Positions 1 through 64,000 of a stretch of 64,000 bases of DNA are shown in pieces. Within the stretch, counting starts at the first letter, position 1; each line of letters opens with the position of its first letter. The position numbers were made by a program, and so were the translations under genes. Location of the stretch: positions 1,178,001 to 1,242,000 of the forward strand of contig NC_135916.1 of the NCBI RefSeq assembly GCF_964194155.1, in the 5' to 3' direction. Origin of the DNA: Cetorhinus maximus (Eukaryota). The notes beneath the pieces are model-generated. The model was given only the letters and a program-made list of their open reading frames with translations, was not told the origin of the DNA and did no database searches.

Positions 1-321
1 AGATGGACCACCCGACATTGAGTGAGGCACCGGAAACAAAAATGACTAAACACAGCCCCGTTGACCCTGAGGGTAGATGGGAACACCTCCAGCTAGAATT
101 TCCACTCCAAGTCACTCCACCATCCTGACTTGGAAATATATCCTGTTCCTTCACTGTTGCTGGGGAAAAAATTTGGAATTGACTCCCTAACAGCACTGTG
201 GGTGTACCTACACCACGTGGACAGCAGGGGTTCAAGAAAGCAGCTCACCACCACCTTCTCAAGGGCAACTAAATGGTGGCACAGCCAGCAAAGCCACATC
301 CCGTGAATGAATTTAAAAAAA
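1..321 (+). mobile_element. 3' part of tRNA-derived SINE with LINE-derived tail
   Basis: Near-identical to the 3' part of the SINE at 59041-59665; tail CAGCTCACCACCACCTTCTCAAGGGCAAC...CACATCCCGTGAATGAATTTAAAAAAA. Confidence 0.7.
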
Positions 322-1194
322 GATATTATATGGGATCTTTGGTGTTGAATTTATGGTGTTGCTTTATGAATGCTGGGTGCACTGAAGGATGAATTCTGTA
401 AATTTCAATCAGCTTTAATACCTGGTATTTAAATTACAGGCGATGTTCTACTCTTGTGACATGAAAGGGCTGCCCTTCAATCTGATAATGGCTGTGATTG
501 TTGACTGCAATTGGTGGACCTGCAATTCAGCAGTACTGAGTAGGAGTGTACTGTAGTAAAATTATTCCACCTCCCCTGAGTGTCTGACCATTGGATGGAG
601 CATTTGTACCTGGGTTTGAGATCAATTTGAGCCTGACTATTTCTGTTCTCGGTGATGGTGGAGCTGATGTTCTGTCTGTATCTCTGCACTCTCGGAGTAA
701 CATCGTACCTGCTGTCAGTTAGAAAGAGGTGGCTAGACGTTTATTTTTCCTGGGATATCATCAGCTTGAAACTGATCCCTTCATTGATTTGCCTGGAGGA
801 AGAAACATAAGTCTTGTAACACAAAATCAGCAGAGGACATTGAAAGACAATAGGTCAACATAATCTTTCAACTGACAATAAATAAAAAAAATATATCTAG
901 ATGCAAAACATAACGATACAATAAATACTACAGTGTCTGATTCCACGTCAGCAACCTGCTTTGGTAGTTTTCAAGCAATTGAGTGACACTCAGAAACAAT
1001 CCACATCTGTATGGCTCCAAGGGTGACACTCCCCGAGGATACAAAGACAGTTCAGATATCAATATCCAGCTCTCAGCCGGTGCTAAAATGTTTATATCTT
1101 AATAGCTGGTGCTTCCAAAGCGTGACCCCTACATGGTTACTCTCCTCCTTACTCTCTGCCTGTTACCACTGTTCACTGTCCAAATGCCGACAAG

Positions 1195-1560
1195 TTGCAT
1201 GAATCAGCAGCTATACTTGGAATATGCATTACAGGTTTGAGGGGAGAAAATCCCAATAGTTTACAATTGCAGCTTGCTCAGGTTCTGTCTCCCTCAGCAG
1301 GGCCACACACAGCCCCATAAAGGCCTCTCCACGACCACCCGCTCACTCCAAGTTCCGGAACACGTTCCGCTTCGCTCCGCCTCTTACAAACAGCCCCCGG
1401 TTCTCCCTGAACTTACCCCGAGTCAATGATGATTTCTGTGTCCACACTGACAAACCGGTGCCCTGCTGGAATCAGAACGCTGTTTACTCGCTTACCCGGG
1501 CCCTAAGATTTCCATTTCTATCTGTTTGAAACAAAGGTCTCCCGCTCACTGAGTGAAAGG
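1195..1560 (-). other. Conserved ~350-bp element, candidate first exon(s) of a minus-strand transcript (unit 1)
   Basis: Nearly identical at 20115, 44885 and 60540, while the unit 1/2/3 flanks are clearly diverged. Minus-strand donors GG|GTAAGC (1495) and GG|GTAAGT (1416); ATG in gaaATGg context at 1515. Confidence 0.6.
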
Positions 1561-1593
1561 CCCTCAAAGGTCAGTTCTTGGGAGAAATGAGGG

Positions 1594-1700
1594 GCGCATG
1601 CGCTCTTCTAGCCATGTCTGAGGAAACAGAAGGAGGGCAGCAATGCGCAAGCGCTTCCCTGGAACAGACGTCACAGAACAAACGTCTTTTGCTCCGCCCC
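1594..1700. promoter_or_regulatory. NRF1-type promoter (two GCGCATGCGC-like sites, CRE half-site, GC box)
   Basis: GCGCATGCGC 1594-1603, TGCGCAAGCGC 1644-1654, ACGTCA 1668-1673, CTCCGCCCC 1692-1700. The NRF1 pair recurs in all four units. Confidence 0.6.
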
Positions 1701-1864
1701 TCAGTCAATGTTCTCCAGCTTGAGCATCACAATGGGTCTGTGTGGAACGGGCAGAGTTTCAGGCAGGTGGACGATTCCTGAATGAAGCTCAAACTGATAT
1801 CGCTCCCTGCAGCATCTTAGCTGTTCATTCACCGGTTTAGGAAACCAATCCGCCCAGTGAATCT

Positions 1865-3847
1865 ATGTCAAAAAAAAACAGAATTACCTGGAAAAACTCA
1901 GCAAGTCTGGCAGCATCGGCGGAGAAGAAATCAGTTAACGTTTCGAGCCGTCTCAATTTCTCTGCTCCTCTCACCCATTCTAATCTGTCTCTCTCTGAAC
2001 TCACTGCACTCCGTTCTCTCAGGTCCAACCCCAACATTGTCATCAAACCCGCTGACAAATGTGGTACTGTTGTTGTCTGGCGCATGGACCTCTACCTCGC
2101 GGAGGCTGAGCGTCAACTCGCAGACGTTTCCTCCTACCTCTCCCTGGACCATGACCCCACCACAGAACATCAAGCCATTGTTTCCAGGACTGTCACTGAC
2201 CTCATCTCCTCTGGAGATCTTCCTCCCACAGCTTCCAACTTGATAGTCGCCCAACCTCGGATGGCCTGCTTCTACCTCCTACCCAATATCCACAAACAGA
2301 ACTGTCCTGGCAGACCGATCGTGTCAGCCTGTTCCTGCCCCACGGAACTCATTTCTCGTTATCTTGACTCCCTTCTCTCTCCCCTTGTCCAGTCCCTTCC
2401 CACCTACATCCGTGATTCCTCTGACACCTTACGTCACATCAACAATTTCCAGTTCCCTGGCCCCAACCGCTTCCTCTTCACCATGGATGTCCAATCCCTC
2501 TACACCTCCATCCCCCACCAGGATGGTCTGAGGGCCCTCAGCTACTTCCTTGAACAGAGGCCCCAACAATCCCCATCCACCACTACTCTCCTCCGTCTGG
2601 CTGAACTTGTTCTCACACTGAACAATTTCTCCTTTAACTCCTCTCACTTCCTCCAAATAAAAGGTGTGGCTATGGGTACCCGCATGGGCCCCAGCTATGC
2701 CTGTCTCTTTATGGGGAATGTGGAACATTCCTTGTTCCAGTCCTACTCCGGCCCCCTCCCACAACTCTTTCTCCGGTACATCGATGATTACTTCGGTGCT
2801 GCTTCATGCTCTCGTCGGGACCTGGAAAAATTTAGTAATTTTGCTTCCAATCTCCACCCCTCCATCATCTTCACATGGTCCATCTCTGACATTTCTCTTC
2901 CCTTCCTTGACCTCTCTGTCTCAATTTCTGATGATAGACTGTCCACCAATATCCATTACAAGCCTACCGACTCCCACAGCTACCTCGACTACAGCTCCTC
3001 ACACCCCGCTTCCTGTAAAGACTCCATCCCATTCTCTCAGTTCCGTCGCCTCCGTCGCATCTGTTCTGATGACGCCACTTTCAAAAACAGCTCCTCTGAC
3101 ATGTCCTCCTTCTTCCTTAACCGAGGTTTTCCATCCACGGTCGTTGACAGGGCCCTCAACCGTGTCCGGCCCATATCCCGCGCATCCTCCCTCACGCCTT
3201 CTCCTCCTTCCCAGAAACATGATAGGGTCCCCCTTGTCCTCACTTATCACCCCACCAGCCTCCGCATTCAAAGGATCATCCTCCGCCATTTCCGCCAACT
3301 CCATCATGATGCCACCACCAAACACATCTTCCCTTCACCCCCCTTGACGGCATTCCGTAGGGATCGTTCCCTCCGGGACACCCTGGTCCACTCCTCCATC
3401 ACCCCCTATTCCTCAACCCCCACTTATGGCACCTCCCCATGACCACGCAGAAGATGCAACACCTGTCCCTTCACTTCCTCTCTCCTCACTGTCCAAGGGC
3501 CCAAACACTCCTTTCAAGTGAAGCAGCATTTCACTTGCATTTCCCCTAACTTAGTCTACTGCATTCGTTGCTCCCAATGCGGTCTCCTCTACATTGGAGA
3601 GACCAAACGCACACTGGGCGACCGTTTTGCGGAACAACTGCGGTCTGTCCGCAAGAAAGACCCAAACCTCCCTGTCGCTTGCCATTTCAACACTCCACCC
3701 TGTTCTCTTGCCAACATGTCTGTCCTTGGCTTGCTGCATTGTTCCAGTGAAGCCCAACGCAAACTGGAGGAACAGCACCTCATCTTCCGACTAGGCACTT
3801 TACAGCCCACTGGGCTGAATATTGAATTCAACAACTTTAGATCTTAA
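1865..3847 (+). pseudogene. Penelope RT + GIY-YIG endonuclease ORF broken by TGA at 3440-3442
   Basis: Motifs IKPADK, GRPIVS, TMDVQSLYTSIP, GVAMGTRMGP, RYIDD, FLDL; after the stop NLVYCIRC..LYIGET..RFAE. The other copy has TGC at this codon. Confidence 0.9.
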
Positions 3848-4358
3848 ACTCCCCCTCCCCCCATCCCCACCCCGTTTCTTTCCCCCACCCCCCCACCCGC
3901 TTTTTTTTCAATAATTTATATAGATTCTTCTTTCCCCACCTATTTCCATTATTTTTAAATCTAAAACTAAAACCTTGTTAGTCTTTCCACCCCACCCCCA
4001 CTAGAGCTGTACTTTGAATATCCTGTTTTCCATTCTTAATTAGCACTTTTCTCAGACAAAGACCACCACCTTCAACACCTCTTTGATCCTTTTGTCTGTG
4101 ACGACTTTTGATTATCTGCTCACACCACACCCTCAATGTGTCTCTTTCCCCCCCCCCCCACCCCACCCACCTTAAACCAATTTATATTTCTCCCTTGTTG
4201 AAACTATGCTGCAGTTCTGCCGAAGGGCCATGAAGGCTCAAAACGTTAACTGATTTCTTCTCCGCCGATGCTGCCAGACTTGCTGAGTTTTTCCAGGTAA
4301 TTCTGTTTTTGTTTTGGATTTCCAGCATCCGCAGTAGCTTTCAGCTTTTTGTTTTTAT
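1869..4358 (+). mobile_element. Penelope-like retroelement, 5'-truncated, with inverted pLTR piece
   Basis: RT plus GIY-YIG coding region; 1870-1949 is the reverse complement of 4235-4310; 14-bp TSD CAGTGAATCTATGT at 1855-1868 and 4359-4372; empty site in unit 2 near 20760. Confidence 0.92.
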
Positions 4359-5184
4359 CAGTGAATCTATGTGTTTGCTGTGACCAGGCAGAAGTTAATG
4401 TCTGGTCTTAAAAGTCACTGTTTAATATAATCAGTTTGAACCTCTCAGTCACTGAGTGTCAATTCGAACATTTTGTGTCCAAAGTTTAAAGAGAGCTCCA
4501 GAGGTTATGGATCATTACATTTCGGATACTATTCACCTCACCCACTGGCATTACTTCTGTTTGTGTGATAGAAATGTGTCTGCCTTTGGCCCAGTAATAG
4601 CTGGAGCTGAATCACGTCATCTCTCACCTCTGTGGGTCTGTCAGTTTTAAATTAGTTTTCCCTATCAGGTTCAGAATCTTCGGTGTTTCAAAAAGGAAAC
4701 CTCTCAATCTTCTAAGTTCCAATGATTAAAAATTCAACTTGTTTATGATTCCCTCATTAGCCCACAGCATCATTTCAGGAATCTAGTCAGGAAAATTCAC
4801 TGAATAATTTCAATATAATTATATCCCTCTCTGGTTCTAAAAGATGTTTGGGACAAAATTATTAATTATCATATTTTTATAATCTTTTGAAATAATTATA
4901 AAATGTATGCCTCTATCCGATGATAGATGCGAGGGCCACTCATTGCTATATTGACACGTGGTAGCAATAGAGAGAGCGATTTCTCTGTTTCTCCCTCCCT
5001 TGCTCCTTTTATCTCCTTCACTCTTGCTCCCTCCCCCCCCTATCTCGCGACTTCTGTTACTAATGTTAATGATAGGTCAATATACACTGGCAATGTGAAC
5101 ACTCGCCCCGTGTTATGAGTCAGAATGTCACTGTTCCTTCTCCTCTCGGAAATTCAGGCCTGACATTTGATCTGATTACTAAAT

Positions 5185-5330
5185 TGATTTCAGGTGAAGA
5201 AGAGTCAGACTGACTCGAAAAGTTAACTCTGTCTTCCTCTCCACAGAGGCTCTCAGACCTGCTGAGTTTTTCCAGCTACTTTTGTTTTTGTTTCAGATTT
5301 CCAACACCCGCACTATTTTACTTTTATTTC
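5185..5330 (+). mobile_element. Penelope pLTR/3'-end fragment
   Basis: TGAAGAAGAGTC..GACTCGAAAAGTTAAC...CAGACCTGCTGAGTTTTTCCAGC..CAGATTTCCAAC, similar to 4217-4335. Confidence 0.7.
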
Positions 5331-5604
5331 ATCGGATCATCTCCAAACAAAAATCAAAACAAACTCTGAAAACACCTTTCATTTTCAGGAACGTGACTAT
5401 GCACGTCTTTGTGTTCATATATAACTGGCCCACTCTGGTTGTTGAGGTAGGGGTACATTGCAAACTGTGAAATTGTGACCTGTCAGTTCAGTAGGAGCAA
5501 CGTAAACAGGGAAGTCTGGAGGGACCGAAAGCAGTTAATTTGTATTGTCACCAGAAATAAAAATCTTGATGTGAGCTTTTCAGATAATAGCGTGAAATCA
5601 CATA

Positions 5605-6492
5605 TCACAGAATCACACAAAGTGCAGAAGAGGCCCTTCGGCCCATCGAGTCTGCACTGACACGTGAGAAACACCTGACCTACCGACTTAATCACATTTA
5701 CCAGCACATAGCCCATAGGCCTGAATGTTATGACTTGCCAAGTGCTCATCCAGGCACTTTTAAAAGGATGTGAGGCAACCCGCCATGACCACCCTCCCAG
5801 GCAGTGCATTCCAGACTGTCACCACCCTCTGGGTTAAAAAAGTTATTCCTCACAGTCGCCATGAACCACCTGCCCCTCACCTTGAACATATACCCCCTTG
5901 TGACTGACCCTTCAACTAAGGGGAACACCTGCTCCCTATCCATACTGTCTATGTCCCTCAGAATCTTGTACACCTCGATCAGGTCGCCCCTCAGCCCTCT
6001 CTGCTCCAACGTAAACAACACAAGAGAATCCAACCTCTTTTCATAACCTAAATGTTTCATACCAGGCCACATCCTGGTGAATCTGCTCTGCACCACCTCC
6101 AGTGCAATCACATCCTTCATATAATGTGGCCACCAGATTGTACTCCAGCTGTAGCCTCACCAAGGCTCTATACAACTCCAACATGACCTCCCTACTTTTG
6201 TAATCTATGCCTCGATTGATTAAGGCAAGTGTCTCATGTGCCTTTCCCCCACCCCACTAACATGCCCCTCCGCCTTCAGAGATCTAGGGATACACACGCC
6301 AAGGTCCCTTTGTTCCTCAGATCTTCCTAGTGTCATGCCGTTCATTGAATACTTCCTTGTCAAATTACTACTTCCATAGTGTATCACCTCACAGTTTTCA
6401 GGGTAAAACTCCATCTGCCACTTATCTGCCACTTGACCATCCCGTCTATATCTTCCTGTAGCCCAACACACTCAACCTCGCCGTTAAACACC
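5605..6492 (-). mobile_element. CR1-type LINE 3' fragment
   Basis: Minus ORFs ALEVVQSRFTRMWPGM..LRGDLIEVYKI and KWQMEFYPENCEVIHYG..RDLGV; absent from the paralogous site in units 2 and 3. Confidence 0.85.
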
Positions 6493-6719
6493 AATTTGCG
6501 AATGAGACCATCTACGGCTCCCATGCCTCAGAGAGCTAAACGTTCGCTGAGTTTACAATCGACAATATTCTTCATAGAAAAGGGCGCAAAGTACGAAAAA
6601 GAGGAGGAATTCACGCCTGAGAGATTCACATTATTGACCGTTGTTGCCTGTAAACATGTACATCTGAACATTGTCTAAGAGAGTGTTGGAACTGGGCGGG
6701 AGAGTCAGAGGAATGAAAC

Positions 6720-7135
6720 TGTGTTTGTGTGTCCGTTCTGATCATGAGATTTCCGAGTTCTGCTTGCCTAAACTAAAAATATTTTATATTCAAAAGTTCC
6801 CTCTTTTCCCCAGCTTGACGCCAAAGTGAGATTTAAAGACAATTTCTTTGTTGTTATCTAGATTTCAGTCGATAAGTAGAGGACATGTCAGAGATCGGGT
6901 GAAGGATCCGCAGTAAATCCGGTTTTAATCGAAACTCGAGTCTTCAGTTCGCGTCAAATCTTTTCAACAGCGAACATTACAATGTCAGAGAAAAGAAGGA
7001 TTCAGTCTGGGACACTGGAGAGCCGGAATTTCCATGGAATTGGGGAGTTTGTGAGGAGAGAAAAACACAGAGAGTCAGCAGCAGCCTGGAGCTGACAGCA
7101 GCCTGTCTCCGCCCCGTCCGCTCGCTGCCTTTAAG
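6720..7135 (+). promoter_or_regulatory. H1 promoter: TG box, H1 (AC) box, GC box, TATA-like
   Basis: TGTGTTT 6720-6726, AAACACA 7063-7069, CTCCGCCCC ~7107, TTTAAG ~7129; same layout in the other two H1 genes. Confidence 0.7.
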
Positions 7136-7215
7136 TTGCTCAGTGCCGCCACCAGCGGCTTCATTTCTGAGCCCGTTCAGATCGACAGAGACACTTTTGT
7201 GCAGAGTCCCGGAAC

Positions 7216-7803
7216 ATGACCGATACTGCAGCCGCCGAAACGGCTCCTCCAGCCGCTCCCGCCGCCCAGGTCAAGACTCCCAAGATGAAGAAGAAGGCGG
7301 CTCCCCGGAGCAGTGCAGCCGGTCCCAAGCTGGGCGAGCAGATCCTCAAGGTTGTGGCGGATTGCAGCGATCGCAAGGGGATGTCGCTGCCCGCGATCAA
7401 GAAGGCGCTGCGCGGCAAAGGGCTGGATGTGGAGAAACTGGGCTCCCAGATCAAGCAAAGCATCAAGAGGAATGTGAAGTATGGCTTCCTGGTTCAGGTC
7501 AAGGGCACGGGCGCCTCGGGCTCCTTCAAAGTCCCTAAGAACCCAACCCCGGGGAAAGTGGGAAAGAAGGCGAAGGCAGCAGCTGGCAAGAAATCTCCAG
7601 TGAAGAAAGCGGCAGCCAAGAAGGTGACAGCAAAGAAAGCAGCGGCCAAGAAGACTCCAGTCAAGAAAGCAACGGCCAAGAAGACTCCAGTCAAGAAAGC
7701 AACGGCCAAGAGGACTCCAGTCAAGAAAGCAGCGGCCAAGAAATCCCCAGCGAAGAAAGCAGCGGCCAAGAAAACAGCCAAGAAGGCGGCAACTCCCAAA
7801 TAG
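7216..7803 (+). CDS. H1: Histone H1, C-terminally truncated (195 aa; possible pseudogene)
   Basis: Globular domain ([25 protein letters not shown]) and K/A/P tail. AAG>TAG at 7801-7803; frame continues to the paralogous TAA at 7900-7902. Confidence 0.9.
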
Positions 7804-7959
7804 CCGGTGAAGAAAGCAGCCCCCAAGAAAAAGTCTCCGGCCAAGAAGGTGACGGGCGTCAAAAAAGTGGCGATAGCGAGGGCCAAGCCCAAAACGAGAT
7901 AAGCAAAGACAGAAAAGAAGGGAAAGATCCCGAGCAAATTGTAAACCTCTAAACCCAAA

Positions 7960-8000
7960 GGCTCTTTTCAGAGCCACCCACATTTCACATGAAAGAGCTG
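7960..8000 (+). terminator. Histone 3' stem-loop and U7-binding HDE (H1)
   Basis: GGCTCTTTTCAGAGCC-ACCCA, then AAAGAGCTG at 7992-8000. Confidence 0.95.
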
Positions 8001-8419
8001 ATCCCCTGATCATTTGATCCCTGTCTCGGGGCTGGGAGCTGATTTCAGATGGAAATGTTTCCTTATCCTCCCATCTAAATCCTATTTTCCCGCTCACTCA
8101 CTGACACACTCTCCACCCGTCCCCTCCCGCACTGTGCAATAAGACACAGGGATATCCTTACAGCTCCCTAAACGAGATGTGTCTGAGTGCATTCAATGTT
8201 TATCTTCGTTCCTTTATTCACATTTTCAGGGTCTGCAATGGAGTGATAATGGAGTAAAACCCCGTCTCACAACTAATAACCATACCTTTATATTTTCTCT
8301 AATTCTGTTGGATGAGGTGTCAAGCGAATTTCCCAATCCCATTTGGGGGTGTGGAAGGAAGGGTGAGGCTTGAGTCTAGAGATTTGTGTGTATAGAATAT
8401 TACAAGGATTGAAATAGAA

Positions 8420-8860
8420 GCAAAAACAAAAACAAAAATACCTGGAAAAACTCAGCAGGTCTGACAGCATGGGCGGAGAGGAACACAGTTTACGTTTCGA
8501 GTCCTCATGACCCTTCAACAGAACTAAGTAAAAGTAGAAAAGGGGTGAAATATAAGCTGGTTTAAGGGAGGGGGGTGGGACAAGAAGAGTTAGGTTGAGG
8601 GCCAGTGATAGGTGGAGATAACCAAATGATGTCCCAGACAACAGGACAAAGAGGTGTTGAGGGTGGTGATATTATCTAAAGGTATGTGCTAATTAAGTGT
8701 AGAAAGCAGGACAAGCAAGGTGCAGATAGCCCTAGTGGGGGTGGGGGTGGAGTGAACGAATCGAAACAGGCTAAAAGGTAGAGATAAAACAATGGATATA
8801 AATACATTTAAGAATATTGGAAATATGTGGGGAAAGAAAAATCTATATACATTATTGGAT
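8420..8860 (-). mobile_element. Penelope 3' UTR/pLTR fragment
   Basis: Reverse-complement similarity to 3905-4315 (CCTGGAAAAACTCAGCAGGTCTGACAGCAT..CGTTTCGAGTC); absent in units 2 and 3. Confidence 0.75.
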
Positions 8861-8934
8861 AAATAAATGCGTTTATGGCAGGCAGGAGGAGGAGCTGATT
8901 TACCAAAGACCTTGTTCTGACTGGTACTCAGTGT

Positions 8935-9034
8935 CTCCCGCCCCGTCTCTCACGCACACACAAACACACACACACACACTCTGTTTCTCTCTCTCTCTCC
9001 CTTCCTCAGTCAGGTCGGGGCGGGCTGTATAAAA
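8935..9034 (+). promoter_or_regulatory. H4 promoter
   Basis: GC box, (CA)n/(CT)n tract, TCAGGTC H4-element-like motif, GGGGCGGG, TATAAAA 9028-9034. Confidence 0.7.
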
Positions 9035-9081
9035 GCGGAACGTGAAGCCGCTCCCCACTCATTCAGCAGCGATTTGACTGA

Positions 9082-9402
<321 letters not shown>

Positions 9403-9435
9403 ACAAATCGACCCGACTCTCTAACAAAACCCAAA

Positions 9436-9451
9436 GGCTCTTCTAAGAGCC
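9436..9451 (+). terminator. Histone 3' stem-loop (H4)
   Basis: GGCTCTTCTAAGAGCC followed by GCCCA and a purine-rich GAGAGCAG. Confidence 0.93.
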
Positions 9452-9774
9452 GCCCACAACCTCACATTGAGAGCAGTGACCTCAGAGCAGGAGAGGAAAA
9501 GCGATATGTAGTTTTATATAAACACAGCGTTTCCATCTGCGCATTCTCCATTAACAATATAATCGTGAGTCACACAAAATTCATTGTTTAATTTATTTCG
9601 TTTTTCAGGAATTCGCTTCCTTTATACTTGCCGAATCTCGATTCAAAGCTTGACTGAGGAACACGACAGCTCCCAAACTAACACCGAGTTCACAAGATAA
9701 AGGCCATCATTTATTACACTTTAATCAGGAGTAACTATTTTGAGACACATCATTCTCGCTTCTTCGCCCCATTA

Positions 9775-9822
9775 TCACCCTGTCTTCTTTCTTCGCCATC
9801 TGTTCCTGGGTCGTTGAGACAT
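9775..9822 (-). CDS. Candidate 15-aa Arg/Lys-rich micropeptide MSQRPRNRWRRKKTG (unit 1)
   Basis: Same peptide in all three units with only synonymous differences; G at -3; downstream ATTAAA and AATAAA plus GU-rich tract on the minus strand. Confidence 0.35.
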   Translation of the reverse strand: MSQRPRNRWRRKKTG

Positions 9823-10503
9823 GACAGGGTCTGGGAGGTACCAGAATACGAGCTTTAAATGGATTAGCCTGTATCGATGCAGCATGTTGTCTGGTTCCTG
9901 GGAGCACTGAACAGATTTATTCTGGCCTGTATCAGGGCGATCAATGAAATAACCCAAATTTAAACGGGAATGTAAGGCGAATATTGAGAGGCTGATTGAA
10001 AAATCTGACTACACTTAATCACCTCGATTCTGCAACCCAGGACGGACTGAAGGGTGATGTGGAAGATCTGATTTTGGTGCATGGTTTGCACTGCGAAGAT
10101 GCATTTACGCACATTGTGGAAGATAGTTCAAATATGTAAACTTAGATATTAACTTGATTTACAGAATGGGTGCGCAATCCGCCCACCCACATCGCCTCCC
10201 CCAGCCTTAAAACACTAGAAACAAGAGCCAAGCCATTCTCTCTATAACATCTATAGGGCTTTGACCTGAATAAACCGATAATGTTGATCAGTTTTAAATG
10301 TGAGACCCAAAATTTCGCCCATCAATAGGAGTTTGATTCCAGCCTGCTGTAAGCCGATCAGGGAATGAATGAGAATTTAGTCCGTGTTCGAAAGCAGGAA
10401 GTCGGAGCGGGGACCGAAATGGGGCTCGCAAACATTCAGACCTTGTGATATTTGTCCATTCAGATTGATTTTATCTGTCTTCAAACTAGGTTTATTTTAA
10501 TGT

Positions 10504-10678
10504 CAGTTACTCGTTCCTCTGAAATTGGCGGACATTTTGAAATTGATGAACTGTCAGTTTCTGCTCCACCAATCAGGGCCCAGAAATCCATGCAGCCCGC
10601 TGCTCTTTTCAAATTTCTCGGCGGGATTGCGCTGCATCCAATCAGGACAGGAGGGAGGTGACGGACATGTCTTAAATA
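10504..10678 (+). promoter_or_regulatory. H3 promoter: MYB-like site, CDE/CHR, two CCAAT, TATA-like
   Basis: CAGTTA 10504, GGCGG-acat-TTTGAA 10527-10541, CCAAT 10569 and 10638, TTAAATA 10672-10678. Confidence 0.7.
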
Positions 10679-10679
10679 G

Positions 10680-11147
<468 letters not shown>

Positions 11148-11189
11148 ACTCACCCTACCCGACTCTAGACTTACACCGAGAACCACAAA

Positions 11190-11230
11190 GGCTCTTTTAA
11201 GAGCCAACAAGTCGGTCAGAGAAAGAGCTG
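11190..11230 (+). terminator. Histone 3' stem-loop and HDE (H3)
   Basis: GGCTCTTTTAAGAGCC 11190-11205; GAAAGAGCTG 11221-11230. Confidence 0.93.
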
Positions 11231-11611
11231 CGATCCCTTGTTAAAAACTCCAGCACCTAAAACCCTCAAACCTACAATTTATTTTCTTTCCTTCTGTTTA
11301 CCCGTTTCCCTCCCTCTGATGCATTTGGGGTTATGAGGTGATTCCGTTTATATTTGTTTGTAATTTTACATCATTTAATTGGAAATGGGATGATTTAATT
11401 ATTCAAGAACGTTTCCCTGAACATTGTCAATTGGTCATATATAGATGCAGCACAGACTCCTCATGTCTGGAAAAGGCAACAGCACCAGCGTCTCGTTGTA
11501 AGCAGCGCTTTCACAGATCGCATTAGAAATATAATGTCATTCCGAATCGATAGGGATGTTATCGCACATGCGGATAGACAACAGGTCGCCCCTTTCACTG
11601 ATTAAGTGAGT

Positions 11612-11627
11612 GGCTCTGAAAAGAGCC
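11612..11627 (-). terminator. Histone 3' stem-loop (H2A)
   Basis: Minus strand GGCTCTTTTCAGAGCC-ACTCA, then GAAAAGGGG. Confidence 0.93.
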
Positions 11628-11657
11628 TTTGGGTTCTCAGTTTAAAGAATGGTCGCT

Positions 11658-12101
<444 letters not shown>

Positions 12102-12104
12102 TCA

Positions 12105-12295
12105 GTTCTCTTATACCCTCAGGAGGAATGGTGGTGCGCTCAGAGCTGATTGGGCAATTATATTATAGCTCATAATATTCTTCATGTTACCAATTAGATT
12201 TCTGCCTGACTCACCAATGCGGGCAAGCAACGTATGAAGTCGGAAGTTAAGGGCGCCAAATCATCAGTTAAACAAACGATTATATATTTCAAACT
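12105..12295. promoter_or_regulatory. H2A upstream promoter
   Basis: Minus TATA (GTATAA, 12111-12116), three CCAAT boxes, GGCGCCAAA 12252-12260, CAGTTA 12265-12270, TATATA then TTCAAA 12288-12293. Confidence 0.7.
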
Positions 12296-13129
12296 GGAAA
12301 AGACAGACAAAAAATTAATCGAAGGAAATATCGCACAGAAATCGTCTTAGCTAAACAAAGGACAATTCCTATACAAATCGTTCTAATGCTTAACATTAAA
12401 GCAGTTCTCTTACAGAATGTTAGAAGGTTTCTCGCTCTCGTTTCCTCGTCTACAGTTTACCCGTAACTATCAGTTTCTGGTTTTACCTGTGGACAAGAGG
12501 ACAATAAAGGATCCAATTTACCAGAATCCAAACTTATGTTTTTTTCATGTTCGTGAGTGTCAAGAGCGGAGTGCACATTTTTTGGCGTAAATTTGCCAGT
12601 ATTGAAACAGAGGCTTCCCACACCGCCAGGGCTGATACGGAATGAATTGATCAAATCAACTTTTATAATGCTGGGGAGGGATAGCATCTTTGAGGGTTCA
12701 AAGATAGACTCTGCTTGATTACATTTATACAACAAGGCAGGGTCTACCCTGAAGCAGCAAACATACATTGTATTCCAATCCAGCAATAAAAATGAAAATC
12801 CTCTGCAGGCTATGTGATTCTGGGATTAAGCCTAATCATCATTATTTGTTACTTAAATGTAGTTTTCGCTCCCTGAAGCTTTTCTTCCGAAATTGACATC
12901 AACGATATATGTTTTTGTTTTTGTCTCTGTAACATTCAGTTTTAAGTCAGTTTGGATTTTATCTGGTGCATGTCAATCCCTGGAGAAAATTTTATATTTC
13001 ATTCGACATATATTGCTGCCACCATAAGATTATGCTTCTATTCTCATTTTAATCCCGACATTATCTGTTAAACCCTGCTATGGGTGCATGGAATATCTGT
13101 CTGTTCATGATAAATAAATGGGAACTTTA

Positions 13130-14140
13130 ATCTGAAATGTATAATTTTCTAAAAAAATAAAGCAGCGTAAAAAACAGGGAATTACAGACTGATTAGCCAC
13201 CATCAGTGGTAGACTTAATACGAGAGTCCACTCTGTGATAATAAGAGACTTTGAAAATGTCAAATGGATTGGAGAAAGATAGCATGCGTTTATGAAAGGG
13301 AAATCATGTTTGACAAACCTATTGTAGCTTTTTTGGGAATTAAATTGCAAAGTAGATAAGGGAAAACCAGATGATGTGGTCTATTTAGATTTTCAGAAAG
13401 CTTTTGTTAAATGCCCACTTAACTGGTTTGTGTACCAAATTGAAGTGCATGGGATGGGGGTTTGGATTGGCATGTACTGAGAAAGGATTAGTAAACAGGA
13501 TAAAGAGAGCAGGAATAAATCAGTCTTTTTGAGAATGGCAGAAGTTGACAAGTGGTGTGCCACAGGGATCAGTGTTTGGGTCCCAGTATTCAGAATAGAC
13601 AAGAATGATTGTGATGAAGGAAGCAAAGATAATATTTCCAAGGTTGCTGATGACACAAATCTAGGAGGGAATGTGAGAGATGAGGAGGAAGTTAAAATTG
13701 CCCAAGGAGATTTAGATAACTTGAGTGAGTGGGAAAAAAACATGGCAGATGGAGTATAAAGTGGCTAGATATGAATTCATCCACTTTGGTACGAAAAACA
13801 GAATGGCAGAGTATTATTTAAATAGTGATAGGTTGGGAAATGTTGATTTACGAAGAGACCTGCGTGCAGCACATGATCACCAGGCTGATTCATGGGCTGG
13901 CAGGATTGTCACATGAGGGGAGAATGGGCCGATTCGGACTGTATACACTCAGTGATTGTAGAATGAGAGGGCAAGTATTTGAAATACATGAAATAGTGAC
14001 AGCGCTGGTCAGGCTGGGTGCAGGGATGATGTTTCCTCTGGCTGAAAGGCCTAGCACATGTGTTCAATCTCAGGATACGTTGTAGTCCATTTCGGGCTGT
14101 GTTGAGGACAAAGTTGTTGACTCATAGGGTGGTGAACATG
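13130..14140 (+). mobile_element. Degraded CR1 LINE RT fragment
   Basis: Remnants GKSCLTNL, YLDFQKAF, ISKVADDTNLGG, WQMEY, with stops and frameshifts. Confidence 0.8.
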
Positions 14141-15084
14141 TGATTGAGTTGCATTCATTTTGTAACCTCCAGTATCTTGTATGTGAACGTATATATAATT
14201 CCCTCCATGTATCCGTGATGTTTGCAAGAGTGGAACTAACTCTATTTTTAATATTTTAATGTGCTATCTCCAAAAGTGAGATTTCGTTCGAATCACTCAA
14301 AATCTGGAACCAAATGTGAAGTTCCAATTGATATTCATATAGTCAACTGCTACAAGTATGTTTTCCTTGTGTGTCGATTGGTGACATATTGCCTGACTGT
14401 AGATTTGGCCCTGTAACATTCGGATTTTCCTCATTGTTATGTTTTTAGTGTATGTTTGTGGTTTTATCCCTGTATTTCATTCACTGGTACTTTGCATCAG
14501 ATGGGGATAATTCATTGCTTCTCAGCGTCTTGTATAATCTGTGAGTTTGGCCATGGTTCTATAATTGTCAGTCTCTCAAACTGAATGTGAGTGTGTAATA
14601 ATTCAGTCTTTAAGAGCAACGAGCTGACAATGAGTGTGTGATTCATTCCACTGAACTGTGCATCTGGTTTGTATGGGTATGTTCCACTCTCTGCATATCT
14701 CTCATTGTCCTTTACAGTGCATGATTTGGGGATTAAATTGAACATGACAGTTTCCAATAGACGATGTGATTGTGGGGTTATTTCTGTATTTTTATGGTTT
14801 CAGCTATTCTATTTGAATGAGATCTTTTCTGCCTCATTCAGATTCAGGTAGTGTAGTGAGTGTGGGATTTATTATAAAGCTTTCAGACTTGGAAATTTGG
14901 GTGATTAACATCTGCATCATGGATTTTTGCTCCCCAGGCACAGTGTATGTGGGGATAATTATGTAGTTGCCGTTCTCTGGTATGCTTTGAATTTATTTTT
15001 GTTCTTATAGCTGTATTTGATCTGTGTTTGAATGTGTGAGTAATTTTGCACCTGAGAATTCTGCCCATCTAAGTATATACAACT

Positions 15085-15293
15085 TCTCTCTCCCCCCGCC
15101 CCCCCACCTTAAACCAGCTTATATTTCACCTTTCTCCTAACTATGCTTCAGTTCTGCCGAAGGGTCGTTATGACTCGAAACGTTAACTGATTTCTTCTCC
15201 ACCGATGCTGCCAGACCTGCTGAGTTTTTCCAGGTAATTCTGTTTTTGTTTTGGATTTCCAGCATCCGCAGTAGCTTTTAGCTTTTTGTTTTT
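15085..15293 (+). mobile_element. Penelope pLTR fragment
   Basis: Close match to 4140-4356 (CCTTAAACCAGCTTATATTTC...GACTCGAAACGTTAACTG...CAGCATCCGCAGTAGC). Confidence 0.8.
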
Positions 15294-17849
15294 AAGTAGG
15301 TATATTATTCAATCTGTATCTGTTTTTCTCCACTGTTGCAGGTAAGTGTGAGATAAGACTATATCTGGACTTTTAATGAAACGTGTTGGAATATATTTTT
15401 ATGAATCCCTCAACATAGCAGTATTTGTTAACCTTTGGTTTAACCTATAACATTGGCTTCATGTGTTTTGTAGTCACAGGTTATATTCAATAGTTGCCTG
15501 GGATTTGTGGAATCACATTTGATTTTTAGCTCTGTGAAAACAATTGTGAATATTTAATCAGATACACAGCCTCATATGTAATTTGTTCATTTTGTATAAA
15601 GGGATTGCTGTTGAATCTTTACTGATGCTGCCATTTTTGGTGTGAAATATATAGATATGTCTAAATTCTAAGGGACGGTGCTGCAATTTATTCTGTCCCT
15701 TCCAATCAGTTATTTCTTGTCTAATGAGGCTCAGAATAATTAATTAATTTCTGACCAACGCAACACAATATAATTAAATCTGATATTTGGTGTGTTTTCT
15801 GTGAACATTTTGATTGATGTATGCTCCTCTCATCTAGGTTACTGGAAATAAAAACAAACAACAACAATAAAATCAGACTCTCCTGCTCAGTTTGTATCTT
15901 GCATTGAAAAGTTGTCACTTCCCTTTGAAACAGTGTGGGAATGAACAATTAATTGGTTGTGACTGTGGACATAATGACCTGGAAGTTTCTCTGCTCTCAG
16001 TGAATGGTCCTGTACCTAGCTAGTGTTGCAGCTAGCTCACTTTTTAACCTTGTTCATTTTGTGACTTTTGAAGTTGTCACTATTATCTACCTTTGTCACT
16101 AACATCATCATGCAGCAGGAATACCCATAGCACAGCTTGTGAGCTAAGATTTGTTTGTCTCTTTTCATGTTGTACCTTTCAACCATTATTCATTCCTGAT
16201 ATTTCGACTGCAGATTGATTTATTAATTTGGAGGCCTGTACTATTATTTCAGTAATTTTTCCATGTAGAAATATGAAGGTGAGTTTCACTTTTGGAACAC
16301 ATGGATGAAAATAGTATTTTGCCATTTTTATTTGAACAGTGATATCCTTCTTTGCTGGACCACTCCTCTGATTGCATTGACAATCACTGGGATGCATTTA
16401 AGTATTTTATTCTGTATCTATTGTTTTCTGAGATGAAAAGGTGAAAGCTTTGTAACTGTCAATCTTTAAGTCTCATAACAATGCACATGTCGAATTTTGT
16501 TTTGTCTGATTTTTCTCATAAATAGTTAAATGCCAGGTTTGTTGTCATCTAAGGCTGTGTTTCTGTCTCCATCTGCCAGTTTTTTTTATGAGTGTGAGTT
16601 TTAAACTGTCGGGTGTGCTTTCACATATGTGAGTATGATTTCCGTTTCTTAATCTGCTGCTGTATTTATCAGTTTCTGGGATTCTTAATGTGACTGTGAC
16701 TCAGTAACTTTCAGGTTCTGGTAAGTGATTGCTGGTGTTAGAATGTCCATGTGAATGTCTTGTTGTTTTACTTTCTAGCACTTCCTTACTTGCTATTGAG
16801 CTTTTTTCCCTCAGTCTCTCCATTAGTTTGTGGCATGTGAATGTGAGTGCTATTCTGTATCTGTCAATAACTGCATTGTGAGCGTGAGTCATAATTGCAA
16901 TTGCCAGTTTTAGGTATGTGTCTGGAATGCAAATGTGAATTTTACACTGCAGTTCTCACTTTTGAATGTCTGAATGTATGTTTGAGATTACTTCACTGAC
17001 TTTGACAATGTAACTATGATTATTCTCAGTACATTTTCTATGAGTATAGCCTACATTCTTTATCTATTAGTGTCTTATCAGCAAATGTAAGACTTATTCA
17101 AAATCTGTCAGTATTATAGTATTGTCATTGTGCGATTGATGATGTGGCTGTGCATGCCTGCTTTTATCTGTGTTTGGGTCTGTGTGAGAGACAGAGAGAG
17201 AGAGCATGTCTGAAGATGTGTGTGTGTGTGTGTGTGTGTGTTCATGGTGTTTTTTTTGTGTTTTCGTTCCTTCTGTCTCTCTAATGTGTTTATGGACTTA
17301 TCTTTTTATTTGTCATTGTTCAATATAGAAATGTGCATGTTGATTGGTACTCATAATTATCTGGCATGATGGCATGGATTCATTCTGTACATGTCCAATT
17401 CTTCCCTTTTCAATTTTGATAGTCTTGGCTGTAAGCAGTAACTGTTAGGTTTGGTGTATGTAAGTTTGCATTTTATCAGTAGTTGACCTTTTCAGATATG
17501 AGACTGCGGTATTCAATCTACCCGCTCATTTCCAGTTTGTGTTGTGAGCATGTCTTTTACTTTGTTAAAGTGAACATGTAGTTTCTGAGACTCTGCATTT
17601 ACAGTGAATCTGTTGTATGAATGCCGATTTTAGTCTGTACCAATTTGATTCAGTTTCTTGTTTTATTTTCGGTGCTCAAATCTCTGTTTTACAAGTGATA
17701 TATTCCATTCTGCTTGTGTCAATTTTTGATGAACTGAACAATAGTTTTTGTGAGATTCTGTTGATATTTTGTGTCTGAATATGGGATTTCCTTTGTACAT
17801 GTCAGATTTTAGCATGAAGGAATGTTTATCAACTGCAACTAAGCAAAGC

Positions 17850-18075
17850 CAAAATATTCTCGGCTGGATGTTGGAAACCTCAAAAAAAGGGAAGAAAATT
17901 GCTGAGAATACTGAGCAGGATTGTCAACATCTGTGGAGAAAAAGCTGAACTGCCCGTTATCTGAAATTCCTGATGTGATGGAAGGTCATTTGCCTGTAAT
18001 GTTCACCCTCAATCTTTCTAAACAGTTGTTGCCGTCCCTGCTGAATATTTCCAGCATTGTCGGTGTTTTTTCCTC
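17850..18075. mobile_element. Old palindromic element derived from Penelope pLTR
   Basis: AATACTGAGCAGG..CATCTGTGGAGA arm and CCTGCTGAATATTTCCAGCA arm; paralogous copies at 37270 and 57280. Confidence 0.6.
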
Positions 18076-18917
18076 CCCCTGTCTGTGTTAATTCCCAGCT
18101 GGTAAATATCACTCTGCACCTGACAGAGTCTGATACTTACATTTCACTTTTATTCTGACAGAATCTCCAAGTGCATTTTCCTCTGTGACTCTCATTTATG
18201 TGTGTGTCTGAATCATTGTCGATTTTACGGTGAGCCTGTTAGCCGACAATATTTATGAATGATGGCCACCTTTCAGTTTTCCATTTAGTATGATAGCATG
18301 AACCTATTTTCCATGTCCCTCTCGGTTTATGGAATGGACTGATTTGTTTTGATCAGCAACTTAAAGTTTTTAATGCATGTTCATGTGTGTTTTTACAGTA
18401 GCCATCAAGATCAGCGATGTGTGTAGCCATGCTTCTCCTATTTTGAAAAGGCTTATAGAAAATTTGGTTTTATTCTGCATCTCTATGTCCCTGGAATGTG
18501 TCTGTGGTTTTACAATGTAATTGTCTGTCTCTGTTATGGGAATGCAGGATAGTTCCGTGTCGGTCAGACTCTCCTCTGAGAGTGGTGTTATGTTATTCCC
18601 TGCTTTGTGAGTTAAGTTTTAACCATTTTTTGTTTGTAGTGATCTGTCGAAGTGAGTGTTTGTGACAATATTCCTCTGGCATGTCTATGCACGCCTCCAT
18701 TAACAAAAATATACTCTATCTTGATTTCTGATATTGAATAAGATTTTTGGAATGGAATTTAACTTGTTGCTTTGCGAGAACTTTGCATGTATTCATGAAT
18801 AATTCTGCAAACATTAATTGTCTGATATTTAAGTTGTAGCTAATGATCTACTCTTGTGACATGAATGGACTGCCCTTCAATCTGATAATGTTTGCGATTT
18901 TGGACTGAAATTGGTGC

Positions 18918-19410
18918 TGTTGTGCTTTCTTCTAAGAATCGAATACAGTGACAAAGATACAAGTTTAGGATTGTTTATTAAAGGGAACAACAGGGAGGGT
19001 CTGCTCCCTTTGAATGCCTAAAACAGAACTCTACTGATTACAGGATAACAATCTTTTTTAAACACTAAACCGTTCACGTACACATTACACTATTCTAATT
19101 CCAATCTTGGCAGTACATAATCACATGACAATCAGATGCCGCCAGTCCGCGGAACATACATTTACTTTCCCAAGCAGGGCCTCTTCATCTCGTTCTAGCC
19201 TGGCTCTATCCCTGATACTCTTTGTCATTACACTGATGTGTTTATCTTCATCCCTCTTCTATCTCCTAACCAGTTAATCCCTTATGATCCCAAAGGTCTC
19301 CCTAGAGAGAGCTGCTGATACCAGCCCTTATGGTGTACAAGTTTTCACTGGAGAATTTTGCTGACCTTTGGTTTCACTAAAAACATAGAAATCGCTGCTT
19401 ACCTCTTACA
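18918..19410 (-). mobile_element. Probable solo LTR (493 bp)
   Basis: TGT...ACA ends, near-TSD GTGC/GTGG, minus-strand AATAAA near 18974; interrupts sequence that is contiguous in unit 1 (~515) and unit 3 (~44148). Confidence 0.65.
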
Positions 19411-20114
19411 GTGGGTCTACCATTCAGCAGTACCGAGTAGCAGTGTTTTGTGGGGAATATAATTCAGTCTCCCCTGTGTGTTAGCCTACTGGATTGATCA
19501 TGTGTATCAGGGTTTGAGTTCAATTCGAGTCTGACTATTTCTGCTCTGGGTGATGGTCACAGTGATGTTCTGTCTGTATCTGTGCACTCTTGGAGTAGGA
19601 TCGTACCTGCTGCCAGTTAGAAGGAGATAGCTGCACCTCTGTGTTGGCTGGTGGAACTTGAGATTGAAACTGACCCCTTCATTAACCTGCCAGAGAGGAA
19701 GAAAGATATCTCCAGTAAGGCAAAATCAGCTGAGGTCAGTAAAAGGCAATAGATCAATGTAATATTTCAACTGATAATCAATTTCAAAAATACTGTACAT
19801 ATCATGGCGGACAACGAAAAAACTACAGTGTCTGATTCCACTTCTAACTATTGAGTGAGATTCAGAAACAACCCGCATCTGCACTGCTCCAAGTGTGTCA
19901 CTACGCGGGCCCAGAGATATTGGTACAGGACAGATTTCAATTTCCAGCTCCCTTTGTAAGAACCGCCAACTCAATCTAACTGTGGAAGGTACAATGTTTC
20001 TTTGAGACGCCTCAGCTGAACAGCTGGTGCCTGCAACACGTGTCGTTAACATTACTGCTCCACTCCTTACTCTCCGTCTGTTTCCACGATTCACTGTCCA
20101 AAAGCCAACACGTT

Positions 20115-20575
20115 GTGTGAATCAGCAGCTAAACTTGGAATATGCATTACAGGATTGAGGGGGGATATCCCAATAGTTTTCAATTGCAGCTTGCTCAGGT
20201 TCTGTCTCCCTCAGCAGGGCCACACACAGCCCCAGAAAGGCCTCTCCCCGACCACCAGCTCACTCCAAGTTCCGGAACACGTTCCCGCTCCGCTCCGCCT
20301 CTTACAAACAGCCCCCCGGTTCCCCCTGAACTTACCCCGAGTCAATGATGATTTCTGTGTCCACACTGACAAACCGGTGCCCTGCTGGAATCAGAACGCT
20401 GTTTACTCGCTTACCCGGGCCCCAGTATTTCCATTTCCGTCTGTTTGAAACAAAGGTCTTCCGCTCGCTGAGTGAAAGGACGTCAAGGGCAGTGGTTGGT
20501 GGGAAGGGAAGCGCGCATGCGCCCGACTAGTCACCGAGAAATTCCAAAACGCAGGGCTGCAATGCGCATGTGCTG
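20115..20575 (-). other. Conserved ~350-bp element plus NRF1 pair (unit 2)
   Basis: Matches 1195-1560; micro-ORF 20411-20434; GCGCATGCGC 20513-20522 and TGCGCATGTGC 20563-20573. Confidence 0.6.
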
Positions 20576-21933
20576 TTGGAAACTAACTAAGAACAAAACC
20601 AGGTCATCTGGTCCTTCCCCATGTCAATTTCCTCAGCCTTGAGCATAGGAATTGGAATGTGGGGAACGGGCAGAGACGTTACGAGCAGGAGGGCCATCCC
20701 TGTATTAAATCCAAACTGGGCGTCTTTGCTGTTCATTCGACGGTCTCCGCAAATTAATCCACATGTCGAATAGGTCTGTTTGCTGTTATAGCTCAGAACT
20801 TAATATCAGATCGTAAAAGTCTCAGGTTAATATAATCAGATTGAAAATGTCAGTCACTGACTGTCGTATTCAACAATTTTAGTCGAAGATTTCCCGAGAG
20901 TTCCAGAGTTTATAGAATGTTATATTTCATTATTATTGCCTCAACACCACTCAGTTTCCTGGACTGTGGGACAGAAATGTATCTGCCTCTCCTCCAATGT
21001 TAATGAGAGATGAGGCCTGGTATTTCGCACCGCTGGGGGATCTATAAGCCTTATCGATCAGCTTCAGAATATTCAGTGTTTCAAAAAGAAAACCTCTCAA
21101 TCTTCTAAACTCCAATGACGATTATTCCAACTTGATCATGATTTCCTCACCAGTCAACAACTGGAAGCTGCTCATGAACATTCCCTGAACTGTATCAAGG
21201 GATCGATATTATTCAGTTGTCCCCCATCCCTCTACTGCTGTTGATGTGCATGTTACTAATGTTACTGATAAGATTATATAAACTGATACTCACACTCCTC
21301 CCATGTGAGGTGAGGGACTGTCACTGTTCATTCTCCTCTCAGAAATTCAAGTATGACATTTCATTAGATTATCTCCAGTCAAACATCGAATTCTGCTCTG
21401 AAAAACTCTGTCACTGTCAGGAACGTGACGATGGGAGAAGTCATCGCAGCCACCGCGACTCAGGAGGGAATCGAGGAGGACCCACTGTCAAAGAATGGAA
21501 TAGCCCCAAGCATTACATTGCTGTAGTGTTTCCATCCCTCCCTCATCCTCAAACCTAAAAAACAGAGAGAGGGGAAGAGGCAGTGTCTCCAGGAGTGCAC
21601 CAAATCTGCGAGGGATACTCTTCTGAAAGTGGAATTTAAAGAAAAAGCAGCTGATTGCTGAGTAAATCCTGGGAGCAGACTCGGAGGGAGGAGAACCGAA
21701 GCGGTGAGTGTAAACCTAGCTTACCTTGAGGATTCGCAGTCTTGTCTCTAGGGAGCAGACTCGGAGGGAGGAGCAGCAGAGTGGTGACCTCGGGGCACAG
21801 AGTAACTGAAGCCAAAACTGAAAAAGTGACGTCACATGAAAGCTGTGACCTGATTGGTTGGTAGGAAATCTGCACCAAATTTGAAAAAAAAAACACGGCA
21901 AAGCTAATTAATAAATTAATTGTCTAAGTACAG

Positions 21934-22889
21934 ATGGCTGGGCAGGTGATGTGCTGTAGCTGTATGATGTGGGAGCTGGCAGATCCCAATGCGAGCCACA
22001 GTGACCACATCTGCAGCAAGTGTTGTTGCTGGAGGAATTCCGGCTCAGAATTGATGAGCTGGAGTCCGAGTTCTGGACACTGCGGCACCTTCGGGAGGGG
22101 GACAGTTACCTGGACGCTTTGTATGAGGAGGCGGTCTTACCTGGTAGATTAAGTACCTCAAATCCGGTCAGTGGTCAGGGTCAGCAGGGTGTGACTGCAA
22201 TTGAGGCAGGTAGAGGGATCCTGTGTTCAGTAAGTGAGGACCCTCAGCTCTTGACCTTGTCCAACAGGTACAACGTACTTGCTCCCTGTATGGATGGGGA
22301 ACAGGGCTGTAGGGAGGATGAGCCAGCTGACCACGGCACCGTGGCACAGGAGGCCCTTCAAGAGGGGGGAGCACAGAGACAAGTGGTAGTTGTAGGGGAT
22401 TCTATAATTAGGGGAATTGATAGATTCCTTTGTAAGCAGGATCGAGGGTCCCGCATTGTATGTTGCCTGCCCTGTGCCAGGATGAAGGACATCTCTGACC
22501 GGATTGAAAGGATATTGGAGAGGGAGTGGGAGGATCCAGTTGTTGTGGTCCACGTCGTGACAAATAACATAGTTCAGACTAGGAAACAGGACCTGTTTGG
22601 GGATTATCAGGAACTAGGAACTAAATTAAAGAACAGGTCCTCAAGGGTTATAATCTCTGGATTACTACCCGAGCAACGTGCAATTTGGCATAGGGACACA
22701 AGAATAAGGGAAGTAAACACGTGGCTAAAGGAGTGGTGCGGGAAAGAGGGGTTCCATTTCGTGGGGCACTGGCATCAGTATTGGAACAGGAGGGATCTGT
22801 ACCATTGGGACGGTCTCCACCTGAACCGATCTGGGACCAATGTTCTAGCGAAAAGCGTAAGTAGAGTATTCACCAGGACTTTAAACTAG
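21934..22889 (+). pseudogene. CR1 ORF1 (Cys finger/leucine zipper plus SGNH esterase), frameshift near 22025
   Basis: MCCSCMMWE..HICSKC; LRIDELESE; VVVVGDSIIRG; DGLHLN. Confidence 0.85.
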
Positions 22890-23119
22890 AAAGTGGGGGG
22901 GGGGAGGGAAGGGTAAAACTGCAAGAAATATGACTAATGGGAAACAGAGCAGCAGGTTAGCGTGTGGGGTGGTGGATACAACTTCATGGAAAATTATGAA
23001 AAAACTGAAAAGAAAGGAGAGCCCAGGAGAGGCTATTAAAGTCTCCAGAACACAAAATAGGACAGAGTGTTTGGAAAGGGCTAGGAATCTAACTTCAAGC
23101 ACATCAGATAAAGGGACGA

Positions 23120-25914
23120 CAATGAGAAAGGGGACGGGAAATACAGGACTGAAGGTGTTGTATCTGAATGCACACAGTATACGAAATAAGGTAAATGAGC
23201 TTGTGGCGCAGATTGAAATTGGCAGGTATGATCTGGTGGGCATTACGGAGACATGGCTGCAAGGGGATCAGGGCTGGGAGCTAAATATCCAAAGATATAC
23301 AACCTATCGAAAAGATAGGCAGATTGGCAGAGGAGGTGGGGTTGCTTTGTTAGTAAGAAATGAAATTAAATCGATAGCAAGAAATGATGTAGGGTCAGAG
23401 GATGTAGAATCTGTGTGGTTAGAGTTGAGGAACCACAAAGGTAAAAAAAAACATAATGGGATTTATGTACAGGCCTCCGAACAGTAGTCAGGATGTGGGC
23501 CACAAGATACACCAGGAGATAGAAAAGGCGTGTAAGAAAGGCAAGTTTACAGTGATCATGGAGGATTTCAATATGCAGGTAGAATGGGAAAATCAGCTTG
23601 GTAGTGGATCCCAAGAAAAGGAATTTGTGGAATGTCTACACGATGGCTTTTTGGAGCAGCTTGTGGTGGAGCCCACTAGGGAACAGGCAATTCTAGATTT
23701 AGTGATGTGTAATGAGGCAGCTAAGGGAACTAAAGGTGAAGGAACCCTTAGGAGGAAGTGACCATATTATGATAGAATTTACCCTGCAATTTGAGAGGAA
23801 AAAGCTGGAATCAGATGTAACGGTATTACAGTTGAATAAAGGCAACTACAGAGGCATGAGGGAGGAGCTGGCCAGAATTGACTGGGAGATAAGCCTAGCA
23901 GGAAAGACAGTGGAACATCAATGGTAGGAGTTTCTGGGAGTAATTTGGGAGAAAAAGCAAAAATTCATCCCTAGGAAGAAGAAGCATACTAAAGGGAGGA
24001 CGAGGAAACCATGGCTGACAAGGGAAGTCCGGGACAGCATAAAAGCTGAAGAGAAAGCATACAATGCGACGAAGAGCAGTGGGAAACCAGGGGATTGGGA
24101 AGCCTACAAAGACCAACAGAGGACAACTAAAAAAGAAATAAGGAGGGAGAAGATTAAATATGAGGGTAAACAAACAGTAATATAAAAGAAGATTGCAAAA
24201 ATTTTTTTTACATATATAAAGGGCAAGAGAGAGGCAAAAGTGGATATTGGGCCGCTGGAAAATGACGCTGGAGAAGGATTAGTGGGGAACAAAGAAATGG
24301 CGGAGGAACTGAATAGGTACTTTGCGACAGTCTTCACAGTGGAAGACACGAGTGACATGCCCAAAGTTCAAGAGAGTCGGGGGACAGAGGTGAGTATGGT
24401 GGCAATTAACAATAAGAAGGGGCTAGGAAAACTGAAAGGTCTGAAGGTGGATAAATGACCTGGACCAGATGGATTACACCCCAGAGTTCTGAAGGAGATA
24501 GCTGAAGAGATAGTGGAGGCGTTAGTGGTGATCTTTCAGGAATCACTGGACTCAGGGATGTTCCCAGAGGACTGGAAAATCGCTAATGTAACCCCCTTGT
24601 TTAAGAAGGGAGTGAGGCAAAAGTCGGGAAATTACAGGTTTAATAGCCTGACTTCGGTCATTGGTAAGATTTTAGAGTCCATTATTAAGGATGAGATTTC
24701 AGAATACTTGGAAGTGCATGGTAAAATCGGGCAAAGTCAGCATGGTTTCATCCAAGGGAGGTCATGCCTGACAAATCTGTTAGAATACTTTGAGGAGGTA
24801 ACGAGTAGGTTAGACAAAGGAGAGCCAATGGATGTTATGTATTTGGACTTCCAGAAGGCCTTTGACAAGGTGCCACACAGGATGCTGATCAGTAAGATAA
24901 GAGCCCATGGTGTTAGAGGCAAGGTACTAGCATGGATAGAAGATTGGCTGTCTGGCAGAAGGCAGAGAATGGGCATAGGGGGGTCCACCCCAGGATGGCG
25001 GCCGGTGAGTAGTGGAGTTTTGGAGGGGTCAGTGTTGGGACCACAACTTATCACTTTATATATTAATGATCTAGTTGAAGGAACTGAGGGCATCCTGGCT
25101 AAGTTTGCAGATGATATAAAGATAGGTGGAGGGACAGGTAGTATTGAGGAGGCGGGGAGGCTGCAGAAGGATTTGGACAGGTTTGGAGAATGGGCAAAGA
25201 AGTGACAGATGGAATACAACGTGGGGAAGTGTGAGGTCATGCATTTTGGTAGGAAGAATAGAGGCATAGACTATTTTCTAAATGGGGAGAGAATTCAGAA
25301 ATCTGGAGTGCAAAGGGACTTGGGAGTGCTAGTCCAGGATTCCCTTAAGGTTAACTGCAGGTTGAGTCATTAGTTAGGAAGGCAAATGCAATGTTGGCAT
25401 TTACTTCGAGAGGACTAGAATATAAAAGCAGGGATGTGGTGCTGAGGGTTTCTAAGGCTCTGGTCAGACCACATTAGAATATTGTAAGCAATTTTGGGCC
25501 CCGTATCTCAGGAAGGATGTGCTGGCCCTGGAGAGGGTCCAGAGGAGGTTCATGAGAATGATCCCAGGAATGAAAAGCTTAACATATGAGGAACATTTGA
25601 GGACTCTGGGTCAATACTCGATGGAGTTTAGAAGGATGAGGGGGGATCTGATTGAAACTTACAGAATACTGAAAGGCCTGGATAGAATTGACGTGGGGAA
25701 GATGTTTCCATTAGTAGGAGAGACTAGGACCCAAGGGCACAGCCTCAGAGTAAAGGGCAGACCTTTTAGAACAGAAATGATGAAAAACTTCTTTAGCCAG
25801 AGAGTGGTGAATCTATGGAATTCAATGCCACAGAAGGCTGTGGAGGCCAGGTCACTGAGTGCATTTAAGACCGAGATAGATAGGTTCTTCATTGGTAAGG
25901 GAATCAAAGGTTAG
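23120..25914 (+). pseudogene. CR1 ORF2 (APE endonuclease plus RT), several stops and frameshifts
   Basis: LYLNAHSIRNK, GITETWL, YRPP, ILDLVM, SDH; WKIANVTPLFKKG, QHGF, YLDFQKAFDKV, KFADD. Confidence 0.9.
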
Positions 25915-26475
25915 GGGGAGAAGGTGGGAGTATGGGGTTGAGAAACTTATCAGCCATGATTTAATGCGGGGCAGACTCGATGGGCCGAATGGCCTAATTT
26001 CTGCTACTATGTCTTATGGTCTTATTATGCGCGAAAGTGCCTCCATACATAACTGGACTTCTCTGGGTGTTGAGATTGGGATAAAAGGCAATTGGTGAAA
26101 TTGTGACATCTCAGTTCAGGAGGAGCAACGTTAAAAGGGAAATCTAGAGCGACTGGGAGCAGATAATTTGTATTGTCACCAGAAATAAACATCTTGATGT
26201 GAGCTATTCAGACAATTACTTGAAATCATATATGTTTGGCACTACCGCGGAATCTGCGAATCAGACTCTCTGCGGGTCCAATGCCTCAGAGTGTTTAATG
26301 TTACCTGAATTCACAATCGACAGCAAATAAATAGAAACCGGAGCAAGGATCGAAAAGAGAAGGAAATCTCTACCGAGACATTCACAATTGTTCATCTTGT
26401 TGCCAATGAACCTTTAAATGTGAACATTGTGTAAGAGAGTGTTTGAAGTGGGCGGGCGAGTCAGAGGATTGAAAC

Positions 26476-26890
26476 TGTGTTTGTGTGACCGTTCTGATCA
26501 GGACATTTCCGAGTCCCGCTTAGGTAAAATAAAAATAATTTCCAAAGAAATACACCCCCTGCTCCCCAGCTTGACGCCAAAGTGAGATTTAAAGACAATT
26601 TCTTTGTTGTTTTCTAGATTTCAGACTAAAAGTAGAGGACATGTCATCGATCGGGTGAAGGAGCCGCAGTTAATCGGGTTTAAATCGAAATTGGAGTCTT
26701 CAATTCGAGTGAATTATTTTCGACAGCGAACATTACAGTGTCAGAGATGAGAAGGATTCAGTCTGGGACACTGCAGAGCCGGAATTTCCATGGAATTGGG
26801 AAGTTTGTGAGGAGAGAAAAACACAGAGAGGCAGCAGCAGCCTGGAGCTGACAGCAGCCTGTCTCCGCCCCGTCCGCTCGCTGCCTTTAA
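26476..26890 (+). promoter_or_regulatory. H1 promoter (unit 2)
   Basis: TGTGTTT 26476, AAACACA 26819, GC box, TTTAAG. Confidence 0.7.
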
Positions 26891-26971
26891 GTTGCTCAGT
26901 GCCGCCACCAGCGGCTTCATTTCTCAGCCCGTTCAGATTGACAGAGACACTTTTGTGCAGAGTCCCGGAAC

Positions 26972-27628
26972 ATGACCGATACTGCAGCCGCCGAAACGGC
27001 TCCTCCAGCCGCTCCCGCCGCCCAGGTCAAGACTCCCAAGAAGAAGAAGAAGGCGGCTCCCCGGAGCAGTGCAGCCGGTCCCAAGCTGGGCGAGCAGATC
27101 CTCAAGGTTGTGGCGGATTGCAGCGATCGCAAGGGGATGTCGCTGCCCGCGATCAAGAAGGCGCTGCGCGGCAAAGGGCTGGATGTGGAGAAACTCGGCT
27201 CCCAGATCAAGCAAAGCGTCAAGAGGAATGTGAAGAATGGCTTCCTGGTTCAGGTCAAGGGCACGGGCGCCTCGGGCTCCTTCAAAGTCCCTAAGAACAC
27301 AACCCCGGGGAAAGTGGGAAAGAAGGCGAAGGCAGCAGCTGGCAAGAAATCTCCAGTGAAGAAAGCGGCAGCCAAGAAGGTGACAGCAAAGAAAGCAGCG
27401 GCCAAAAAAACTCCAGTCAAGAAAGCAACGGCCAAGAAATCTCCAGTCAAGAAAGCAGCGGCCAAGAAATCCCCAGCGAAGAAAGCAGCGGCCAAGAAAA
27501 CAGCCAAGAAGGCGGCAACTCCCAAAAAGCCGGTGAAGAAAGCAGCCCCCAAGAAAAAGTCTCCGGCCAAGAAGGTGACGGGCGTCAAAAAAGTGGCGAT
27601 AGCGAGGGCCAAGCCCAAAACGAGATAA
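26972..27628 (+). CDS. H1: Histone H1 (218 aa, intact)
   Basis: Complete H1 ORF; stem-loop 27687-27702 and AAAGAGCTG HDE. Confidence 0.97.
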   Translation: MTDTAAAETAPPAAPAAQVKTPKKKKKAAPRSSAAGPKLGEQILKVVADCSDRKGMSLPAIKKALRGKGLDVEKLGSQIKQSVKRNVKNGFLVQVKGTGASGSFKVPKNTTPGKVGKKAKAAAGKKSPVKKAAAKKVTAKKAAAKKTPVKKATAKKSPVKKAAAKKSPAKKAAAKKTAKKAATPKKPVKKAAPKKKSPAKKVTGVKKVAIARAKPKTR

Positions 27629-28416
27629 GCAAAGACAGAAAAGAAGGGAAACGTCCCGAGCAAATTGTAAACCTCTAAACCCAAAAGGCTCTTTTCAGAG
27701 CCACCCACATTTCACACGAAAGAGCTGATCCCCTGATCATTTGATCCCTGTCTCCGCGCTGGGAGCTGATTTCAGGTGGAAATGTTTTATTTTCCTGTAA
27801 ATCCAATATTCCCGCTGACTCCCTGAAATGCGCTTCACCCGCACTTCCACTCCCTCCCCCAACTCCGACACTCATTCCTGCAACAACACACATCGATAAC
27901 CTTTCCGATTCGTATCCGGGGTGTGTCCAAGAGCATTTAATGTTTATCTTCCTTTCTTTATTCAAATATTCAGGGTGGGAGTCTGCAATAGAGAAACCAG
28001 GTGTAAAGGAAACTCCTCACAGCTGACACCCAAACCCATTATTTTCTCTCATTCGGTTGGGAGATGTTGGCTAAATTCCCAATCACTGTGGGAGCGGAGG
28101 TGTAGGTGGGGATGGAATTGGAGCTGGGGTTGAAATCGAAGCAGAAATTGACTCGTAAGGAAAGTTCATTATTGAGGCGGAAATGAGACGGACAAGACAA
28201 TGTTTAATAGATTCGAGTTGCTAATTAGCTGCTTCATCATATTCAAGTGTGTAAGTTCTGTTCAAAGACTCTGTTCACTTCCCTTTAGAATTTGACAAAT
28301 ACAATTCTGTTTCTGGCAGGCAGGAGGAGGAGCTGGTTTACCAAAGACGTTGTTCTGTCTGTCACTCAGTCTCTCCCGCCCCGCCTCTCACACATTCTCT
28401 CTATCCCTTCCTCAGA

Positions 28417-28640
28417 CATTTCGGGCCTGATCTACGAGGAGACCCGCGGGGTGCTGAAGGTTTTCCTGGAGAATGTGATCAGGGATGTTGTCACCTACAC
28501 CGAGCACGCCAAGCGGAAGACGGTCACCGCCATGGATGTGGTGTACGCTCTGAAACGCCAGGGCCGCACTCTCTATGGATTCGGCGGCTGAACAAATCGA
28601 CCCGACTCTATAACAAAACCCAAAGGCTCTTCTAAGAGCC
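28417..28640 (+). pseudogene. H4: Histone H4 pseudogene, 5' deleted
   Basis: Promoter CTTCCTCAG joined directly to [10 protein letters not shown]...GFGG (stop 28589-28591). TATA, ATG and ~45 codons missing; A69V; stem-loop 28625-28640 kept. Confidence 0.93.
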
Positions 28641-28964
28641 GCCCACAACCTCACCTTGAGAGCAAGTGACCTCAGAGCGGGAGAGGGAAAGCGATATGTA
28701 GTTTTATATAAACACAGCGTTTCCATCTGCGCATTTTCCATTAACAATATGATCGTGAGTCACACAAGTTTCATGGTTTAATTTAGTTCGGTTTTCAGGA
28801 ATTCGTTTCCATGATTCCTGCCGAAACTCGATTCAAAGCTTGACTGAGGAACACGACAGCTCCCAAACTAACACCGAGTTCACAAGATAAAGGCCATCAT
28901 TTATTACACTTTAATCAGGAGTAACTATTTTGAGACACATCATTCTCGCTTCTTCGCCCCATTA

Positions 28965-29012
28965 TCACCCTGTCTTTTTTCTTCGCCATCTGTTCCTGGG
29001 TCGTTGAGACAT
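28965..29012 (-). CDS. Candidate micropeptide MSQRPRNRWRRKKTG (unit 2)
   Basis: As 9775-9822; differs only by AAG>AAA. Confidence 0.35.
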   Translation of the reverse strand: MSQRPRNRWRRKKTG

Positions 29013-29869
29013 GACAGGGTGTGGGGGGTACCAGTATACCAGCTTTTAATGGATTAGCCTGTACCGATGCAGCATGTTGTCTGGTTCCAGGGAGCACTGA
29101 ACAACTTTATTCTGGCCTGTATCAGGGCGATCAATGAAATAACCCGAATTTAAACGGGAATGTAAGGCGAATATTGAGAGGCTGATAGAAAAATCTGACT
29201 ACACTTAATCACCTCGATTCTGCATCTCAGGACGGACGGAAGGGTGAAGTGGATGATCTGCTTTTGGTGCATGGTTTGGACTGCGAAGATGCATTTACGC
29301 ACATTGTGGAAGATAGTTCAAATATGTAAACTTAGATATTAACTTGATTTACAGAAAGGGTGCGCAATCCGCCCACCCACATCGCCTCCCCCAGCCATAA
29401 AACACTAGAAACAAGAGCCAAGCCATTCTCTCTATAACATCTATAGGGCTTTGACATGAATAAACCGATAAGGTTGATCAGTTTTAAATGTGAGACCCAA
29501 AATTCCGCCCATCAATAGGAGTTTTATTCCAGCCTGCTGTAAACCGATCAGGGAATGAATGAGAATTTAATCCACGTTCAGAAGCCGGAAGTCGGAGCTG
29601 GGACCGAAATGGGGCTCGCAAACATTGAGACCTTGTGATATTTGTCCATTCAGATTGATTTTATCTGCCTTCAAACTAGGTTTATTTTAATGTCAGTTAC
29701 TCGTCCCTTTGAAATTGGCGGGCATTGTGAAATTGATGAACTGTCAGTTTCTGCTCCACCAATCAGGGCCCAGGAATCCATGCAGCCCGCTGCTCTTTTC
29801 AAATTTCTCGGCGGGATTGCGCTGCATCCAATCAGGACAGGAGGGAGGTGACGGACATGTCTTAAATAG

Positions 29870-30337
<468 letters not shown>

Positions 30338-30848
30338 ACTCACCCTACCCGACTCTAGACTTCAACACCGAGAACCACAAAGGCTCTTTTAAGAGCTACC
30401 AAGTCGGTCAGAGAAAGAGCTGCGATCTCTTGTTAAACACTCCAGCACCTGAAACCCTCAAACCTAAATTTATTTTCTTTCCTTTTGATTACCCGGTTCC
30501 CTCCCTCTGCTGCATTTGGAATTATGAGGTGCTTCCGTTTATATTTGTTTGTAATTTTACATCATTTAATTGGAAATGGGATGAGTTAATTATTCAAAGA
30601 ACATTTCCCTGAACATTGGCAGTTGGTCATATATAGATGCAGCACAGACTCCTCATGTCTGGAAAAGGCAACAGCACCAGCGTCTCGTTGTAAGCAGCGC
30701 TTTCACAGATCGCATTAGAAATATAATGTCATTCGAATCGATAGGGATGTTATCGCACATGCGGATAGACAACAGGTCGCCCCTTTCACTGATTAAGTGA
30801 GTGGCTCTGAAAAGAGCCTTTGGGTTCTCAGTTTAAAGAATGGTGGCT

Positions 30849-31292
<444 letters not shown>

Positions 31293-31297
31293 TCAGT

Positions 31298-31500
31298 TCC
31301 CTTATACCCTCAGGAGGAATGGTGGTGCGCTCAGAGCTGATTGGTTAATTGTAATATTCTTAAGATTATCGTCAAATTTTTCACATTGCCAATCAGATCT
31401 CTGCCTGACTCACCAATCTGGAGTCGCCACGAAATTGAATTCGGAAAGAAAGAGCGCCAAATCGTCAGTTACTAACCGATTATAAATTTCATATTTGAAA
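31298..31500. promoter_or_regulatory. H2A upstream promoter (unit 2)
   Basis: Minus TATA, three CCAAT, GCGCCAAA, CAGTTA 31466-31471, TATAAAT 31481-31487, TTTGAA. Confidence 0.7.
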
Positions 31501-32977
31501 CTACCGCCAAATAATAGATCAAATGATAAATCGCACTTAAATCGGAATAGCTAATTCAGTTTTCAGACTAAGAATGTAATATTCACTCAATCTCTCTCTA
31601 ATTTGTCTGGTCTGCAGTTTACCTGTATCTGTTAATTTCTGATTGGGAGTGCGGAGTTTCATGTATCTGACATCAAGCGGAAATTCAAGGCCCCAATTTA
31701 ACAGATTCTAATCCTTCGTATTATTCAATATTGAAAATCCCGCCAGCACATTTGTAAAACGAGGAGCTAATTTCATGCAGAAAATCGCCGTTACAGTTAA
31801 CACAGTCAGTTCCAAACTATTAAAAGTTAGGCCTCCCTTATTGTACTATATCATCTTTAAACGCAAATACCTCACTCGCTTTTAAAACCAGGAATCCATT
31901 CGTGTTTAAACTCGGACCTTTTTGCAGTCCTAACAGCCGGCGGAAATTCACGTTTACCGAGTGCTGCGGTTAAGCAATATCAGACTGGATGTACAAGTGT
32001 GATATTATTTTAAAATATTAAAATTACATTATAATATTGTATCCAGATTGCAGGTTATTAATTCACTCCAATTTGAAGTGGTTCCGAATGAGTATTTATC
32101 TTGTTGCACGACTCGTGTTCGGTCTGCAGATGGAGCCAGGTCACAATAACTTGCACCTTATCGTTTCTGAACACACGTCGAGAAGCAACGGGCCTAATGC
32201 TGCTCTTGGAACTTGCCGAGCTCGCCTCCCGCCCCCCGTTAAAGAGGCAATGGTAGTGGCCAACTCATCGCCCTCCATACTGATCGGAACAAGCTGTTAT
32301 ATTCTGCACTTGCTGTTTTCTGCATTGGAATAGTGACTTTAGCTCTGAACCTCTCCGTCACTGCAATTCATTTATGCATTTTATTCTATAGCTGTCAGGG
32401 CCTGGAAGTGACTGTGAGGTGGACTTTGCTTCTGCTGCCATCAGCTTTTGACAAGCTGTAAAAATGCCAGATTCATTCCGTGTGTATCAGTCTCTGGTGC
32501 TACACACGAAAGGTGTTACCCTTCAGCACCTGTCAGTTTGTGGTACTGTGTATGACTGCAGGATTAATACTCTAAATTTCAGTTTTGTCTCCCTTGCGGT
32601 GTAGAATTCATTTCATTTCACAATTTCTGTTTAGGATTGAGAAATTGTGTATTTCATTATGTCCTGTCGCTATCCGTGTACTGTGATCGAGTTAATTTTG
32701 CACTAAGCAGTAATCTTGTATTATAGGTGGATTTAATTGTACCTCTGTGTATCGCTAAGTATCTCTTATGTACTCAAGAGTGGGATTAATTCTATGCCCT
32801 GGTGCAATCAGTGAGAGTGAATTCCATTTGAATCTGTCAATATCTGGAAATTAATGTGTGGTTCAAAGAGATACTGATTGATTCAACATCTTTGAGTGAG
32901 CGTTGTTTTGTGTTCGTCAATCTGTGGCATGTTATGTGACTGTGGGTTTCCTCTGTGTCTTTTTGACTGTTTTTCCT

Positions 32978-33105
32978 NNNNNNNNNNNNNNNNNNNNNNN
33001 NNNNNNNNNNNNNNNNNNNNNNNNNNNNNNNNNNNNNNNNNNNNNNNNNNNNNNNNNNNNNNNNNNNNNNNNNNNNNNNNNNNNNNNNNNNNNNNNNNNN
33101 NNNNN
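32978..33105. other. Assembly gap (128 N)
   Basis: Run of N. Confidence 1.
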
Positions 33106-35730
33106 TCTATCTCTGCATTTAATTTTCTGCTATTTTGTTTGTGGTTGGATAAATGCTTTGTTTGTCCTAGGTGCACCTGTGTTTAAGTATTTGTGTGCGT
33201 GTGTTTGTGTATGTATGTAAGAGATCTTGTGCGCATGTGTGTTTATGTATGTGTGTGTGAGTTTGCTTTGCATGTGTGTCTGTGTGTGTTAGAGCATGAC
33301 TCTGCGAGTGTGTGAGTGTTTGTGTGGGATTGTGCAGGACTCATTTCCCGTTTGTCTTCGTCCGGTACAGGATGTAGTTTTGGAATTAATTTACATGAAA
33401 TTTAAGTGTCAATCCTGTGAACGTCACCTATGGTGGAATTAATTCCCTATATCTCAGTGATTGTACCGATCGTGTATCTCAAATTTGTGCTCTGTGTATA
33501 TTTTTCCTTTATTGTACATGTGTAGCTTTCTCCTGTACCAAATATGTATCCCATGCATGTGTGTGAAAACTATTTCTTCAATGCGTTAATCTATTACTGT
33601 TTCCCGGCTCTGTTGCAGATTTAGACATGAAACTTTGTATTTAACAAAGACAGGTTTTATTCATTTGTTTTGTTTGAATTAAGGTATAGCATTCAGGCTG
33701 CAACTCGGCAAAAGTCTTTGTGAATGATAATGAGACCCTTGAAATTACATGCTGTGTACCTCATATCTGATTGGTTCAGTTTGTAACGATTTTACGTTAT
33801 GAATCATAGTGAGCATATTGACCTGGAACGTGTTGTGTATTCATGCTGTACTAATTAAAATTACACTTTCTCCTTATTTCAGATATGGCATGAGATCTTT
33901 TGAGGGGAATTTAACGTGCCCCCAGACTCTTGGTCTTTGGTACGGGCTGTTATGTTTTAATTATCAACTTACATGTTTTGATGAATTTTCACGTGTAATT
34001 TTACTGTAGTTATCAACATCTGATCTCTCTGTACCCAATCTCTTCTTATTTTGAAAAGTCGGTTATGGAAAAATTGATTTTATTCTGCACCTCTCCATCT
34101 CTGGTATGTGTCTGTGGTTTTATAATGTGGGTGTCTGCCCCTGTTACGAGAATCCAGCTTTCTTCTGTATCTGTCAGTGCTCCCTATGAGAGTGGTGATA
34201 TGTTATTGACTGTACTTGTCAATATCGGCTTTATGAGTGCGGCAGCGCCCCGAAGCCGAATTTCACATTGGGAACACATCAATGACCGTCCTGATTGATC
34301 ACTTTTTAATCGTTAGCAGTGGCCTCCTTCTGTGCAGGGATTAGTTCTCTGATTTGCATTGACAGGATGGTCAATAAGCATCCAGTGCAACAGGCAGTTA
34401 TCAAACTATGGTCAACTGCTTGTAAGGCAGGTATGTTAATCCCTGTCTGACCATCAGACTCTATCCTACGCTACACCATCTGCATATAGGAACACATCAC
34501 ACTATAGAGTTTTGGACTTTTGAATTTGATTTTGTCAATTCCCCGTTACATCATCTAATTTAAAGTGCTTCTGCTGCGTACGTATGTTGTTGCACGGCTC
34601 ATCTTCTGTCAGGAGATGGCAGCAGTTCACTATAACTTGGATCTGGCTCTTTCTGATCAAACATCTAGAAAACAATAGGCCTGATGCTGCTCTTGAACAT
34701 GGCCAAGCTCACCTCCGTTAAAAAGACTACGACAGCGGCCAATTACTTCCGCTCCATACAGATCGACACAATGTGTTTTCTTCTGCACTTGATGGTTTTT
34801 GCAATGCAATATTCACCCTAACTGGGTACTTCTCGGTCACTGGATTCACTGATGTGTTTTATGCCATACCTGTTGTTTTCAAGCAAGGGACAGAGATATT
34901 GCTCTGTAATTGACGGTCTTGGAGTTTCATTTCACAGCATGTGTTGACTGTTGCTGTGTGAGTGCGCTTTTTATTCAATACTTGTCAGATATTTTGACAT
35001 AAGAGACTGTGTCTTTTTTGTTACCTGCCAGTTTTTTGATATTGAGTGTAAGTTCTATACAGCCGTGTGCTAATTCAGGTACGTGAATTAGATTCCCTAC
35101 CAACAGCTCCGCACCCACCCCCAAACCCCGCCCCTCCTGTATCTATAGGTCTCCGGGTTGTGTAAAAATGACTTTGCCACGATCTCTGTCAGTTCCTGGT
35201 AAATGTGTGCCGGTGTTAGACTGCCCCTGTGAATTTCTGGTGTGTGAGCATTTATTTTATTATGTAGCAGTTCGTTGCTTGGAAGTGATTGGCGCTTTTC
35301 TTTTCTCTCCCCCTCTATTCGTCAGTCTGTAGCATGAGAATGAGAGTTTTTATTCTGCATCTGCCAATGTCTGACATGTGAGTGTGGGTCTCTCTTGGCA
35401 TTTGTCAATGTTTGCAATGTGTGTGGTGTGTGAATGTGAATATTACATTGGGTTATTCAGTGTCAAATCGATCATCGTGTGTTTGAATCAACCTCTCAGT
35501 TTCTGACATTTAAATGTGAAAATACCTTAAAATTATCAGTTCTTTTGTATGTCAACTACATCCTGTACCTATAAATCTATTGTAAGCCAATCTAAGATTT
35601 ACTCATTCTCTCAGTAATGTTATGTGGTTATGTAATCTCTGTTATGACTGAATGGACTTTTCTCGCTATCTGTCAGTTTTCAATGTATGAAAAGCAAATA
35701 CATGGCAGATGCTTTAAAACATCGATTATG

Positions 35731-36235
35731 AACATAAGAACAGAAGAAATAGGAACAGGAGGCGGCCATTTGGCCACTCGAGCCTTCCTCATCATTCAAT
35801 AAGATAATGGCTGATTTCTTTGTGTTTCAATCCCCACATTATCATCTACCCCCATAACCTTTGATTCTCTTGCCTATTAAGAATCTATCTGCCTCTGCCT
35901 TAAAAGATCTCAATGACCCTGCCTCCACTATCTTCTGAGGCAGAGATTTCCAAAGTCACACAGCCCTCTGAGAGAGAAAAAAATATCCTCACCCATGTCC
36001 AAAGAGGGCGATATCTAATTTAAAAACAGTGCCCCCTATTTGTGGAAACATCCTCTTGGTATCCACAATTTCAAGGCCACTCAGGATCTTGTATACATCA
36101 ATCAATCACCCCTCACTCTTCTGAGACCCAGTGGAAACAAGCACAGTCTGTCCAACCTTTTCTTATAAGACATCACACTCATTACAGGTATCTATCTAGT
36201 AAAGCTCCTCTGAACCACCTCCAATTAGTGTGAAG
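35731..36235 (-). mobile_element. CR1 3' fragment
   Basis: AACATAAGAAC..AATAGGAACAGGAGGCGGCCATT is the reverse of a CR1 3' end. Confidence 0.75.
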
Positions 36236-37020
36236 TTATCCACATCAGTTGAAAAGGCAGCATGGGAGGGTACTATTTAAGTTGTGATGGATTGGGAAAT
36301 GTTGAAGTAAAAAGGGAACTGGGTACCCATGCACACCAATCACTGAGAGCAAGCATGCAGGTGCAGGTAGCACTTAAGAAGGCAAATGATATGTTGGCCT
36401 TCATCGTGACATGGTTAATTGCAGGAGCAAGGATGTCTAACTGCAGCTATACAGGGCCTTGGCAAGACCACTCCTGGAGTATTGTGTGCAGTTCTGGTCT
36501 CCTTACCTAAGGGAGGATATATTTATCATAAGAGGAGTGCAGCGAAGATTCACCAGAGTGATCCCTGGGATGGCAGGATTGTCCTCTGAGGAGAGTTTGG
36601 GTCGAGTAGGCCTGTGTTCACTGGAGTTTAAAAGGATGAGAGGGGGTCTCAATGAAAGGTGTAACATTCTGACAGGGCTGGAATGATTGGGTGCAGGGAT
36701 GATGTTTCCTCTGGCTGGGGGTCTAGAACAAGGGGTCACATTCTCAGGATACAGGGTAGATGGTTTAGAACTGAGATGAGGAGAAAGTTCTTCAATCAGA
36801 GGGTGGTAAACCTGTGCAATTCTCTATGATACAAGAGTGTGAAAGCCAAGTCACTGAATATATTTAAGAGCAAAATAGATAGATTTCAAGACTCCAAATG
36901 GACAAGGCTATGATAACAGTGTGGTTGGATGGTGTTGAGATATAGGGTCAGCCATGATTAAATTGAATGGCAGAGCAGGCTCAACAGGGCAAATGACCTA
37001 CTCCTGCTCCTATTTTCTCT
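36236..37020 (+). mobile_element. CR1 3' fragment
   Basis: RPLLEYCVQFWSPYLR..VQRRFTRVIPGM..RMRG; 3' end CCTACTCCTGCTCCTATTT. Confidence 0.85.
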
Positions 37021-37269
37021 CTTTCCATGCCTGATATGTGATAATGGATTTCAGCTGTACCAGTTAGTTCATGTTTGGGATGTGTGTATTTTGTTCTGTA
37101 TTCATATCTCTGTCTTGCAAGTGGTATATTTTGCTCTGTTCCTGATAATTTCTGATGAACTGATCGGTGGTTCTGTTTAGAACCTGTTGATTTCTGCTAT
37201 GTGAATATGGGATTTCCTTTGTCCTTGTCAGTTTATGGCATGAAGGTTTAACTCTGCAGCTAATGCAAA

Positions 37270-37485
37270 TTCCAAATACCGTGAATATTGGAAATCTCAA
37301 GAAGAAAAATCAAAAATGCTGGAAATACTGAGCAGCTCTGGCAAGATTTGTGGAGACAGAAACAAAACTGCCATTTGTTTGAAAACTCCGAACTGATGAA
37401 GCGCCATTGAGCTGAAATGTTTTGTCTTGTTTTTTTCTCCACAGATGCTCCCAAACTCGCTGATTATTCCTCACATTTTCTTTGT
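37270..37485. mobile_element. Palindromic pLTR-derived element with hammerhead-like core
   Basis: Inverted arms; CTGATGA 37393-37399, AGC/GCT stem, GAAA 37414-37417. Confidence 0.6.
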
Positions 37486-39009
37486 TTGTCCCCCATGTAT
37501 GTTATTTCCAGCAAGTTCATCTGGCAGTTTCAAATATTTAATTCTGGCTTCCATTCTGACAATTTGCAATAATTGAATGGAGATTTTGCACTGTACCTCT
37601 CAGTTGTGTGTATCTGTGTTTTCTGTACCTGTCAGTTTCGAGTATGTGAGGATTTATTTGAACTGCAAATTTTATATTGTGCCAAGTCGATGTGCATCCA
37701 TTAGTTTCTCTGAACTTACTGTGTTTTTAATTCTTTACCTGTCTGTGAATGGGGATTCTGCACTGTTCCCTGTTATTTACTCTTGTGTGACTGTATTTTT
37801 CCCAACACACTTATAGTTCCAGCTGGCCTTTACTATGCATATGTCAGTCTCTGTAATGTGAGTGTAGCTATTACTCTGCACTTGCTTGTGCTTGATTTGT
37901 GAGTATATTTTTGAGTATTTTTGCCTGCATCTTAAATGGAATGTGTGTTTTGCTATTAACTCTCATTTGCTAAGATGTGTGTAAGTGGGTGGAACTAATC
38001 CTGTACCTGTACCTCTGTGATATATCAGCGTGATTGTATATCCCCACTAACATTTCAGGGTCACATATGTGAGCATGAAAATGATTTTGTGTCCCTTAGT
38101 TTACTGTAAATGAGTGAGGATTTAATCATTTAATGTCAGTCCTCTGTATGAGAATGTCGGGTTTATTCTGTCCTATTACTGGATAATTGTTATTTTTCTC
38201 TGTCTGCCTGTCATATGTCTTGTCAGTTTTCCTCTGAACCGTCAGGCACCATTATTTGAGCCTGAGTCTGAGGTTGCATTTTCAATTTTATTTGTGATCC
38301 TGACCTTTACTTCCCTGTATCCCTCTGTTTTTGGTATGTGACGAGTAGTTTTATTCAGGACCTTACACATTTGAATTCAGGTTTATGTGTGTTTTTCCTG
38401 TAGCTATCAAAGTCTGTTATTTGAGTAAGAGTGTTCCTCCCTTTTTAACAGTTCAGTTCTGGAAGAATTGGTTTAATTCTGTATCTCTCTGTCTTGAATG
38501 TGCTGTTGATGATACATTATCACTCTCGGTCTCTGTTATGGGAATCCATATTTTTTGTGTTTCTGGCAGTCTCTGCTAGGGGAGAGGTGTTAATATGTTC
38601 CCTGTACTTGGTCAATATTAATTTGGTGAGATAAGGTTTAATATATTTATGTTTTTTGAATTGCATTTTCACTAATATTTCTCATTATCCAGTATAATTT
38701 ATGCATTTTAATTTCATGCCAGTCATTTTCTAGTATTTGAGTGTGATTTCACTTGATATATTTCTGTCTCTTGCATGCGTGCCTTGGTGAAACTTATTTT
38801 CAAGCTGTCAGTGTCTGGTATGTTTTATATTTATATGTCAGCCATTTTTCAGTGAATGTGACTTTTATTTTCTGTGTTTTTAGTGCTTTTACTTTTATAT
38901 ATTTTTGCAAATTAGGTAACTGGAAGAGAATCTTAACCTGCAGTCAATCAGTTGTGTGGCACAATCTTGTTACATTTGACTAAGTGTCTAACGTTTACTG
39001 CACCTTCAA

Positions 39010-40625
39010 CAGAGAAAATAACTGAGCAAACTATTGGGATTAAAGGGTGACAAGTCCCCAGGACCTGATGGCCTAAGTCCCAGTGTCTTAAAGGAAGTGG
39101 CAGTGTAGATAGTGAATGCATTGGCTATAATATTCCAAAATTCCCTGGATTCTGGAAAGGTTCCAGTGGTTAGGAAAGATGCTCACATAACGCCCTTATT
39201 CAAAAAGTGGGGGAGGGAGAAAGTAGGAATCTATAGACCAGTTAGTATAACATATGTCTTTGGGAAATTGTTGGAATCCATTATTAAGGAAGAAGTAATG
39301 GGGCATTTGGAAAGTCAAAATGCAATCCATCAGAGTCAGCATGGTTTTATGAAGAGTAAATCATGTTTGACTAATTTGCTAGATTTCTTTGAAGATGTGA
39401 GAAGCAAAGTGGGTAATGGGGATCCTGTAGATGTTGTATTATCTGGACTTCCAGAAGGCATTTGATAAGGTGCTGCACAAAAGATTAATACGCAAGGTAA
39501 GATCACACAAGGTTAGGGGTAATGTATTAGTTTGCATAGAGGATTGGCTAACCAACAGAAAGCAGAGATTCGGGAAAAATGTGTATTTTTCTGGATGGCA
39601 AGCTGTAACTAGTGGGGTGCCACAGGGTTTGGTCAATGGGCCCCATTTATTTACAATCTATATTATTGATTAGGATTCAGGGATAGAAGGTCCGATAGCT
39701 AAATTTGCAGATGACACCAAAATAGGTGGGAAAGTAAGTTGCAATGAAGAAATAAGAAATTTTCAAATGGATATGGACAGGTTAGCTGAAAGGGCAAATG
39801 GAGTTTAACGTAGGTAAGTGTGAGATTATCCATTTTGGTCGGAAGAATAAAAAGGCGGTTTATATTTAATAGAGAGCAACTGCAGAATGCTTCAGTGCAG
39901 AGGGTTCTGGGTGATCTCGTGCATGAATCGCTAAAAGCTAATATGCAGGTACAGCAGGTAATAAGGAAGGCAAATGGAATTTTGGCATTTATTGATAAAG
40001 GAAAAGTGTATAAAAATAGCCAAGTATTGTTGCAACTGTACAAGGCATTGGTGAGACCGCACCTGGAGTACTGTGCACAGTATTGGTCCCCATTCTTGAG
40101 GACCAATGTACTTGCACTGGAGGCGGTTCAGAGGAGGTTCATTAGATTGATTCCAGAGATGTGGGGCTTGTCTTATGAGGAGAGATTGAGCAGTTTAGGC
40201 CTATACTCGCTAGAGTTTAAAAGGATGAGAGGAGATCTAATTGAGGTATATAAGATTCCAAAAGGAATCGACAAAATAGACGAGGAGTGGTAGATTCCCC
40301 TTGTGAGACACTCTAGAACGAGAGGCTATACTTTTAGGCTAAGGGGTGGTAGATTTAAATCAGTGATGTGGAGCAATTACTTTTCTCAAAAGGTCATGAA
40401 TCTGTGGAATTCACTACCTCAGAGTGCAATGGATGCCGGGACACTGAATAAATTAAAGGAGGAGATAGACAGATTTTTAATTAGTCATGTGTTGAAAGGT
40501 CATGGGGAGAGGGCGGGAAATTGGAGTTGAGGTCGAAATGAGATCAGCCATGATTGTATTGAATGGAGGGGCAGGCTCGAGGGGCTGAATTGCCTACTCC
40601 TGCTCCTAGTTCTTATGTTCTTATG
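39010..40625 (+). mobile_element. CR1 LINE RT-to-3'-end fragment
   Basis: IIFQNSLDSGKVP, QHGF, YLDFQKAFDKV, LVRPHLEYCAQYWSP; ends TCTTATGTTCTTATG. Confidence 0.9.
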
Positions 40626-40767
40626 CATTACCAATGTATATAGTCCTGCTAATTTTCAGCTGCGTATGTTTAAATTACTACCGTAATACCTGCTTCTTAA
40701 CTACCGGGCCAGCATTTAATTACTTAGATGCTGTCAATGTTCCATGTATATACTCACAGATGCTTCT

Positions 40768-40771
40768 TGTG

Positions 40772-40811
<40 letters not shown>

Positions 40812-41090
40812 TATTTGTGTCTGCAGGTGTGAATTTTTGTGAAAATCTGCATGACTGTGTGTGTCGGAGAGAAAGTGCAAGTTTGTTACTGTGTGCATTC
40901 ATTTATGCATGTGTGTGTTTGTGCTTCTGTGTGTGTGAGGGCCTGTGTGTATGTTTGTGTGCATGTGTGTGATTTTTTGTGTGTGTGTGTTTGTGTATGT
41001 GTGCAACAGATGGTGTGCACATTTGTGTATATGTATGTTTGTCTGTGTGTGTTAGTGCAAGAGCCTGCGAGTGTGTGAATGTTTGTGTGG
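40768..41090 (+). repeat. (TG)n microsatellite and TG-rich tract
   Basis: Pure TG run ~40780-40809 followed by degenerate TG repeats. Confidence 0.85.
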
Positions 41091-43358
41091 GAGTGTGCAG
41101 GGCTAATTTCCCATTTGTCTTTCTCTGGTACAGGATGCAGCTTTAGAATTAATTTTAATGAAATTTAAGTGTCTACCCTGTGACCATTACCTATGTTGGA
41201 ATTAATTCCCTAAATCTCAGTTATTATACTGTTTGTGTATCTCAAATTTCTCCTCTGTGTATATAACTCCATTATTATACATGTGAAGGTTTCTTCTGTA
41301 CATAACATGTATCACATTCATGTTTCTGAAAACTATTTCTCCAATGCATTAATCTATTACTGTTTCCTAGCTCTGTTGCAGATTTTAAAATGAAACTTTG
41401 CATTTATCAAAGACCGGTGTTATTCTTTTATTTCATGTGAACTAAGGTATAGCATTCAGGCTGCAACTCGGCAAAAGTATTTGTGAATGATAATGAGACG
41501 CTTGAACTCACATGCTGTGTATGTCATATCTGATTGATTCAGTGTGTAATGATCTTACGTTATGAATCATAGTGAGAATATTAAACCGGCATGTGTTGTG
41601 TATCCATGACGTATTAATTAAAATTACACTTTCTCTTTATTTTAGATATAGTATGAGATCTTTGGAGGGGGGTTTAATGTGTTCCTCTGTGAGAACCTAT
41701 GTACATTCTACAGAATAATTTTGTACATTTCAGTCTGTTGCACTATCTGTAGCTAAGACTGCACTCTTCTGAAATGAATGAGGTGCCTTTCAATCTGATA
41801 GTATTTGTGGTTTTGGACTGTGATTGATGGACCTACCTTTCTGCGGTGCTTAGTGAGTGTGAATTGGGGAGAAATATTCTGTCTCCCCTGTTGTATTTGA
41901 CTGTTGCGTTGAACACGTCTATCTGAAACTTGAGATCAATGTGAATCTGATTCCTGCTCTCAGTGATGGTGGAACTGCTGCTCTGTCTGTGCTTTGAACA
42001 ATAATGTACCTATGCCTACTCGAAGCATAGAGCTGCATGATTATTTAAGATGGGAAATCTATAGCTTGGCATTGGGGCTCAAAGAGAAATGGTGGCCCAA
42101 TGTTATATAATTTTGAGATTGCAGGTAAATGTGTGTCTGTGCATGTGTGTATGTGTGTGTGTGTGTGTGCGTGTACATTTACCTGCCGGTCTTTAGTATG
42201 GGAGAAATTTATTTCTTCTCCACTATTTATATTCCACTATGTGAATGTGGGATCACACTGTATCTTTCACTTTTTAACATCTTACTATGGCGTTTATTTC
42301 TTTCCTGCCTGTGAATGGGGATTCCAAAATGCACCTAGTTATTTGTTGCTGTGTGACTGTCTGATTTGTTTTATGAATGTTTGTAATTGATTCTGGGCTT
42401 TACTCTGGATCATTGACTCTCTGTAATGCATTTGTGGCTATTATTCAGCACCTGTCAGTGCCTGATTTGTGAGTAAGCATCTTACTTTCACTGTTTCTGA
42501 CATGTAATGCATATTTTTACTCATTGCCTCTTAGTTACAGGTATGTGGATTTGCATTTTATGTTCTGTATCTGCAATACTGTGAAATGTCAGTGTGATTC
42601 ATTTTCCTGTTCTTTGTGTCAGGATCAGAAATGTGAGCATGGAAAAATTTGCTGAAACTCAGGTTATTTCAAATGAGTGAGACTTTACTCATTTGCTGTC
42701 AATCCCTGGTATGAGAAGGTATGGTTTAGTCTATGCCCATCATATTCTTGTGTGTGAGTATTGTCTTTTCCCATGGTCTGCATGTACCTTGTAGGTCATT
42801 GTCGATTTTGCTGTGAACTTGTCAGCCTGTATTACTTAAGTGTGATATTCACATTGCAGCTTTCAATTTAGTGTGTGAGCAAGGACCTCCCCCCACACTA
42901 ACATCCCCCGCACTACCCCTGACTGTATCTCTTGGTCTTTCATACAGGCTGTTATGTTTTAGTCAGCAACTTATGGGTTTTGATGCATTTTCAGGTCTGA
43001 CATTACTGTAGCTATCAACATCTGATTTCTCGGTACCCAACCTCTTCATATTTTGAAAAGTCTGTCATTGAAAAATTGATTATATTCAACACCTCTCTAT
43101 CTCTGGTATGTGTCTGTGGTTTTATTATGTAAGTGTCTGCCCCTCTTACAGGAAGGTAACTTTCTTCTGTATCTGTCAGTCCCTCCTATGAGAGTGGTGT
43201 TATGTTATTCACTGTACTTGTCAATATCTGCTTTGTGAGTTAAGTTTTAAACTTTCTTGTTTGTAGTGATCTGTCGATATAACTATTCTGAAAATATTGC
43301 TCTGGCATGTGATGTGTATGCGCGTCTGTATTAATGAATAAGTACTTTATCATTACCA

Positions 43359-43950
43359 GGAGCAGGTGATGGTGTAGTTGTATTGTCATTGGACTAATAA
43401 TCTGGACAGCCAGGGTAGTGCTCTGGGTTCAAACCCTGACACTGCAGATTTTGGAATTTAAAATCAATAAAAATATGAATCGAATTAATGATCACCACGA
43501 AACCATTGTCGATTGTGGTAAAAACCCTTCTGGTTTACTAATATTCTTTAGAGAATGAAATCTGTCGTCCATGTACATGTGACTCTACACCCACCATTAA
43601 ATGCCCTCTAAAATGGCCTAGCTAGCCACTCAATTGTAACAAATGGCAACAAAAAGATCATCGACAAAGGCAATCTCAGCCCTGTTGATCCTGAGGGACA
43701 AGGGCAGCAGATCGATGAGAACACCACCACCTGGAAATTCCCCTCCAAGTGCCTCACCATTCTGAGATGGAACTATGCTGTCATTGCTGGGTCAAAAACC
43801 TGAAACTCCATTCCTAACAGCACTGTGGGTGTATCAACACCACAGGGACTGTAGCGGCTCAAGAAAGCAGCTTGTAAACCAACTTCTCAAGGGCAACTAA
43901 ATGCTGTCCCAGCCAGCGAAGCAAACAACTCAAGGATGAATAAAATAAAT
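43359..43950 (+). mobile_element. tRNA-derived SINE (diverged)
   Basis: A-box-like TGGTGTAGTTG, B-box-like GGTTCAAACCC, and same core and tail as 59041-59665. Confidence 0.7.
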
Positions 43951-44884
43951 GTATGATACTGTGTGGGATCTTTGGTGTTGAGTCTATTGCATTGCTTTAT
44001 GAATGCTGGGTACATTCAAGGATTAATTCATTGAATTTCAATCAGCTTTATTTCCTGATATTTAAATTACAGCCAATGTTCCATTCTTGTGACATGCATG
44101 GAGTGAGCTTCAATTTGATATTGGTTGTGAGTTTGGACTGAAATTGGTGGACCTGCCATTCAGAGGTACTGAGTAGGAGTGTATTGTGATTATTCCAACC
44201 ATCTCCCCAACCCCCGCCTCCCTTCTGAGCGTTTGACTATTGGATTGAGCACATGTATCTGGTATGAATTCCATTTGATTCTGACTATTTCTGTCCGTGG
44301 TGACGGTGGAAATGATGTTCTGTCTGTATCTCTGCACTCTGTGAGTAATATCATACCTGCTGTCAGTAACAATGAGATGGCTGCACTTTTATTTTGGTTG
44401 GGAAATCAACAGCTTGAAACCGATCCCTTCATGTATTTGCCTAGAGGAAGAAACATATCTCTTGAAAGTCAAGATCAGCTGAGGCTTTGAAAGAAAATAG
44501 ATCAACGTAACCTGGCAACTGATAATCAATTTTTATAATGCTCTACAAATCGTAAAGGACAATAAAGAAGTACAGTCCCTGATTCCACTTCAGCACCCTG
44601 CTTCGGTACTTTTCAAACATTTGAGTAACATTCAGAAACAGTCCTGTCCTGTCCTCCTCCAAGGATGTCACTACCCGAGGGGACAGGTACATTGGTGCAG
44701 GTCAGGTTTCAATTTCCAGCTCCCATTGTAAGAGCCGTCAACAAAAACCAACAGCCGCTGCGACAATGTTTCTTTAACACTTATCACTTGAAAAGCTGGT
44801 GCCTGCGATGGGTGATATTTACATGATTGTTCCCCATCCTCACTGTCCGCCTGTTTCCACTGTTCACTGTCCAAATGCCGACAA

Positions 44885-45362
44885 GTTGCATGAATCAGCA
44901 GCTATACTTGGAATATGCATTACAGGTTTGAGGGGAGAAAATCCCAATAGTTTTCAATTGCAGCTTGCTCAGGTTCTGTCTCCCTCAGCAGGGCCACACA
45001 CAGCCCCAGAAAGGCCTCTCCCCGTCCACCCGCTCACTCCAAGTTCCGGAACACGTTCCCGCTCCGCTCCGCCTCTTACAAACAGTCCCCGGTTCCCCCT
45101 GAACTTACCCCGAGTCAATGATGATTTCTGTGTCCACACTGACAAACCGGGGCCCTGCTGGAATCAGAACGCTGTTTACTCGCTTACCCGGGCCCTAAGA
45201 TTTCCATTTCTATCTGTTTGAAACAAAGGTCTCCCGCTCACTGAATGAAAAACTTCAATGGCGGAGTCTGGGAGAAGGGCAGCGCATGCGCTCTTCTAGT
45301 CAGGTCTGAGGAGTTGAATGAGGGCAGCAATGCGCATGCGCTTCTCTGGAATTTTACGTCAC
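44885..45362 (-). other. Conserved ~350-bp element plus NRF1 pair (unit 3)
   Basis: Matches 1195-1560; micro-ORF 45184-45207; GCGCATGCGC at 45282 and 45332; ACGTCA 45356. Confidence 0.6.
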
Positions 45363-45519
45363 AGAATCAACATCATTTGCTCCTCCCCTCAGTCAATGTT
45401 CTCCAGCTTGAGCATCACAACTGGGGCTGTGTGGAACGTTTCATCTAAGGCAGCATCCTGGTTATCTGAATATCCCTGGTCACCCTTGGTTCTCTGGGCT
45501 CGTTACTCCTTCCTCCTTC

Positions 45520-45743
45520 CTTTCTATTAATTTTCCGTAGATTGTAAATTCAGAAAAAAACATCTAACACTCTGAGACATGGGAGCCGCAGACTGTCTGA
45601 TTCGCAGATTCCGTGGAGGAACCAATCACATGTGATTTCAGGCTATTATCTGAATAGCTCACATCAAGATGTTTATTCCAGGTGACAATATCAATTATCT
45701 GCTCCCGTTCCCTCCGGATCTCCCTGTTTATGTTGCTCCTCTT
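45520..45743 (-). repeat. Inverted duplicate of 47322-47547
   Basis: About 225 bp reverse-complement match with few mismatches. Confidence 0.9.
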
Positions 45744-45959
45744 GGAGCCATTTACTAGCAAAAATTTGCCATGGTGATTGACTTGATTTGGGGGTATGAG
45801 CATTTTTATGGGCAGGGTCAGTTTTCAGCATGATGTTATTTAAATGAGGGCAAAAGTTTGTGGTAAAACACAATTTACGCTTGAAATTCCTTGGTCATTT
45901 GTACTGAATTGGGTGAATTGTGTTGGAAATAGCAGTGAAAGTGAGTGAGGAGAATGCTG

Positions 45960-46940
45960 AGGCAGCTTGGAGAGGACATGTTGAGCCTGTACCGGCCCCA
46001 TTTCAATTTTGAACACCCCCCATAGTCCCTCTGTATGTTTCACCACAAACAGGTCTTCCAAGTCTAAATTGGCCATTTCCTGCCTCATTTCACTAAAATC
46101 CACTCTCAACCAATCCAAAACATTTTTATTTGCAACTTGTCGATTTCTTTGTCCATAACAAACTTAATCTGTACCGTGTTGTATTTGCTATCGCTAAAAT
46201 ACTCACCCACCGTCACCTCAGCCACCTGTCCGGCTTCATTCCCCCGAATTAGGTCCAGCCATGCACCTTCCCTTTTTGGACTCCCGACATATTGACCTAA
46301 AAAGTTCTCCTGTACACATTTCAAAAAATCCACTACGTCCGAGCCCTTAACACTATTTATATCCCAATTAATGTTGGGAAAGTTGGAATCACCTGATATA
46401 ATTACCCTATTGCTATTCTTTTTACACAACTCCACAAACAGTGCACATAGTTGCCCCTCAATTTACCGCTGACTACCTGGGGGTCTATAATTAAAACCTA
46501 ATAACGTGGTTGCCCACTTTTTATTTCTTAGCTCAACCCACAAAGTTTCATTTGATGCATCGTTACTGCAGTAACTGACTCCTTAATTAATAATTCTAAG
46601 CCTCCTCCTCTTTTACCCCCTCCGTTGTCTCACCTGAAATTTCAACATCACGGAATATTGAGCTGCCAATCCTGCCCTTCCCTCAACCACGTCTCAGTGA
46701 TAGCTACTACACCACAATTCCAAGGGTTGCAATCCACACCCTCAACTCATCCGTTTTATCTGCAATACTCCTGGCACTTAAGTTGAGGCCATCCAGCCTT
46801 GCCTTACTCCCTTGAAGCTTATTGCAGCTGTACTTCGTCGCTCATGGTTCTTCTACTGGCTTATGATGTGTCCCCATTCTGCTAAAATTCTGTGTCCCCT
46901 CCCCCTGCCGAATTAGTTTAAACTCCTCCCAACAGCACTA
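45960..46940 (-). mobile_element. CR1 ORF2 endonuclease fragment
   Basis: Minus ORF RVIISGDSNFPNINWD..FLKCVQENFLGQYV..LDLI. Confidence 0.8.
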
Positions 46941-47685
46941 GCCTATCGGTGTGTGTGCCTTTCTGTCTCTGCCTCAATCTCCCTCTATCTATCTCTCTCT
47001 CACTCACTATTGATTCTTCTCTTTCCTTGCTCTCTTGCTCCCTTTCACACCCACATCTCTCTACTTCTGGTGCTGTGAATGTTACTGATGCTGTTACCCA
47101 TCCTCCATTGATATGCGTGACACCGTTAGTGTTCATCCTCTCAGAAATTCAGCTCTGAAATTTCATTTGATTATCTCTAATAAAAAATCGAAGTGTGTTT
47201 TGAAAATCTCTGTCACTGCCAGGAATGTGACAATCCGCGAATGCGCGTTAACATATAACTGGCCTGCTCTGGTTGTTGAGGTAGGGGTACATTGCAAACT
47301 GTGAAATTGTGACCTGTCAGTTCAAGAGGAGCAACATAAACAGGGAGATCCGGAGGGACCGGGAGCAGATAATTTATATTGTCACCTGGAATAAACATCT
47401 TGATGTGAGCTATTCAGATAATAGCCTGAAATCACATATGATTGGTTCCTTTACGGAATCTGCGAATCAGACAGTCTGCGGCTCCCATGTCTCAGAGTGT
47501 TAGATGTTTTTTTCTGAATTTACAATCTACGGAAAATTAATAGAAAGACGAGCAAAGTTCGAAAAGAGGGGCAATTCTGTCCTGAGACCCTTACATTTGA
47601 TACTAGTTTCAGCCTGTGAAGGTGCAGATGTGAACATTGTGTAAGGGAGCGTTGGAAATGGGCGGGCGAGTCAAAGGAATGAAAC

Positions 47686-48100
47686 TGTGTTTGTGTGTCC
47701 GTGCTGATCATGAGGTTTCCGAGACCCGCTTGCCTAAAATAAAAATATTTCCCTTTCAAAAATTCCACCTGTTCCCCAGCTTAACCCCGAAGTGAGATTT
47801 CAAGAGCATTTCTGAGTTGTTTTCTAGATTTCAGTCTAAGAGTAGAGGACATGTCAGAGATCGGGTGAAGGAGCCGCAGTAAATCAGGTTTAAATCGAAA
47901 CTGGAGCCTTCAATTCGCGTGAAATATTTTCGACAGCAAACATTACAATGTCAGAGATAAGATGGATTTAGTCTGGGACACTGGAGAGCCGGAATTTCCA
48001 TGGAATTGGGGAGTTTGTGAGGAGAGAAAAACACAGAGAGGCAGCAGCAGCCTGGAGCTGACAGCAGCCTGTCTCCGCCCCGTCCGCTCGCTGCCTTTAA
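47686..48100 (+). promoter_or_regulatory. H1 promoter (unit 3)
   Basis: TGTGTTT 47686, AAACACA 48029, GC box, TTTAAG. Confidence 0.7.
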
Positions 48101-48181
48101 GTTGCTCAGTGCCGCCACCAGCGGCTTCATTTCTGAGCCCGTTCACATTGACAGAGACACTTTTGTGCAGAGTCCCGGAAC

Positions 48182-48835
48182 ATGACCGATACTGCAGCCG
48201 CCGAAACGGCTCCTCCAGCCGCTCCCGCCGCACAGGTCAAGTCTCCCAAGAAGAAGAAGAAGGCGGCTCCCCGGAGCAGTGCAGCCGGTCCCAAGCTGGG
48301 CGAGCAGATCCTCAAGGTTGTGGCGGATTGCAGCGATCGCAAGGGGATGTCGCTGCCCGCGATCAAGAAGGCGCTGCGCGGCAAAGGGCTGGATGTGGAG
48401 AAACTCGGCTCCCAGATCAAGCAAAGCATCAAGAGGAATGTGAAGAATGGCTTCCTGGTTCAGGTCAAGGGCACGGGCGCCTCGGGCTCCTTCAAAGTCC
48501 CTAAGAACACAACCCCGGGGAAAGTGGGAAAGAAGGCGAAGGCAGCAGCTGGTAAGAAATCTCCAGTGAAGAAAGCGGCAGCCAAGAAGGTGACAGCAAA
48601 GAAAGCAACGGCCAAGAAAACAGTCAAGAAAGCAACGGCCAAGAAGACTCCAGTCAAGAAAGCAGCGGCCAAGAAATCCCCAGCGAAGAAAGCAGCGGCC
48701 AAGAAAACAGCCAAGAAGGCGGCAACTCCCAAAAAGCCGGTGAAAAAAGCAGCCCCCAAGAAAAAGTCTCCGGCCAAGAAGGTGACGGGCGTCAAAAAAG
48801 TGGCGAAAGGGAGGGCCAAGCCCAAAGGGAGATAA
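48182..48835 (+). CDS. H1: Histone H1 (217 aa, intact)
   Basis: Complete ORF; stem-loop 48893-48908 and AAAGAGTTG HDE. Confidence 0.97.
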   Translation: MTDTAAAETAPPAAPAAQVKSPKKKKKAAPRSSAAGPKLGEQILKVVADCSDRKGMSLPAIKKALRGKGLDVEKLGSQIKQSIKRNVKNGFLVQVKGTGASGSFKVPKNTTPGKVGKKAKAAAGKKSPVKKAAAKKVTAKKATAKKTVKKATAKKTPVKKAAAKKSPAKKAAAKKTAKKAATPKKPVKKAAPKKKSPAKKVTGVKKVAKGRAKPKGR

Positions 48836-49727
48836 GCAAAGACAGGAAAGAATGGAAAGATCCCGAGTAAATTGTAAACCTCTGAACCCAAAGGCTCTTT
48901 TCAGAGCCACCCACATTTCACATGAAAGAGTTGATCCCCTAATCATTTGATCTCTGTCTCCGCGCTGCGAGCAGTTTTCAGATGGAAATGTTTCTTTATC
49001 CTTCCACTTAAATCCTATTTTCCCGCTCAGTCACTGACACACTCTCCACCCGTCCCCTCCCGCACTGTGCAATAAGACACAGGGATATCCTTACAGCTCC
49101 CTAACCGGGATGTGTCCCAGTGCATTCAAAGTTTATCTTTTCTTTATTCACATTTTCAAGGTGAGAGTCTGCAATGGAGTGAGCATCGCTCAAATGTCCC
49201 GTCTCACAACTAAGGCCCATACCTGTTGTTTCTATAATTCTGTTGGAAGAGATGTTAGGGAATTTCTCAATCCCTTTTGGCAGCCTGGAGGGGAGGGTTC
49301 GGGGGCGAGTCTAGAGTTGTGTTGGTATAGAATAGGAGAGGGATTGAAATAGATGCAAACATTTGACTCTTGATTGAAATGCAGTATCGAGGGGGGAATA
49401 TTACTGAGAGGATTGGATTTAATAAATTCGATTTTCAAAATAGCTGGTTTATGATGTTGAAATATTTCAGTTACGTTTAAAGTTTTCTGTTCAGCTCTCT
49501 TCAGAATTTGATAACTAAATGTATTTCGGGCAGGCAGGAGGAGGGACTGTCTGACCAGAGACATTGCCCTGACTGTCACTCAGGCTGTCTCGCCCCGCCT
49601 CTGACACACACACACACACACACTCTCTCTCTCTCTCTCTCTCTCCCTTCCTCAGTCAGGTTGGGGCGGGCTGTATAAAAGCGGAACTTGAAGCAGCTCC
49701 CCACTCATTCAGCAGCGATTTGACTGA

Positions 49728-50048
<321 letters not shown>

Positions 50049-50418
50049 ACAAATCGACCCGACTCTCTAACAAAACCCAAAGGCTCTTCTAAGAGCCGCC
50101 CACAACCTCACATTGAGAGCAGTGACCTCAGAGCGGGAGAGGGAAAGCGAGATGTAGTTCATAAAAACATCTTTTTCATCTGCGCATTCTCCATTTGGTA
50201 TTCTATAGTGAGTTACACAAGGTTTCATGGTTTAATTTCGTTCGGTTTTCAGGAATTCACTTCCTTTCAACCTCCAGAAACCCGATTCCCAGCCTGGCTG
50301 AGGAACACGACAGATTCCAAACTAACACCGAGTTCACAAGATAAAGGCCATCATTTCTGACACTTTAATCAGGAGTAACTATTTTGGGACCCATCATTCT
50401 CGCTTCATCGCCCCATTA

Positions 50419-50466
50419 TTACCCTGTCTTTTTTCTGCGCCATCTGTTCCTGGGTCTTTGAGACAT
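50419..50466 (-). CDS. Candidate micropeptide MSQRPRNRWRRKKTG (unit 3)
   Basis: Versus unit 1: CGA>AGA, CGA>CGC, AAG>AAA, TGA>TAA, all synonymous. Confidence 0.35.
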   Translation of the reverse strand: MSQRPRNRWRRKKTG

Positions 50467-51320
50467 GACAGGGTCTGGGAGGTACCAGTATACCAGCTTT
50501 ATATGGATCAGCCTGTATCCATGCTGCATGTTGTCTGGTTCCAGGAAGCAATGAACAACTTTACTCTGGCCTGTATCAGGGCGATCAATGAAATAACCCG
50601 AATTTAAACGGGAATGTAAGGCGAATATTGAGAGGCTGATTGAAAAATCTGACTACACTTAATCACCTCGATTCTGCAACCCAGGACGGACGGAAGGATG
50701 TGGAAGATCTGATTTTGCTGCATGGTTTGGACTGTGAAGATACATTTACGCACGTTGTGTAAGATAGTTCAAATATATAAACTTAAGAGATAAACTTGAT
50801 TTACAGAAAGGGTGCGCAATCCGCCCACACACATCGCCTCCCCTAGCCATAAAACACTAGAAACAAGAGCCAAGCCATTCTCTCTATAACATCTATAGGG
50901 CTTTGACCTGAATTAACCGATAACGTTGATCAGGTTTATATGGGAGTCCAGAATTCCGCCCATCAATAGAAGCTTTATACCAGCCTGCTGTAAACCGATC
51001 AGGGAATGAATGAGAATTTCATCCGTGTTCGAAAGCAGGAAGTCGGAGCTGGGACGAAAATGGGTCTCGCGAACATAGAGACATTGTGATATTTGTCCAT
51101 TCAGATTGATGTTATCAGCATTCAAACTAGGTTTATTTTAATTTCAGTTACTCGTCCCTCTGAAATTGGCGGGCATTTTGAAATTGATGAACTGTCAGTT
51201 TCTGCTCCACCAATCAGGGCCCAGGAATCCAGTCAGCCCGCTGCTCTTTTCAAATTTCTGGGCGGGATTGCGCTGCATCCAATCAGGACAGGAGGGAGGT
51301 GACGGACATGTCTTAAATAG

Positions 51321-51788
<468 letters not shown>

Positions 51789-52099
51789 ACTCACCCTACC
51801 CGAGTCTAGACTTACACCGAGAACCACAAAGGCTCTTTTAAGAGCCACCAAGTCGGTCAGAGAAAGAACTGCGATCTATTGTTAAAAGACGCCACCTCTT
51901 CTGCATATAATTTCCATTTTTTTTCACCCTATACCTTTCCTTTGCTGCCTTTGTTGGGCTTTGGAGAGACGGTTATTTTATTATTCCAGGAACGTTTTCC
52001 CAAGTAGTGACAATTGAGGAAAACACACATCCCATTGGCTTCTGCACATTATCAATCACATCTCTGTTTGAGTGACCAATGTGGAGGATCCACGCATTC

Positions 52100-52295
52100 A
52101 CTTATTTTATACCTTCGGGAGGAATGGCGGTGCGATCAATGCTTATTGGTCCATTTTATTACAGCTGCTAATGTTCTTCCTATTACCAATCAGATCCCTG
52201 CATGATTCACCAACGTGGAGCCGTCACGTGGTTGACGTCCGAAAGTAATGGCGCCAAATCGTCAGTTACCGACCCATTATATATTTCAAATTTGC
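52100..52295. promoter_or_regulatory. Orphan H2A-type promoter (no H2A CDS)
   Basis: TTATACC..GGAGGAATGGCGGTGCG..ATTGG..CCAAT..GCGCCAAA 52251, CAGTTA 52263, TATATATTTCAAA aligns to 12105-12295; no H2A ORF or stem-loop adjacent. Confidence 0.8.
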
Positions 52296-54480
52296 AAGAC
52301 CGCCAAAAAAATACGGCACAAAAATCGTAATAGCTAATTCCCTTTTTAAATTATAACAATGCGCGATTCACCCAACTCTCTCCATCTTTTGGACATCCTG
52401 CAGTTTACCTGTATCTGTTAGTTTCTGACTTTTGAGTGCGGAGTTTCATGTAGCTGACATGAAGCAGAAATTAAAGGCGCCAATTTTGCAGGAACCGAGC
52501 CTTTGTTTTATTGAACATTGAAAAGCCCGCCTAAACGTGTGTAAAACGAATAATTAATTTGATACAGAATATTGCCTTAACATATAACACAGTCATTTCC
52601 ATAGTTTAAAAGATTGGTCTCCCTTATTGCACTATATCATATTTGATCACAAGCCCCAAATTGGCTATTAAAATCCGGAATCCATTCGGGTTTAATCTCG
52701 GACCGTTTTTCCAGTCCTCTTACTTTATGTTCAACAGATTCTGGCATGTGAATATGGGTTTTTTTAGGACTCTCTGCACCTTGTATATCATTGTCCATTC
52801 TTTGAATATGATGCTCACTTTTCAACTTTTTAATGTAGCATGTGAACATGGATTTTAATCAGGACTTATCAGTTGTTGACTGTGTATAAGTGTCATATTC
52901 CTTCTGTATGTATCAGCCTCTGGTGCTGTGTATGAATCTTGCTAACCTTTGTTATGTGCCTGTTGTGGTTCTGGAAATGGCTGCAGAATTAATACTCTAA
53001 ATGTAAATTTTGGACACTGTGGGCATTGAATTCGTTTTTTTCTTTCACCATATCTGTTAAGAATTGATGAATTGTGTGTTTTATTATGTGTTTTCACTTA
53101 GTTGAGTACTGTGATAGAGTTGAATTAATCCTGTACCCACCAGTGTGTTGTATTGTATGTGGATGAATACATTTTGCCCTCTGTGTAGGACTCTGTACTG
53201 CTATGTATGGAAGAGTGCATTCATTCTATCTGCAATATTTTCTGGTACTATCCGTGAGAGAGGGATTCCATCTGAATCTGTCAATATCTGGAACTAAATG
53301 TGAGAATGAAGTTGATACGGATCCAGCCAAGCTGTTTGAGAGCAATATTTTTTTGTGTGTCAGTCAATCTGGGCAATTTTATGTCATTGTGGGTTTTTGG
53401 CTCTGCGTCCTTAAGACTTTTCTAAAAAGATTTGTGTATGTCTGTGGCTCCTGCTCTCCATTTAATTCCCTGCTACTCTGTATGTGGTTGAATAATGCAT
53501 TGCTTCCCAATGTATTGTTTGTTTCTTGCTCTATATTTATTAGTCACTTAAATTGATGGAGTGTGTATTCACTCATTTAGCTGACAGTGAGTGTGATTCA
53601 TTCAAATTATCCCTGTATCTGCTATTGCATGGGAATGTGCCACTCTCTGCATGTCTTTCAGTGCCTGGTACAATGCATGATTTTGGGATTAAATTGTACA
53701 TGACAGCGTCCGGTAAGGTATGTGTTTGTGGAGTTATTTCTATAATGTTATGGCCTCTATGATTCTATATGAATGAGATTATTTTGGTATACTTCAGTTT
53801 CAGGTAGGCTAAGTGAATGTGGGGTTCATTATTTATCTTTCAGCCTTGGTGCTTTCCAAGAGTAAGTGCTAAGGGTAAACAAGAAGTGTTCAGAGAACTT
53901 ACATTATGATTCTTAGTGAGAATATTGATATGGCACGTGTTGTGTATTAAGGTCTGTATTCATTAAAATTATATTTTACCTTTATTTCAGATATTGTATG
54001 AGATCTTTGGTGTGGAATTTAATATGTTGTTCTGTGGGGCGTCTGTGTACATTCTTAGCTTCACATATACAGCTGATTGAAATGCACAGATTTAATGCTA
54101 AGACTCCACTCTTGTGAAAGGAATGGATTGTCTTGCAATCTGAAAATGTTTTTGGATAAGATTGATGGGCCTACCATTCTGTGACACTCAATGAGTGTGA
54201 ATTGGGGATAATATTCTGTCTCCCCTGTCGTGTTTGAATGTTGTATTGAACATGTCTGCCCATTTTTGGTTTAACCTATAACATGGGTTCTACCAATGTT
54301 ATAGCCATAGGTTATATTCTGTAGTTGCATCGGAGTTCAAGAATGGTACTCAATTTGTAGCTCTGTGAAAACAATTGTGAATAGCTACTTCCCCCTTCAA
54401 TCAACTATATAGCCTCACATGTAATTGATGCAGTTTGTAGTCAAGGAATTACCATTGTACCTTTATTCATGCAGAGCTTT

Positions 54481-54960
54481 TCATAGAATCACAGAATCAC
54501 ACAGTGCAGAAGAGGTCCTTCAGCCCATCGAGTCTGCAACAACACGTGAGAAACACCTGACCTACCTACCTAATCCCATTTACCAGCACTTGGCCCATAG
54601 CCTTGAATGTGATGATGTGCCAAGTGCTCATCCAAGTACATTTTAAAGGATGTGAGGCAACCCGCCTCCACCACCCTCCCAGGCAGCGCATTCCAAACCG
54701 TCACCACCCTCTGGGTAAAAATTTGTTCCTCACATCCTTCATAAACCTCTTGCCCCTCACCTTGAACTTACGCCCCCTCGTGACTGACTCTTCAGCCAAG
54801 GGGAACAGCTGCTCCCTATCCACCCTGTCCATGCCCCTCATAATCTTATACACCTCGATCAGGTCGCCCCTCAGTCTTCTCTGCTCCAACGAAAACAACC
54901 CAAGGCTATCCAACCTCTCTTCATAACTTCAATGTTTCATCCCAGGCAACATCCTGGTGA
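54481..54960 (-). mobile_element. CR1 3' fragment
   Basis: Minus ORF LGLFSLEQRRLRGDLIEVYKIMRG; same subfamily as 5605-6492. Confidence 0.85.
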
Positions 54961-56454
54961 ATATTTTGTTAGACTGCTATGAAATATATAGCCCTGTCTA
55001 AATTCTGAGGCACTGCTTTGCATTTTATTAAGTACCTTACAGTGAGCTATCTTATTTTCTGTTCTGGCTAAGAGCAGTTAAATAATATCTGATGAGAATG
55101 AAAGAGTGAATATGATATTTGTTGTGTATTCTGTTAATCCTTTGATATTCTGCTGGATTAGATGCTAGATGGATATATAAAGCAAGTTAATGAAGACTCA
55201 CCGGATCTGTTTGTCTCTTGGATTGAACAGTTGTCTCTTCCCTTTGAAACAGTGTGGGAATGAATGATTATTTATTTGTGACAGTGGACATAATGACCTG
55301 GCAGCATCTCTGTTCTCTGTGAGTGATGCTGCACCTACCTTGTGTTGGAACAAGCTCACTTTTCATCTTGCTTATGTTATAACTTTTATAGTTATCACTA
55401 TTATGTATCCACCTTAGTTACTAGCCTCATCTGTCAATGCATAGCATTGTTTGTGAGCTGAGATTTGTTCACTTCTTTTTAAATTGATCCTTTCAACCAT
55501 TTTATGTTTACTATTGTTTCCACTCCATATTAATTTATTAATTTGCAGGCCTGTACTATTATTTGAGTAATGTTTCCATTTTTAAAAATGAGGCTGAATT
55601 TCACTTTCATAACACATGGGTGATAAGATTATTTTGTCATCTTATTTGAATTAGGATCCCCTTCTTTTCTGCAATTAATTCTATGAATTGCATGTAAAGT
55701 CACTGGGATACATTTAGGTATTTTAACCTGTATCAAATATATTTTTTTCTCTGGAATGGAAGTGTGATGTTGGTCTGTAACTCTCAGGCTGTATTTGCAA
55801 TTACACTGCACGTTAATTTTGTTGTGAGTGAATGACTTTTTAAAAAATCCATCCATGTCTTTTTTTTTTAGCATAAGATGTGTTTCATTCTCTATTTTCC
55901 AGTTTTCTTTTAGATAATGAGTGTAAGTTCTGTATAATTGTGTGCATTTTCAGGTATGTGAGTATGATTAGTTTTTCTCCTCCAGTTGTATTTATTAATT
56001 TCTCAGAGGCTAAAATGTGACTTTGCCATGGTACCTGTCAGTTACTGGTAAGTGAGTGCTGGTGTTACACTGTCCCTGTGAATATCTGGTGTATGAGCAT
56101 TACTTTGTAGCACTTCATTACTTGCAAGTGACTTTTTTTTCTCCCTCTATCTGTCAGTTTGTGGCATGTGAGTTTGAATGTGTGTGTTGGGCTTACTTGG
56201 CATTTGACTGTTTTGTTACGTGTCTGCTAAGTTAATGTGAATATACACTTTTTTTTTCAGTTTTTAAAATGTAAACATGTGTTTGAGTCTTATTCCCGGT
56301 CTCTGACATGAAAATGAGGAAATACCATAAATGTTTCAGATTTTTTTTCTGTATGTGTCACATATATTCTTTAATCATTCGTCTCTTGTAAAGAAATTCT
56401 AAGATTTACTCAGATTCTCTCAGTAAAGTTATGTCATTGTGTGATTGTTGAACT

Positions 56455-56712
56455 GTGTGTGAGCCTGTCTGTGTGTGTGTGCCTGTCTGTGTGTGTGCGC
56501 CTGTCTGTGTGTGTGCGCCTGTCTGTGTGTGTGCGCCTGTCTGTGTGTGTGCGGGGGTGTGTGTGTGTGTGTGCGTGTGTGCGCCTGTCCTTGTGTGTGG
56601 GTGTGTGTGCCTCCCTGTGTTTGTGCGCCTGTCTGTCTCTTTGCGTGCCTGTCTGTGTATGCGCTTGTCTGTGTGTGTGCGCCTGTCCTTGTGTGTGGGT
56701 GTGTGTGCCTGT
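56455..56712 (+). repeat. TG-derived 18-bp minisatellite
   Basis: Tandem GCGCCTGTCTGTGTGTGT units. Confidence 0.85.
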
Positions 56713-57279
56713 TTATGCTCCTTTTGTCTCTCTTATGTGTGAATGGACTTTTCTCTCTATCTGTCATTTTTCAATATGTACTTGTGCACATTGACTGGCA
56801 CTCACAAGTATCTGGCATGGTGTTAAAGGCTAATTTTGTACATATCCAGTTTTAGCCATTCTCTTAGGATAGCCTTGGCTTTAAGTTGTAATATTCGGCT
56901 TCTGGTATGGAAGTGCACATTTTACCTGTACCTGACCCTTTTAGATATGAGATTCTGGTACTGAAATTGTCTGCTCGTTTCTAGCCTCTGATGTGAGCAT
57001 GATTTTTACTTTTGTTAAAGTTAGCATTTTTAATGAGACTCTGCATTTACTGTGAATTTCAGTATCTGATCTACGATTGTGGATTTTAATCAGTCCTGAT
57101 TTGTTTCTGTTTGGGATTGATATCTCTGTTATAGGAGTGATATATTCCATTCTGTTATTGTCTCTTTCTAATGAGGTGAACGATCCTTTTTGATCAGAAT
57201 CTGTTTAATTTGGTGCCTGAATATGGGATTTGCTTTGCAATTGTCAGATTTTGACATGAAGGAATGTTTATAATCTGTA

Positions 57280-57515
57280 GCAAAAGCAAAAACAAAATAT
57301 CTACAGGTGGATTCTTGAAATCTCAAGAAAAAGGAAACACAATTGCTGGGAATACTGAGCAGGCCAGACAACATCTGTGGAGACAAGAGCTGAATTACCC
57401 TCCACCTGAAAATTCTGATATCAGAAAAGGTCATTGAACTGTGATGTTCACTCTCATCCTGTCTCCACAGGTGTTGGCTTCCTTGCTGAGTATTTCCTGC
57501 ATTGTTGGTGTTTCT
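57280..57515. mobile_element. Palindromic pLTR-derived element (unit 3)
   Basis: AATACTGAGCAGGCCAGACAACATCTGTGGAGA arm and TCTCCACAGGTGTTGG..GCTGAGTATTTCC arm. Confidence 0.6.
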
Positions 57516-57858
57516 TCCTCCCCCTGTACGTGTTAATTTCCAACAAGTGAATATGGCATCACTGATCACCTGCCAATGTCTGACAAATATGTTTCACTTC
57601 TATTCTGACAGGGTTTCAACGTAGAATTTGGTGTGCGTGTGTGCACATGTGCATGTTTCTAGAATGGAAGAAATTTATTTTTTCTGCACTTTACATAGAA
57701 TGCTATGCGAATGTCAGTTCAGCCTGTATCTGTCACTTTTTAACATGTTACTACGAGTCTTATTCTTTACCTGTCTATGAATGGGGATTTTAAAATGCAC
57801 CTAGTTATTTGCTGCTGTGTGACTTTTTTCTTTTATAGATGTTTGGAATTAATTATGG

Positions 57859-58130
57859 GTTTTTAAAAAAAATATATACTTTATTCAAAAATTATCTGAA
57901 AGAACATTTCTAAATCGCCATCACAAAAAGTGCAATCAGATTCAACTTTTACACATGGATCAAGAGTTGCTTCTATACAATCAATGAATATTACAATCAA
58001 TTCAATATGGTCATTACAGGCAGTCAGACAGCGCAATGATATTGGAGTTATCAACATACATCATGTTGCACTTTTGAGGTGTTTCAATACTATTACTATT
58101 CAGTGCAGATATTTTTTTGTGAGCCGTACA
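57859..58130 (-). mobile_element. Probable LINE (L1/Tx1-like) 3' fragment
   Basis: Insertion relative to the paralogous site near 42395; starts with a T run and TTTATT; A-rich against the T-rich background. Confidence 0.45.
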
Positions 58131-59040
58131 GCTTTACTCTGGGAATTTAACTCTCTGTAATGCACTTGTGGCTATTACTCTGCACCTGCCAGTGCCTGAC
58201 ATGTGAGGATGCATTTTGCATTCACTGTTGCTGACATGTAAAGCAAATTTTACTACTTAACTCTCAGTTACTGGTATATAGATGTGCAGATTTTATTCTG
58301 TATCTGTAATTCTGTGATATGTCAGTTTGATTCATTTTCCTGTTGTTTGGCTCAGGGTCAGAAATATGAGCATGGAAAAAAAATATGTTGAAACACTTAG
58401 GCTATTTTAAATGAATGAGAATTTAATTATTTGCTTTCAATCCCCAGAATGAGAATGTGCCCTATGCTTATCATATTCTTGTATGTGAGTATTGTCTTTC
58501 CTCCAGGTCTGTATGCACCTTGTAGGTCATGGTCGGTTTTGCTGTGAACATGTCAGCCTGTATTACTTGATTGTGATGTTCACATTGCAGCTTTCAATTT
58601 AGTGTGTGAGCATGGACCATTCGCTCCCTCCCCCCAACCCCTCAACCCAAACCTACAGATTTTGATGCATGTTCATGTGTGATTTTACCGTAGCTATCAA
58701 CGTCTGCTTTCTGGGTATCCATTTTCTTCCTATTTTTAAAATTCTGTTATGGGAAACTTGATTTTATTCTACACCTCTCTATCGCTGGTATGTGTCTGTG
58801 GTTTTACAATGTAAGCATCTGCCCCTGTCATGGGAATTCAGGTTTCTTCTGTATCTGTCAGTCTCTCCTACGACAGTGCTGTAATGTTATTTGCCGTACT
58901 TGTCAATATCTGCTTTGTCAGTTAAGGTTTAACCTATCTTGTTTGTAGAGATCTGTTGATATAACTATTAGTGAGTATATTGCCTGGCACGTGATGTGTA
59001 TGTGTGTCTGTCTTAATGAATATGTACTTTATCATTATCA

Positions 59041-59665
59041 GGGGGAGGCGATGGTGTTGTGATGTTGTCATTGTTGTCACTATTAATCCAAAGACCTAGG
59101 GTAATACTCTGGGGACCCGGGTTCGAATCCTGCCGAGGTTTGGCGGATTGTGAATTCAATAAAAATCTGGAATTAAAAGAATAATGGTGACCATTGTCGA
59201 TTGTTGTAAGAACCCACCTGGTTGACCAATGCCGGAAACCTGTTGTCCTTACTTAGTCTGGTCTACATGTGGTGTTGTGTTAGACCCACTTGGCCACTCA
59301 CTTGTAATAAACTGCTAAAAAGTCACAAAAATGGAATGGAATCAGATGGACCACCCGACACTGACTGAGGCACCGCAAACAAAAATGACTAAATTCAGCC
59401 CTGTCGACCCTGAAGGTAGATGGGAACACCTCCAGCTAGAATTTCCACTCCAAGTCACTGAACGATCCTGACTTGGAAATATATCCTGTTCCTTCACTGT
59501 CGCTGGGGAAAAATTTTGGAACTGCCTCCCTAACAGCAGTGTGGGTGTACCTACACCACGTGGACAGCAGGAGTTCAAGAAAGCAGCTCACCACCACCTT
59601 CTCAAGGGCAACTAAATGGTGGCACAGCCAGAAAAGCAAACATCCCGTGAATGAATTTAAAAAAA
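59041..59665 (+). mobile_element. tRNA-derived SINE with LINE-derived tail
   Basis: B box GGTTCGAATCC ~59120-59130; core ACCATTGTCGATTGTTGTAAGAACCCACCTGGTT; A-rich end. Confidence 0.75.
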
Positions 59666-60539
59666 GATATTATATGGGATCTTTGGTGTTGAATTTATGG
59701 TGTTGCTTTATGAATGCTGGGTGCACTCAAGGATTAATTCTGTAAATTTCAATCAGCTTTAATACCTGGTATTTAAATTACAGGCGATGTTCTACTCTTG
59801 TGACATGAAAGGGCTGCCCTTCAATCTGATAATGGCTGTGATTGTTGACTGCAATTGGTGGACCTGCAATTCAGCAGTACTGAGTAGGAGTGTACTGTAG
59901 TAAAATTATTCCACCTCCCCTGAGTGTCTGACCATTGGATGGAGCATTTGTACCTGGGTTTGAGATCAATTTGAGCCTGACTATTTCTGTTCTCAGTGAT
60001 GGTGGAGCTGATGTTCTGTCTGTATCTCTGCACTCTCGGAGTAACATCGTGCCTGCTGTCAGTTAGAAAGAGGTGGCTAGACGTTTATTTTTCCTGGGAT
60101 ATCATCAGCTTGAAACTGATCCCTTCATTGATTTGCCTGGAGGAAGAAACAAAAGTCTTGTAACACAAAATCAGCAGAGGACATTGAAAGACAATAGGTC
60201 AACATAATCTTTCAACTGACAATAAATAAAAAAATATATATCTAGATGCAAAACATAACGATACAATAAATACTACAGTGTCTGATTCCACGTCAGCAAC
60301 CTGCTTTGGTAGTTTTCAAGCAAATGAGTGACACTCAGAAACAATCCACATCTGTCTGGCTCCAAGGGTGACACTCCCCGAGGATACAAAGACAGTTCAG
60401 ATATCAATATCCAGCTCTCAGCCGGTGCTAAAATGTTTATATCTTAATAGCTGGTGCTTCCAAAGCGTGACCCCTACGTGGTTACTCTCCTCCTTACTCT
60501 CTGCCTGTTACCACTGTTCACTGTCCAAATGCCGACAAG

Positions 60540-61042
60540 TTGCATGAATCAGCAGCTATACTTGGAATATGCATTACAGGTTTGAGGGGAGAAAATCCCA
60601 ATAGTTTACAATTGCAGCTTCCTCAGGTTCTGTCTCCCTCAGCAGGGCCACACACAGCCCCAGAAAGGCCTCTCCCCGACCACCCGCTCACTCCAAGTTC
60701 CGGAACACGTTCGCGCTCCGCTCCGCCTCTTACAAACAGCCCCCGGTTCCCCCTGAACTTACCCCGAGTCAATGATGATTTCTGTGTCCACACTGACAAA
60801 CCGGGGCCCTGCTGGAATCAGAACGCTGTTTACTCGCTTACCCGGGCCCTAAGATTTCCATTTCTATCTGTTTGAAACAAAGGTCTCCCGTTCACTGAGT
60901 GAAAGGCCCTCAAAGGTCAATTCTTGGGAGAAATGAGGGGCGCATGCGCTCTTCTAGCCATGTCTGAGAAAACTGAGGGCAGCAATGCGCATGCGCTTCC
61001 CTGGAACCAACGTCACAGAACAGACGTCTTGTGCTCCGCCCC
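60540..61042 (-). other. Conserved ~350-bp element plus NRF1 pair (unit 4)
   Basis: Micro-ORF 60838-60861; GCGCATGCGC at 60940 and 60987; ACGTCA; GC box. Confidence 0.6.
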
Positions 61043-61210
61043 TCAGTCAATGTTCTCCAGCTTGAGCATCACAATGGGTCTGTGTGGAACGGGCAGAGTT
61101 TCAGGCAGGTGGACGATTCCTGTATGAAGCTCAAACTGATATCGCTCCCTGCAGCATCTTAGCTGTTCATTCACCGGTTTAGCAAATCAATCCGCCCAGT
61201 GAATCTATGT

Positions 61211-63691
61211 CAAAAAAAAAACAGAATTACCTGGAAAAACTCAGCAAGTCTGGCAGCATCGGCGGAGAAGAAATCAGTTAACGTTTCGAGCCGTCTCAAT
61301 TTCTCTGCTCCTCTCACCCATTCTAATCTGTCTCTCTCTGAACTCACTGCACTCCGTTCTCTCAGGTCCAACCCCAACATTGTCATCAAACCCTCTGACA
61401 AAGGTGGTACTGTTGTTGTCTTGCGCATGGACCTCTACCTCGCGGAGGCTGAGCGTCAACTCGCAGACGTTTCCTCCTACCTCTCCCTGGACCATGACCC
61501 CACCACAGAACATCAAGCCATTGTTTCCAGGACTGTCACTGACCTCATCTCCTCAGGAGATCTTCCTCCCACAGCTTCCAACTTGATAGTCGCCCAACCT
61601 CGGATGGCCTGCTTCTACCTCCTACCCAATATCCACAAACAGAACTGTCCTGGCAGACCGATCGTGTCAGCCTGTTCCTGCCCCACGGAACTCATTTCTC
61701 GTTATCTTGACTCCCTTCTCTCTCCCCTTGTCCAGTCCCTTCCCACCTACATCCGTGATTCCTCTGACACCTTATGTCACATCAACAATTTCCAGTTCCC
61801 TGGCCCCAACCGCTTCCTCTTCACCATGGATGTCCAATCCCTCTACACCTCCATCCCCCACCAGGATGGTCTGAGGGCCCTCAGCTTCTTCCTTGAACAG
61901 AGGCCCCAACAATCCCCATCCACCACTACTCTCCTCCGTCTGGCTGAACTTGTTCTCACACTGATCAATTTCTCCTTTAACTCCTCTCACTTCCTCCAAA
62001 TAAAAGGTGTGGCTATGGGTACCCGCATGGGCCCCAGCTATGCCTGTCTCTTTATGGGGTATGTGGAACATTCCTTGTTCCAGTCCTACTCCGGCCCCCT
62101 CCCACAACTCTTTCTCCGGTACATCGATGATTACTTCGGTGCTGCTTCATGCTCTCGTCGGGACCTGGAAAAAATTATTAATTTTGCTTACAATCTCCAC
62201 CCCTCCATCATCTTCACATGGTCCATCTCTGACACTTCTCTTCCCTTCCTTGACCTCTGTCTCAATTTCTGATGATAGACTGTCCACCAATATCCATTAC
62301 AAGCCTACCGACTCCCACAGCTACCTCGACTACAGCTCCTCACACCCCGCTTCCTGTAAAGACTCCATCCCATTCTCTCAGTTCCTTCGCCTCCGTCGCA
62401 TCTGTTCTGATGACGCTACCTTCAAAAACAGCTCCTCTGACATGTCCTCCTTCTTCCTTAACCGAGGTTTTCCATCCACAGTCGTTGACAGGGCCCTCAA
62501 CCGTGTCTGGCCCATATCCCGCGCATCCTCCCTCACGCCTTCTCCTCCTTCCCAGAAACATGATAGGGTCCCCCTTGTCCTCACTTATCACCCCACCAGC
62601 CTCCGCATTCAAAGGATCATCCTCCGCCATTTCCGCCAACTCCATCATGATGCCACCACCAAACACATCTTCCCTTCACCCCCCTTGACGGCATTCCATA
62701 GGGATCGTTCCCTCCGGGACACCCTGGTCCACTCCTCCATCACCCCCTACTCCTCAACCCCCACTTATGGCACCTCCCCATGCCCACGCAGAAGATGCAA
62801 CACCTGCCCCTTCACTTCCTCTCTCCTCACCGTCCAAGGGCCCAAACACTCCTTTCAAGTGAAGCAGCATTTCACTTGCATTTCCCCTAACTTAGTCTAC
62901 TGCATTCGTTGCTCCCAATGCGGTCTCCTCTACATTGGAGAGACCAAACGCAAACTGGGCGACCGTTTTGCGGAACAACTGCGGTCTGTCCGCAAGAAAG
63001 ACCCAAACCTCCCTGTCGCTTGCCATTTCAACACTCCACCCTGTTCTCTTGCCAACATGTCTGTCCTTGGCTTGCTGCATTGTTCCAGTGAAGCCCAACG
63101 CAAACTGGAGGAACAGCACCTCATCTTCCGACTAGGCACTTTACAGCCCAATGGGCTGAATATTGAATTCAACAACTTTAGATCTTAAACTCCCCCTCCC
63201 CCCATCCCCACCCCGTTTCTTTTCCCCCCCCCACCCGCTTTTTTTTCAATAATTTATATAGATTCTTCTTTCCCCACCTATTTCCATTATTTTTAAATCT
63301 AAAACTAAAACCTTTAGTCTTTCCACCCCACCCCCACTAGAGCTGTACTTTGAATATCCTGTTTTCCATTCTTAATTAGCACTTTTCTCAGACAAAGACC
63401 ACCACCTTCAACACCTCTTTGATCCTTTTGTCTGTGACATCTTTTGATTATCTGCTCACACCACACCCTCAATGTGTCTCTTTCCCCCCCCCACCCCACC
63501 CACCTTAAACCAATTTATATTTCTCCCTTGTTGAAACTATGCTGCAGTTCTGCCGAAGGGCCATGAAGGCTCAAAACGTTAACTGATTTCTTCTCCGCCG
63601 ATGCTGCCATACTTGCTGAGTTTTTCCAGGTAATTCTGTTTTTGTTTTGGATTTCCAGCATCCGCAGTAGCTTTTAGCTTTTTGTTTTTAT
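61211..63691 (+). mobile_element. Penelope-like retroelement (duplicate), frameshift near 62255
   Basis: RT in 61199-62272, then RT thumb plus GIY-YIG in another frame to 63188; TSD 61197-61210 and 63692-63705. Confidence 0.92.
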
Positions 63692-64000
63692 CAGTGAATC
63701 TATGTGTTTGCTGTGACCAGGCAGAAGTTAATGTCTGGTCTTAAAAGTCACTGTTTAATATAATCAGTTTGAACCTCTCAGTCACTGAGTGTCAATTCGA
63801 ACATTTTGTGTCCAAAGTTTAAAGAGAGCTCCAGAGGTTATGGATCATTACATTTCGGATACTATTCACCTCACCCACTGGCATTACTTCTGTTTGTGTG
63901 ATAGAAATGTGTCTGCCTTTGGCCCAGTAATAGCTGGAGCTGAATCACGTCATCTCTCACCTCTGTGGGTCTGTCAGTTTTAAATTAGTTTTCCCTATCA

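Follow-up and report, generated by a model that had tools for sequence, protein, structure and literature searches.

A shark histone array whose units carry a spliced, apparently non-coding gene, and the likely conversion origin of that gene's uniform block

Histone units on contig NC_135916.1 (hereafter C39) of the 3.99-Gb Cetorhinus maximus genome are accompanied by a spliced, apparently non-coding gene that is co-amplified with them. We favor, with some confidence, a reading in which the first exon of a likely non-coding minus-strand gene, repeated in each histone unit, and the beginning of its intron make up a nearly invariant block, kept uniform by recurrent conversion just downstream of the start site; the role of the gene, if any, would be local. 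The array is a natural setting in which to test whether a housekeeping-type promoter helps replication-dependent histone units to stay active and, for cartilaginous fish, in which the role of PRDM9 is unsettled, whether conversion between paralogs is initiated at transcription start sites. It also carries a caution, namely that near-identity of paralogs can mimic a conserved RNA gene. In the literature, supplements aside, we found no account of a spliced non-coding gene within the histone repeats of sharks or other vertebrates.

Sequences and comparisons

The window is the 64,000-nt stretch C39:1178001-1242000, and positions given without a contig refer to it. Module copies were sought genome-wide with a 23-base pattern allowing ≤3 mismatches. 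Thirty copies, from C39:840-1402 kb and C39:1740-2040 kb (C39:1402-1740 kb was left out), were aligned and sorted by left flank into types T1 (n=11), T2 (n=11) and T3 (n=7), plus one diverged copy at 1921.9 kb. T1, T2 and T3 together are termed standard copies (n=29), the diverged (45th) copy being set aside. Two small runs from a related species (organism A), X1 and X2, came from two studies and were classed as RNA by guess; they consist of contigs that carry no strand, start or level and are about 91-94% alike to the window. They shared 6-7% of the words, and no sharing run was recorded as RNA. DNA run X3 served as the control. Run X7 (11 million letters, with the species label of the DNA runs) leaves the module uncovered and was given no weight either way. 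Contig depth was not used as a basis for ranking parts of the locus.

Distribution of the module

Three histone units lie in the window, followed by the beginning of a fourth, with H1, H4 and H3 in each unit and H2A in two of the three. Alignment placed module copies in units 1, 2, 3 and 4 at the positions given by a first-pass annotation of the sequence (1195, 20115, 44885 and 60540). That annotation had described a block of ~350 bp nearly unchanged between diverged flanks, as is borne out by units 1, 2 and 3, which are pairwise 95-97% identical over 1195-1560 and 74-76% identical over 520-1150. Unit 4 belongs to the unit 1 subtype, with 96-100% identity throughout, and is a near-duplicate, not an independent copy. 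The copies in the window are as follows.

1..1720 region, minus strand: unit 1 copy, described feature by feature below
19690..20620, minus strand: unit 2 copy (T2), donors 20414 and 20335, NRF1-type sites 20513 and 20564
44440..45390, minus strand: unit 3 copy (T3), donors 45187 and 45108, NRF1-type sites 45282 and 45332
60137..61000, minus strand: unit 4 copy (T1), donors 60841 and 60762, NRF1-type sites 60940 and 60987

The 23-base pattern matched the genome 46 times, 45 of them within C39:981-1922 kb, and the 46th, outside the array, is at chance level (5 control matches). The module (n=45) is confined to one 0.94-Mb histone array on C39, so it is no dispersed transposon, an origin that the first-pass annotation had named as counting against its own reading; the best 40 DNA matches listed likewise all lie on C39. 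The same annotation had placed the module at the head of every histone unit. This is correct for 28 of the 30 H1 genes in C39:840-1402 kb and 1740-2040 kb, which have a standard module a few kb upstream, but not for the first H1, which has none upstream, or the last, which has only the diverged copy, 13 kb off.

Transcript structure and splicing

The features of the unit 1 copy, and exon 2 of unit 4, are listed here.

1572..1720, minus strand: promoter region, CpG-retaining, 46-81% identity between unit types
1594..1603, strand not applicable: NRF1-type palindrome 1, invariant in 29/29 standard copies
1645..1654, strand not applicable: NRF1-type palindrome 2, core kept, some variation
1496 to about 1571 (short form) or 1417 to about 1571 (long form), minus strand: exon 1, from joints and cover limit, start approximate
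1490..1495, minus strand: splice donor 1, used (X2), 703-nt GT-AG intron, invariant in 29/29 standard copies
1411..1416, minus strand: splice donor 2, used (X2), 624-nt intron
793..1416, minus strand: intron 1, acceptor (pyrimidine tract and CAG) ending at 793
1256..1500, strand not applicable: probable conversion island, from the last part of exon 1 into the beginning of intron 1
1..792, minus strand: 5' part of exon 2, running on past the window start; contigs over 300-793
57880..60136, minus strand: exon 2 of unit 4, about 2.2 kb, whole exon seen, X1/X2 contigs near-continuous

A fifth, non-histone, spliced unit on the minus strand, pointing away from H1, had been predicted from sequence, with donors at 1495 and 1416 and a start near 1540-1580. 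Both donors are present, and in contigs of the related species both are joined to an acceptor at 793 that the prediction had not named. Together with a 5' cover limit near 1570 in the RNA-type runs of that species, the two junctions agree with the predicted unit. One X2 joint, 791 to 1495, skips 703 bases and has CT..AC plus-strand ends, equivalent to a minus-strand GT-AG intron; the skip occurs in two X2 contigs and in none of DNA run X3. A second X2 joint, 784 to 1411, has two letters in between that correspond to a T3 exon-2 start joined to 1417, i.e. donor 1416, so that the T3 exon-2 start is carried by a junction seen in an RNA-type run (this joint is tabulated without a DNA-run column); its counterpart in unit 4 is 60128 to 60757 (X2). 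Both main joints are listed for X2 only, and the T1-like exon-2 contigs of X1 and X2 end at 792-793, the exon boundary. The strand of the transcript is assigned from the intron ends only.

Donor 1 is lost from the diverged copy (C39:1921904-1922300), in which a donor-like site is present near 1256. X1 and X2 each include a contig with diverged-copy sequence that joins 792 to about 1256, and the homolog of the diverged copy in the related species accordingly has a third donor near 1256 with the same acceptor. About 1356-1480 is likewise missing from the contig sequence of that homolog, through either a deletion or a further splice. A partial inverted copy of exon 2 lies at C39:1930735-1931705.

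In unit 1 (mapped over 300-1865), cover by X1 and X2 ends by 1571 whereas X3 continues, a weak hint of the transcript start. The start is only roughly placed, because the loose end of an X1 contig at 1567 is similar to the diverged copy. In unit 4, contigs tile 58042-60137 (X1) and 58151-60136 (X2) and the module is covered, while the stretches 56800-57261 and 60958-61111 are empty in X1/X2 and covered in X3. Exon 2 of this unit contains short dispersed-repeat insertions and a candidate AATAAA at 57880-57885, a putative 3' end; the spliced forms measure about 2.35-2.43 kb. As for an lncRNA, the transcript is longer than 200 nt (in the related species, runs classed as RNA by guess cover exon 1 together with some 2.1 kb of exon 2) and has a canonical spliceosomal intron in X2 that is absent from DNA run X3. 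RNA-type contigs also cover the intronic 1256-1416. In unit 2 (T2) the acceptor AG has become TG, and another CAG 4 nt further on is a candidate only; the canonical acceptor is lost in all T2 copies (11/29).

Promoter motifs

Two NRF1-type palindromes about 50 bp apart had been reported, and 10-mers that we take to be NRF1-type are found at 1594 and 1645 (spacing, 51 bp), outside the most uniform part of the block. Among the aligned copies 126/160 promoter sites vary. Since the first 10-mer is unchanged in 29/29 copies while 126 of the 160 bases around it vary, the pair looks selected, and no element other than the NRF1-type motifs stands out as likely selected. The second carries one C-to-T change in 11/29 copies, which are those of T2. 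Other motifs named by the first-pass annotation had mixed outcomes. The CHR-like TTTGAA is found at 1525. The ETS palindrome TTCCGGAA is present at 1353, lies in intron 1 and is intact in 25/30 copies. The CRE site does not hold up, as a CRE-like sequence is complete in just 6/30 aligned copies.

Conversion and constraint in the uniform block

The most uniform part of the module is 1256-1500 rather than the whole block 1195-1560. The divergence within and between types in successive regions is given below.

Exon 2: within 0.027, between 0.250
3' intron: within 0.035, between 0.271
1151-1255: within 0.041, between 0.114
1256-1416: within 0.029, between 0.035
1417-1500: within 0.020, between 0.027
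1501-1560: within 0.037, between 0.106
Promoter: within 0.083, between 0.381

The flanks of the three unit types thus differ by 25-27%, versus 3.5% at 1256-1416. There, none of the 161 sites is a fixed difference between types, and the types have six polymorphisms in common. The flank tree recovers every type as a clade (100/100), whereas trees of 1256-1500 recover monophyletic types in 0/200 bootstraps. Even the diverged copy, 26-44% different elsewhere, differs by about 5% at 1256-1416 (91-98% identity). Between the related species and the window, the module has 59/753 differences, or 42/753 without the private alleles of unit 1 (5.6-7.8%), and the flanks have 151/2120 (7.1%; Fisher P=0.52 raw, P=0.15 adjusted), in a low-powered test based on four overlapping contigs (the longest listed) of unassigned paralog type. 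The adjusted comparison (5.6% versus 7.1%, P=0.15) leans toward mild constraint, and at this power the island is not measurably more conserved across species than its flanks. Because the cross-species difference is near the flank level and the types are not separated, the island appears to mutate about normally and to be swapped among units. Lost type structure, shared polymorphisms and no matching constraint (the last from the low-powered comparison) are the marks of a conversion island, and recurrent gene conversion is the most likely cause of the near-identity.

The first-pass annotation had treated the near-identity as a sign of function, which is not supported, since the block behaves as a conversion island with no measurable excess of cross-species conservation. 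It had also set against its own reading a single recent conversion tract with no cross-species conservation; the pattern comes close to this, except that conversion seems to have been recurrent and not one tract. Conversion and selection are compatible, in that selection could keep the island convertible. H3, H4, H2A and the first 110 codons of H1 show only 0-7 synonymous codon differences between unit types, and by this measure the histone coding regions are homogenised likewise, down to synonymous sites. The sense strand of the island is G-rich (64 G to 27 C, a skew equalled in 11% of window tiles) and would favor R-loops.

Coding capacity and RNA class

The longest ATG ORF of the spliced forms encodes 58 aa, versus a shuffled mean of 61, and exon-2 substitutions are spread evenly over the three codon positions; no long ORF or codon signal was found in the transcript. 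A profile search of the exon-2 frames against 1.84 billion proteins yielded no relatives but one spurious match, a trichohyalin-like protein of Amia (P0001), in which weak repeats were summed in an unrelated coiled-coil protein, and the transcript frames had no Pfam match. The transcript accordingly has no apparent protein-coding capacity, a 23-codon ORF being a putative exception.

In an Rfam search of the window only histone stem-loops reached the gathering score. No rRNA family (5S or rDNA) was among them, and a histone repeat linked to rRNA genes was rejected. The best Rfam score in 1000-1800 was E=2, there was no match in 57700-61100, and no stable fold was found (z-scores +0.37 and +0.83). 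The first-pass annotation had seen by eye no resemblance to 7SK, 7SL, RNase P/MRP or U snRNAs, in agreement with the search. With no Rfam match and positive fold z-scores, a known structured RNA or snoRNA host (7SK, SRP, RNase P/MRP, snRNA, snoRNA, miRNA) was rejected, as was a plus-strand C/D snoRNA (ATGATGA at about 1426), which scored E=5-9 only and has its box changed in 3/30 copies.

A pseudogene origin from H2A, H2B or H3 is unsupported, the tests being negative or equalled by antisense controls: the 5' part of H2A gave z=2.3-3.0 and antisense controls up to z=3.2, the H2A fragment of the second histone cluster (below) gave about 0, and the best tblastn match had E=0.5. A zinc-finger gene origin was rejected on finding no C2H2 motif in the window, the retrieved C39 sequence or the first 20 stretches of contigs C32 and C288. 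In part of exon 2 the top lag is 41 (z=2.4-2.9 among 115 lags).

Relatives on a second histone cluster

Contig C32, which contains a second histone- and tRNA-rich cluster, has homologs of the acceptor and of exon 2 over its first 165-300 bases (33 pattern matches; homology score 478 versus shuffled 256±23). The C32 element is found downstream of H2A, at about 1 kb from intact genes or 0.7 kb from fragments, and follows a CCAAT-rich stretch resembling the H3 promoter (z about 4). The NRF1 module is absent from the C32 copies inspected. From these homologs of the exon-2 start, which lack the NRF1 module, the transcript body seems older than its present promoter. The second cluster is large (C32:8.9-21.3 Mb) and comprises histone and tRNA genes together with H2A fragments; at least 40 copies of the exon-2-start element (40 scored among 281 candidates) occur in it, often in pairs 18 kb apart. 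A non-array match at C32:21658263, from a noisy acceptor pattern search, has no similarity to the locus.

Proposed mechanism and alternatives

In the mechanism that we favor, a CpG-retaining promoter with two NRF1-type sites would start Pol II near 1570. In the related species, splicing joins 1495 or 1416 to 793, and the RNA would then run about 2.2 kb through the spacer toward the preceding unit. Open or transcribed chromatin may attract breaks downstream of the start, and their repair from another unit would homogenise 1256-1500, as it would the histone coding regions. Selection appears to act on the promoter motifs alone. Any role would therefore probably be local, in keeping the unit active or unmethylated while the RNA body drifts freely; if the gene is of any importance, it is probably as a constitutive promoter acting locally rather than through its RNA sequence.

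An unlikely alternative is that the gene is a pure passenger, an old promoter captured in the repeat that fires and is spliced without use and is kept by conversion and lack of methylation. Near-neutral cross-species divergence fits this, as do an exon 2 that differs by 23-30% between types and is broken by repeats, the altered acceptor of T2 copies and a related C32 element without the NRF1 module. However, two 10-bp CpG-containing motifs too short for conversion tracts persist amid 38% between-type divergence, the diverged copy in another species uses the same acceptor, and the module is upstream of 28/30 H1 genes whereas several units lack H2A.

We consider it more doubtful still that shark-type histone clusters have, in each unit, an lncRNA gene of their own that is transcribed by Pol II and old in the lineage, and that has a relative under a different promoter on C32; its NRF1-driven, cell-cycle-independent transcription would keep the units open and seed the conversion that maintains the array. 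If so, the gene would be a built-in maintenance element for histone repeats.

There is only a small chance that the RNA itself acts, as a scaffold of the histone locus body or as a small-RNA precursor from intron 1256-1416 or the repeat-bearing exon 2, with selection holding the block. The 91-98% identity of 1256-1416 even in the diverged copy, its cover by RNA-type contigs although intronic, the presence of the transcript in a second species and the old homologs of the exon-2 start on a second histone cluster would suit such a role; the missing Rfam match and unremarkable fold, normal within-type diversity and no significant cross-species constraint argue against it. A micropeptide gene or decayed coding gene is highly improbable: in the donor-1495 form a 23-codon ORF begins at an exon-1 ATG of strong context, with its stop at the same place in 11/11 T1, 7/7 T3 and 5/11 T2 copies (given the canonical acceptor), three T1/T2 differences in exon-1 codons that are all synonymous and a T1 frame open for about 87 codons past the stop, but exon 2 has no third-position bias, the acceptor of T2 copies is displaced by 4 nt, the frame is not kept in the diverged copy, the sole library match is spurious, Pfam is silent and the tests for H2A, H2B and H3 origin were negative or equalled by antisense controls.

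Comparison with known systems

lncRNA genes with CpG-island/NRF1 promoters have conserved promoter motifs, a short first exon and alternative donors, followed by a long, poorly conserved last exon and no ORF. The module shares these promoter and exon traits; unlike such genes, it occurs in 45 tandem copies inside a histone repeat and has a conversion island that mimics conservation.

In the available text of PMC13525598, the non-histone members of histone repeat units are rRNA genes, with 5S rRNA or rDNA genes among histone quartets or quintets in Artemia, Mytilus, boll weevil and Potamopyrgus; the words "shark", "lncRNA" and "noncoding" do not occur in that text. As in the rRNA-linked repeats described there, the shark module is a non-histone unit co-amplified in the repeat and exposed to concerted evolution, but those genes are of Pol I/III type with structured RNAs, whereas the module is spliced, of Pol II type and without an Rfam match. 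Its homogeneous island within diverged spacers also resembles the concerted evolution of histone coding regions (PMC13525598, same text), from which it differs in having no coding constraint to hold it.

Promoter-directed recombination is described in species without PRDM9-directed recombination in PMC5519329. Exchange in the module is similarly concentrated near a start site in CpG-rich DNA, although here it is between paralogs and is deduced from sequence comparison. SSXRD is absent from PRDM9 in some cartilaginous fish according to PMC5519329, and the ghostshark PRDM9 is counted as complete in PMC8892340, so the status of PRDM9 in this group is ambiguous between the two. An SSXRD search of the present genome gave no match, but its control was silent too. 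Histone and tRNA clusters occur together in a stingray, as stated in bioRxiv 10.1101/2025.06.08.657570.

Other features of the histone arrays

The C39 array changes orientation: its modules are plus-strand as far as 1645.7 kb and minus-strand between 1706.5 kb and 1895 kb, so that the switch falls between about 1646 and 1706 kb. Its tandem units lack H2B (C39:968-1402 kb and 1740-1940 kb). In the retrieved C39 sequence H2B occurs only at 952437 and 936313, plus a 45%-identical fragment at 872940, and it is present in the C32 cluster. The unit-1 H1 (7216-7803) has an early stop and encodes 195 aa, versus 217-218 in units 2 and 3; of the unit-2 H4 (28417-28591) only 175 bases at the 3' end remain, as is also the case in two further T2 units. 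A divergent H1 of 225 aa lies outside the array at C39:884000-883323; in its first 282 bases its DNA is 71% identical to that of the array H1. Directly upstream of the promoter in T1 units (1865-4315 and 61211-63650) is an element with a reverse transcriptase and a GIY-YIG-like ORF, presumably Penelope-like. Pattern matches on C288 belong to an unrelated 81-bp satellite, present in about 240 copies at C288:339571-360000 beside 23-bp and 35-bp arrays.
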